Part shown: positions 1 to 64,000 of the stretch, piece by piece | How the letters are laid out: the number at the start of each line of letters is the position of its first letter | Position numbering within the stretch: position 1 is the first letter of the stretch | Source of the DNA: Negaprion brevirostris | Taxonomy: Eukaryota | Assembly (NCBI GenBank): GCA_030324005.1 | Contig: JARDVH010000137.1 | Location: forward strand, 10,163,462-10,227,461 | DNA length: 64,000 nt | Direction of reading: 5' to 3' | The notes under the pieces: model-generated | Database searches by the model: none | Seen by the model: the letters and a program-made list of their open reading frames with translations, nothing else | Told to the model about the DNA's origin: nothing | Made by a program: the position numbers and the translations under genes

Positions 1-221
1 ATATTGCTTGAATTGGAGCCAGGTACATTAGCAGTATCTTTCATGTTTTAAGTATTTCAACTGGTAAAAGTTAAGCTAATGCATTTGTTTTAGTTAAATA
101 AAATCTTCATAGCAATAGAATCATGCTTGGAGTGAAACATCTTATCCTCATACTGTCAATAAAAACTGGTGGTGTCTAGTTGAGTTTCATAATGCAAGTT
201 TCTGCTCTGGTACGCGTAACA
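1..221 (+). mobile_element. Possible 3' end of a solo LTR
   Basis: AATAAA signals followed by a terminal ...cgtaaca; recognised only by general resemblance. Confidence 0.3.
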
Positions 222-944
222 CTGCTGAAAGTGTTTCTCAGCAAGAGACGCTAGACCTTCTTGTATCCAAAGGGAGATTCACAGCTAGATAAAGTAAATC
301 CCTGGATAAAGGATGCCTAAAGCTGAAATAAAAACAGAAAATGCTGGAAATCTCAGCAAGTCTGATAGCATCTGTGGGGAGAGAATAGAGCTACTGTTGA
401 GTCGATGTGTCAGTGCTTCTCCATTTTTTTGTGCTTCCGCACCTGCTCCAGGTGTCTTTTTTAAGCTAAGCTATCGAATTGCCTTTTCTATGTACTGGTT
501 AAGGTTGTGGTGAGATGTTGGCCGGTAGCATGTTGTGGGATGGTGTTTCAATTTTATATTTATACTTATAATATTTATACATAATTTGCTAACAAATCTA
601 TATTTACAAACTTTAGACTTCAGCGATTGCTTCCAACTGTAACACACTAGGAAAGTTTTTTGTGAAATGTGTCTCTGATATCCCATATAGGAAATCTTCA
701 AAGCTTACTTGAAAGGGGGCAGGAGGGGACAAAAAAAAGCAGGCATTCTGACCCTTTTCTTGAGCAAATTTCAACAATCAAGCTCCAGGCTGAAGTGACC
801 CCCTCCCCCACCCTCAGAGTGCAGGCTCTAGAAGTAAGGACAAGGTAGGAGCAGAGTTCATGATGAAATGACCATTGTGTACTAACTTTTGAAGTTTTCT
901 ACTTGAAAAGTTCCCTGTTTTAAAAGAACAGAGAAAAGGAGGAT

Positions 945-2953
945 TTTAAACAGTGAAACAAGTTTTTATTTTGCATAAGTTACTATCAAAATCATTTTTG
1001 ATTACAAGAAATAAATTCTAGGTCAATTTAATTCACAAAAACCTGGTGATTTATGAAAAAAATGGCAGCTATAGAAATCTGCATTACAATACAGATTATA
1101 ATCAACAGTCTTGGCATATCTTACTACATTACAAAGCTTATGTAAAAATGAAAGGCACCAATTAAACCATATTCCTGCTATAGTGAGGGTTTAATAGAGC
1201 TGAAAAAAATGGTGGTTGTTTTTATATGTAGAGTTTAAATGTACTGATTTGGCAAGTGGATATATTTTTCTGTAACAATCTCCACAATAGCACAGCATAA
1301 GAGACTAGAAGTGCCAGATTTTCAACATAAATAAATATGAAACAACACAAGTGGAATTTGGCATTCGCTGCTTTACAAAAAAAGCACAAACCACTCTCAG
1401 CAAGTGTCTATGTTTCAACTACCTTTTATCATTTACAAGCAACTTAAGCCAACTCAGTGACTGATGCAATAAAGTTTCATTTAAAATTTTAATCCACTGC
1501 CTTTGCTCAAAATATATACCTATAAAAAAAAATCACAAATTTCATTTGGTTCTTGCAGTATATCATTTAAATGGTTAACTCCATCAATCATCTGACCATT
1601 GTTTCTTTAGCAATGATAATTTCTTTCTATTAACTTGTTTGTGCAACCAAAAAGTTTTGTTAACTTGACAAACAAATGGGACATTGTTAACAAGATTTCC
1701 TTTCATCATTCTGACTAACCATATATCATTTCTTAAGAAATTACAGAACACTTTTCATATGTAGGCAAACCAGAGTGTTTTGTCTTTGCTTATTAATACT
1801 GGTTATCTCCATGTCTAAACAATCCCTGTTTTAAATATTCCATTTGTGAGAGTCACCACTCAACTATTGCTGTATTGAAATGACTGTCACGTCATATCTG
1901 CCACATCTGCAAATGTTGCATTTACAGAATTAAAAAAACTTTTCAATTCCTCTCCCATTTTGAAGCAATGCTATTAAAATAAGTAAAGGGATAATAATAC
2001 ATTCTTTCCACCCCACCCCAATGCACCCTGAAGCTAGTGCAAGAGCAAGAAGAAGAATGTTTCCCAAAGAATCATGCTTCCAGTTTCTCAACTCAAAGGC
2101 ATGGTTTCATTCTTGTGGTCTTCAGTGAGTCATTTATTCATTCAACTGACCTATCGCTCCGATAAGTCAATAGTGTAAAAGGAAGCACTACACATACTAC
2201 AAACTGGAATGTGAAATGACCTTTGTGCTGTTTGTTGGGGTAAAACAACATGAAATTCTACAAAAAGTATAAATTCTTGTTTCTGCAGATTGTACAATGC
2301 CTTTGCCATCACCAGAGTACTTATTACTTGGAATGGAAGAGCCATAAGTGAGAGCAAGAATTTGAATAGCAACCATTAAAATTCTAACAAGTTGAGGTAA
2401 CTCTGGACTAAAGTTAGCTCAGTTGTATGTACAATTCTACAACATGATTTTTACTTTCATCCTCCCACCAACCGCAAAACACTTACTTGGAAATTGAGCA
2501 TGGTATGCGCTTTATAACTAGTTTAACAATGGTCAATATTGCAGTATTTTGACAAAGTATCAACATTTAGCCAATTCCTGCAAATAGCCAGGTAATAAAA
2601 TATTGTTTTATATGCTGATTAGTACAAAGTATATAATAGAAAAATACTAACTGCTAGTTCTTAATCACATGCATAAATTACAAACACCATACAAATTCCT
2701 AGCCGGACAAGTGTAATTAACAATTCCCTCCACACGATCCCTCAAATATAAAGCAGGGACTAAGGTGGGTGGGATTTAAAAGTGGCATTTCCATAGTAAC
2801 ATGTGCAACTGATATCTGTAACTTCAGTGACCATCTTCAGATGGGTGAATTCTAGTCTAAAGACACTGTTTTCATGCGGTTTCAGGTTTAGACATCTTTG
2901 GCCTATTTTGCCAGTAGCAAGTGTACAGTGTAAGAATCTTGCAGAGTCTGTGG
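945..2953 (-). other. Putative 3'UTR (~2 kb)
   Basis: AT-rich, apparently repeat-free sequence between the stop codon and an AATAAA that is followed by a U-rich element. Confidence 0.65.
965..970 (-). terminator. Polyadenylation signal AATAAA (distal)
   Basis: Minus strand reads AATAAAaacttgtttcactgtttaaaatcctccttttctctgttctttt, a hexamer plus downstream U/GU-rich element. Confidence 0.6.
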
Positions 2954-3023
2954 TCAGTTCACTTTAGCGGCTGATTTGTCATTTGTTTTGGTTGGCTTCA
3001 GTTTGACATTTGCAACAGCTTCT
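2954..3023 (-). CDS. BAIAP2: Terminal coding exon 14: EAVANVKLKPTKTNDKSAAKVN* (WH2-like tail)
   Basis: Strong acceptor ttctctctcctctacag|A GAA...; VKLKPTKTND resembles IRSp53 VQLKPTVTND; TGA at 2954-2956. Confidence 0.9.
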
Positions 3024-5540
3024 CTGTAGAGGAGAGAGAAAGTACGTTAATACAAGGGATAGTTCAGAGGAACACAGCAGTGACACCATGACAGTACGGC
3101 TTGCAAGAGCTCAAGGTGCCCATGAGTAACTGTGAATATTGGGAACGAAAAAAAGGGTGTGGTCTGCTCATTAGAAATAGAAAATGACTTTCTACAGCTA
3201 CTTGGGAGTTAATAAACTGCAGTTTTAGAACCCTGATTTCTGTAAGAATTCTTACATTGTGCTGAGATGAGAACTATATTTTCTTTTAATGTTTGAGGTT
3301 TTATAATAATCTATTTTAAGGTTCTCTGAAGAAAAGTTGGGGTTTTTATTGCTCTTCCTGGGATACCCAAGTCACTTGCACAGTTAGATGGCAAGATTGC
3401 GGTTCCCTGAACTCTGTCCAATACTGCTCATGAACTAGCTGCAAAGTGTGCAGGAACTGCTGACACAGACTGGCTCTTTGGTTTCAATCCATGCTTTCTA
3501 ACCTGTGCTCTTGCTCTCTGACACAAAATGTTTCTGAATTAGCATCACATCTGATTATAAAGAAAACTTGAACTAAAATTTATATTAGATTTCTTTAGGC
3601 AGATAGATTTCTGCTTGGAGATATTTCTATTCAATCTTTAAATTACTACAATTTTGATGCCTAATTCACATTAACCTGTGGGCTAGGTATAAGAATCAAT
3701 CATTACAGAATGCAAGTTTCAGAAATGCACTTGCATTTATTTGCTTAAAAAAAAATCTGGATTTGAAACTAGATGAAATCTTTAATGTGAATTCTCTGAA
3801 AGACATCAGCTGAGCATCATGACGTCAGATCGTAGACTGCAATTAATGCCTGAAGCCTGCACATACTCCTCTTCTGTGACACATCTGCTCTTGCCGTGCT
3901 GAANNNNNNNNNNNNNNNNNNNNNNNNNNNNNNNNNNNNNNNNNNNNNNNNNNNNNNNNNNNNNNNNNNNNNNNNNNNNNNNNNNNNNNNNNNNNNNNNN
4001 NNNNNNNNNNNNNNNNNNNNNNNNNNNNNNNNNNNNNNNNNNNNNNNNNNNNNNNNNNNNNNNNNNNNNNNNNNNNNNNNNNNNNNNNNNNNNNNNNNNN
4101 NNNNNNNNNNNNNNNNNNNNNNNNNNAAACATCAGCTTATTTTCTGGGACAAAAGATAGACCAAGTTTATATATTGGTCAGTGCATGCTTGGAGGGCCAA
4201 AGGCCTGTCCCTGTGCTGTAATTTTCTTCATTCTTTATATGATATATAGATACAAAAGTGAAAAGTAATTAGATAACAAGTCTTTTAAAGCTTTTTCAAG
4301 CATATTTAAGGACTATTCTTTTCTGGCAGTTCCTAATGGGCTCCACTCGGAGTGTCAAATGCAAGCGAGGGAGTACCTTAAAAGGGGTGGACACATGGCA
4401 GAGACCAGCCATACAATACATTTACTGCCAATCAGTTCAGAAGTGGCATTAAATAGTAAACAATTAAATCTGGGAGAATAACAAATCATGGAACACAGCA
4501 CTGTAACAATGTTTTAAAAGGAGCCAGGATTGATTCAGGCTGCAATTATCCTGATAATAAAATTCTGACAATCCTAAAATGGAAATAGAGTTCCAGTTGC
4601 TACATTTGACTTACATTTTGAAAACAATGCAACAATTTCTTGCCAGAATGAAACACAGAAACAGATGGAGCTCAGGACTGTGGAGAAAGTGAGACAGAAC
4701 TTGCCCATTTGTGAAGACACAGTGGGAAATGAATGATTGTCACCAGCAACAGACAAGGTGATAAAAGTCAGACTGGCATATTGAAATGCCAAACTTACTA
4801 ATTTAGAGAGGCCTTATATGTGGCAGAAGTTTAAATTCAAAACCTTTCAATCTCGGCATCAGAACTGCAATGAAAAAAATTCAGTCGATTTGTACCTATA
4901 ATTGTAAAACTCTGGGAGGGAAATCAAACGACACAGCACTAAGCTCAGATATACCATAATTAACATAAAAGCAAAATTTTCACCAACTTATTACCAATAG
5001 ATGAAGGACCTCCCTCATTCAATGGTTCATTCAATGGTTCAGTATTATCAATGGATTGGCTGATCCAAATGGATCAAAGCCTTAACCACTGGCCCAAAGG
5101 ACATTATGGGTTGGGAAGAGGAAAGCCAATCTGCTCACCATTCAGAGGGAAGGCGGCAGGTGAAGATACGAAAAGCACAGCACTGGGCTTTGCTTTGATG
5201 CTTCCAGCTGTGAAATGCTTGCCAACCTTCATTATCAAAGCTTTCAGCTCAGTAAAGGCCAGAGAGTAATTGAAACCTGTGGAATCAATCTGTCCAAACG
5301 TTCCAGAAAGGACAGGAGCCGGAGAAATAAATGGCATTCAGGAAAAAATGTTAACATTTAAGATAAATGTTATTGCACAGTGCCAACTCATTTGAAAATC
5401 TAATACCAGCATACCAGAAACCCTGCTGATTTTACAAAGCAATATTTAAAAGCCAAGAACTTCCCACAGAAGTGGTGGAAAAATAAAATGAAATAATTAA
5501 GTTAGTTTCAGAAGATAACCCTGACACAAAAATTAAATTA

Positions 5541-5804
5541 AAGTTTATTTATTAGTCACAAGTAAGGCTTACATTAACACTGCAATGAAGTTACTGTGAA
5601 ATTCCCCTACACTCCAGCACCTGTTCCGGTCAATGCATCTAACCAGCATGTCTTTCAGAATGTGGGAGGAAACCGCAGCACCCAGAGAAAATCCACGCAG
5701 ACAGGGGGAGAACATGCAGACTCCACACAGTCACTCAAGCCTGGGACCTATTGAACCCGGGTCCCTGGTGCTGTGAGGCAGCAGTGCTTGCCACTGTGCT
5801 GCCC
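5541..5804 (-). mobile_element. V-SINE (HE1-like head and core) with a cacagtaacttcattgcagtgttaatgtaagcc tail
   Basis: tRNA-like head (cactgctgcctcacagcaccagggacccgggttc) and V-core (tttcctcccacattctgaaagac). Confidence 0.85.
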
Positions 5805-6368
5805 TGAAGATTTAATACCCATGCAAACAGCTGTTTGGGGCATTTTATTCAGAAAGAGAACCATCCTGCAGCAACGTGACCTCAATTTCGATGCTAACTG
5901 CCCAATATTGAATCAAGCAACTGACTAACCTGGCTTACAAAAGGAACACGCTGCGGATGCTGGGACTCTTTAAAACAGAAATAAGTAGTACTCAGCAGGT
6001 CAGGCAGCATCTGTGGAAAGAGAAACAGAGTTAATGTTTCAGGTNNNNNNNNNNNNNNNNNNNNNNNNNNNNNNNNNNNNNNNNNNNNNNNNNNNNNNNN
6101 NNNNNNNNNNNNNNNNNNNNNNNNNNNNNNNNNNNNNNNNNNNNAAAGAGAAACAGAGTTATTGTTTCAGGTCGGATAGGTCATTGACCTGAAACGTTAA
6201 CTCCGTTTCGCTCTCCCCAGATGCTGCCTGACCTGCTGAGTATTGCAGGCATTTTTCTTTGGTTTTATAGCTAAATTTGACTTTGTTGGTTTTTGCCCCT
6301 TCCTGTTACTTTGAACTTAATATTTTAAAAGCTTGATTTATGATTTAGTGAAAAAGTGTAATTCTTAC

Positions 6369-6403
6369 TTCAAAGAGAGTCTTGAATGATTGAACTCCGG
6401 GCC
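6369..6403 (-). CDS. BAIAP2: Exon 13 (35-nt micro-exon): GPEFNHSRLSL(K)
   Basis: Boundaries ctcattcttcctag|GGC...AA|gtaaga. Phase 0/2 and 35 nt bridge exon 12 to the terminal exon, as the human GLDDYGARSMS exon does. Sequence similarity is low. Confidence 0.75.
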
Positions 6404-8009
6404 CTAGGAAGAATGAGATGAGTTATTAGGAGAGTGTCCACTAGATGTCAGCATCAATGCTTACAATCAATCAATTACTGCAAAACGACATGACTAACTT
6501 TTAGCAGCAATGAATCTAAACACATTAAGATTACACTCATTGTTTTAACTTTTATATTATGCATGCCGCCACCCCCCAACCACTAGCTCAAACGTTTAGT
6601 AGCCAAAACTGAGGAAGAATTTGCATTTTACACATCTTCCTGAGCCTCAGACGTCCCAAACAACTTCACAGCTAATAAATGACCTTGAAGGGAAACATTT
6701 GAATGGGGGCAAACAGAACAGCCAGTTTGTACACAGCAAGGCCCCACAAAAAGCAATGCAATGAAGAACAAGGAAATCGGTTTTCAATAGAGGAATAAGT
6801 GCTGTCTAGGTTGCTAGGAGAACTCATTGTTCTTCAAATCATGCTACGTAGCTTTTTAATAATAAGGCAGGCGGGACCTGAGCCCCAGCATGCCTTCAGA
6901 AAGATGCCAGCTTTGATGATGCTGCATCACCTCGGTACTCAGGTGGTGTGTGGAGGGTTTGGGGGGGGGGGGGGGAGAGATTCAACTCTCAATCTCTGAT
7001 TCCAAGACGACTGGCACTCAACCTATTTCTTAATTCACTTTATTGTCTGGATATTAGGAAATGGAAATCCATTTGAGGTTGTAATTTTTTAGTAAAAGGT
7101 GTACTCTCTGATTTATAAACAGTAGTCTAATCATCTGAAAAATTAATCTCTTCATAGCTCATAAAATCTCCACCAGAGTGAAAATCCCAAAACCATAAGA
7201 TCAAATCTTATTGGGTCAGCGAAACTATTTATTGAAAAGGTTATCAATAAAACAGATATGGCAATGTGGATTGAAATTTGAGACAGATGAAAATCTTCAC
7301 TAATAACATTCAAAGTTTAAGTAGCAGAAAATCAATACGTTATTGAAATCTCTCACTTTCTAGTTATTAGAAATTCAGTGGCATTCCCCTTTGTCAGGAA
7401 AGGGAACAAATTTCAACACTAATTAATTCAAAAATAACTTCTCTGGCCTTGATGTTCACTGATCTAATGCACCAAATTTGTAACCATAGCTGTTTCTGAA
7501 CAGAATATTAAGTTGTTTTAATTACGTAACAAGCAGATGACCTAGAAACTTGAATTAAGGAGTGTTCTGTAGCGTGAAGAGGCTTCACTTGTGCAAATCA
7601 CCATGCTGTAATTAAAACCCTTAAGGTCAGCCTGCATCTCTTGTGAATTTAGTTGAACCTCAGCTATGAGCAATCTAATCTCCTGTTGAATGTGGTGTTA
7701 GTGACTCAACAGCTCTGCCGTTCTGGTGATAACTGTCAAGCTGCAGATGCTTTACATGAGTGTACCACTTAATTCCTTGAAGACAACACTAGTGTTTATG
7801 GTGCAAAATTAAAATTTTAATATTTTATTTGAAGTTTCAAAGTTGTACATTTATTTTTAAACTGTGCAAGACAGTCTTTAAGAATGCTGAAAAAGTATTC
7901 TGTACTTTTGGTTCTTATGTTTGGCTGAATTTGCTCGTACAATGATCAGGACTTTTCCAAAACACTTAGTGAAAAATGCATGCAGCATTTTGTCACATAA
8001 CATGAAACT

Positions 8010-8213
8010 GAGAGTGGCGAGTGGCTGGAATGAGCTGCCAGAGGCTGTCGTAGAGGCAGGTACAAATTTGTCTTTTAAAAAGTATTTAGACAGTTACATG
8101 GTTAAGATGCGTATAGAGGGATATGGGCCAGATGCAGGCAATTGGGATTAGTTTAGTGCTAAAAACTGGGCAGCGTGATCACACTGGGCCGAAGAGCCTG
8201 TTTGCATGATGTA
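8010..8213 (+). mobile_element. CR1/HER1 LINE 3' fragment
   Basis: Translates as RVASGWNELPEAVVEAGT..FKKYLDSYM (CR1 ORF2 C-terminus), followed by a gggccgaagagcctgt tail. Confidence 0.85.
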
Positions 8214-8214
8214 A

Positions 8215-8535
8215 ACATAGAACATAGAACCCTACAGTGCAGAAACAGGCCCTTCGGCTCATCGAGTCTGCACTGACCACAATCCTACCCAGGCCCTACC
8301 TCCATATCCCTACACATTTACCCGCCAATCCCTCTAACCTACACATCACAGNNNNNNNNNNNNNNNNNNNNNNNNNNNNNNNNNNNNNNNNNNNNNNNNN
8401 NNNNNNNNNNNNNNNNNNNNNNNNNNNNNNNNNNNNNNNNNNNNNNNNNNNAGACAGTGACCTGAGCCAAGAATCAAACCCAGGTCCCTGGAGCCGTGAA
8501 GTAGCAGTGCTAACCACTGTGTTACCATGCCGCCC
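8215..8535 (-). mobile_element. HE1 V-SINE with CR1-derived tail (gapped)
   Basis: Head gggcggcatggtaacacagtggttagcact; tail ...gcactgtagggttctatgttctatg. Confidence 0.85.
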
Positions 8536-9289
8536 CTCTATGAAACCTCTATGACTCTAAATCAACTCATCTTCAGAACCCTGTTTCAGAGAATTACTGT
8601 CAGATTCACAATTCCTTCCATCAGTGCATTATAAAACGCTCAAAGCAAGTGTGTACTGAAGTCCTTCCTGTGTATGTGTGAGAGACACACTTTCCACCAT
8701 GATTGCCAGGGGTCACAGCTAAAGTATAATGTCATAAAAAATAATACTGATGTACGATGTAGGATAGCTGAAAAGAATTAGAGAAACTTGAGGCCAGTAG
8801 CTTCCCAATTTCAAAAGGTAGGTCTGAGTGCATGTCTACTCAGTTCTACTTTATATAAAGGTTAACAGAAATGTGGAATAAACCTCAAAGATGCAAGGCA
8901 GGGCCAATTAAAAATTTCAGAATGGAAATTGATAGTACCCTTCACTCAACAAAAATCAGAATCTGATGGTTACAAAAATCAAGGAACGATCATGAAGCTA
9001 ATACACAAATCAGCCATGATCTAACTAAATGGTAGAACAGGTTCAAAGGGGCTGAATGGACTAACACACAAACTGCATTTGATGTTAGAGTACTAAAAAT
9101 AAGGAACAAAATCTAAATTTGAGAGAAACAATGGGGTGAAATTGAAGCTTGGTGGTAACACAAACCAGGAGGTAGTAGATCAGTCACCAGTCAAACACCT
9201 CACCAGAAAACCACAGAAAAGAAAATTGAGTGGGACAATCTACCACCATCACCAAAGCTGAAACTTACAAGAAGTGGTTTTATAAATAC

Positions 9290-9458
9290 CTGAGAGAAAC
9301 CTGGCACAGCCATACTGTAGGGCCTGGGCTTAAAAGTGCTTGAGGTGGACAGAGGATGAGGCGCCATTTTTAAAGTTGAGTTGTAGTCAGGTGGAGGAAT
9401 GGAGAGATCCTCTTTTTGCAGAAGGTTGCCTGTGCTGCTGCTTTTCACATGGTTCAAG
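9290..9458 (-). CDS. BAIAP2: Exon 12 (169 nt): (N)LNHVKSSSTGNLLQKEDLSIPPPDY...FKPRPYSMAVPGFSQ, with the WW-binding PPPDY motif
   Basis: Boundaries cacatag|C TTG...CAG|gtattt; KSSSTGNLL, IPPPDY and RPYS(V/M)AVP match IRSp53. Confidence 0.94.
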
Positions 9459-9721
9459 CTATGTGATGCAAAACATGACAAAATTAATACTTGAGTACAG
9501 TCATGGATTGTATCATTTAACACAAGTTTATTCATTATTTGAGTATATTCAATGCACGTTTCATGACTGAGTCAGTGAAGAAAACCAGTTTGCAGGACAC
9601 GGGGTGATCACCAATGCCAAATCTGATATGGGCATTTAAAAACTTGTCGCCCACCTCGAGAAACCTGTTGTATTGCAAGCTTGATCTGTGCTTTCATAAT
9701 TAGATCAGTTATTAAATCTTG

Positions 9722-9955
9722 GATTGGATAGGGTGGACAGTGAGCGCCTTTTACCTCGGATGGTGATGGCTAACACAAGGGGACATAGCTTTAAATTAAA
9801 GGATGGTAATTATAGGACGGATGTCAGAGGTANNNNNNNNNNNNNNNNNNNNNNNNNNNNNNNNNNNNNNNNNNNNNNNNNNNNNNNNNNNNNNNNNNNN
9901 NNNNNNNNNNNNNNNNNNNNNNNNNNNNNNNNTGCGCTGTAATGTTCTATGTTCT
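9722..9955 (+). mobile_element. CR1/HER1 LINE 3' fragment (gapped)
   Basis: Translates as DRVDSERLLPRMVMANTRGHSFKL (TRGH motif), with a gttctat microsatellite tail. Confidence 0.85.
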
Positions 9956-11239
9956 ACAATATCAACTCTATCTTGTTTTGACTTCAGTAGTATTGCAATT
10001 ATTCCCACTTGAGACAGTGAGAGAATTAATTAACACACCCATGGAAACAGTTTTTTCCCCCAGAATCAGGAGGTAGCTGTTCAGATCGAATCTGCAACAA
10101 CTCTCAAAGAACAATCTAACTAGCTCCACTCCCAAAGCATACACTCATAACCTCGCACATTCCTTCCTTTCAGATAGCAATCTCACTACCTTTTGAATAC
10201 CCCAATCTAACCTGCCTTTCTACACTCTCAGGAAGCTCCGTTCCTGATTCCAATCAACCTCTGGGTGAAAAAATTTTTCCTCACTTCGCTTTTACTCCTT
10301 TTGTCAATTATTTTGAACCTGCACCCCGGAAACATTTTCTTGCAAGTATCAATCCCACATTTCTTAAGTAAATTTTCCTAAAAGTATAACTACTTTGTAA
10401 CTTTGATTCATTAAGACAGTTTCTTAAAATTCAGAACAGAAATTCAATATTTAAAAATAGTGGAATGTTCAATTTGAAAATACAGGGTCTAAAACAAAAA
10501 CAAATCAGTCATGTGTTCTGAAAATTTTATATAAAATCTCAATTTCACTTGTTTCTCAGCATTATTTATAAATTTATAAACTACTCTAGAATCCAGTCAA
10601 ATTAGCCCAAATCCCTCTCAATTTGACTGAATTTAGCCTTTGGGATGCACCTAACAATTGACAAGGGTTGCAATCCTCTTAATAACAAGCAACTCCAAGA
10701 CATATAGCTCAAAGAAATTTCAAGTAACTAAATTACATCCAANNNNNNNNNNTGTAAAGCACTGCTACTGTACATTAAAAATAGACTCAGTTCAAGCAAA
10801 CAAAATGGACAGATTTAACACAAAGCTTGGTGCCATGACAGGAAATGATACTGGTCCAAAAAGGAGCCTAAATGCCAAGGCAAGCTGGATGAGCAGAACT
10901 TGGTTCATAATTCACTGATTTCTTTAATTTTCCAAAATATTTTCAGAAAAGGTAGTGGGAGGAAAAAAACAGAACTATAAAGGTATTTATTCTCACTGGA
11001 AAGAAATTCAGAAATTAATTTCCCCAAAAGAAATTTCGGAGATGAATGAAATGTGGGTGTAGTACTAGAGATTAAGCAGCTTTGAACAACGGATGTGGCA
11101 CCAAAGATTAAATGGTTTTGAGAAGGGTAGGTGTAGCGCCCGGAATGAAACAGTACAAACAGATGGTTACGCCTTAATGTTGGTATTTATATGATCTGAA
11201 AAGCAGGTGGATGCAATTCATCAAACTTCTCCTTTTAAG

Positions 11240-11520
11240 GGGTGGCATAGTGGTTAGCACTTTAGCACTGCTGCCTCACAGCGCCAGGGGCCTGGGTCCA
11301 ATTCTGGCCTTGGTCGACTGTGTGGATTTTGCATGTTTCCCCCCACAGCCCAAAGACGTGCAGGTTTGGTGGATTGGCCATGCTAAATTGCCCCTTAGCC
11401 ATGGTAAAATATATGGGGTTAAAGGGATAGGGTGGTGAGGAAGACCTGGGTGGGATGTTCTTTTGAAGAGTCAGACTCGATAGGCTGAATGGTCTCTCTC
11501 TGCATTGTAGGGATTGTATG
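11240..11520 (+). mobile_element. HE1 V-SINE
   Basis: gcactgctgcctcacagcgccaggg...ggattggccatgctaaattgcccc...ctgcattgtagggatt. Confidence 0.85.
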
Positions 11521-12458
11521 AGATGACTGTGTATTTGCCAGGTGGCATAAAAATTGTGGATGTAACCAGAGCATCTTATTTTACACATTTTTTGGGCTCT
11601 GAAATACTTATTCAGCAAAGTCAATTGGTCGTTGATAGTTCAAACTAGGAGATTTCTTTATTTTCTCCACTGCCCATCAAATCAAAACACATTTCCACTT
11701 CAACTCCTACTTCATCAGGTGGCATACATTGTACAAGGTAGCACAAAATAAGTTTTAAAATATTCTCAGCCAAATATACACACTGATCAACTTGAACTGG
11801 GATGGTAGCAGCTGAAACAAACAGGGTAGCTTCTTCCCCTTTCAGTCTTAAGCTTGTCTTTGCAGAGTAACTGAGCCAGACTAAGTTGGGGAATTATTTT
11901 GAGGGGGTAAGAGTGCAAATATTTTAATTTCAAAAATTCAGTCACAGGCAAAATTGAACTGCAAGATTAAATCTTTGAATGCAAATGAATTACTCAAGTC
12001 TGCTAAACAGGTAAAGTGAGCTATTGCAATTAACAAGTGAGCTAATGAAGTTTTTTAACTTGCAAGTACAGCCATGAATCTTAATTGCCAGTAGTCATGT
12101 TAGCATGTTAATGTGCTGACACCGCAATGTGCTGTGACACAGAGGTCAATAACAAGTGGTTTGCTGGAGATTTAGTAGATCCAGTAAAACAAAAGTGGCC
12201 TTTCCCAGGGAGGGAAGCCAACTTTTGCTCCTTTTGTACTCCTCAAAGCGGTTCTGCTCAAAGCAGCTCATTACAGAATGGCACCAGTACAAAAATAAAT
12301 GCAGGTGGCCAGTGGAGCCTTTGAATGGGATAATCACTGATGCAAAGTACAGGTGAGGAGCGAGCACCAGGAAAAGGCTGTGTCAGGGTGAGGAGTGGGG
12401 AGTCTGGAGAAAATCAACACATCTTCAAAATCTTATTTATTCTTGAATTGCTACTTAC

Positions 12459-12515
12459 TTGTGCAAGAATCCACCTTGCATTAAACGAGTGTAAGAGAAA
12501 GGAAACCATCCTCTC
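12459..12515 (-). CDS. BAIAP2: Exon 11 (57 nt), SH3 C-terminal part: (L)RGWFPFSYTRLMQGGFLH
   Basis: Boundaries tgtttctag|G AGA GGA TGG TTT CCT TTC TCT TAC...AA|gtaagt; RGWFPFSYTR motif. Not in the ORF track. Confidence 0.95.
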
Positions 12516-12707
12516 CTAGAAACAGAGTGATACAATTAGTGTGTCATGTAACCTCATACAGAATAAAACATCAGGTGTCTTCAATGTCAACAAGAGCCAG
12601 TAACTTGGTAATGCCATATAATAAATAGTTATTTATCTGTAACAAAGATGAAAGGGGAGGGATTAAACTGGAAGAAAATATGAACATACAATATCAATAT
12701 TACTTAC

Positions 12708-12909
12708 AACCGTGTCTTTTCATTTTCTCCATAATGCCAGCCATCCTTGGCCTCAGGAACTAACAACGTGATGACATCTCCTTCGCTGAAACTCAGCAAT
12801 GTATTGTTGCCTTTTGCTTGATGTGAAAAAATGGCTTGAACTTTGGTTCTTCCATTCTTTTCTAATCCAGCAGCCATTGAGCTGGATCTGGGTAAAGTTC
12901 TGGTCTCAG
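12708..12909 (-). CDS. BAIAP2: Exon 10 (202 nt): (A)ETRTLPRSSSMAAGLEKNGR plus SH3 N-terminal part TKVQAIFSHQAKGNNTLLSFSEGDVITLLVPEAKDGWHYGENEKTR
   Basis: Boundaries ctatttag|CT GAG...CGG TT|gtaagt; TLPRSSSMAAGLE and the SH3 motifs match IRSp53. Confidence 0.97.
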
Positions 12910-14848
12910 CTAAATAGAAAGAAAATGTGATAATGTCACACAGTGGGTATAAAACAAGGAATTTCTGCTGAATCTCATTCACACCATTTCCCAGTTTCAT
13001 CTTAGCATAATTTTTTTAAAATAAAACCTCAAATACATGTTATCCATCAATAGTAGGGGTTTTCTGCTATCCAACTGAGACTTGTTAGGGCCAGAGTTAA
13101 AAGAACAATATATAGCGGATTCTAGAAATCTGAAATTTAAAAAAAAACTCAGCTGGACTGGAAATGTGTATACTTCAGGTTAATGACCTTTCGGCAGAAT
13201 AGCAGTGTGGGACTGAGTCGCGTATAATTCAGACTAGACAGGAAAACAGGACTCTTGAAGAGCACTACTGAAATGGTTAGATTTTTATAAAAAAAGTCTC
13301 ACTGCTTTCACATCTGCCACGTTACAAGATTTATTGGACTCTTCCGATAGTGATTACTTGAATTCATGACTGTTGCATTGCCAGGTCAGTGCACAAATAC
13401 AGGGTGTTCTGGGAATACTATTATTTTCCCCTTTCCAAAACATTATTACAGATTTAAAAACAATGGCCAAGAACCAAGAGAGTTAGACTCAGAAAACAGC
13501 AAGAACGAGAAAGGGTCTGTTATGCAAGTCAAACACGATCTCCTCATGTATTGGAACCCGTGCCACTGACAATACCAATGCATTACACCAGCCAGCAAGC
13601 AGCAAGGTTACTACCTAGGAATGCAGTGAAAAAAACTGCAGTTACAGAAGGGAGAAGTGTGAAGATGCCCTTAATCCATAGTTAGTACTACATTCATAAG
13701 AACATAAGAAATAGGAGCAGGAGTAGGCCATCTAGCCCTTCGAGCCTGCCCCGCCATTCAATAANNNNNNNNNNNNNNNNNNNNNNNNNNNNNNNNNNNN
13801 NNNNNNNNNNNNNNNNNNNNNNNNNNNNNNNNNNNNNNNNNNNNNNNNNNNNNNNNNNNNNNNNACCCCTGGGGCACTCAACTCACTATATCTTTAATTT
13901 TCATTTCTAAGTCTCAAGTGAAACTTTTTTTTACAAAGCACTATTAATACACCTTCCAAACAGTAGCCCTGATATTGTGATGTGAACAAACATTACAGCA
14001 TGGCATATACTATGACTGCACCACCACCCAAACCCATGTGCAATGTGCAAGACAAAGGACACACAAGGAACTTTTGCTGAGCACAAAGCAAGCTGCAGCA
14101 ATAAATGAAATAAAAAAAAGACTCAAGATTCTGATGTCAAGCAGCATCAGTGAGAAACAGTCAGCCTGAATAATTAATAAAATTGTTAGAAATCTGATGT
14201 ATTGGGACTTGCTGAGTATTTCCAGCATTTCAAGTTTTTATTTCAGATTTCCAGCACCTGCAGTATTTTGTTTTTGTTGTAGCAAACAAGCAGGCCTGCT
14301 TCAATCCCATGCCATCATACGTTCTAGGCTAAACACGCAATTTATCCATTGCAAAAGCTATTTATCCAATAAACTGCAACATCTTTTGGTGAAAAATTGA
14401 GGCAGTACCAATCATACTGGACAGTTAGTTATTGAAAACTAGTGACTTTAGCATGACCACCACTATGGGACTAAGTAGAGTTATCTATATGTGACAGGAT
14501 CTAAGAGTTAACAACAGTAAGAGGGCTTGAAATATTAACATTCACATACAACTGGAATGGGAGTTGTCTTACATAATTTAAGGGAAAAACATCACAAGAT
14601 TGCTTCAACTATTATGATGATAATTACAGCACTTTAAAAGAAATTGTCCTTCCTGTGTATTAAGGAGGGTTAGGTACATTCCACAACCACCTTGCACCAA
14701 GTCTACACCCAGTTCAATGCTTGTTATGATTAAAGAATCATACAAGTCAGTGCAGGACTTTTTTTTTTCTATAGTATACATTTTGTGCTTGATTGCCATA
14801 TATTTCCCTCATTAGCACCAGTCAATGTCTAGATCAACAGCCGCTCAC

Positions 14849-15047
14849 CTGNNNNNNNNNNNNNNNNNNNNNNNNNNNNNNNNNNNNNNNNNNNNNNNNN
14901 NNNNTAGACGTCATATTGTTTTGGAAGCTGAGGTGGTGTAGGAAGCTTTGGTTTAAGATCGGGCTGGCCTGTGGTCTGATAGTCCGCAGGATGTGAATTT
15001 GAAAGGTCACCATTAGGCACTAATGAAATATCCTGACCCATCATGCG
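14849..15047 (-). CDS. BAIAP2: Exon 9 (199 nt including a 53-N gap), linker: RMMGQDISLVPNGDLSNSHPADYQTTGQPDLKPKLPTPPQLPKQYDV...
   Basis: Boundaries aatttcag|CGC ATG...CAG|gtgagc. It resembles IRSp53 RMSAQESTPIMNG..., and its length gives the phase 1 that exon 10 requires. Partly hidden by Ns at 14852-14904. Confidence 0.85.
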
Positions 15048-16696
15048 CTGAAATTGAAACAGAAAAAGTAATTAATTATTCAGTATCTAACTTAACGGTG
15101 TGTGAAAATGAAAATAAAATGTTCTAAAATATACATATTTCATATCCTTGTAACTACATAAAGGCAAAAGTATCAGATTTCCATTATTTTAGTTGTACAA
15201 CATTTGTCATCAGCCTTCAAGATTTTTCCCTTCAGTAATAAGTCTTGCATATTAACTTACATTTAACAAGTTACGTGAATATTTAGATAAGTTAGCAACA
15301 TTAACCTGTGTGCAATTAAAAATCCATTTGCTGTCTTGCCACTTACTTTAACAGCTTGGCAAAATTCATATTGAAGGATTGCAATCACACACAAATTACA
15401 GCTCAGAAACTGGCCATTCAGCCCCAATCAATATGAGCTGGTATTTAGCCTCCACATGAAATAAGTGGTCTAATCCCAGATGCCTAACTTCTTCCAATAT
15501 TGCTTTATTCCTTTTTCATTCAAATACCTCTCCAACTTAGTGTTACATGTTGATATTGCTTCCTTTTCGATCATTAAATCTAATGGTGCATTCAACAATG
15601 TCAAGTACTTTAATAAAAGCTTCTTCTTCTTTATCTTACCTAAATGGGAATAAAATGGAACTCCAAAAATGAGAACAATGACTAGTTGGTCATGGGCAAT
15701 AGATAAGTACAAAATAAAGTTAAAGCCCTAGAAATCTGAGAGTCTGTTTACAGTGTCTCAGCACTAACAGTCCACACTCAAATGGAGGTTCAAGGGGTTG
15801 GGATTTTGGACCTTAAGATATCATCATGCAGAGTGAACAGTGGGTTTGTGCTTCACCAGGTATGACTGCAGTACATGATTGTAGGCTGGGTCTCAGTGTG
15901 ATTGGGTTAGGGGTAGGTTGGAAAAGATCACAATGGTCTGCACTAATTATTAAGGGAGTAGAATATCAGGATGGCAGGGTCAAGTCTCGAGGTCTGAGTA
16001 AGGAGTGAGGTCAAAGATCTCAGGACCAGAAGTGGCAGTGATTTAGGTGCTAATCTTTTATCAGTCGTTTGGTTTTCCAGGAAGCAATCAATCCTTGGGT
16101 GCAAATCAAAGTTGCAAGAGGGAATCGAGTGTTATGTCTCTTATTTAAATATGTTAATTGCCTTACACCTAGTTCTGATAGAGATAAAGGACACCTCTTA
16201 ATTGACTCTTACCAAAATGCATCCAGTGTGGTCTGCAACAAAATTATGCACACACGTGGAAATCATTTTGGACATATAGCCCTCATAGCGTTGACAAACT
16301 GGATGCGATAGAACCACATTTCTAGCCCAGTGAACCCAAGAGCTAGCACACATTTGTTTCCCCATACATCAGCTTTAGGTTTTGCATTAGTTTTGTACAA
16401 TGATGCTAGTCACTTATCATAAGGAGTCAACCATAAAGGAATTTGGTTAGGTGATCAACAGTTCTTTTATGCTATATCCTCATTGCCTTTTTATTAATTC
16501 CACAACACCAAGTGCCAAGGACAAGTAATTATACAGAAATCAATTCCATTAATTCAAAAAAATTAGATGCTTAGTCATATTTTTATTTGCAGTAAAACAG
16601 AAACCTTATTCAATAACTCTAAGTTAATGGCAGCAGAATGGACAGGTTTGCTTTCTCGAAGTAACCCTGGATACAATTTAGACAATCTATCTACTT

Positions 16697-17056
16697 CATA
16701 GATTAGAATCCCTACAGTGCAGAAGGAGGCCATTCAGCCCATTGAGTCTGCACTGACAACAATCCCATCCAGATCCTAACCCCGCAATCCTACATAGGCC
16801 CTATCCCTGTAATCCCACATATTTACCCTGCTAATCCCTCTAACGTACATATCCAGGGACACGAAGGAACAATTTAGCATGGCCAATGCACCCTAACCTG
16901 CACATTTTTGGACAGTGGGAGGAAGCCTGAGCACCTGGAGGAAACCCACACAGACATGGAGAATGCACAAACTCTACACAGACAGTGAACCAAACCGGGA
17001 ATCAAACCCAGGTCCCTGGAGCTGCGAGGCAGTAGTGCTAACCACTGTGTCATCGT
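16697..17056 (-). mobile_element. HE1 V-SINE, full length
   Basis: tRNA-like head, V-core and CR1-type tail (gaatggcctccttctgcactgtagggattc). Confidence 0.88.
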
Positions 17057-19169
17057 GACATACTTATTAAATCTGAAGAACTTTACAGAATATCAATGCA
17101 CTGAAAGATAAAAACCAATGAACATAAATTAGACCAAAATTAATTCAATCTCAAAACAAACCCACAGATACCAGTATTCCTACTGAAATCTTTGCAAAGA
17201 TATTTTAATTATAGTGTGAATAACTGGTCAGTATGCCCCAGTCTTACTGGGGCAAGATTAATGGAAATCACTGTTAAGGTAGACAGTGACTGACAACTTC
17301 AATTCATGCTTGCATTAGAACTTAAAAATTATGCATGGTGTACATTGTGCAGATTAATAAATGTGTTGTAAATCAATCTCCTTGCAGAATGTGTGGCACC
17401 ATGCAATTATTTCTCAGATAGGTTTTGGGTCGCAAATTGTTTGACATCTGCTGTCATTGCCACTCACTGATTAGCTATTGGGAAGCATTATTCAAGTACA
17501 ATTAAATCAGTTATTTTTCTCTTGCTACTGTAATAAAGAACTTGGTATTAGCAACGTCAAGCTAGGCCAACTTAACTGGTTGGGTCTTAACTAGTCTAGG
17601 CTCGAGTGTTCCAATTCTTAGAGCTATTGCAGTACACAGTTTATCCTTGAAAACACTATGCAGCAATGGGGAAATGGTGAAAGGATCAGCTAGACATCTG
17701 TTAAGTCCAGTTTCACAATAAGCACAGATCATTTATCTCATTATTGCAGCAGCACCCAAGTTCTACCTATTGGTTAAACAGTTGAGCGCTGTTGATTGTA
17801 TCCAGAGTCTTTTCCAGTGGAATCAAGCCATAAAAGTTACATTTTGACCTTGATTTGATAGATTTGAAGACAATTCCATAGCCGAGTAATACCAATGATA
17901 TGAACTGAATTATAAAGTGCGCACATGAAACCTCAGTACTAAAAATGCTTAATTTGACAAGCTCCTCTAGTGCACCAGTCACTAATTCCATCCATTACTA
18001 TTAGAATACCTCAGATTAATTCAGATCAGTTGCTGCGGTTGTCGAACAAATCAATAACCAGGACATCAACTACTCCCAAGAATAAGGAAGAATATGAAAA
18101 CTCACAACCGCGAACTACTACCAACCAATTTCCAATAGACAATCTGTCAAACATGAAACTACAGTTGCAGTCTCCCAGCTGCAAGATAATAGGGTAAAAG
18201 GCTAGGTATTGGCTTATTAAGAAGGGGACTGAAGAGAAAGAATCAATACATAAATAGTTTTGATATTCAGAATGTTAGGTAGTTCACTATAAATTGATTT
18301 GAATTTAATTAAGATATATAACTGCAATAGTGTTGGGAGAAGAAACACAAACTATTCAGTGAATAAGAAAGTGTTAGTTTAGAGACTGGTGTTTGTTAAT
18401 TGCGTAAACCTGTATTGCATCTACAACTGCCAGTTGCAGTGCATTAATAAACCTTAACAACATTTCACAATTCTTCTTTTATGTAAGTGCAATGCCACTT
18501 ATTATGACTTCATCAGCACTGACTTTATGGGATTACTGAAGGAGGTTAATTCAGCTTAATTACATAAAAGATTGCATCCACATTAAAAGTAAATTTTCAG
18601 TCTCATAAGAGTTGCTGTTACTTCCAGTTGATCAGGGTCCCAGAAAAATCTCTAGGGATAGAAATCCTCCAGAAGAGAACATGTGACCAATTTCAGGGGG
18701 AAAAAAACCTTGGTATATAAAGGAAATCAAATAAATTCAGCAAGACCTTGTTTCTCAATATATGCTTAAGGAACTTATCTAACTCACTGTCCCTAACCCA
18801 TGCCACCTCCCATCATATAATATGTAATGAGTGGGAAGAGATGAAGGAATTCCCTCCACAACTCCCTGTATTAGCATAAGTGGTGGTGTTGTTGAAAACG
18901 ATTAAATCCAATTTGGACTCTGGTAGGCAGAACAGGGAAGCCCTCTAGTTGATATGTGGGCATGATGTTTTACTGTCACATTGCTTCAAAAACAATAGTA
19001 TAATTAGATAAACCGAGTGGCAGCATTAAACGAGAACACAAAATACTACCTTTATATTTCACAAGGATTCTATTCATGAATAAAAAGAGATTAATGTATT
19101 CACGCCATTTAACAAAATTAGGACAGTTTCAAACACACTAAACTGACTGACAAAAAAATCAATACTTAC

Positions 19170-19421
19170 AGGACCTTGACCCAATCCACCTCCACCAACA
19201 AAAGGTGCAAGTTCTGGTGGTACTGGGAGAGGTTTAGCACCTGGAATGGGGTCCGATATAATCAGCCCTGATTTGGTGGTAGCAACGGGTTCAGAGATAA
19301 GGGTTCCTCCATTGCCTGAAGACATCTGCTGCACCAATGACAATGCACGGTCAGGTATTTTGGAGGGATCACTGCAGGACTGTTGCCAGCCAGGAAGCTT
19401 TTGTGTTATCATATCCTTGCC
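19170..19421 (-). CDS. BAIAP2: Exon 8 (252 nt, phase 0/0): end of IMD plus CRIB-PR motif, GKDMITQKLPGWQQSCSDPSKIPD...GLIISDPIPGAKPLPVPPELAPFVGGGGLGQGP
   Basis: Boundaries ttttaacag|GGC...CCT|gtaagt; ISDPIPGAKPLPVPPELAPF is the Cdc42-binding partial CRIB/proline-rich motif characteristic of BAIAP2. Confidence 0.96.
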
Positions 19422-19634
19422 CTGTTAAAAGAACAAAACAACTTAGAGACCTCTTCAGATGAATCAATCCTTCAATGTTTTTAATTTAAACAAATTGAGG
19501 GACAAAAATCTAATAAAGGACATTGTTATACAATTATTAATATTCAAGACAAAGTTGAGAAGAAGTAAAACTCTGATAAAAGAAGCCATATCATTAAAAC
19601 ATATTCAATGTGTCTGCAAAATATAATTGCCTAA

Positions 19635-20140
19635 TCTGAACCCATTGCTACCACCAAATCAGGGCTGATTATATTGGACCCCATTCCAGGCGCTAAACCT
19701 CTCCCAGTACCACCAGAACTTGCACCTTTTGTTGGAGGTGGAGGATTGGGTCAAGGTCCTGTAAGTATTGATTTTTGTCAGTCAGTTTAGAGTGTCTGAA
19801 ACTGTCCTAATTTTGTTAAAAGGCCCGAATAATTTAATCTATTTTTATTCATGAATAGAATCCTTGTGCAGTATAAAGATAGTATTTTGTGCTCTCACTT
19901 AATGCTGTCACTCGGTTTATCTAATTATACTATTGTTTTTGAAGCAATATGACAGTAAAACATCATGCCCACATATCAACTAGAGGACTTCCCTGTTCCG
20001 CCTACCAGAGTCCAAATTGGTTTTAATCGTTTTCAACAACACCACCACTTATGCTAATACAGGGAGTTATGCAGGGAATTCCTTCACCTCTTCCCACTCA
20101 TTACATGTCATATGATGGGAGGTGGCACAGATTAGGGACA
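19635..20140 (+). repeat. Inverted duplicate of 18788-19295 (3' half of exon 8, its donor and 382 nt of intron 8)
   Basis: Hand alignment to the reverse complement of 18788-19295 gives 33 substitutions and one 2-nt gap (~93% identity); the spacer is 339 bp. Confidence 0.97.
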
Positions 20141-20400
20141 ATCCATTTGTATACAGCCATGGCTGTTGATTGTGTTTCACAGCTTAAGGAGTCAGAGGTT
20201 TACAGCATAAGCCCTTGAGCCCAACTTGTCCATGCCATTTTTTTTAAACCCCTAAGCTAATCCCAATTGCCCGCAATAGAGTCAGCTGAACCATTTCCAA
20301 TTGTCTATGCACCTTGAGGCATATAACTTTGAAAATGCAAGTTATTCTGCATGTGTCAGATAATCTGCAAATTTTTAAAATTAAGGTAACTTCACTCCGT

Positions 20401-20540
20401 ATAGAACCATAGAAAATTACAGCTCAGAAACAGGCCTTTTGGCCCTTCTTGTCTGTGCCAAGCCCCTTTTTGCGTAGTCCACTGACCTGCACTTGGACCA
20501 TATCCCTCCCCACACCCCTCTCATCCATGAACCCGTCCAA
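20401..20540 (-). mobile_element. CR1 LINE 3' tail
   Basis: Plus strand reads atagaaccatagaaaattacagctcagaaacaggccttttggccc...ttggaccatatccctc, the reverse complement of a CR1 tail. Confidence 0.75.
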
Positions 20541-21261
20541 GATATATCAAATCTATCCACATGACAAACAGCCACTATAAGAAAGTTAGAAGAAACTATT
20601 ATTTATTATATATACACTTGTGTTGATGAATATAATTTCCACTCTTCAATGCTATGAAACTTTTGCTTGGGTAATTATCAGTAACAAAAATGAGATCCCT
20701 AGATGGCCCAGCTAATCACTTGGAATGTTACAAAGTTCCATTTTTGGATTTGTGCCAAATTAGATGGTTGCAACTGAACGGTGCTACAAATTGCATGTAA
20801 AAAGGCACAGCCAGAGCCTTTGCTCATTCTTAATCATCATCCAGTAATCTTACACATCAGAAAAGTTTGTTGAGGACAGAAGCAGAATTGGCTGTGAAAT
20901 CCTTCAAGATCAAGTAGCCTGCTGACACTTACTGTCAACGGACAGAAATGTTTGGTACATGGGTGAAGTATGGAGGATAACAGAACAGTACACTGGGAAT
21001 GAATCAATACCTTCAGGGGCAGTAAGGACAATGAGCAAACTGACAAGGAAAAGAAAGGGAACTAACAGAAGAAAAGGAAGCTGATTTTTAAAAAAGTTTC
21101 ATTTTTCTTCAGGATACACAATACAAAGATCTACTGTGGTGTTAAGCATTTGATATGGGTGTGTACTACTGTAACAACAGTAGCTCAATTATTTGAGGTA
21201 CCACTTTCAAAATCAAGGTAATGTTAAACATCATAACCGTGGAACATTGTGTGATACTGAG

Positions 21262-21616
21262 CAATGCCGATCAGGGACAGGCTAAATCCGAATCTCTGTC
21301 TCTGCTCAATGAGCTGATTTTATTTAGGATGACAGTTGGGCATTACAGTTGTCCCCAAGAGGAAAAATTGCAGGAACAATGTGAACAAGTAAACTTCAGC
21401 TGAGGACAGCACTGGTCTCAACTGCAATAATGCTGATCAGGAACAGGCCAAATCTGAACTTCAGTCTCTGCTCAATGAGCTGATTTTATCTAGGATGACA
21501 GTTGGGTATTAGGAATGTCTCCAAGCCTACGTAAAAGGTTGTAAACGGAAAAGTTACAGGAACAATATAAACAGGTAGGCTTCAGCTGAGGGCAGCGCTG
21601 ATCTCAACTGTGATAC
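21262..21616. repeat. Diverged tandem duplication, two units of ~170-190 bp
   Basis: Units start at ~21263 and ~21429 and share ctctgctcaatgagctgattttat.taggatgacagttggg and cttcagctgagg.cagc.ctg.tctcaactg. Confidence 0.9.
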
Positions 21617-21827
21617 TCACAGCACTATTTACATATAAAGAATGGTCAGCTGAAATGCTAATGAAGGCCTAGTGACACCAGGGGACAAAATGCCATCTTT
21701 AGGTTAGGGGAGAAATATGGAAGATATATAAAAAACACATTTCTTCATTCCTCTTTGAACATTTTTAAAAAGCTGCAATGTTGTGGTTTAGATTTACTTA
21801 ATTTGAAAGGATTAGCAAATTACTTAC

Positions 21828-21980
21828 CCTGCTGTGGTATACCATGCTATTCTTGGCAACTGCACACTGCTTTTCCACCAGAAAGCAGTACCGCCTACGT
21901 TCTTCACTCAATGCCGTTTTGTAACCACTTCCAACATGGCTCTCCAGATCAGATTGCTTTTTGCTTATTGTCTCCACAAA
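21828..21980 (-). CDS. BAIAP2: Exon 7 (153 nt), IMD: FVETISKKQSDLESHVGSGYKTALSEERRRYCFLVEKQCAVAKNSMVYHSR
   Basis: Boundaries ctctgtag|TTT...AGG|gtaagt; contains the EERRR(F/Y)CFLV signature of I-BAR proteins. Confidence 0.96.
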
Positions 21981-23777
21981 CTACAGAGGTTAGAGGCGAG
22001 GAGAGAGAAAAATAAAATAAAAGGTTCTAAGAAATGATGACACAGGAAGGAGAAAATTTTCAATTACGACTGGCACACTTATGTAATTAAGTTAATGTGG
22101 GTACAATCTGAAATATAAATTAAACTACTGTAAACTAAATTTACACCACAAAATTTTAGTTTTGATTAAATCAGTGATTATTCAGCATAAAGTCAAACCC
22201 ACATTTTTAACCTGTGCTTACAATCAGGACATGTGATCCATTGTAAAGTGGCAATGTAATAATAGTGAATTAATGATAATTGTTTATAAAGTTATTAGCA
22301 GGGATATGTTTATTCAATGTGATTCCACAATTTACAATATACTTTACAGACAACAGGCTAGATAGCATTAGACATGATTAGAATTGATCTTCATCATGCA
22401 AATTCCCAAAGAGTTCCAAGGACAATTCAACAGTTCTTATTGCCATTGCTCTGGTGCTGAGTCACCAACCATTAAACTTCTTGAACTCAATTCACAACAA
22501 GCTACAGTGGGATTCAAGTTGATNNNNNNNNNNNNNNNNNNNNNNNNNNNNNNNNNNNNNNNNNNNNNNNNNNNNNNNNNNNNNNNNNNNNNNNNNNNNN
22601 NNNNNNNNNNNNNNNNNNNNNNNTTGATTTCTGGATTGTTAGGATTACAACATTGTCTAAAATGTTTGGCTATAGAGTAATAAGCTCAGTAAAAACCAGT
22701 TCTATGATTATGCCTTTCTTCCTGACAAATGTCAGGACAGTACAAATAACCATCTTTTCTGCCACTGTTAATTGCACATCACATGTGAAACCTTTGTCAC
22801 AGCTGATATTATATCAAAATAAGGCAATGCATCTATACCTAGATATGTTATAACATATTTGTTACAACATAAAACTTCAGAAAGTACTGGGAAAATAGAA
22901 TTTGTGACCAGTCACCACTACAGTAACAAAGTACCACAGGGTAAGGACCACTGGAGCTGGCTGTCTATTCTCCTGGTTCATGGACATGATCCCATTAATG
23001 TGATAGGGTGAATTGCCTAATGGAGAGGCAGAAGCAGAAGTTGCATCGAAAAGTGAAATATTATCTTTCATGAAGGTAAAAAGTTAAGTAAACTTTTAAT
23101 CAAACATTCCTAAACCTCCTTCCATCACAAGTTGATTAAACATTGGCACTTCAAACAGCCTGGTCCTGTGATGTGAGGAGATAATTGCAGTGAAATCAAA
23201 GTTGATTCCCTGGGTGGGCACCAAACATCTGCCTCTTCCAACCCACAAAATGAAGAACTGAAAATATATTCTGCCTTTTACAAAGGCCTCCAGCAATCCT
23301 TAACTGGTTTGCTTGCTCAGTCTCTGGTAGAACTAGACAGTTCAAAGATGACGAAAGCTCTGTCCATATGCTCCTTTAATGTAAGTAAGGTCCTACGCTA
23401 GAAATGTAGTTACCTAATACAAGATTTAAGAAGCCTAATACATGATTTAAGGAGCCTAATACACGATTCAAGCAGGCGAGCCAGATGAGAAAGTCACCAG
23501 AGTCAAGATGATGCGTGATGTGACGAATCACACTATGAAATTCGGAGGCTTAATGCCAACTTTATGTAGAAAAAAACAAGCGACTATAAATTTTATTTCT
23601 CTCCATTGTATTAGCTGTGGCTTGATGGTTACAAATTTGATAGGTGTGAAGATTGGAGTCACTGAAACAGAGATTGATTATGAATGCTAATTTCTACCAA
23701 TCTCTGTTAGCTGGCTTGTGGTCAAATGCAAATCCTAAAGGTTTAGCATGAAAGCAAGTTGGGCGGAAGGCAGTTTA

Positions 23778-24112
23778 GGGCAGCACGGTAGCACAGTGGT
23801 TAGCACTGCTGCTTCACAGCTCCAGGCACCTGGGTTCAAGTCCCGACTTAGGTCACTGTCTGTGTGGAGTTTGCACATTCTCCTCGTGTCTGTGTGTATT
23901 TCCTCCAGGTGCTCTGGTTTCCTCCCACAATCCAAAGGTGTGCGGATTAGGTCGATTGGCCACGTTAAAAATTGCCCCTTAGTGTTCCGAGATGCATAGG
24001 TTAGAGGGATTAGCGAGTAAATTAGGGCCTGGGTGGGATTGTGGTCAGTGCAGACTCAATGGGCCGAATGGCCTCTTTATGTACTGTAGGGTTTCTACAA
24101 TCTATGATCTAT
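23778..24112 (+). mobile_element. HE1 V-SINE, full length
   Basis: gggcagcacggtagcacagtggttagcactgctgcttcacagc...gggccgaatggcctc...ctgtagggtttcta. Confidence 0.9.
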
Positions 24113-25751
24113 AAGTGGAACCTCACAAAATAAAAAGCTGCACCCTGGTGCACTACCAACTAAATTTGCATAAAAATTAAATTTAAAGCTTGCAGAAGGT
24201 CAAAGGACAAAGCAATTCTACTTTTGAGTCCAAGAACAGTGTCATCTTACCTCAGAGCTAAATCAAAACTAATCCTTTACTGCAGATAAAATACATCTCT
24301 TTCTTTGCTCATTTCAAAGATCAAATGAAATAAACTCCAGTTTACTAGAAAACTTATATGGTCTAAAAAAATTACTCAAATATAATGAGAAACTGAAAAA
24401 AATTAAATGATGCTTAGTTTCTCCCATGATGGTTAATGAGAAATAAAACATTCACACCAGTATGAAGCAGGAAATAGCTATATAAAGTGAAAATCAACCA
24501 TGCTGTACACAATATGGAGCTGTTCACTACAAATACTGATCTGCCAAAAGTACAACTATCTCATTCTGCAATACGGTCCACTAACGTTAGTGATATGACT
24601 AAGGGGGAAAAAGAGACCAAAAAATATAATCAACTTTATTAAGACATTAAAGTATGGCCACTGAGCAAGAAGAAATATAACGAAAATCAGTGCTGTATCG
24701 AAAGAGTAATGAAGAAAAAACCTATGCTGCTCGATTTTAGGTTAAAATTAATAGTTAACAAAGGAACATTGGTAAGACAAGACAGTTCCTTGACATTTCG
24801 TTGACAAGGCAAAGGGAGCTCATTTTTTCAATCAAATATTTGAGTTTAAAAGGTGGAGAAAGAAGCAACTACATCACAACAAGAGTGAACCCCTCACTCA
24901 TACTGTGGAGGAAGGATTATGATTTGGAAATATAGAGCTAAATTGAGACCTCCAAGGGATTATGCTTATTTGGGATTTGGCAGTGAACAAAAGGCAAGCT
25001 GTGGATTTAGATTTAAACACAGTGGTTTTCATGAACTTAATTAAAGCATATCAAAAAGACTACAATCAAAGATGTTCCTCAAGAGTTAAAGCTTTTACTC
25101 GTATTTCAGAAGAAAATTAGTTGAGTAAGTCAGATCAGCCAATCGATGTACAATTAGAAATCCGGAGTTGCAATAGTTAAGTGATGGGAGGACAGATAAA
25201 GTCACACCCAACACAAAGAATGCCTCAGACTGAATTCACAAGGAAGCTGAACATAACTGCAGAAATGAGAGGTTAACAGAAACAGGTTATGCAAATGACG
25301 ATGTCTGTAATTATTAGCATCCTGTGAGATGCTAATTAAAATATGCTAAAACAAGCAGATTTTTCAATATACATGCTCATTTGCACTCAAGTCTGCCTTT
25401 TGCTTTGAAGAGCATTGCATTTTTACCTTCCAGAGAAAAAAATCCTTGAAATTCCTATGTTGGTAAGATTTCCATACATCTTTGATCTTCAATTATTGCA
25501 TAGAAATGTCATTTTTCATGACTCATAACACTATTCCAATAGAAATGTGCTGTTGCCATAGCTACAGGAAATAGGTCAGAGCAGAACTTCTTTTCATAGT
25601 TGGAGCAGCATTATTTAAGGGATGAAACAAATAGTTAAAAAGCATTTGGCATCTCCAGCTAATACAACGGCTTTGTTATCAATTGCTCAAGTTACCCAAA
25701 AATCAGGGAACAAGTAATGCTGTTAAAAATTTTTTTTTAATGTTCTTAAGG

Positions 25752-25900
25752 ACCGTGGCACTGTGGCCGTCATGCTGCAGTCATTCCATGATTCACTGTC
25801 CATCAGGGACAGTTACTGTATACTTACCGTGGCACTGTGGCCGTCATGCTGCAGTCATTCCATGATTCACTGTCCATCAGGGACAGTTACTGTATACTTA
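25752..25900. repeat. Perfect tandem duplication of a 74-bp unit
   Basis: accgtggcactgtggccgtcatgctgcag...gttactgtatactt starts at 25752 and again at 25826 with no mismatches. Confidence 0.95.
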
Positions 25901-27440
25901 ATGTCTGAATGTTCCTTTCTTTGATAAAAATACATTTTAGATTGAAACCAGGTGCTCAATTTATATAAAAGTGACTAGTAACTGTGCTAGCGTAATGTTA
26001 GTCCCTCTGCTCAGAGGATATTCTTAATATGTTTTTTAGTCTAAGCCCTTATCTGAACGTTTGTGTGCCAGTCCACCCCTGGTAAAGCTCTTTTGTTGCA
26101 ACAGACGTGGAATGGAAGACAAGTCAGTAGCTAACTCTCCTTCCTCCTGCAGTCTCATCCCATAATTTCAGTTACCACAGCACATGGGAAGAGGGGCCTT
26201 TTTTTTAGAAAAAAAGTTGCCTAGTTGGCAACTGCTGCCTTATGAACTTTTGTGAACTAATTAGGATCTTTCACAGAGTCTCTTCAGTTTTATTTATAGG
26301 TTTGGCGTGTTGCTATTCGAAAAATCTAAACACACAGTGAAACNNNNNNNNNNNNNNNTAAGAAGTTCCTCCTCAACTCCGTTCTAAACTGCCCCCCCTT
26401 TATCTTGAGGCTGTGCCCTCTAGTCCTGCTGTCCTAGGAAGGGAAGTGAAAAAGAACCATAAACTGGAGCTACAACTCTTGATCACATGATAGAAATGCA
26501 CGTGTGTGCATGGACAGAATCAGTTTGGCTATGACACCCAACAAATGCTGAAAATCCTGCCCAGGCTCACAAGTTACTACTTGGCTATGGCTGGCTTCCA
26601 AACACTCATGGACTTGCACATCTGCAAGTCTCTCAATCTTCAACCAAGGGCAGAAATTACAGGGGAAAGTTTGTTCCAAAAAAAAATGAAAGGTGGTGTG
26701 CAACAAAGTGATAGTTATTCTAGAAGTATAAATTCACCTTTATTTAATTTATGCATGTACAAATCACAGCAAAAATCTGAGCATTGCTATCGCACATAAG
26801 GGTGCGGTAGGGAAGAGCTGGGGCACTGTTCTAAGTCCACAGTGACACGAATCCAGAGAATATCCAATTCCCTTACTCCACACCCAAATGACATTTGTTT
26901 ACAGAAGTTAGTATATTTGGCACTGACTTGCACTAAGCTAACTAAAGTACATAATCAGATTGGGTAACAATGATGCATTTTTATGCTGGTTGGTCACCAG
27001 CATAAAAATAATGGGGTAAAACTTACATTTTTTTAAAAACTGTTGAAATGCCAGTTTTCAAAAAGTAGTGTCAAATTTGGAGTAGCATCACAATAATCTA
27101 CTAGACAGCTTTGACTCCCTGGTTAAATTGTCATTTTTTGATACAAAGTAGTAAGTCTGGAAAGCATTCAAATGCATATACAGTGCAGCTAGGCAACTTG
27201 GAAATAGCAGATCTTATTAGTGTGACATCTTACTGCAATACAACAAAAATCTGCAGTGAAAGCAGGCATACTTTTAACAAAAGTCAAGGTGAAAGAAGCA
27301 ATATATTTTACAAAACAGGTGGCGCCCATCGGACAGATAAGATAGAAATAGGTATTGCATGACTCACAGGTTAACTGGAAAAATAATGACCAGATCCTGT
27401 GTTTTGAACTGAATTGAAAATAACTACTAGCCTTTTGACT

Positions 27441-27726
27441 TAAGAACATAAGAACATAAGAAATAGGAACAGGAGCAGGCCATCTAGCCCCTCGAGCCTG
27501 CCCCACCATTCAATAAGATCATGGCTGATCTGAAGTGGATCAGTTCCACTTTCNNNNNNNNNNNNNNNNNNNNNNNNNNNNNNNNNNNNNNNNNNNNNNN
27601 NNNNNNNNNNNNNNNNNNNNNNNNNNNNNNNNNNNNNNNNNNNNNNNNNNNNNCCTCCTCAACTCTGATCTAAACTGCCCCCCCCCCACCTTATCTTGAG
27701 GCGGTGCCCTCTAGTCCTGCTATCCT
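27441..27726 (-). mobile_element. CR1 LINE 3' fragment (gapped); related pieces at 13697-13764 and 26359-26436
   Basis: aagaacat microsatellite plus ataggaacaggagcaggccatctagccc tail; gtgccctctagt encodes the TRGH motif on the minus strand. Confidence 0.8.
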
Positions 27727-28019
27727 TTAAGGACGTGGCCTACTCTAGTATTAGGTAGAATATAAATAAAATTTAATTTACAGCATCTTTATATGCAAAA
27801 ACTGATCACAAAAATATTGTACCATATATGAACCCACTTAGATTAACCCACTATTCAACAAACTGAAGCTTCCTTATATGCAGACTAATGATGTTGGATT
27901 GCCGCTCCAGCACGTCCAACACAGGTCCGCATCCATGATTTCTACAGCAGTGATCTCCCACACTTGTGTTATTAGGAAGTTAGATAACCTGCCCCATCAA
28001 CGGAGAAGTGCCGCAAATC

Positions 28020-28548
28020 TTATAAGAACTCTTGGAAGAAAAATTTAAGAGGATAGATATGCAGTGGGTGTAGTCAGTAGATGTTTTAGAAAGTTTTTAA
28101 AATTAAGTATTGCACAGGACATCACAACAGTATGTAAATCAGGGCATTCCTATTTCAAAAATACAACATTGACTATAAACCTCTAAGACATGCTGGGGTT
28201 ATGAAAGGTGTTTCATAAATGCACATTCTTTTTTGTAAGTGGCTTGCTGCAAAGATAATGAAAGGTCAATTTGGTCACAGACAGAAAAAGAGTATGAGCA
28301 AAAAGGAAGTGTTCCAGTCTAGAAAGATGTAGTTAGTCTTGCTTTGTGGTTGCAATGTATAATTTAAAAAAAAAGCAACATCCAGAAATAACTTGGAAAA
28401 TGAGAGAACAATACCAAAATTTAGTGATGACATCCAACGAACAGAGGGATATTTACAAATTGTGAATTGGGCTCGTAAAGCCCCCGAAAGGGCATATCTA
28501 AAATATTAGGAAGAGTAGGTAGGTGAAAAATGCAATGGGTCCAATAGT
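28020..28548 (+). mobile_element. Old CR1 ORF2 remnant, continuing at 30061-30300 beyond an RTE insertion
   Basis: Degenerate motifs gatgttttagaaagtttt (D-F-x-K-A-F) and aaaatttagtgatgaca (KFADD). It resumes with gaaatatgaaatagtgcattttt and gcaaatggaatcctagatttcat. Confidence 0.6.
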
Positions 28549-30060
28549 TTCTTGTTCTCCCATCAAGGGAAAGATTATTTTGTTCATCTTCTGTGGTGTT
28601 TAGTAGGGTTCCGTTGGGTATGTAGGTTTACTGGTAAGACTGATCATTGCCTGGAAGGTTCTGCTGCAAATAGCTTGACTGAGCTTTGAACAAGTTACCT
28701 GCTTGGGATTTCCTCAGCTTGCATTTTTTGCTTGATACTTACTTTTGAAGGAGGCCGTACCATTTATGTGGTTGCGCCAGGTGCAACATTTCTGGACGAG
28801 CATCTGCCAGGACACCAAGTCAATATCAACNNNNNNNNNNTGTGCACTTAGCACTTCCTTTGCACATCCCATACTCAAACTCTCCTTAGAAGATTTGCTT
28901 TGGTAAGCAAGCATCAGGTATTGTCTACATGACAAGTCCAACTCAGTTGAGACCCTCTCAATATGGTGTGGGTGCTCAGAATGCCAGCTTGGGTGAGCAC
29001 CTCAAGTGCCATTTGATCTTCTGAAGTTTCCAAAGACATTAAAGTAGTTCAGGTTTTGCATGCTTACAGCAGAGTGGACAAGACTGTTGCTCTATAGAGT
29101 TTGGTAGGCAGACTTATTCCTCTTCGTTCCCTGACTGATGTTCAAAGTCTGCTGAACAGACTTAGCAGTTTTTGAACGTCTCATTTTTGACATCAACATT
29201 GAGGGAATGTGCTGCCAGAGCTCCACAAATGAATCTCTACATCCCGTTTACTGACCCGATTTTGGCCTTTGATACAGTCACCCATGAGGGCCTTTGTAAG
29301 GCAGTGGAGAAAATTGGATGCCCTGAGAAATCCAGGGCAATGCTTTGATAGTTCCACAAAGGCACACTAGCAGGTTCCCACGTACTGACAATGCTTCAGA
29401 CATCACTAATGGAGTTAAGCAGGGTGACTTCCCTCAATGTGGAATGCCATAAAAGAATAGATAGGGGTCATGGGTGGGGGGGGGGGGGGAGACTGGTAGT
29501 GTTAAAATGGTGGCGCGGGCGCGTTGGGCCGAAGGGCCTGTTTCCCGGNNNNNNNNNNNNNNNNNNNNNNNNNNNNNNNNNNNNNNNNNNNNNNNNNNNN
29601 NNNNNNNNNNNNNNNNNNNNNNNNNNNNNNNNNNNNNNNNNNNNNNNNAAAATGGTGGCGCGGGCTCGTTGGGCCGAAGGGCCTGTTTCCCGGGCTGTTT
29701 TTGTTCTTTGACTTGCTAGTACCAACATGTTTTTCTACCATGCTCTATGATGCCTTTCATGATGGTAATCCTGGCACCAAATTAGATTTCACATGGATGG
29801 GAAGCTGCTCAATCTGAGATGACTCGAGACATAGACCAAGGTCTCCAAGAATACATCTGGTGATTTCCTGTTTGCCAGACGACTTCACTAGCTGCCAGTT
29901 CAATGCAGCATGAGCTCATTCTCCAATGCATGAGACAACCTTCAATTAGCAGAAGACTGAGATAATATAGCAGCCTGCTTCAGGAAAGTCCCACCTTCAG
30001 CCCAAGGTTTCAGTCCATGACTAGAACCTGTCAGCACTGGATAAATTCACTTATCTCTGC
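28549..30060 (-). mobile_element. RTE-clade LINE with 5' inversion: 3' segment on - (28549-~29200), upstream segment on + (~29201-30056)
   Basis: Minus part: ...ERRGISLPTKL, IDLVSWQMLVQ..TWR. Plus part: gcctttgatacagtc (AFDTV), aatggagttaagcaggg (NGVKQG), gataaattcacttatct (DKFTYL). Flanked by tgggtc(c/t)aat(a/g)gt direct repeats. Confidence 0.75.
29431..29708 (+). mobile_element. Young CR1 3' fragment inserted in the RTE
   Basis: gggccgaagggcctgtttcc and gttctttg tail; tgactt at both 29425-29430 and 29709-29714; it interrupts the RTE right after GVKQG. Confidence 0.75.
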
Positions 30061-31469
30061 TGGGTCTAATGGTACAGAAATATGAAATAGTGCATTTTTG
30101 GATGCAAAAAGAGGATTTTAGGATTCTAAATAGACCAAAGGAGTAAAGGAATTTTGGTGTGCAGATTAACTGGTCATTGGATGTGGTTGTGCAAGTAGAT
30201 GAAACTATACACAGTGCAAATGGAATCCTAGATTTCATATTCAGGAGGCATCGAATACAAAAGCAAGCTTTTACGATTTGAAAAAGTAGAAAAATGCTTG
30301 AGGCTCCTGAAAAATGAATATATTCTGGAAAATAAACCAGGGGCACTGGCAATTTTAATTGCAAGAACATCTTTCAGTCATTTCAAGATCTCACCCAAAT
30401 CCTATTTGATTTATCACATTAGTTTTTTGTAAGCGCATTTACACTGTCCTTGTAAAGGAACAATAATAAAACCTACAACAAGAAAGCGATTTTGTTCATA
30501 CTGTCAAGATTTGACAGACTAAAACCCTCCATTACGAGGGAATCCTAAAAGAATTCTTCCTCTTGGAACTATCACCTGCATTGTCCTTAGAAACAGCACA
30601 CCTACATGGAACATTTAGCAGATTTAAAATGTTATGACAGCTTTCTAAAAGCATTGGTGATACACAGTGTAGCGTATGACTCATATTGTGGTTGGCGGTC
30701 GTCAACAAAGAGCGTGTGGGGGTTGGGATGCAGTGGGGGAATCACCCTTCATTGGGATCACTTTGAAGAAAGTTGTTAGAAAGTTTTAAAATGCATTTTG
30801 GTCATTTAGAGGTATAGGAATGCCCAGATATCAGCCATCTTAATGTAAAAAAAAGGGGACTGAATATCCTCAGCATATAATATGCATATTATAGTGGTGT
30901 GTTTGATTGGCTTACCTCCAATATCATCTAAATAAGAATTGTAAGGTAACATGATTACTTGTAGAAAATTATAACCATGTGCATATGAGTGAAATTCATG
31001 TGACCTATTCTTATTCCTGAATGATTTGCATTTGGCACAAACCATTTTTTGATGGTGTTTGGGGGAGCGGAGGGGTTGCACACTCAAAACTGTGGCATGT
31101 TGAGGCAAGTGAATGTTCTACAAAGGAAGAACGTGTGGCTTATAATTCTAAGAGCAGTGGAATATCAGTACATAGCGTTCCTACAAAGCACAAAAGCCCA
31201 AACGCTTTAGGGCTATAAATTTTAATAAGCTCATTTGTGTGTAGCTAAAGTGGCCCTGCAAGTGGTGTGATAACGCCTCTCAAAGCCACAAGGATTCTCA
31301 GCAACACCACATACTGCTGAAGTGTCTCGTGTGACTTCGTTTCCATGGCATCAGACACAAAATAAATTTAGTTTGATAATTAACGGATCGTATAGTACAG
31401 CATTTCACTTCCCTCAATTACTTATAGTACCTGTTGTAAGTTTCTCTAAATCCCAATCTGGTCTACAGT

Positions 31470-32127
31470 TTTTCTTTATTCTCTCATGGGATGTAGGCGT
31501 CACTGGCAATACCAGTATTTTTCATCCATCCCTAACTGCCCTTGAACCGAGTGGCTGGCCACACTATTGCAGAGAGCAATCAAGAGTCAACCATATTTAC
31601 ATGGGTCTAGAGTCACATGTCAGCCAGACCAAGTAAAGGCAGCAGATTTCCTTCCCTAAATGACATTAATGGACCAGATTTTTTTAAAACAACTAGGTTT
31701 TCAATTCCAGATAAAAGTAACGTTTATTTATTAGTCACAAGTAGGCTTACATTAACACTGTAATGAAGTTACTGTGAAAATCCCCTAGTCGTCAGACTCC
31801 GATGGCTGTTGGGTACACTGAGGGAGAATTTAACATGGCCAATCCACCTAACCTGCACACTTCTGGACTGTGAGAGGAAACTGGAGTAGCCGGGGGAAAC
31901 CCATGCAGATATGGGGAGGACGTACAGACTCCACACAGACAGTGACTCAAGCCAGGAATCGAACCCAGGTCCCTGGCGCTGTGATGCAGCAGTGCTAATC
32001 ACTGTGCAAGATTTGAATTCAAATTTCACAAGCTCCCATGGTGGGATTTGAACTCTTGTCCCCAGAACAATAGTCTGGACTTCTGGATTGCTAACCCAGT
32101 GGCATAGTGATAACGTCACCATCTCCT
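31470..32127 (-). mobile_element. Second tRNA-derived SINE family copy, interrupted by a V-SINE (31720-32007, -)
   Basis: The host halves (31470-31711 and 32008-32127) align with the intact copy at 38745-39125; the insert has a V-SINE head, core and tail. Confidence 0.8.
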
Positions 32128-32606
32128 CCTGATCACTGTGATGCTAGATTTTGGTTTGCTTCATGGAAAGGGGCAAATATAACAAAAATGTTAACATTTT
32201 ATTTAAAGGACTTTCATGCAGGCCTAAAGCTGATGAAATATTTTAACAACTTGTGAATCTCAGTAGATATAATTCTGATTGCATGGACAGGAAATAGAAA
32301 AGAGCACAAAACAGTTTCAAGATGCACGAGCAGCACAACACTCCTTTAAAAGGCAGAAAGTCTAAATTTCTAGATATATTTTTACACAACATCACAAGAG
32401 AGCAAGTGACCAGCTTAAGCATCTCTTCTTTCCATCAAATTCAGACATTTATTGAAACTTTAAGAAGTACCTTTTACTGAAGCATTAAATGCATTCATAT
32501 TTCATCAAGGTAAACACAATCAGTAAAATCCTCACCTCTTGCTTACTATTTCTGGACTTGGCTGTTCAATGTTTGCTTAGCCACCATCACATCTTACACC
32601 CTCCAT

Positions 32607-32885
32607 GGGGCGGCATGGTGGTACAGTGGTTAGCACTGAAGCCTCACAGCACCAGGGACCCAGGTTCAATTCCTGGCTTGGGTCACTGTCTGTGCGGAGA
32701 CTGCACATTCTCCATGTCTGTGTCAGTTTCCTCCGGGCGCTCTGGTTTCCTCCCACAGTCTGAAAGACGTGCTGCTTAGGTGCATTGACCCAAACAGGCA
32801 CTGTAGTGTGGCGATTGGGGAATTTCACTAACTTCATTGCAGTGTTAATGTAAGCCTTATTTGTGACGAATATTAAACTTTACTT
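32607..32885 (+). mobile_element. V-SINE with taacttcattgcagtgttaatgtaagcc tail
   Basis: gggcggcatggtggtacagtggttagcact...tttcctcccacagtctgaaagacgtg. Confidence 0.88.
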
Positions 32886-35156
32886 TTGTTTCACTTTATG
32901 TCTAAAACTCATCAAAAACTCTGCTGCCTCTATCCCAACTTTCACTTATCTTGCTCATCTACCCATCGACCCACCACATTGTTCACTGAACTACACTGGC
33001 TCCCAGACCTCCTTGATTTCAAAATCCTCAACTTATTTTCAAAATCTTTTAACTCTCATTATAACCATAACCTCCTCCAGTCCTAAAAACTCCAAGGTCC
33101 CTCCATTCCTCCACTTCTGGCCTCTTGTGCATTCTCAGTTTTAATCACTTCATCACTGGGGGCTGTAAAATTAGTCTTCTAAGGTCTAATGTTTGGGACT
33201 CTCTACCTAAACCTCTCTACCCCTCAATTCTTCTTTAACGCAGTCCTTAAAATCTCCCTCTTTGACCAAGATTTGGGCCACCTTTCCTAGTGACTCCTAA
33301 CGTGGCTCAATGTCACAAAATACCTGCAAATATTTTATCACATTAAAATGGTTACATAAATGCAAACTGCTGTCATAAAATACATCTTGTGAATACTAAA
33401 AGGATTTAAGACTAAACTCAATTTTAATAGAGCCCTCAAACAGTTTAAATGATTCCGTAGAAAGGTTAGTCTTAAAAATGCAATTAATCTAATTGCAATG
33501 CAAGTCTTGCAAGAAGCCAAATGCTAGAAAAATAAAAATCTTGCTTCTCCTACTCGTCACTTTTTGAGCTCTTTAGTGAAATTGTCCATACATCAGCAGC
33601 TGATACGTGCTAAGACTATGGGATTTTGCACTATGTATTGAAGGCAGTTAAAATTTAATACACAAGAGTTCAGTAATTTAAATAGTCCAAAGATGATAAT
33701 ATGAATCAAGATTCTATAACTACATCTCTATCCTGGATTTTTAAAAAATCTCATCATTTTCAGTGACCTATCATGAAAATATATTTTCAGCAGCCATCAT
33801 CACTGTGGAATACATAATTTATCCGTAAGAAATTGCCATCAGTCTGAAAAATGGTACAGAGAACCAAGGTCTCATCATTCCTACTCTGGTGCGAGGCCAA
33901 GTAAGAAACAGGCTCCATATTCTCTGTGATTCAATAGGTAATTTAATCAGCGTTTTACTGGTTAGCTTAACAGACCAGGGAGATCTCAGCTTCAATCCCT
34001 TGAGTTAACATAATTACAGCCAAAGCATCACTGACAGCATTACAATTGGCTCAGCATCATTTGGCTTGGGAGGAAAAAAATAAATCAGTCAGGGTTTCTG
34101 CTTTGATTGTGACCCAGGGGTCTGTGCTGGAACATGCTGCTGATAACAAAAGATAAAGATACAATACACATTTATCATTCTGAAAAGATGTAAGTGATAA
34201 TTTCAAGCGTATTGCCTCCCAAATCTGTTCTCATCTTCCCAGAATTCCATGGTTGCACTCCTTCAATCAGGATTCCAACTGTTCTGTTTCCCATGCTTAG
34301 AAACTTAATCTGAGCTTTGACTGCAAAGGATTTCCAACTTCTGGGACAGAACTTTGTGGGGAATTCATTGCAGTATTTCTTACAGGTAAATATTAATCTT
34401 AGTGTTAAGCCTAACTAATTTAGTTAAAATTATTTAAATGTTATACTTGAAACATATATGGTTGGATGAAAAGATAAATTGGTGTATGTAACTGCTTTAA
34501 AGAAAGTAAATTAAGAAAACATTTTCACAAGTACTTAAGGCTTGTCAATGTAAATATTCACCAAAATCACCACACAACTATATTTTTCCCCAAGATAAAA
34601 GTGGTCTGATAACGATGTTACTTTTTTTTTTGTTTAAGCAAAGTCTATAGCCAATATTACCATTGAAAGAACAGCTTTTCATTCTAAACAGTTTTGATTT
34701 CAAGCACTTCCAGGTCAGGTGAGCACAACTGTCTACGGCATCCCAAACATGTACCCTTTGAACCTCAGAACTACATCCACTGCTGCATCAATGCACCATT
34801 TCCATTCATCANNNNNNNATTCTTAAGGCCTTGTTGAACAAGGTGGCAATTTTATTGCAAATTATTTGTACTGTTTACCCATGTTGGATTGAAGCCATCT
34901 TCACATAGGCTCCTCTCAGTTTACAGTAGGAAATATTTTTCCGTTCCATTTAGGTTCGGGGAAGACCACTGCTCCAACTTACTAGGCTACTCACCTTCCA
35001 AAAGGAAGGAAATGAAAAATAATTTCACCACCTCCCTGCCATACATCCACCCCAATTCCCACCACACATTAACCTTTCCAAGAGAATTTTTATTAATCAT
35101 TTCCAAAAGATGTTCAAATAACCGATCATGTGAAGAACACCAGGGGAAGTCCATAC

Positions 35157-35294
35157 CTGCATTTCTTTGTCTCCATATTTCTGTGGGTTCTTGCTCCCAT
35201 GGCTCTTTCTTCGCAATTTCTTCAGCTCTGCGTGGCATTTTTCCAGGGACTCCAACCTGGCTTTGTGTTCAGCTTGATACTTCTTCAATGTTGC
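35157..35294 (-). CDS. BAIAP2: Exon 6 (138 nt), IMD basic patch: [46 protein letters not shown]
   Basis: Boundaries ccctttag|GCA...CAG|gtatgg; carries the ELKKLRRKS basic cluster of IRSp53. Confidence 0.96.
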
Positions 35295-36079
35295 CTAAAG
35301 GGAAAATACAAATGAAAGTAAATTTACAAAATTGTCACTGGTGACAACTTTTAGCACCAGGAAGGAAGTCTGCCTTTTGTGGGTTAATAAAGTAGAAGTA
35401 AAAGGAACAATTAAATGTATTAAAAAAATCCAGCAAGGCACAATTACGGTATTGATTTCAAACCAATTTTAATTCAATTCACTTCCTAATGGTTTCTAAC
35501 ACAACCTATTTATTATGAGGTTCATTATTTCAAACCTATCATTAAAGTATACAGGTGAGAACCAGTTCTGGCTTTGTTAAAACAAACAAAATATGATAAA
35601 TCTTTGGTCTATCAGTAAAGGTAGCCACATCTGGTTCTATTGTCCATTATTCACAAAGGTTTGAATCTATGAGACTTAAAGAAACAATGCTAAAAGAATC
35701 ATTTGGAGCACCTTGGGACATTTTATTATGCTAATTACGCTATATAAATGCAACCGTTATTGTTGAGGCCAGCCAGTCCATGTAATGAGAATCACATTTC
35801 TGGTAGTGCATATTAAAATCATGCCAATCTGTCCAAAGAAATTTATTGGAAGTTTACAAGTTCTTCAAAGCATATGAGCTATAATGTAAATTTATGAAAT
35901 TTTTGGCTGACAACACGAGGTTCTCTTGGAACTATTTACGAACTTGACTACATTGATTATAGAATTGCCTCCAACTTGGGTCAACAACTTGTAGGTGTTC
36001 GTCAAGACATCATTTATCACTCAGATCAATAAATTAGTACAATGAATATACTATACCTAATTTAGAAGCAGATTCACTC

Positions 36080-37200
36080 AACTGTTAGAAACTTTCCACT
36101 CCTGGTCCCCATGTTGGTCAATATTGCTAATGGTTCTCTAGCTCTTCATGTTGTCCTTCACTCCTTTAAAAAAGCCACCATCACTCCTCTTCCCCCATGC
36201 TCCTCCCCCTCCCCCCCCCAAAAAAATCAACCTCCTCACTGTCCTTTGTAAACTACTACCCCATCTTCAATCTCCCTTTCCAAAGTCCTTAAGCTGGTCA
36301 TTGCCTCCCAAATCCATTTTCATCTTCCCAGAATTCCATGTTTTGAATTCCTGCAACCAGGATTCCACCTGCCAAAATACCAAAGCAGTTCTTATCAAAG
36401 TCACAAATGTTGCTGTGGCAAAGGTGAACTTTCCCTCCTCATGTTCTTGACCTGTTTATCTTCCTTTCTTCAACACTTTCCTATTGTAGTCCAGCTGGGT
36501 GGGACTTTCACATAATTTCATTCCTATCTATCTAATCATAACCGGAGTATCATTTGCAACAGCTTCTCTTCCTGCTCCTGCACCATTATCTCTCATGTCT
36601 CCCAAGGCGCTATCCTTGGCCCCCCCCTCATTTCCCCACATGCTGTCCCTGATGACATTATCCAAAAAGACGGCATTAGTAGTCACACATAATCTAACAA
36701 CACCCAGTTCCATCTTACCACGATCGCTAAATTAGTAGGTATCAAAGTACTGGATACACAAAAATTTCCTCCAGTTAAATACTGAGAAGAATGAACTAAT
36801 TGCTTTTAATTCTGCTCCTCAACTACCAACTCGATCCTCTCCCTGGTGTGTCACATTTGTGTTCTAACTTGCATTTGTTTCCCTATCACACCCAAGCTTA
36901 CTGACCTACGATGGCTCAAACAACAGCTTGATTTTAACATGTTCATCCTAGTTTATGGGTTCACCCTTCCCTACCTATGTAATTTCCTTCAGCCCAAAAA
37001 CCCTCCGAGGGCATCACTGTGCATTCAAATTTTATTCATTCCACCAATGACAGAACATATGCAGCTGAAGATATGACTAAGTATGAGAATGCCCTCACTA
37101 TCTCGCTTCCTTTCTTTAAAATACTCAAAATCTACCTCTTGGTTATCTTGTTCTTGTGCGACGCATTCTTGTGAAGGGCTGAAGGATGTTTTATCACATT
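36080..37200 (+). mobile_element. Degenerate L2-clade LINE ORF2 and 3' end; shorter L2 tails at ~32895-33370, 39940-40300, 45740-46100, 53990-54400 and 60270-60445
   Basis: aaagcagttcttatcaaagtcacaaatg resembles TALIKVTND; cagttaaatactgagaagaatgaa resembles QLNxxKTE; cacacccaagcttactgacctacgatggct resembles TPxLxxLHWL. Confidence 0.65.
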
Positions 37201-37747
37201 AAGTTGTTTTTGTTAGTGAATCGTGTGCCAGCTTACCAGCTGAATATTATAGAAAGGGCTGCAGAATCTCAATTGGATGAAATAAAGTTGTCGTGTCAGC
37301 AAATGTGTCCATTGTAAAATTTAACACAAATGGATAATGCCCATCACTTCCAGGGTGCCTGTAGAACCTGATGGGAACTACCGCAGCAGCAAACATTTTC
37401 CAAAAGCCAAATGAAGTTCTCAACCAGAAACTTCAGAAGACATTCCAGGAACCAAGTCTACTTGAAAAACTTCCCGAACCCCAATTCTCTAAAACTGCAT
37501 TCCTTCCTAATAAAAGACTGGTGAGCCGGAACAATTTCAAAGCTTTACTTCAACCAAGTTTGTTATCCTAATATAGTCTTGAACTCTTAGATTACAATCT
37601 TGTAATCAGTTGATGATATGTTTAATTTAATTTGAAAATATACCAGCTTTTCTTGCTGTAAAATTACACAATAAAGTGAACAGAAAGATTAATAATGATT
37701 TTATTCATCGAGTGGTGTAACAGCACAGCATTCAATGTGAAACTTAC

Positions 37748-37819
37748 ACTTAAGTATTTGGCATCTAACTCAACCTTCTGTTCCAGTTGCATCAGCAGCT
37801 CATTGTGGAACACTTTCAA
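37748..37819 (-). CDS. BAIAP2: Exon 5 (72 nt), IMD: LKVFHNELLMQLEQKVELDAKYLS
   Basis: Boundaries cattgcag|TTG...AGT|gtaagt, phase 0/0; matches IRSp53 LKSFHNELLTQLEQKVELDSRYLS. Confidence 0.96.
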
Positions 37820-38461
37820 CTGCAATGACAAGAAAACGTCAGCAACATTTAATTTCAATAATGTCAAGAGCACAAGAATCCCCCTGAACGCCCACACATA
37901 TGTACTCTCACACACCCACATTGCAGAGGCACTGATTGTACTTTGGATCCTCAGATTAGTCATGTGCAAGTGATGCTTCCCTCCTCCATAAGTTCAGTTC
38001 CTTAAAAGCTATAATTTTACCACACATGCACAGTCTCTCAACACTAATTAACTTGGATTCTTATCCTAAGGGATGCACATTACAATTCTGTTTTGCCCCT
38101 TTTCCTAATCAAAGAATTGCATTCTCTATACTAATTAAAAATCTCAAAAAGCAAAGATGACAATTTTAATTTTTTTCCCCCTCGAATAAAACTGCTATAC
38201 AGCAGCTATGATTTTAGTTTGCTGGCTAAATGTCAGACATTTCTTTCAATCAGCAAATAGATTTTGAACACAGGCGTTGAGTGTTTAATCTGCCAAAAAT
38301 ATATTAATTTGTAGCTAGTTCATCTGAAAAATATCCCCTACTCAAGGATAATTAAACAGAATTTACTTTACATAAATCTCTTGACAGAAACCTTTGCTCA
38401 TCAGGTACAAGCTCTTGCAAATTCAGTGTGCATGCACACTGCCTAAAAGAGAAATACTTAC

Positions 38462-38523
38462 CATTTCTTCAAGCTGTATCTGAATTTGCCTGTGGACCTC
38501 TGCCATCTGGAACAAGACATCCC
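38462..38523 (-). CDS. BAIAP2: Exon 4 (62 nt), IMD/I-BAR: (G)DVLFQMAEVHRQIQIQLEEM
   Basis: Boundaries ttttgcag|GG GAT...ATG|gtaagt; near-identical to IRSp53 GDVLFQMAEVHRQIQNQLEEM. Confidence 0.96.
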
Positions 38524-38744
38524 CTGCAAAATAACAAACGGAAGCTAAAACAACTATTTCTACCATTTTAGAACATTAAGTACAGCATGTACACAACATA
38601 TGGACATAATGATTGAGGCAATTGGGATACATATTAGGTGTCATATCAAAAATGGCGAACAAAAGTTTAATTAAAAATCTATGATTAAAACTCTGCTCTC
38701 AGAGGTTTCTTTGCTTTTTCTTTTAGTTACAGTTTTTTCCCACT

Positions 38745-39125
38745 TTTTTTATTCACTCGTGGGACATGATCATCGCTGGCCGGCTGGCATTTATTGCCCA
38801 ACCCTAGTTGCTCTTGATTGATGCAACTGAGTGGCTTGCTAGGCCACTTCAGAGGGCAGTTGAGAGTCAACCATATTGCTGTGGTTCTGGAGTCACATAT
38901 AGGCCAGACCAGGTAAGGATGGCAGATGTCTTTCCCTAAGGGACATTAGTGAACCAGATGGATTTTTACAACAATAGTCACCTTTAGATAGCTAGTTCCA
39001 GATTTTTATTGAATTCACGTTTCATCATCTGCTGTGGTGGGATTTGAACCCGGGTCTCCAGACCATTGCCCTGGATCTCTGGATTACCAGCCCAGTGACA
39101 ATACTGCTACATCACCACCTCTCCA
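38745..39125 (-). mobile_element. tRNA-derived SINE (second family); other copies at 42265-42597 (-), 44198-44422 (+) and 51380-51660 (+)
   Basis: Minus-strand head ggtggtgatgtagcagtattgtcactgggctggtaatccagag...gggttcaaatccca (A/B-box-like); tail gggcaataaatgcc...atgtcccacgagtgaataaa. Confidence 0.8.
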
Positions 39126-39314
39126 AATCCTGTCAACTTGGATCTTGTTTGTCTTTCTTGTGGGGACCATGAATTAGAGTCAATCTAAATTTGGTTTTTA
39201 GCCGAAGCAAGGAGATGGATGCGGGTCAGCCCAGTCCACCCTGAGCATTGGCTTTGTAATTTTAAGAATGGAATAAAAATGTAAAAATATATTTCACAAA
39301 AACAGATAACCCCA

Positions 39315-39470
39315 AATGATCATATTGTTGTTTATGGGAGCTTGCTGTGTACAAAGTAGTTGCTGTAGTTCCTACATTACAACAATAACCACCCTTCAAA
39401 AGTACCTCAATGATGGAAAAGGGCTTTGGAATGTCCCAAGTAGTGAATGTGCTTTATAAATGCAAGTCTT
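39315..39470 (+). mobile_element. Deu-domain SINE remnant (SacSINE1/AmnSINE-like); related remnants at ~6615-6790 (-) and ~51810-51950 (-)
   Basis: attgttgtttatgggagcttgctgtgtacaaagtagttgctg...cctacattacaaca...cttcaaaagtac...ctttataaatgcaagt. Confidence 0.65.
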
Positions 39471-40579
39471 ATTTTCATGAAAGATATGTGACATTATAGT
39501 GTGTGCTCTCTTCTAACTCTGCAATACTTTCCTCAGATTTACGGCACTGCGCTAAAGACAGTATTTATTCACTCAGCCTACATTCTGCAGTGTTTGTAAG
39601 GAGCCTGCGATGAAGAGCATGTTTTGCTTGCCTCAGGACTCTGCCTCACTGCGTTTGCTTCCAAATTACATGAAAAGAATTTATCTGCATTCAAGTGAAA
39701 TAAAATTGGAAAGCACTTAGTCAGGCTTCTGCTGTCAGAGTGTTTGAAGTATTTAATTGAGGATGACACTGCATATTTTTTGGATACATAGTGCTAACTG
39801 CAAGGTCTGCGATTTCTGTGCACAATAATTTCCGTTCACCCATCCCTGTGCTTAGCGATTCACATTGGCTGACATCGCAAAACCCTGATTTTGAAAATTC
39901 CCTTTGCTGTGTTCGAATCTCCCCACAAGCCACTTGTCTTACCTTGTAACCACACCCCTCCCCCGCACCCGAACCGTTGCAACCCTCACTGATCTCTGAA
40001 CTCTTCCAAATTTGGTCTATTGAGCATCCCTCATTTTCCTCATGTTGTACCTTCAGCTGCTGAGGCCCCGATACTCTGGAGTTCTCTCCTAAACCTCCCC
40101 CCTTCTATATGCTTCTCTCGTTCTCCCTCTCTCCTCCTTTAAGTAATTTCTTGAAACTTCTATCCTTGATCACGTTTTNNNNNNNNNNGCGAAAATCTCT
40201 CTTCACTAGGCTGAGGGAGAAATTTTATTTGGTAATGCTAAAACTCTTTAGGACACTAATGCGATGACATAAGATGCTATTTACTATAAGTTGTTATTGT
40301 CAACATGTGATCTTGTGCTAAAAGGGGGGGCATCAGTGGTAAACCCCTGAACTTCATATGGGTTTCCAATACGATTCCTTTGAAAAATACCTTGAAGGGG
40401 AGTGGTTTTGCATGTAAGACTGCGGGGTTAAGTGGTCGGCATCTGAATCAGCCAAGATTGCAGCTGGGGGAAACCTTAAACTGATAGTATTTAGAGACAA
40501 GTTATTTCTGTTGAAAGTGTGCTTCTCCAGCCATTTTCTTCGCAGGTACCACAGAAAAGAGAAACAGTTCTTAGAAAAT

Positions 40580-41017
40580 GTTTGATTAATAAATTTGCAG
40601 ATGAAACAAAGGTTGGTTGATTCACAGATAGTGATGAGGACCATCAGAGGATACAGTAGGATATTGATTAGTTGGGTACTTGGGTGGAGAGATGGCAGTT
40701 GGAGTTTAATCCGGACAAATGTGAGATAATGAATTTTGGAAGGTCTAATACAGAGAGGAAACATACAGTAAATGGCAGAACCTTTAAGAGTATTGATTGG
40801 AAAATGGAGCTTGGTGTATAGGTACACAGGTCACAGAAAGTGGNNNNNNNNNNNNNNNNNNNNNNNNNNNNNNNNNNNNNNNNNNNNNNNNNNNNNNNNN
40901 NNNNNNNNNNNNNNNNNNNNNNNNNNNNNNNNNNNNNNNNNNNATTGCTTTTTAACTGGTCGGCGCAACATCGTGGGCCGAAGGGCCTGTTCTGCGCTGT
41001 TATGTTCTATGTTCTAT
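40580..41017 (+). mobile_element. CR1/HER1 LINE fragment (gapped)
   Basis: aaatttgcagatgaaacaaag (KFADxTK), tggcagttggagtttaatccggacaaatgtgag (WQLEFNPDKCE) and a gttctat tail. Confidence 0.88.
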
Positions 41018-41802
41018 AACAGTCAGCTGACCAGCTGACTCACTATAAGTAAGAACCTGTTGGGAATTGTGGGGAGCTTGGAGTGGCCGAGGGCAAGACC
41101 CCAAGTTTGGAGAAATTATGTTTCTTTATTAAACCCTTCCTTTGATTTATAAGTTGGAGTAAGTTTTATCCTATTTTTGTTGTCCGCATTTTGAAGAGTT
41201 ACTTCTGATGGAACAATCACCCTTTGGGTGAAAAAGTTTTCCTCACATCCACACTAAACCTTCTGCCCCTTACCTTAAATCTATGTCCCTGGACGCTGAT
41301 TCTTCCACCAAGCGGAAAAGATTATTCCTGTCTACTCTCATGCCCCTCATAATTTTTGATTGATTCTAAATTGCCCTCAGAAATGGCTTAGCAAGCCACT
41401 CAGTTCAAGGGCAAAAAGGGGCTGGCAAAAAATGCTGGCCTCGCCAGCAATGCCCACGTGAAAGAATAAAGAAAACTCAAAAGCAGCAAAAGCCTTTTTA
41501 TTTATTCCCCTTGTTTGCAAACTGCTTTTGGTGTCCTGAGGTGCTGCACAAATAAAACATTTATTTCTTCTATACAAAGCACTTAGCAAAGTTAATCCAT
41601 TTGTTCAGAATAGCAAACTTCAATTTCAAAACTGTTGATGCAAAGGTTGATGGTACGAAAAGGGCTTTGGGCTGCCAGATGCTGCCTCAAGTCACCTAAT
41701 GTTCAGGTGCAAAAATGGAAAATGCTGGAAAATCTCAGCAGATCTGATTGCATCTGTGGAGAGGTAGTAGGGCCAGTGTTTCGAGTCAGGATGGCCCGCA
41801 CA

Positions 41803-42100
41803 GGGCGGCAGGGTGACACAGTGATTAACACTGCGACAGGGACCTGGGTTCGATTCCCGGCTTGGGTCACTGTCTGTGCGGAGTCTGCATGTTCTCCCCG
41901 TATCTGCATGAGTTGCCTCCAGGTGCTCCAGTTTCCTCCCACAGTCTGAATGATGTGCTGGTTAGGTGCATTGGCTAAATTGCTAAAATTCTCACTCAGT
42001 GTACCCGAACAGGCACCGGAGTGTGGCGACCAGGGGATTTTCACAGTAACTTCATTGCAGTGTTAATGTTAGCCTACTTGGGACACTAATAAATAAACTT
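41803..42100 (+). mobile_element. V-SINE inserted into a Penelope-like hairpin element (41710-42120)
   Basis: V-SINE head, core and tail lie between tttcgagtcaggatggccc and catcagagc, which are adjacent in the uninterrupted element. Confidence 0.8.
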
Positions 42101-43584
42101 TACTTTTACTACATCAGAGCAGATGTTCAGATGCAGTGGTTGTCCTCACTTGGTGTCCTGCTGCAATCTACATAATCAGATCTTACAGTTAATTTCCAAC
42201 CAAAAGATGAAAACAGCATTAAACATTTCAGAAGCCACATCCATGTTATTTTTCTTTACCCTGTATGGCTTATTTAAATTCCAGCATCGGCCAACATTTA
42301 TTGCCCATTCTTAATTGCCCTTGAACTCAGTGGCTTGCTAGACCATTTGCTAGACATTGCTGTGGTTCTGGAGTCACATATAGGCCAGACCAGGTAAGGA
42401 TGGCAGATTTCCTTCTCTAAGGGACATGAGTGAACCAGATAGGTTTTTCTGACAATCAACAATGGTTTCATGGTCATCAATAGATTCTTATTCCAGGTAT
42501 CTTTTATTGAATTCCATCTGCCATGGTGGGATCCCCAGAACATTAGCCGAGACTCTGGATTAATAGTCTTGTGATAATAGCACTAGGCCATCATCTCACA
42601 TTTCTCTTTTTCCTCTCAAGTAACAACGCCTGTTCCTCTATGGTTCAAGAGTTTAGTGTCATATTTCCTTCAAACATCCCCATGGACATCATCAATAACT
42701 CTCTAATTAGCCTAAAAAGGTAAGAATGTTGCATTTGGAAAGCTGATGTTGTTGCATATTTAAACTTGCAATTTTGTCTACTCAAAACTAACTCTGAGCA
42801 CTTCTGAGCCTCCCATTACTAAAGCTATCTTTGACCTTCCCTCAGAATACACTCCCCTGTATTATGTTTTAAAAAACCTAAAGTTCTTAAACTCACTCCA
42901 ATCAAGATGTGATATACCACAAGAGAAGCAGGGGGGGGGGGTGAAATTATAGCCTTTATCACAACACTTGCAACAATCAGCAATGCAAGCCAGAAATGGA
43001 ATGCAGAGCAGGAGCCTCTTTTGGAATTTGTAAGTATCAAACAATGAACATTTATTTATATTATGTAGAATTAATTCAATTTTGATGACTTCATTTTAAA
43101 AGTGGATGCTAGTGATCCTCTGCGGTGTCTCTTTGTCACTGTACTGGAAAACATATGAAAGCAATGAAATAAGATACACCTTTGGGATATGATCTAGGAA
43201 ATCATCAAAGCTGAACAAGTGATGAAGCAACTATTACACAGCACCTATAAAACTTAAATTCCTATCAAAAGTCCAGTAGCACAAATACTATTTATAGTAG
43301 TTTGCATGTGGCCGAGTAGTTCCTTTAAATTGCCCTATTTTAGCGTGCGAGAAATCTTGTATTGCAATTCGATTCAAATTTTTCTTTAACTACAAGTCAT
43401 TCTCTAACAATGCTATTATGCAAGTGCAAAATACAGTTGACAACCAGTTCCCTCCCCTTCAGTGAACAGCACTTTCCAAAATGATTTCCACACAGCCAGC
43501 AGTGATAATGGACATTTTTCTTCAAAAATCTTATCCCTCTGTAGCCTGCCAATCGTACTGAATTTGTTCAGTTCATCAACATAC

Positions 43585-43841
43585 AGCAGGTGGCACAGTG
43601 GTTAGCATCATGCCTCACAGCGTCAGGGACCCGAGTACGATTCCCAGCTTGGATCACCATCTGCGTGGAGTTTGCACGTTCTCCCCATGTCTGCTTGGGT
43701 TTCCTCCGACAGTCTAAAAGACCCGCTGGTTAGATGCATTGACCCAAATAGGCACCAGAGTGTGGCAACTAGGGGAATTTCACAGTAACTTCATTGCAGT
43801 GTTAATGTAAGCCTTCCTTGTGACTAATAAAGAAACTTTAA
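43585..43841 (+). mobile_element. V-SINE
   Basis: ggtggcacagtggttagca...gcctcacagcgtcagggacccg...cacagtaacttcattgcagtgttaatgtaagcc. Confidence 0.85.
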
Positions 43842-46396
43842 CATAACAGTGTCATGCCACAAAGCAGCCCAAATGGTGAGGGCAGCGATATATGGGACTG
43901 GCTCAGTATCAAAACTCAGCGATACCAACTTTAAGCCTTTAAAATAGTCTAAGTTAATTTTTAAAAATAACTTCACTGTCAGTACATTTAACATATGTAA
44001 TTAAATTGTTTTATATTGTATCAAAAATATATTCNNNNNNNNNNNNNNNNNNNNNNNNNNNNNNNNNNNNNNNNNNNNNNNNNNNNNNNNNNNNNNNNNN
44101 NNNNNNNNNNNNNNNNNNNNNNNNNNNNNNNNNNNNNNNNNNNNNNNNNNNNNNNNNNNNNNNNNNNNNNNNNNNNNNNNNNNNNNNNNNNNNNNNGTGG
44201 AATTTGAATTTGAATTAAGAATCTATTGATGATCATGAAACCATTGTTGATTGTCAGAAAAACCCATCTGGTTTGCGAACGTCCCTTAGGGAAGGAAATC
44301 TGCCATCCTTACCCAGTGTGGCCCATGTGGTGACTCTCAAGTGCACACCAAGGGCAACTACAGATCGGCAATAAATGCTGGCCAGACAGCGATGCCCATA
44401 TCCCATGAATGGATAAAAAAAACCTCTTGGCCCATGGGCTGGCAAGAAGTTGTGAACACACAAACATTTCCAGCTTCACAAACAAGTCTTGAATCTAGTC
44501 AGCTCGCAAAGCCATGAATTCGAACGGAAGCTACTACACTCCTATGGAAGGCCCAAGCTGTGCTGCTCCTTTTCCCATTCTGATAGTCCGCCTCCTCAAA
44601 CAGGAACAGTACCATTATATTGTAATAGTTCTCAGATCAACCCTATAAGCGCAGCCCTTTATTTTGCTCCAATTAGCAGATCAGAATTCCAGAGGGATGC
44701 AAAGCTACAACACCTGGGTTATTGGAAGGAAAGGAATGAAAACAGACACGAAAGCATGCCTTCACAATCGGCACTTGCAAAAGAATATAAAAGAGGGTCT
44801 TAATAACATATTAGTGAACTTCATGAATGGAGCTGAACTCCTGCAAGCTAAGTCTATGTCTATTAGGCCTATTCTCTATAAAAAATATAGTTTCCTTCAC
44901 TTAAACTGATGTCACTATTAGCCACAAAAGGATATATTCTCCCTCTCCACAATAAACAAATGGGTAAAATGCTTCTGTGATATATACCAGTCATCTTGCA
45001 AGCACACGGAGCCTCTCTGGCAGCTCCAAGCAGATCCAAACCTTTCATGGAATGCTATTTTAATGAGATCTCCCCAGCCACACACTACCACAAATGGGTT
45101 AACTTGGAAACACTCAAAGGCCATCAAGGAATCTCATGTGTTCAGCATGGCTGTAAAAGCTCCATATGTTATAAATACCTAACCCTATGAAACTTGAGTT
45201 TCATTGACAGGTGCTGTGAAATCTCAGTGAATTCAACTGAATCAGAAAGAAGGCCACTTATCCTACTGGCCTTCTTTCCAAGAGGGTGTGATTCCCAGCA
45301 TAGACTTATTGCAGCAAGAACCTCAATATATATTTGCCCAAGTACCATCTTCATTGAACCAATGGTATGTCAACCTCACAAAATATATATTTTTATCTAT
45401 GCTAATAAAACATNNNNNNNNNNNNNNNNNNNNNNNNNNNNNNNNNNNNNNNNNNNNNNNNNNNNNNNNNNNNNNNNNNNNNNNNNNNNNNNNNNNNNNN
45501 NNNNNNNNNNNNNTGATTTGTAATATAAAACATAAGAAAAGGAAAGTGTGCACATTATAAATCTACCACATACATTATGCTCCACTAGGTTGTCCTGACA
45601 ATGGGCAATCATTGGATGCACAGAGCTGGTAGTTGCTCACACTAATAAGCTGCAAAGATTCTGCTGGCCATCCTTCAATTTTCCACCCTCCACAAGACTC
45701 ATACTCATACTCTGCTGTCCATATTTTATCTTGCACCATGTCTCACACCCGTGCTTGCTGATCTACATTGGCTCCTGGCCCCAACACCACCCTTATTTTC
45801 AGATCCCTCCAATGACTCCTCTCTTCTCGTTTCTCACCTCCATCTCTACAATCCTCTGAATTCTTGGTTCTCCTCCAATCTTGGCCGAAATGCTAGTGGA
45901 TTTTAATGATTCCACTATCGGCAGTCATGCCTTCTACTGTTTAATCCCCAAAGCACACAAATGTGTCTCTCTTTTTGTGTGAGATGCTCCTACAGCCCAT
46001 GATATCTCCCCATGTGGTTTGGGGTCAAATTGTGATTGATAACATTCCATGAAGTGCCTAGGGATGTTCTTTGATGTTTAAAAACTCAATTTTTAAAAAA
46101 TTAATACAATCTGTCATTGTAACATGACATTGAAACAACAGGGAAGAGGGAATAAATAATGTGGGGCTCATTTGATTGCAAAGGCTAACAACACGTAAAA
46201 AATATTATTATACATCTTACAAAGCCCTGATTTGTGTTCAGGGGGAACACCATTTCTATATTTGTGTCAAACTCCATTCAAAACAACTCAGGCTGGTTAG
46301 ACCAGTCTTGGGTGCCTGAAACTTTCACACAAGGTACAATAGTCAGGTAACATCTATAAACTTTAGTACTAACTTTCAAAGGGTTTCTGATACTGA

Positions 46397-46605
46397 TAAA
46401 AGCAAAATACTGTGGATGCTGGGATCTGAAACAAAAACAGAAAATGCTGGAAATCTCTGCAAGTCTGACAACATCTGTAGAGAGAGAATAGAGCCAATGT
46501 TTAGAGTTTGGACGACCTTGGGCTCTGACAAAGGGTCATCCACACTCGAACCACAGATGCTGTCAGACCTGCTGAGATTTTCCAGCATTTTCTGTTTTTA
46601 TTTCT
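46397..46605. mobile_element. Palindromic, probably Penelope-derived element; partial copies at 323-402, 5940-6270, 13110-13200, 14195-14280, 48520-48620 and 60465-60605
   Basis: ~52-bp inverted arms (46428-46480 and 46551-46604) around gctctgacaaagggtcatccacactcgaa. The family assignment is inferred from that central motif. Confidence 0.7.
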
Positions 46606-49600
46606 GAGACTTATGTTTAGCTAACCAGTCTAATAGCATTAACAAGGTTGGATCTGACTCAACCTAATGCAGCTTCTTGTGATACAATAGCAAAAACCAT
46701 TCAAGGTGGCAGTGGTACAGTTTTGTAAAGATTTGTGGATCTCATAGTCCATTTGCAGGCTAGTCAACCATTGAGCGCTTCACAGCTAAGCCTAGTTCTG
46801 TTCCCGACACACCTTTGTTGTTAGTAAATGAAGCAGGTATAAATAGAAAGTCTGTTTGTTCCAGTTGCTAGCAGAAACCTGTTTCTATGCAAAGTCTGCC
46901 ACTCCCAAATTATGTCAAAATATCCTCACAAAAACAAAGTTGTTATTCATGTAGTGTCCTCAAATATACACACTTATATTTAGCACTGCCTACAAGTCAA
47001 AAAAGGAAATCATTGAAATTTCCAAGTCCATGTTGTAATAAAAACGAACATTTCAGAGCAGATTTTTAAATGACAACAGTTGTGGGCTGCCCCGTGTAGA
47101 TTTGTATAGTCAGGTAGGTCTGGGTCTTACAATCTTATGCTTAGCTGCATCGATACACTCAGATATTATCTGGGTCATTAGCCACTATAGGCAGTGGCAC
47201 TGTGATTAAAAAGGGCAAAAAAAGATTGGAATGGGGAATCCTCATTTCCCCTGGGATCACATTTCGCCTATAATTAGAATTAGATCTGATTGGATCTTAA
47301 GAATGGGAATTTCACTGATTTTTAAAAAAAGTTAATTTGACTTACCTTGCAGTGGTGAAATTTTTTTTCAATTTGGTGGGGGTGGGTTGAGTCAAAAAAA
47401 ATTGGTCTGCACATGTTTTTGGACATTGGTGTTACAATTTGGGACCTGTCATTCTGATTCCCAACGTGGCAGGCAGCACACAAATTCTGTGCTGCCTCCT
47501 CATTTAAACTATTTCTGTACGAGTTCAGCCTGACCCATACTGCTGATTGGCTGCAGGAACAAAGTAGGGGGAATTGTGAGACTTTAGCATGTCTTCTAGC
47601 TAGACTCTGGTCTTAAGGAAGCATGTTGTAAACAATTAATGCAATTTCAATCAAGGAAATTGGAACACCAGTGCAGAGGAAGCTCTGTGGATCATGGATG
47701 TGGACAGAGGATAGAGACAATATGACCCTAAAGAAATGTTCTCCATAGGGGCTGTGAACAGAGGCTATGGTGGTCAATTCCTGGAGACTGGCACTGGGGA
47801 CCTGGCAGTGGCATCACAAGAAGTTTAATGACTTCAAGGGGACAGTTAAAATCAATGAATGCATCTTCTGACATCTCCCACCCAGCACATCACCCAATCT
47901 CTCTCACAGCCCCATCAATCACCAAGTTGACTCCAATCAGTTCATATGCCTAGCATTCACTTACTCCACCTCATTTTCATACAACTTTCAATGATCCCAA
48001 CCTCACACCCTCCATATGCCTCCACCTATGTCAGGCACAACATCCAAAAACAGTGTGACACCATCACTGGCATTGTGCTCCTTCTCTTGCAGGAAGAGAT
48101 CTACATAACAGAAAGGGTAACAGAGAACTAGCAAGGGCACCCAGTCATTCAGATAGATAAAACAGATGGTGCTCTGAATGAGGGGACTGTACAGAATATG
48201 GCCCATATCAGTGTGTGTCACCAAGACCACTTGTGATTACAGCACTTCTTACAACCCATCTCAATACTCACCACAATCTCATCCTGCCATTTGGTTTCAG
48301 AGCAAGTTGCAGATAGTGTGACCTTGGATCTCTTGCTTTACATTCAACTCCTGCCATCCTCCCTTCTTATATGACACATTCAAATACTAAAGAACTGACA
48401 CCTGGCTAACCACATTTTGCATAGACAAATAGGTGAGATTTGATCTCAAGTAACTGAGTAAGAGTACTGCATCTACAAAGCATGTTAAACTAAAATGGCT
48501 CTTAAGATATCATAGAAACAGATGTTAACTCTGTTCTCTCTCCACAGATACTGCCAGACCTGCTGAGTTTTTCCTGTTTTATTTCAGATTTCCAACATCT
48601 GCAGTATTTTGCTTTTATTGTAGAATTAAAAATGTTTCGCTTTTCAAGTAGATTCCTTGTGAATGCAAATCAGGGCAATTTGTAACTTTTAATAACATTC
48701 CTCAACAGGTTTAAAAATAAATTGCCTTATTTTGTTATTGACATATTCTGAAAAATGAAGGTCAAAACAATTTGAAATTATCTCAATTTTTTTTTAAAGA
48801 AAGGGTCCCTAGTTTGTACACTCTTATTTGCAGCTACTCCAAAAATAGCACTGATATCACATGCTCAGTGGAACATTTCAGGTACAAAATGAGTCATGTC
48901 AGCAGTACAAGAGGTGACTTTATCGCAAAACACTACCTAAAGCGCATAGCTGTGGTGAAACCAGAGATTGTAGAAACCTGGACTTTCAACCCTTTTCAGT
49001 AAACTGCTGGAATCTGTATTGTGCTGAGATAACTTCTATCAGACTTCACAAACATATTTTGAATAAAATAATGACCAGGGTCTGTAGGACTGGAGATGAT
49101 CTTAACCACAACCTTTGGGCACAGTGTCACACTGTGCTCTGCAAGCAAATTGGTTTTCTCCTCTCATTCAATTGCATCCAAACTACTGACAAACATTTAT
49201 AACTAAAAATACTCAAAGTATAAGATACTGACAAATTAAAAGTTTAAATTAGGAGTTGAAGATCAACCTAAACTTTGCTGCATAAACTGGAGCTTCCTAC
49301 AATTGTAAACAGCAAATTCTGATATCACATTTGAAGATTCTGAAGCTAGAAGTAACAAGTTGGATTTCATTTTAAAAAAGGTTAGCCACAAAACCGCATT
49401 TGTCCAAGTTAAAGTTGACATTTTGGGGATTTAAAGGCATTACACTGCAAAAGCATTCCCCCCCCACCTCACTTTTTGCAAAGGTATATTTTCACCAAAT
49501 GCCTATGGTTTTTTAAAAGTAGGAAGGCACACTCCCAATCTTTGGGCCTCCTTTGGCTTAGTAAGGAATGTGAAATTGCAGTTTGCGCTTCTGTTACATA

Positions 49601-49737
49601 TTAATAGTGCTTGAGCAAGGCAAAACAAAGTTCATTTTTGGAGGTGCCGCATGTGACTGTTCCTCCTAGCACTGTTGTAGATAGCAATTTTGGCAACCTG
49701 GCACATTAGATGGAACATCATCGTCTTGTCAGATGTT

Positions 49738-50055
49738 GGGGCGGCACAATGGTTAGCACTGCTGCATCACAGATTTAGGGACCTGGGTTCAATTCCCAGC
49801 TTGAGTCACTGTCTATGTGGAGTTTGCACACTCTCCCCGTGTCTGCGTGGGTTTCCTCCGGGTGCTCCAGTTTCCTTCCACAGTCTGAAAGATGTGCAAG
49901 TTAGATTGATTGGCAAAGATAAATTGCCCCTTAGTGTAAATTAGAGGGATTAGAGGGGCAAATGTGTGGGGATAGGGTCTGGGTGGGATTGTTGTCGATG
50001 CAGGCTCGATGGGCCGAATGGCTTCCTTCTGCACTGTAGGGTTTCTATGATTCTA
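49738..50055 (+). mobile_element. HE1 V-SINE, full length
   Basis: ggggcggcacaatggttagcactgctgc...ctccccgtgtctgcgtgggtttcctccgggtgctcc...gggccgaatggcttccttctgcactgtagg. Confidence 0.9.
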
Positions 50056-52202
50056 CAGCATCACATTGTGATCCCATCGAAGCAAAGAAAGATCTCTTGA
50101 TTGGAGCTGAAGCGCAAATTATGTATCTATTCTGCATCAGCATTAAAGGATGACGACAAGTATACACAGTAATTAATGTTTTGAGCTGCATTATATTCAT
50201 TAATGGTTACAGCCAAATTCAAAATCAGTTTGGCAAATAAATAGTGATTTGTAAGCGCAGTTCTAATTCAGAAACGTCTGCCTGCTCACAATGTACTTAG
50301 ATTTATGGTGTATTGTGTCTATGCACACTGTGTAAAGGAAGATATATTTAATAATGTATAGCCCAAGGATCTTCGGGCACAGCTTCAGAGAGAATTATTT
50401 GAGAGATAATACTGCTCCCATTTCAATGCTTCATTTATCTTAAATCAAACCAGATCTACAAAGGATAAATTCAGTCGCATAGTGTCAGAATAATTCAACA
50501 CTCTAGCAGCCTGAAGGGAATCACATTCCCCTAAAAATACTGCTGTCACTTGCTTGGCCACTTTGGTGAATGGCATTTTAAATTCTTACTTAGCTTCTAC
50601 ACATCATTTCTTCACTAAGTTGCTTTGACAGTTCTTGTCGTGGCTGCTGCTGTCTGGAATTCCCAATGAAAATCAGTACAGTACATTTCTGACATCACAC
50701 CACCTGTATCCGACAAATTGCAAAGCTACATGTCTCATTCATTTCAACCACAGAATTATTACCTTATAAAGGCAATTTATCAATAGTGGCGCTTCTTCTG
50801 CTTTCATAGAGGGGTATAGACCAAATACCCTTCATCAAATCAACCCCAAAACGAGGCATATCTTTCCCCTGTTAAGATTATTTTGATCTGTTCTGTAGAA
50901 AATGCATTGCACATTGTGCCCATTTAGATAGAAAAAGACTCATTCATTCTTTTTTAAAAAAAAATCAGTTCTACAACAAACAAAATGTTTTAAAAAGTCA
51001 TTCCTACCACCCTCAATACACATTTATTTTGTAAAATTATATGTGCAACATTATTGTATCACCTACATTTCATTTCTCAAGGTTCTTGGGTGTTTCGAGG
51101 TCAGCATTACCATATGCCTATCACTAGGAGCACCCAAATATTGCTGGAAAGCAGCTGGAAGTTCTTTAGACAATGTCTTGCTGGACTATTCTACCCTTTA
51201 AACTTGAGCCAGTAAACTATCACTCCAGTTCTCTATGGCTAAAGAAGTGATTTGAGGAATATTAGGAAGTTCACTATCCCAGATTTCCTACAAAAGCAGG
51301 CATGGAGCAAGCAGAAGCACCACAACTGGCAAGTTCTCTGCCTCCCACACGAGGTAGCCCTCAGCACAAGCATATATCAGGGAAGCAATGGCATAGTGGC
51401 ATTGTCACTGAACTAATAACCTAGAGATGCAGGGCAATGCTCTGGGGCTCTGGGTTTGAATCTCACCACGGCAGATTGTGAAATTTGATTTCAATAAAAA
51501 CCTAGGAGTTAAAAGTTTAATGTTAAAAAGTCTGGTTCACTTTCAGTTCTTTAGGGAAGGAGATCTGCCATCTTGACCTGGTGTGGTCTACATGTAGCTC
51601 CTAATCTATAGCAATGTGGTTTACTCTTAAATACCCGCTGAAGGGGGTCCATCCCATAAAAAAAAATTATGAAACCAAATTGTTTTTAGAATACCAGAAA
51701 ATCCTGCAAACTGTCCTTGCTGACTCCACGCCCAACTTTTTAATCTGCACATTACAAAAGGAAGAAACTCCAAATGCATACCCACAGCACTGATAATCAA
51801 ATAATGAGTGTTCTCAGAACCACATGACATCCCAAAGTTCTTTAAAGACAATAATGTATTATTAGAATGAAGCCACTGTTGTAATGCTGGTAGACGTGGC
51901 AGCCAACTCGCAGTCCCACAGTCAGCAATGAAATAAAGATTATATCATCCGTTTTGGTAATATGCACAAGCCTGAACATTAATTGGGAAACATGTTCATT
52001 ATAAATCTGGCTGGTAAAACCTTGTGCACTTCGTTGAACTAAGTTACAAATACATTGCTACATTGTTGTGGTTGGCCTAACTGTAAAGTTTCCATCGCAG
52101 CTTTAAAGTGTTGCATCCCTTCCATTTTGTTAATGAGTGCTGTAGTACCATGCTTATCACTTGTTTCAGCAATCTACAAACCCAACTGGTAGATCTGCTA
52201 AG

Positions 52203-52460
52203 TCATAGAACATAGAACATAGAACATAGAACATTACAGCGCAGAACAGGCCCTTCGGCCCACGATGTTGCGCCGACCANNNNNNNNNNNNNNNNNNNNN
52301 NNNNNNNNNNNNNNNNNNNNNNNNNNNNNNNNNNNNNNNNNNNNNNNNNNNNNNNNNNNNNNNNNNNNNNNNNNNNNNNTTGACATACCTATAGAACGCC
52401 TTAGGATTCTCCTTAATCCTATCAGCCAAAGCCATCTCATGTCCTCTTTTAGCCCTCTTG
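52203..52460 (-). mobile_element. CR1/HER1 LINE, collapsed across a gap
   Basis: (catagaa)n tail; minus-strand translation LADRIKENPKAFYRYV is a CR1 ORF2 motif. Confidence 0.85.
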
Positions 52461-55400
52461 CTTTATTTCAGTCAGGATAATTTTCCTTCTCACATTTCCT
52501 AGGCATAGATGGCTGCCAAAAAAATCCTCATCTAGACAGATAGCCCAATTCTGTCAGAACAAAAGTATGAATGTAAGAACAGTTTCATTTGATATTTTGC
52601 CAGGTCAGATTACAAAGCAAATTGAGTTTTTTCCCCAATGATAAGCATATCTAAACTTTTCAAACTGATAAGCTTATGTGGGCACCTTCAAACAACATTG
52701 CTAAAAAATTTTCAGGATCAGCAAGTACCCAGTTTATTCAGGACTGCAGGAAAGTTTGCTCTTTTAAAAAGACAACTATAAATGAAAGTCAGTTGTTGCC
52801 TTTTGCAACACGGCAATGGCCGTCATTTGAAGCGGAACTTCCAAAACACTTCACAATGCCTGGCATCTACCATCACTGATGAAGTTGGTCTGGAAGCAGG
52901 TAGCAAAAGTGAAATAGAAGAAATGAATGCAGTCAAAGATTTTAGATAATAAATTCCGTAATACACTATGTTCATATCATGAATCTGTATTACATGAATA
53001 TCTGACTCCAATTTTAAGTATTTTAATAAAAAAAGATTTTTGCTCATCAGGTGGAACAACATAGCTTTAATCCCAATAAATCCCCAAACACAAGACTTTA
53101 ATCTTGTTGATCTTCTTTAATTTTGCTTTGATGGGACATGAAATGACAACAAAATTCAGCAGTGATTCAGAGAAAATGAGGGCGACATGGCATGGGACCA
53201 TATGGCCCTTCTCTGCACTACTTCCATAGAATTAGTGTTTTATTGATTAGAACCAAATATTCAAAAGGTGCAGCCTGACAAACACAATGCCCAACTGCGT
53301 CAACACAATCTCAGATTTGAGCTTGGTGAATTTGGCAACATGCCTCAGCATTCTGTTTGCTTGTTAATACTGCTCGACAATGACTCAATATGGTCAGAGT
53401 TCAGTTTTTATCCTCCCAGATTTCTTACAACTCCTTCCCCAGTTTGTATATATCCTGTTTTAAGTAGGTTGAATCTTTTTTTCCTTATTCCAGTGCCCAG
53501 GACTTTATTGCCATTGTATGTACTAAAAATTTAACCTTACATGATTCTGCTTGTACCAAAAGTGGCTTGCGTTCTTCTGTAATTCTTTGGTTGCTTCATT
53601 ACAGCTTATTACCAATCTAGACTAGTAATCTATTTTTTTGTCTGCAAATCCAAATAATCAAACAGCCCATCTGAGCATCTCTTAAACCATGTGTGATACT
53701 ACTGTAGTTATTTGCACAGGGATGTTGAACCCAAAAGCTGAGACAGCAATGTCTGACCATTTCCTTTTGGAGTGCGGTGTGCCCTCATTCTGGAAGTGTA
53801 CTGACTGTAATGATCAAATGGAAACTGTTTTGTTGTGATGTTAAAGTTGCAGTGTAAATGCATAAAAGGCCTCCTCTGCAGGAAAATACCTAGGTGTGCT
53901 CATTTGATGCTAGAGTACTCCTCCTTGCCTTTTGTTACTTCAAGACTTTACTATTCCAACATGCTTTTGACTTGCTTCTCATTTTAATAAACTTGAGGTA
54001 ACCAAAACTGCTGTTCAGGTCCTCGGTGACACCAGGTCCCTTTCATTTATCACCCCTGCAGTTGGTGACCAATACTGGTTCTGAGTTAAGCAATGTCTTG
54101 GTTTTAAAATTCTTCTTCTTGCTTTCAAATCTCTTCACAATCTCGTCCATCCAGACTTCCAACATCTCCTCCAATTCTGGCCTCTTAATCATTAAATCGT
54201 TGGGGCCCACTCCTTCAGCTGCCAAATCCCTTACCAAACTTCATGATGTTCTACTTCAATGTCCTATTTAAAAGCTATCTTTTGACCAACTGCCCAAACA
54301 TCTCAAGTGGCTCAGTATCAAATTTTGATTGATAAGACTCTTGCGAAGTGCCTTGTGATGTTTTACAATGTGAAAAGATGTTACAAAAATACAAGTTGCT
54401 GTAGTAGGCAAATGAATACAGAATCTCAGCTGTGACACTACCCATGATCAGCACCAGATTGTATTTTAATCATGAAACACTGTCAAACAGCATGGTGGGG
54501 ATACTTTTACCATGTGGACTACNNNNNNNNNNNNNNNNNNNNNNNNNNNNNNNNNNATCACAACCTTCAAGGGCAATTAGGGCGGGCAGTAAATGCCAGT
54601 TTTGCCAGTAATGCCCATACCTCAAGAATTTTTTCTAGAGTGACCACAGTCCACCATTATATCCTGAAGTTTAAGTGTTAGGTTTACTAATAACAGGGTG
54701 AGATTTATGAAATATGTTTCAATTGCTCTGATAACTCAGTTTATGGACTGCATCTCATTTCACAATTTTTGATACCAGCAATAACTAAATTTGGTTCTTT
54801 TTTCCTAAGAACCAATGCATATCTACAAACTGAGATCAGAGAGAGATCAACACCATTTGATAGAATGACCTGGCTAACCAGACTGCAGCTGCCTAAAAAT
54901 GTGGTCAATCTTACAAACAATCATATTGAAGTGCTAATGCAAACAAAAGCAGTAAGAGATGCTGCAAGAGCAGGCTTTGAGGCCAGTGTGAACCCCACTT
55001 CAGATGTGCTTCAGTGCATTATGAAGCATAATGATGCTCACTGTCAAATGGCAGATGTGTGGAAATAAACTGGCTATTGAAAAAGCATTTGAATGCCAAT
55101 AAGCTCATCCCAAGTACCTGATATGATGAGTTACTCAAAATGAATCATCGCTGCAGAAAAATACCTTCAATGTTAACTGAAAAGTTTCATTTAAAACAAA
55201 TATATTTGTTGGATTTTATACAATAAATTACAATTCNNNNNNNNNNNNNNNNNNNNNNNNNNNNNNNNNNNNNNNNNNNNNNNNNNNNNNNNNNNNNNNN
55301 NNNNNNNNNNNGAAGGATATTAAGCACACAGCTGACCTCACCTTTCTCCACCCACACCACATCACTCAAAACATTCTGTCTAGTTGGCGGAATTCCTGAA

Positions 55401-57104
55401 TGTTTACTCTCAAATATTACTCAAATCCTGAATGGCATACTTTAGGCATTGTTTATTCTCCATGAATGATAGAAATTTTAATCACAGATAACTATTTTTC
55501 CTCAATGTCACTTCACCATATGGAAATACAAATTATCACCTCCCTGATTTGCATAGCCTGACACTATCTGCCAATTTTATTTTTAACTATTTAATATGAA
55601 GGGCAGGATTTAATGTTATTAAACTGATCATTACAAAGGCAAAGTTTCATAAGATGGTTATGTTTAAACAATTTCTTTATTTTAAGGTAAAATGGAGTAA
55701 TGAAGAGAATCGTGTGATCTCCTTTTAGTTCTACCTGACAAAAAGCCTGCAGCATGGTTACCATGGGGACAAGAGGGGCCTGGTCAAATGTTGACGTAGA
55801 AGCAGACGTTCTTGGTATTGTGGACTTTCTGGCTCTGATACTTTGAGCCGCAATTTAAAGACATGGGAGGAAAGAGACAGGGAACAGAAATTGCTGTCGT
55901 CTGTCTGCAGAGGGAAAAGATTGTTTTCTGCTAGCTACCAGACAGAATGCGGAAGAAAATTTGTCCACTGGTTGAAGGAGATTTAAAGACACTGATGAAA
56001 CCAGAAGAAATTACTGGATTGGGCCTTACTGCTTGAAGTTGGTTTGAGAATTCTCAGAGGACAGAGGGAGAGGAAATTTGGATGTCACTGGACATCATCG
56101 CTTGGCAAAAAAGGAGATGTGAACCTGTTGATTGCTGGGAGTGATTTCAGACTGTTTCCTGAAAGACTGCAATTCTGTAGAAAGCATGCTATACAGGTTA
56201 CTAATCATATTGCGACATTAATAAATGTCATCTTTTCTGTAGTCTAGAGTATCTGTTGCCTGCTGAGTAACGTTTAGTCAACGTTGCCCTTTAGTTTATT
56301 TGGAACAGTAATATAGAATATTTTGTAGCAGCGTTTTATTTTACACTCATCTTCCTGCTTCATGGTTGCCTTCTACCAATTATTTTTCAAACAAGCAACT
56401 ACTGAAACTTGTTCATATTTCAAATTACAATGTCTCTGTATACAGTATAAATCACAACAGCCCCTTCAGCTTAATCACTTAAATAATTAGGGATATAAAC
56501 TCATAAGCAGTTCAACCATGGCTAAGCGGCTGACTTCGCATACTGTAACCAGCTTAAATGCTATTTTACAAGCCTTACAAGTCAAGTCATTTGCACCTGT
56601 GATGCAAGACAGAGAGGCAGTCACACCAGTAGCAGAGGGATATCCTAATACAGCAAGCTCTCTCTGTAAAGAGCAAGTGCACTCTCTACAATGTAAAGAA
56701 CTAGGGGAAGAAATTTGTGTCAAGCAGTGGCACAAAACAGGCAACACCGGACCAGCCACCCTATTATATGCTGCACCCAATATTCAGCTCCATTGCAGTC
56801 AATGGAATTAAATATCTGGTACTGAGTATAATGACGGCATCAATACTTCAGGTTGGAACACAAAACAATTCTACACAGCATGAGGAAAAGAAACAGATTC
56901 TATCTCCTACTTTGCTCACGGTCTAAGCTGGAAGATGCCACATGGAGTGAAGGGTGAGTCTCTGTAGAGAGGGGAGGGCGGGAAGGAAAAGATGTCATAT
57001 AAACCGCCCTTGCTAGATTATTTCATCAACATAGGTCTTATAAATTTTAAAAAAATGCCTTTCCTATCACAAAGCTACACAATCCAGCAGAATCCATTAT
57101 ATAT

Positions 57105-57322
57105 CACCACCACCCGGAAGTTCCCCTCCAAGCCACTCACCATCCTGATCTAAAAATATATTACCATTCCTTCACTGTCACTGGATCAAAATCCTGGAGT
57201 TCCTGCCCTGACAGTATTGTGGGTGCAACAGTTCATGACAGCAGCTCACACCATCATTCTCAAGGGTAATTAGGGGTGGGCAATAAACGTTGGACCTGCC
57301 AGTGAAGCCCACATTCCATGAA
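57105..57322 (+). mobile_element. Non-LTR LINE 3' end (CR1/L2 group), sharing its tail with the second SINE family
   Basis: tcaaaatcctggagttcc (SKSWxS), gcagctcacaccatcattctcaagggtaattaggggtgggcaataaa...cccacattccatgaat. Confidence 0.7.
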
Positions 57323-60300
57323 TATGTTACAATGTCCTTGCTGTAGTGTTACGTGTGCATGATTAAGTTAGTGACGTGTGGTGTGCACAGTTTCATTCTC
57401 CTGCAACAATTCAAAATGAAATGACCTAGTCCCCTTCTGTAACTAATATTACTGGGTTTAAAAGGTAAGGAGATGTCAGTACACACCAGGTGGCCACAGT
57501 GATCTCAACTTATTTGGATCACCTTACGGGATCAAGACGGAACTTTTAAGACTGTTCTCCCCGAATTGGCATTTTTTTTAATGATTTGCCTCTTCCTGAG
57601 AAATTATATGTTGCTGTGGGAAAGTACTCTGGGGGATGGGTGAGTCAGGGTATTTAGTTGCATTGTGATTGATCAGGATAGGTTTGACACACCCAACCTT
57701 GTATATCTACATTTTCATAGATTTGCAAATGTTCTCAATAAAAACAAATTAAGCATGTTTCATGAACAACTAATAACCCATTAAAGTTTGCCAGCACTGC
57801 ACTAAGTACAGTACAGCTGTGTTTAAACAAAAATAATTAAAATTAATGATAAAATCCTTGTTCTCCAAAACTTCTAGGGTATCAAATTAGGATTTGATAT
57901 TTGGCTTCTTAGTGAAATAGTTTACAGAAAACACTGTCCAATTTTCTCTATTATTAAAACGATGTATCTTGCCGTTATTACTTCAAATATTCACTGCTGC
58001 AACGTATATTCAGTTATATAGTCAACCAATAACCACAATGCTGAAAACAAAAGCCAGTCTTCACGAATACATTGCCAAAAGACAAAAATACAAAAAATAT
58101 TGTTATTTTGTTAAAGACAAAGGAGGGCAAACCATTTCCAAAACATAGTTTGAAGCTTTTTACTTCACTAAATTGAGATTCACAAACTATAAGTCATAAC
58201 TATTTGTCTTTTTCCTGACCATGAATTTAGAAAGCAGCTGAACATGGGTTCACTAACAATTTGAATGGAAAGATGGTACAGTCTGCAGCCTTAATTCATA
58301 AGCAGAGGTGGATTGGATTCTTCTGTATGAGTTACAGGAAATAACGCCCTACCCCACCCCACTCACCCTGCAGAGTTTTATTGGAGTGCTGCAAAAACTT
58401 CGGCTACAAATTCCTTTGTTACAAAACAAGGTTAGCAATGCATAAGTCTCAAGAGAGACATAAATAACTGTACAGCAATTCCCACTACTGAAAAACATAA
58501 TCACAAGGAGCAAATAGATTAGGTTGCTGCGCTAATAAGTTGTTTACTGGTGACTTTGTCACGACAGTGCTGCAGGTCAGCTATCCTCAACTTTGAACAA
58601 ACTGCCTTTAAAACACAGCAAAAATCATTTCCAGCATCACTTTTAAAAAGCTGTACTCAGTCGGCTACATAAGGAATAAAAGATTCATGTAGATTTTTAA
58701 AACTTCAATAATATGATTAATCAAATGCAGCATTCAAAAACATGTTGTTATGGACTTACATCCATTGGATGGAACACGTCATACGCCAAACTAAGATCAC
58801 AAGTTACTTTATACAAATATAGGAACAAAAACACCTGGAACTCAAAGCTCAGTTATGAGGTTTCCTTTCTGGGCATGTGGCTCCTGCTGGAACTATAAAA
58901 TATTTTTATTTTGCTTTTATACTAATAGTCTGGCACTTGCATCGGTCTGGTTTCATTAACAATTCTGTGCCAATACTATCTCTGAAACACCTCGAAAGAT
59001 GCTTTACCACCCTATGCACAACACTGCCACAAGCATAGTGCTAGCAACATGCAAACGTTAATGACAGCTGCTTAAAGACCATCTTCTTGTGTTACTAACA
59101 CATAGAAACAAATCTCCAACTTCAGGAAAGTGTCACAGCGACAAAATAAAAACAATTTTTAAGAACATATTACTACTACAGCCTACCTTTTAATACATGA
59201 AAAATGTTCAAAGCGTTTGTAACAAAAACCAGACACCCAATCAACGTAGAAAAGATGAAGAGGAAAGATTCACCAAAGAGGTGGATGTTATAAAGTTTAC
59301 AATTTTACAAAGAGAGGAAACAGAGAAATTTCTTAGAACAGGACTGAGACAAATGAAAGCACAGCTACCAAAGAGTTTGGTACACACGGATTCCTGGATA
59401 TGCAGTATTCTACAGCTGAAGTAAAAATGTTCATATCCTTTGAAATTGTATTTATTGCTATACATTTCCTGCTAAATTAATATACCATAAGCTTTAGAAG
59501 GTGTCTAGATATTGGGCTCTTCAAACATTATTTAGTTATTTTGGTCATTCTCCAATATTGCAAGAATCCAATTTCAAGACATTGGTTTATTCACAGCATA
59601 ATAAGATGATAATTCCCCAGCATTGATGGCCATGCCTCTAGTTACCTAGGCCCTGAGCTCTGGAATACATTAACTCCTCAATTAACATCCTATTTGCATT
59701 TCTTAAAAGTACAACTTTAGGTGGAACATTATTAAGCAAACCAGATTTTCCTGAAGGAAAAATATATAAAAACTGGAGCTGTGCTCCATGGTAGGTTTCT
59801 CCCACGATTCCCAGCAAGCCTCTTCCCAATCCCCAGCAACTCGGTCTACCTCTGGTCTCCAGCAATTCCCCAGTCCTCAGTGATTCTCTTCCTCCCAAAC
59901 ACCAGCGAATCTCTCTCTAATCTGACCCCCAACTTTCTTCCCAGTCACTGTTGCCTGAATGTGGAAACTGCGAATCAAGAGTACTTTTGGCCATTTACTG
60001 TGAGGTGACAAGCAAGCTAGGTGAGCAGTGCAGCAAGCTGGATGGGGCAGGAGTGAGGCAGTGAGCAGGGCTGATTCCACAATCTCCCAAAGGTTACAAT
60101 CCAGAGGTTACAAACAAATCTTCTGACAGCACTGCTCCATTGCCCTTCCGAAGGCCTTAGCAACACACAATGTTAAAACGGATATGAGAGTGTAAAATGG
60201 AGAAATAGGGTTTAAAGAATAACTTTAAAATGAAACATTAACACAATAAATTTGAGGATTTTCTGTACCCTCCCTACACCTCTACCTTGTTTTCTTTCTC

Positions 60301-63300
60301 CAAAATTTCTTAAAACCTAGCCTGACTTCTGGTCATCGTCTCTACTGCCTCAAGTAGCTCGGTATCAGAGTTGATTTCCTAATGCTCCTGTGAAGCAGCT
60401 TGGAATGTTTGATTATGTTAAAGATGGTGTATAAATAATTTGTTGCCTGATTAATTATAGAAGGCAGAATGACCCTTCATCAGAGCTATCATTCAGTCAT
60501 CCAGATTCGAAATGTTAGCTCTGTACTCTCCCCGTTGATGCTGCCAGACCTGCTGAAATTTTCCAGCGTTTCTGTTTTGTTTCAGATTCCAGCATCTGCA
60601 GTAATTAACTTAGAATTAAAACAGATTTCTTTGGAAAAAGGGTAGAAAATTAAGCATGTGGACACTAGTTATTGAATCCTGTTATCTAGCCTGTTCGTTT
60701 CAGAGTACCTTTGATGATAAATGCAGTGTGACTTGCTCCATAGCTACTGATTACACTCATCTATCAGTAACAGGCCAAGAAAAACACAGATGGCATAAAA
60801 GGCAAATTGTCAGTTTCTGCTTCACTCTTCTGTCCAAATGATAGAGTTTTGGGCTCTGATGTCCTTTCTTTTCTGAACATCTTATTACTAATACTTAATG
60901 CAATTTTCACTTTACACTCCAAACCCTTCAGTGGATTTTCAGCATATTAGATGTTTCACATAACTAGCAAACAAGCGTTTCATTAACTTTCCTACAGGCA
61001 GAACACGGTATATAAAAAAGAAAAACAGGCTTTTTGCCAGCAAGTGAACCAATCTGAAACATGCTAGAAAAGCAGGTTTTGCCAGAAGAGCCATGGGGAT
61101 CAAATATCATTTATGGCTTTGTAATGGCTGTAAACTAAGAGCACAAACACTGCAAAATGAAGTCCTACCGTCACTTTGTATTAACATGTTAATTTTGTGG
61201 CTGAAATGGCAATTTTACAGAGCAATGGATAATGATATTAGCTTAGATAAAAGAAATGGGGAGCAATTTGAAACATCAGTCACTTTGGGGAAATGATTCT
61301 ATTTCCATTTTGTTGTCGCACTTTTCAGATGTAAATAATTGTTTCTTTGCCAGTGCAGGAATGAAACACTATTGGCACACTATAGGACAGTCCATAATAA
61401 ATTAAAAATAACTTTGATTCTGAAAAGAAATCCAAATAAAGCATCAACTATAACTAGCACACATGTTACATGTCATTTGTGAGGACACCAAGTGAAACGA
61501 AAATAGTGTCCAAATAAATAATGGATTGGTTTCCCAACACAAATGCAAGATACAGCAACAGTAAATTTCCTTCTGATTATGCCTGTTAAGCCAGTAATTC
61601 AACATTAAGTTTCCTGAGTGTCATCATAGGTTACTAATTCTCAACTGACCTTTCCGGTTTACATGGCTTATTAATGATCACTTACACAGGCTTCACAAAC
61701 CCTTCCATTCCTACTGGTGCAAAGGCTCGCACAACGTAAGCCTTGGGCACAAGAAATGTAAGACATGCGTGTTCATCAATCAGAAATAGGCTGCTAAAGA
61801 CATAACAAAGGGTGAGAATAGCATGTATCAGTAGTTAGGTATGTGAAGAATCAATCTGGAAGTTGCAAAAGGAAAACAGCCTCATGGTCTCAAAGAGAGA
61901 GAAAAAAATACTTGTGCAAATCTTTCCAAGAACGCATAAATCCATCTTAAACAAAGATTGCAAACTGTTGGGACCAGTTTATGTTTCATATCCAACTTTT
62001 TGATGTAACTATGACCCAAGCTAAACATTTAATGATTTGATAATAGTAAAAATTCTATGCCATATACAAGTCCTACATGAATTAAAAAGTGCAGAAATCT
62101 TTACTTTAATTGCTTTTGTTTTAAAAACAGGATATTCTTTTTTATAACTTAAGGCTTAATATAGTAAACTATATGTTTAATATGCAAGTTACCAAAGCAG
62201 TATTATTTTACTGACTAAAGTATTAACAACTATTTCCCAATCAATGTTTCAATGCAAAAAAAAAACAGGGACCAGTGAATCTTGAGAAGTTGCTCACATT
62301 ACTGATGGGTTTACTATATAAATTTGATAACATCCAACATTGGTCTGAATAAATTGGTTGCTGTTCTATTAAACAAAATGAAGACTATTCTTCAGTTCAT
62401 TTAGAAAACTTGGATTGAACATTTCTTTAATTGCAACTTTAGAATTTAAAAGTTCTTTTTTGACCTGGAATTAGTAGCCTGTCCACAAATTTTTTAAAAA
62501 AAAATCACATTGAGTCAAATTAGCTGCATTGTAAATATTCTGTAATGTTTGTTTTTGCAACTTCTTTATGGAGGAAAATGCAGCCACCTTTCCTCTAAGC
62601 TGGCACTTACTTCCCCACTAGAGTGCACTTCATGTGTTAAATACTCGTCCTTGATGCATCATTTTCCAAGTGTGTTTAAAAAAAGCATCTGAAGTACTCC
62701 CATGGATACTCAAGTGGTGTGTGAAAAAGAAAGCAGATGTGATGCACTGATATCAGCTGAGGGGATCCCCATGGAGAAGGTCTGCTTCCTAGCATTGATT
62801 TCAAAGGGAGTGCGCCAACAAGAGGCTGTTTTCAGTTGCTGTGCTTCAGCACAATTTTAGTGAACAGAATGCACAATGCGAAAATCAGACAGCAATTTGA
62901 AGACAAGTAGAAGAGAAGTCAAAGGGTTTGAAGAATGTCCAGGGAAAACTGATTTACAAAAGATTAAGAAAATACCCCGTGCTCTGATAATGAAGAAACC
63001 AAGGACAGATTCTGGCGGTTCAATGATTAATGAGGAGAGAGAATTTGGCAGGAATGCAAAAATCAGTTTCACACTGGTAGGATTTTCCCATAGCGACACG
63101 CTAATAGGATGCAAATGAAGGCCTGACCAGAATCTTCCACTAATGCCTGATTCTCCATAATGTCAGCGGGAAAACATACGAGCTGGGAGTGTGGGGGATG
63201 TGGTGTGTGGGAGCACCTATAGCTGGAACTTCTGGATTCAGTACTATCGACACAGTGCATCGTCCAGCCTCTGTGTTCCTGGAAATCCACGTTCTTTCTT

Positions 63301-64000
63301 CAATAATGGGTCAGTCATGTTGGGCGCCATCTCATCATGGTGTCTGAATACAACAATGTCAACTACTTGTCGTCATCAGGTCTACCCTGGCAGGGAATAA
63401 GGTGCAAATTGCCAAGTTGTGTAATTAATGAGCTTGAGGCCAGAAAATACGGTGTGGTTTCCTACTGGCTTCTGCAGTGGGAAGATTACATATTCCCAGC
63501 CATGCCACAGAAATTAATCCCAGATGGGAGAACTCCATCCCAACTTCAATCTACTGGCACAGTGCAGCAACTGGAGGAGGTAGAGCAGGAAAACTAAATA
63601 ATCAGAATTGAAAATCATGATGCAGAATGTCTCGCTAATTGCATGCAAATCGACATTATGGGCACACTTGCATTATTGCCCCAATACTGTAACTTTTAAT
63701 CAAAGTAAATGAACTACTTCAATAAATTAGTCAGTCATAGGCTTGTCTGAACTCCTTATCCAGCAGCAAAAACAAACATGAAAGCCTTTTTGTTCTTGCT
63801 CAGCATAACAAATCACACTAAAACGTCATGACAATTTGTTTTTTTCTATTGTGTTTCAAATTTATCCCAAGGTTTCCTCTCAGGAACCAGCTGTGCCGAC
63901 AACATAAAAAGCAGACCTTCACTCGCCATAAATCTGATTCGAGTATTTGCTATTCGGCATCCAATTAGCATTTATAGAGCTGCTGATAGCAGCCATTACT

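Follow-up and report, generated by a model that had tools for sequence, protein, structure and literature searches.

When half an exon and its splice donor are copied in inverted orientation into the intron just upstream, does the copy regulate the gene, or is it a scar that the gene tolerates? The question is raised by a 64,000-nucleotide stretch of contig JARDVH010000137.1 of the shark Negaprion brevirostris (hereafter the window), in which IRSp53/BAIAP2 lies on the minus strand. The initial annotation had described a reverse-complement copy with 33 substitutions and a 2-nt gap, about 93% identical to its template and 339 bp away from it. Self-comparison of the window gave the same counts: the two arms align over 508 columns at 93.11% identity, with 33 mismatches, a single gap of 2 nt at 19152-19153 and a spacer of 339 nt (Table 1). 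They form by far the longest and closest inverted pair of the window, the remaining pairs being interspersed repeats at 70-95%. The layout on the transcript was also as described, with the antisense arm coming first, in intron 7, the acceptor and 126 nt of exon 8 in the loop, and the other 126 exonic nt, the donor and 382 nt of intron 8 in the stem.

Table 1. Positions (in the window) of the inverted arms, their junctions and the surrounding exons of IRSp53/BAIAP2.
Feature	Position	Strand	Remarks
Sense (template) arm	18788..19295	-	Last 126 nt of exon 8, its donor, 382 nt of intron 8
Inverted copy, antisense arm on the transcript	19635..20140	+	In intron 7, transcribed first; junction microhomologies included
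Likely copied core within the intron-7 arm	19639-20127	+	From junction analysis
Loop, 339 nt	19296..19634	-	Last part of intron 7 with the acceptor, then the 5' 126 nt of exon 8
IRSp53/BAIAP2 exon 8, 252 nt, phase 0/0; 8th of the constitutive coding exons	19170..19421	-	I-BAR end, linker, CRIB-PR
Exon 7, 153 nt, phase 0 donor	21828..21980	-	From protein mapping and boundary reading
Exon 9 start, phase 0 acceptor	14907..15047	-	Continues into 53 N (14852-14904)
Perfect 34-bp helix spanning the exon 8 donor (predicted)	19154..19187	-	18 exonic and 16 intronic nt; -58.1 kcal/mol
Donor-like motif at the stem foot	18782..18790	-	Its GT (18787-18786) directly follows the predicted stem as the first unpaired dinucleotide
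Target-site quasi-palindrome, left half	19626..19638	+	Junction-1 microhomology: final 4 nt shared with the template
Quasi-palindrome, right half	20128..20142	+	9-nt exact inverse of 19630-19638; 4 more pairs past a 2-nt bulge
Junction-2 microhomology	within 20128..20142	+	9-nt template match

BAIAP2-like shark proteins, of which Mustelus asterias XP_078081844.1 is the closest, suggesting a carcharhiniform shark, map exon by exon onto the minus strand from about 23 kb past the window end down to about position 2957, and the domain order I-BAR, CRIB-PR and SH3 present in the gene identifies it as IRSp53/BAIAP2. The 84-aa translation of exon 8, read from 19421 to 19170, aligns with the last part of the I-BAR domain (1y2o 215-249, where the crystallised construct has its 35 C-terminal residues) and with the CRIB-PR peptide (4js0_B). 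In the human protein CRIB-PR is reported as residues 260-291 (PMC6351565), and the same article backs the functions that had been attributed to the motif, namely Cdc42 binding and SH3 autoinhibition. The stem half of the exon is identical to M. asterias at 42 of 42 positions, and a genome search for CRIB-bearing exons (11 of 11 candidates scored) matched exon 8 and its copy only.

Because the boundaries of exons 7, 8 and 9 are all phase 0, a skip of the 252-nt exon would be in frame, as had been proposed. It would remove CRIB-PR together with about 23 residues of the I-BAR domain as delimited by Pfam (IMD, 15-235 in the Mustelus protein, in which exon 8 starts at residue 213), so that no clean CRIB-less isoform would result. 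An AlphaFold model of the Mustelus protein was left out, its mean pLDDT being 44.8. Among 71 cartilaginous-fish proteins (of 74 examined), 70 contain exon 8 and one is an 87-aa fragment; none of the 71 joins exon 7 to exon 9, in a sample obtained mostly with an exon-8 query and from species that may lack the arm. A protein search with exon 9 yielded five clusters from eight candidates, all of them containing exon 8 and none new to the set.

Some further features of the gene were recorded. Just before the 53 N of exon 9 (14852-14904) the sequence lacks one Gln that is present in other sharks. An alternative 15-aa exon within the I-BAR domain, located in intron 2 beyond the window (L012:2719-2769), occurs in many shark and ray isoforms and is absent from the aligned Callorhinchus and bony-vertebrate proteins. 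Short 3' exons at 6368-6403 and 2957-3034 (minus strand) include an alternative C-terminus known from other shark isoforms.

When the arm sequence was searched against the shark's own genome (2.69 Gb, DNA search, 40 of 807 candidates scored), only the two arms themselves matched, the other 39 matches of the query being to a flanking repeat at about 20173-20250. This agrees with the view of the arms as unique gene sequence, although an absence of matches in this type of search is no proof of rarity. A foldback or TIR transposon was rejected, given that the arms are host exon sequence, that the scored candidates include no dispersed copies and that the outer flanks carry no direct repeat.

The junctions suggest how the copy arose. 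Three of the differences between the arms, at 18797, 18799 and 18800, probably belong to the target site, beside the junction and outside the copied core. With the core delimited as in Table 1, the insert sits on the axis of a quasi-palindrome, with template matches of 4 nt and 9 nt at its two ends: 19630-19638 and 20128-20136, which flank the insert symmetrically, are exact reverse complements of each other, and an inverted 9-mer was common to random pairs of 30-nt windows of the gene in 80 of 20000 trials. An inverted copy of nearby unique sequence and, as inferred here, microhomology at both junctions are hallmarks of template switching or repair. Palindromes stall replication forks or get cut, and template-switch repair leaves microhomology. 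To judge from the sequence, the insert is likely a template-switch (FoSTeS/MMBIR-type) or repair insertion at a short palindrome. The palindrome would have stalled a fork or been cut, a 3' end would have primed on the opposite strand via the 4-nt match, and about 490 nt would then have been copied before return via the 9-nt match. The inverted duplications described in human CHM and MANBA likewise have junction microhomology (PMC8756506, PMC6549551).

Two other origins were considered and set aside. Derivation from an RNA ending at the donor-like motif was rejected, as exon 9 does not follow the copy and microhomology accounts for the boundary; the copy is also unlikely to be an exon of an antisense gene, since by eye no acceptor-like tract lies just upstream on the plus strand. 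As to age, the arms differ at 30 of the 489 core positions, or 6.4% after correction and about 3.2% for each arm, and repeat copies in the gene lie 12.9% from their family majority, indicating an event that is old but younger than most of those repeats. The pedigree mutation rate of 7e-10 per generation given in PMC10587355 is not convertible to years for this event. A protein search with the 51-aa reading frame of the copy provided no age either, the 8 of 12 candidates that matched all being ordinary exon-8 read-through fragments from other vertebrates.

The background of inverted pairs was evaluated in a sample of 141 pieces (1,233,414 non-N bases), counting pairs of at least 100 bp within 5 kb. 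Of 176 pairs, 149 were repeat-derived, 36 of these within 1 kb. Three other pairs reached at least 200 bp and at least 90% identity with a spacer below 1 kb, all abutting N gaps; one gap-free pair of 200 bp at 98% has a spacer of 1473 nt and is mostly repeat. No other gap-free inverted pair of unique sequence and comparable size was found in the 1.23 Mb sample. Pre-mRNA duplexes are thus common in this genome, and clean gene-derived ones of this size are rare. A genome-wide class of such pairs (2.6 per Mb, CI 0.5-7.5) was downgraded, as all three members abut N gaps, and the estimate of 85-340 chance exon overlaps depends on assumed exon numbers and on these three pairs.

The three N-abutting pairs (L139:8102-8998, L086:2861-3929 and L109:3704-4704; 205-351 bp, 91-92%, inner ends at N gaps) may be artefacts, or else genuine hairpins at which the assembly broke; no comparable direct pairs were found in the sample. 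Elsewhere, a short-period tandem array lies beside an inverted block of about 120 bp (L127:5261-6308), and positions 25752-25900 of the window hold a 75-bp tandem duplication at 100% identity, either recent or an assembly artefact. Repeats were labelled SINE and V-SINE, which we presume them to be.

On the minus-strand transcript the arms are predicted to fold into one long stem (-963.9 kcal/mol for 1431 nt), consistent with the hairpin of about 500 bp initially proposed, in calculations that ignore proteins and kinetics. The donor, said to be perfectly complemented, falls within a 34-bp perfect helix. The longest perfect run in the stem is 47 nt, or 112 nt when G·U pairs are counted; more than 50 perfect nt are needed in vivo according to Solnick and Lee, as cited in PMC2275289. 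Since the antisense arm and 126 exonic nt precede the donor, the stem is predicted to be zipped before the donor is transcribed. In equilibrium folding of prefixes of the growing transcript, about 121 arm-arm pairs were present when the donor emerged, and donor pairing was 0.97 with the arm versus 0.64-0.74 without it; predicted pairing of the acceptor region was unchanged by the arm. In silico, a stable stem covers a splice site on the transcribed strand, a feature of hairpin-induced skipping of the CHM/MANBA type. The transcribed strand folds 53 kcal/mol better than the opposite one, and, of the windows compared, that coding for CRIB ranks near the top in pairing (0.93 of perfect), while 19056-19115 is the weakest (0.72 of perfect).

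The predicted stem contains 28 exonic A's, 14 of them recoding. Its six exonic non-Watson-Crick pairs are two G·U, two U·U, one C·A with the A in the intron and one A·A at a silent site, none of the six placing an exonic A opposite C. An A opposite C is common at site-selective ADAR sites without being universal. The effects of ADAR and DHX9 on RNA duplexes are treated in a review (PMC7404189). Besides the true donor, the 4122-nt intron has five donor-like motifs, one of which is that at the stem foot; were the latter used, 382 nt including an early stop would be added. A search against Rfam returned no family at threshold and two sub-threshold chance matches. On the minus strand at 19760-19790, the inverse of the copied donor, judged by eye, resembles an acceptor: it has an AG and, about 20 nt before it, a sequence like a branch point, but its pyrimidine tract is poor. 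It may be a decoy acceptor within intron 7.

The 33 substitutions comprise 21 transitions and 12 transversions and include CpG decay. Exon and intron have diverged alike (6/126 versus 27/380; Fisher p 0.41), and both amino-acid differences sit in the copy, at CpG sites. All selection tests on the arms were post hoc. On the transcribed strand, 17 of the 21 raw transitions yield G·U and 4 yield A·C (17:4, p 0.008), a skew equalled by 2 of the 129 other pairs with at least 15 transitions. The local null for the G·U share, derived from 33 repeat copies of three families in the gene, is 0.53 (bootstrap 0.45-0.60), and one family (12 copies) displays 36 A>G against 13 T>C changes. Without the three junction letters, G·U, A·C and transversions stand at 14:4:12 versus 9.9:8.8:11.3 expected, so that A·C is depleted and transversions are not. 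The excess of G·U over A·C (14:4) has a one-sided p of 0.028 against the local null, and of 0.042 with one cluster collapsed (13:4). The transversion control and the junction correction thus weaken the raw 17:4 skew as a sign of selection.

Pair-breaking changes lie closer to the donor than G·U changes (median distance 75 nt versus 140 nt), with p 0.006 raw, 0.030 after junction correction and 0.12 with clusters collapsed. Of 17 pair-breaking changes, twelve lie within 19043-19212, and the best-fitting centre is 19163, beside the donor (label permutation p 0.009, calculated before removal of the three junction letters). Some clustering of the differences (p 0.036) inflates the uncollapsed tests. 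We regard the G·U skew and the donor-proximal pair-breaking as two weak hints of selection on the RNA strand.

Which reading fits these data best? We incline to that of a tolerated scar, with likely editing and leaky skipping and with exon 8 likely still present in most mRNAs, because the junctions are palindromic with microhomology, the copy decays as if neutral (CpG changes, exon and intron alike, transversions as expected), the exon, the only CRIB-bearing one found, stays constrained, and close inverted pairs are common in this genome. An effect on the RNA is plausible, given that human inverted duplications cause skipping and that the stem is predicted to be zipped in advance. The duplex would form in part of the transcripts, ADAR would likely edit it at exonic A's, and some leaky skipping or retention would likely follow, while protein coating, helicases and the strong donor, all established knowledge, would rescue the remaining transcripts. 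Several points weigh against a tolerated scar: the predicted duplex is unusually strong and pre-zipped, its stem would in practice exceed the in-vivo requirement of roughly 50 nt (PMC2275289), a useless insertion might be expected to have been purged, and there are the G·U skew, the donor-proximal pair-breaking, the scarcity of equally skewed pairs and the lack of a comparable gap-free unique pair in the sample. It is very improbable that the locus instead reflects an error of assembly or two haplotypes placed next to each other. Gaps are frequent in the assembly, with 20 N runs in the window, and all three similar pairs of the sample adjoin N gaps, but at this locus the nearest N is more than 2.3 kb away, the junctions are palindromic, and a divergence of about 6% with CpG decay and 21 transitions to 12 transversions far exceeds the diversity of 0.002 reported for the epaulette shark (PMC10587355). 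The earlier argument from about 7% divergence against an assembly duplication therefore holds, and on the sequence evidence the inverted duplication is real, old and gene-derived.

The built-in cis-antisense switch of the initial annotation fared less evenly. Physically it is plausible, in view of the donor pairing and the human skipping cases; that the scar was kept by selection, because the stem tunes donor use or editing, we consider doubtful. Such an element would throttle full-length IRSp53 by skipping, retention or use of the out-of-frame stem-foot donor, or would recode CRIB-PR. In its most elaborate version, which we hold to be equally doubtful, a repair scar would have been domesticated in a shark lineage as a self-antisense splice and editing regulator: the arm would zip the CRIB-PR half-exon before the donor emerges, G·U changes would preserve its pairing distally, with a loosening around the donor, and the structure would determine what fraction of transcripts undergoes normal splicing, skipping, diversion to the out-of-frame stem-foot donor or recoding in the Cdc42/SH3 switch. 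The G·U skew (raw and corrected), the better folding of the transcribed strand, the pre-zipped geometry, the well-paired CRIB-coding window, a donor-like motif placed exactly at the stem foot and the natural precedent of Gria2 R/G (PMC3553983) all point this way. Selection on pairing should, however, have removed transversions too, and these are as frequent as expected; the skew may reflect strand-biased mutation, as the one repeat family suggests, although the three families together give only 0.53; the tests were post hoc; and microhomology also accounts for the boundary at the donor-like motif. With repair-like junctions, an exonic arm no better kept than the intronic part, no exonic A opposite C, no exon 7-9 join in the (biased) set of 71 proteins and a skip that would damage the I-BAR domain, the built-in switch itself is conjectural. 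Somewhat less probable again is a mildly harmful hairpin, fixed by drift, in which pair-breaking changes near the donor were then favoured because they let U1 in. The concentration of such changes in 19043-19212 and the weakest-paired window (19056-19115) fit this erosion, but the donor is still enclosed in a perfect helix of 34 bp, collapsing clusters weakens the signal to p 0.12, and deleting the arm would be the easier fix. Intronic nuclear duplexes in the vertebrate soma are generally edited or degraded, not diced. Perfect matches to the exon are found for 34 of the 106 possible 21-mers of the arm; the duplex would nevertheless be an intronic, nuclear one, Rfam gave no family at threshold, and we hardly credit the locus as a source of endo-siRNAs against the gene's own mRNA.

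If the copy is a tolerated scar, and the spliceosome defeats a pre-zipped duplex of 500 bp, the locus offers a natural test of RNA structure versus U1 in vivo; if the structure has been recruited, it shows an editing or splicing element arising in one step from a repair error. Human inverted duplications of this type, when new, silence exons and cause disease; the shark gene, which is single-copy, has a diverged one that includes the donor of a conserved exon. A literature search, with most subscription journals beyond its reach, found no earlier paper on this shark locus.

Among known systems, the closest parallel is a 1,752-bp intragenic inverted duplication in CHM that leads to skipping of exon 12 (PMC8756506). 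As described there, an inverted copy of exon and intron sequence lies near its template, with junction microhomology and a predicted pre-mRNA hairpin, and the loop is of 274 nt, compared with 339 nt in the shark. The CHM allele differs in being new, identical and pathogenic, in covering the whole exon and in having the copy downstream, whereas the shark copy, with a divergence of about 6%, lies upstream and extends only over the 3' half and the donor, the effect of its hairpin being predicted. In MANBA, a 13.1-kb intragenic inverted duplication with skipping shown in cDNA (PMC6549551) shares the template-switch origin with microhomology and a hairpin proposed to force skipping; unlike the shark locus, it is Alu-mediated, spans several exons and causes disease. 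The Gria2 R/G editing hairpin spans the exon 13 donor and, like the shark stem, is an exon-intron duplex that includes a splice donor, coupling editing and splicing in Gria2 (PMC3553983). That hairpin is highly conserved and site-specific, with demonstrated regulation, whereas the shark stem is about 500 bp long and duplication-derived, with editing predicted. Inverted Alu pairs, for which loop-out exon skipping has been reported (bioRxiv 10.1101/2025.03.07.642063), are likewise fixed inverted repeats in pre-mRNA able to promote skipping, but both of their arms are intronic transposons with the exon looped out, while the gene-derived shark arm would pair with exon and donor directly. In silico the shark hairpin would work like one of the CHM type, and what appears to be new here is an insert at the axis of a short quasi-palindrome, with putative microhomology at both junctions.
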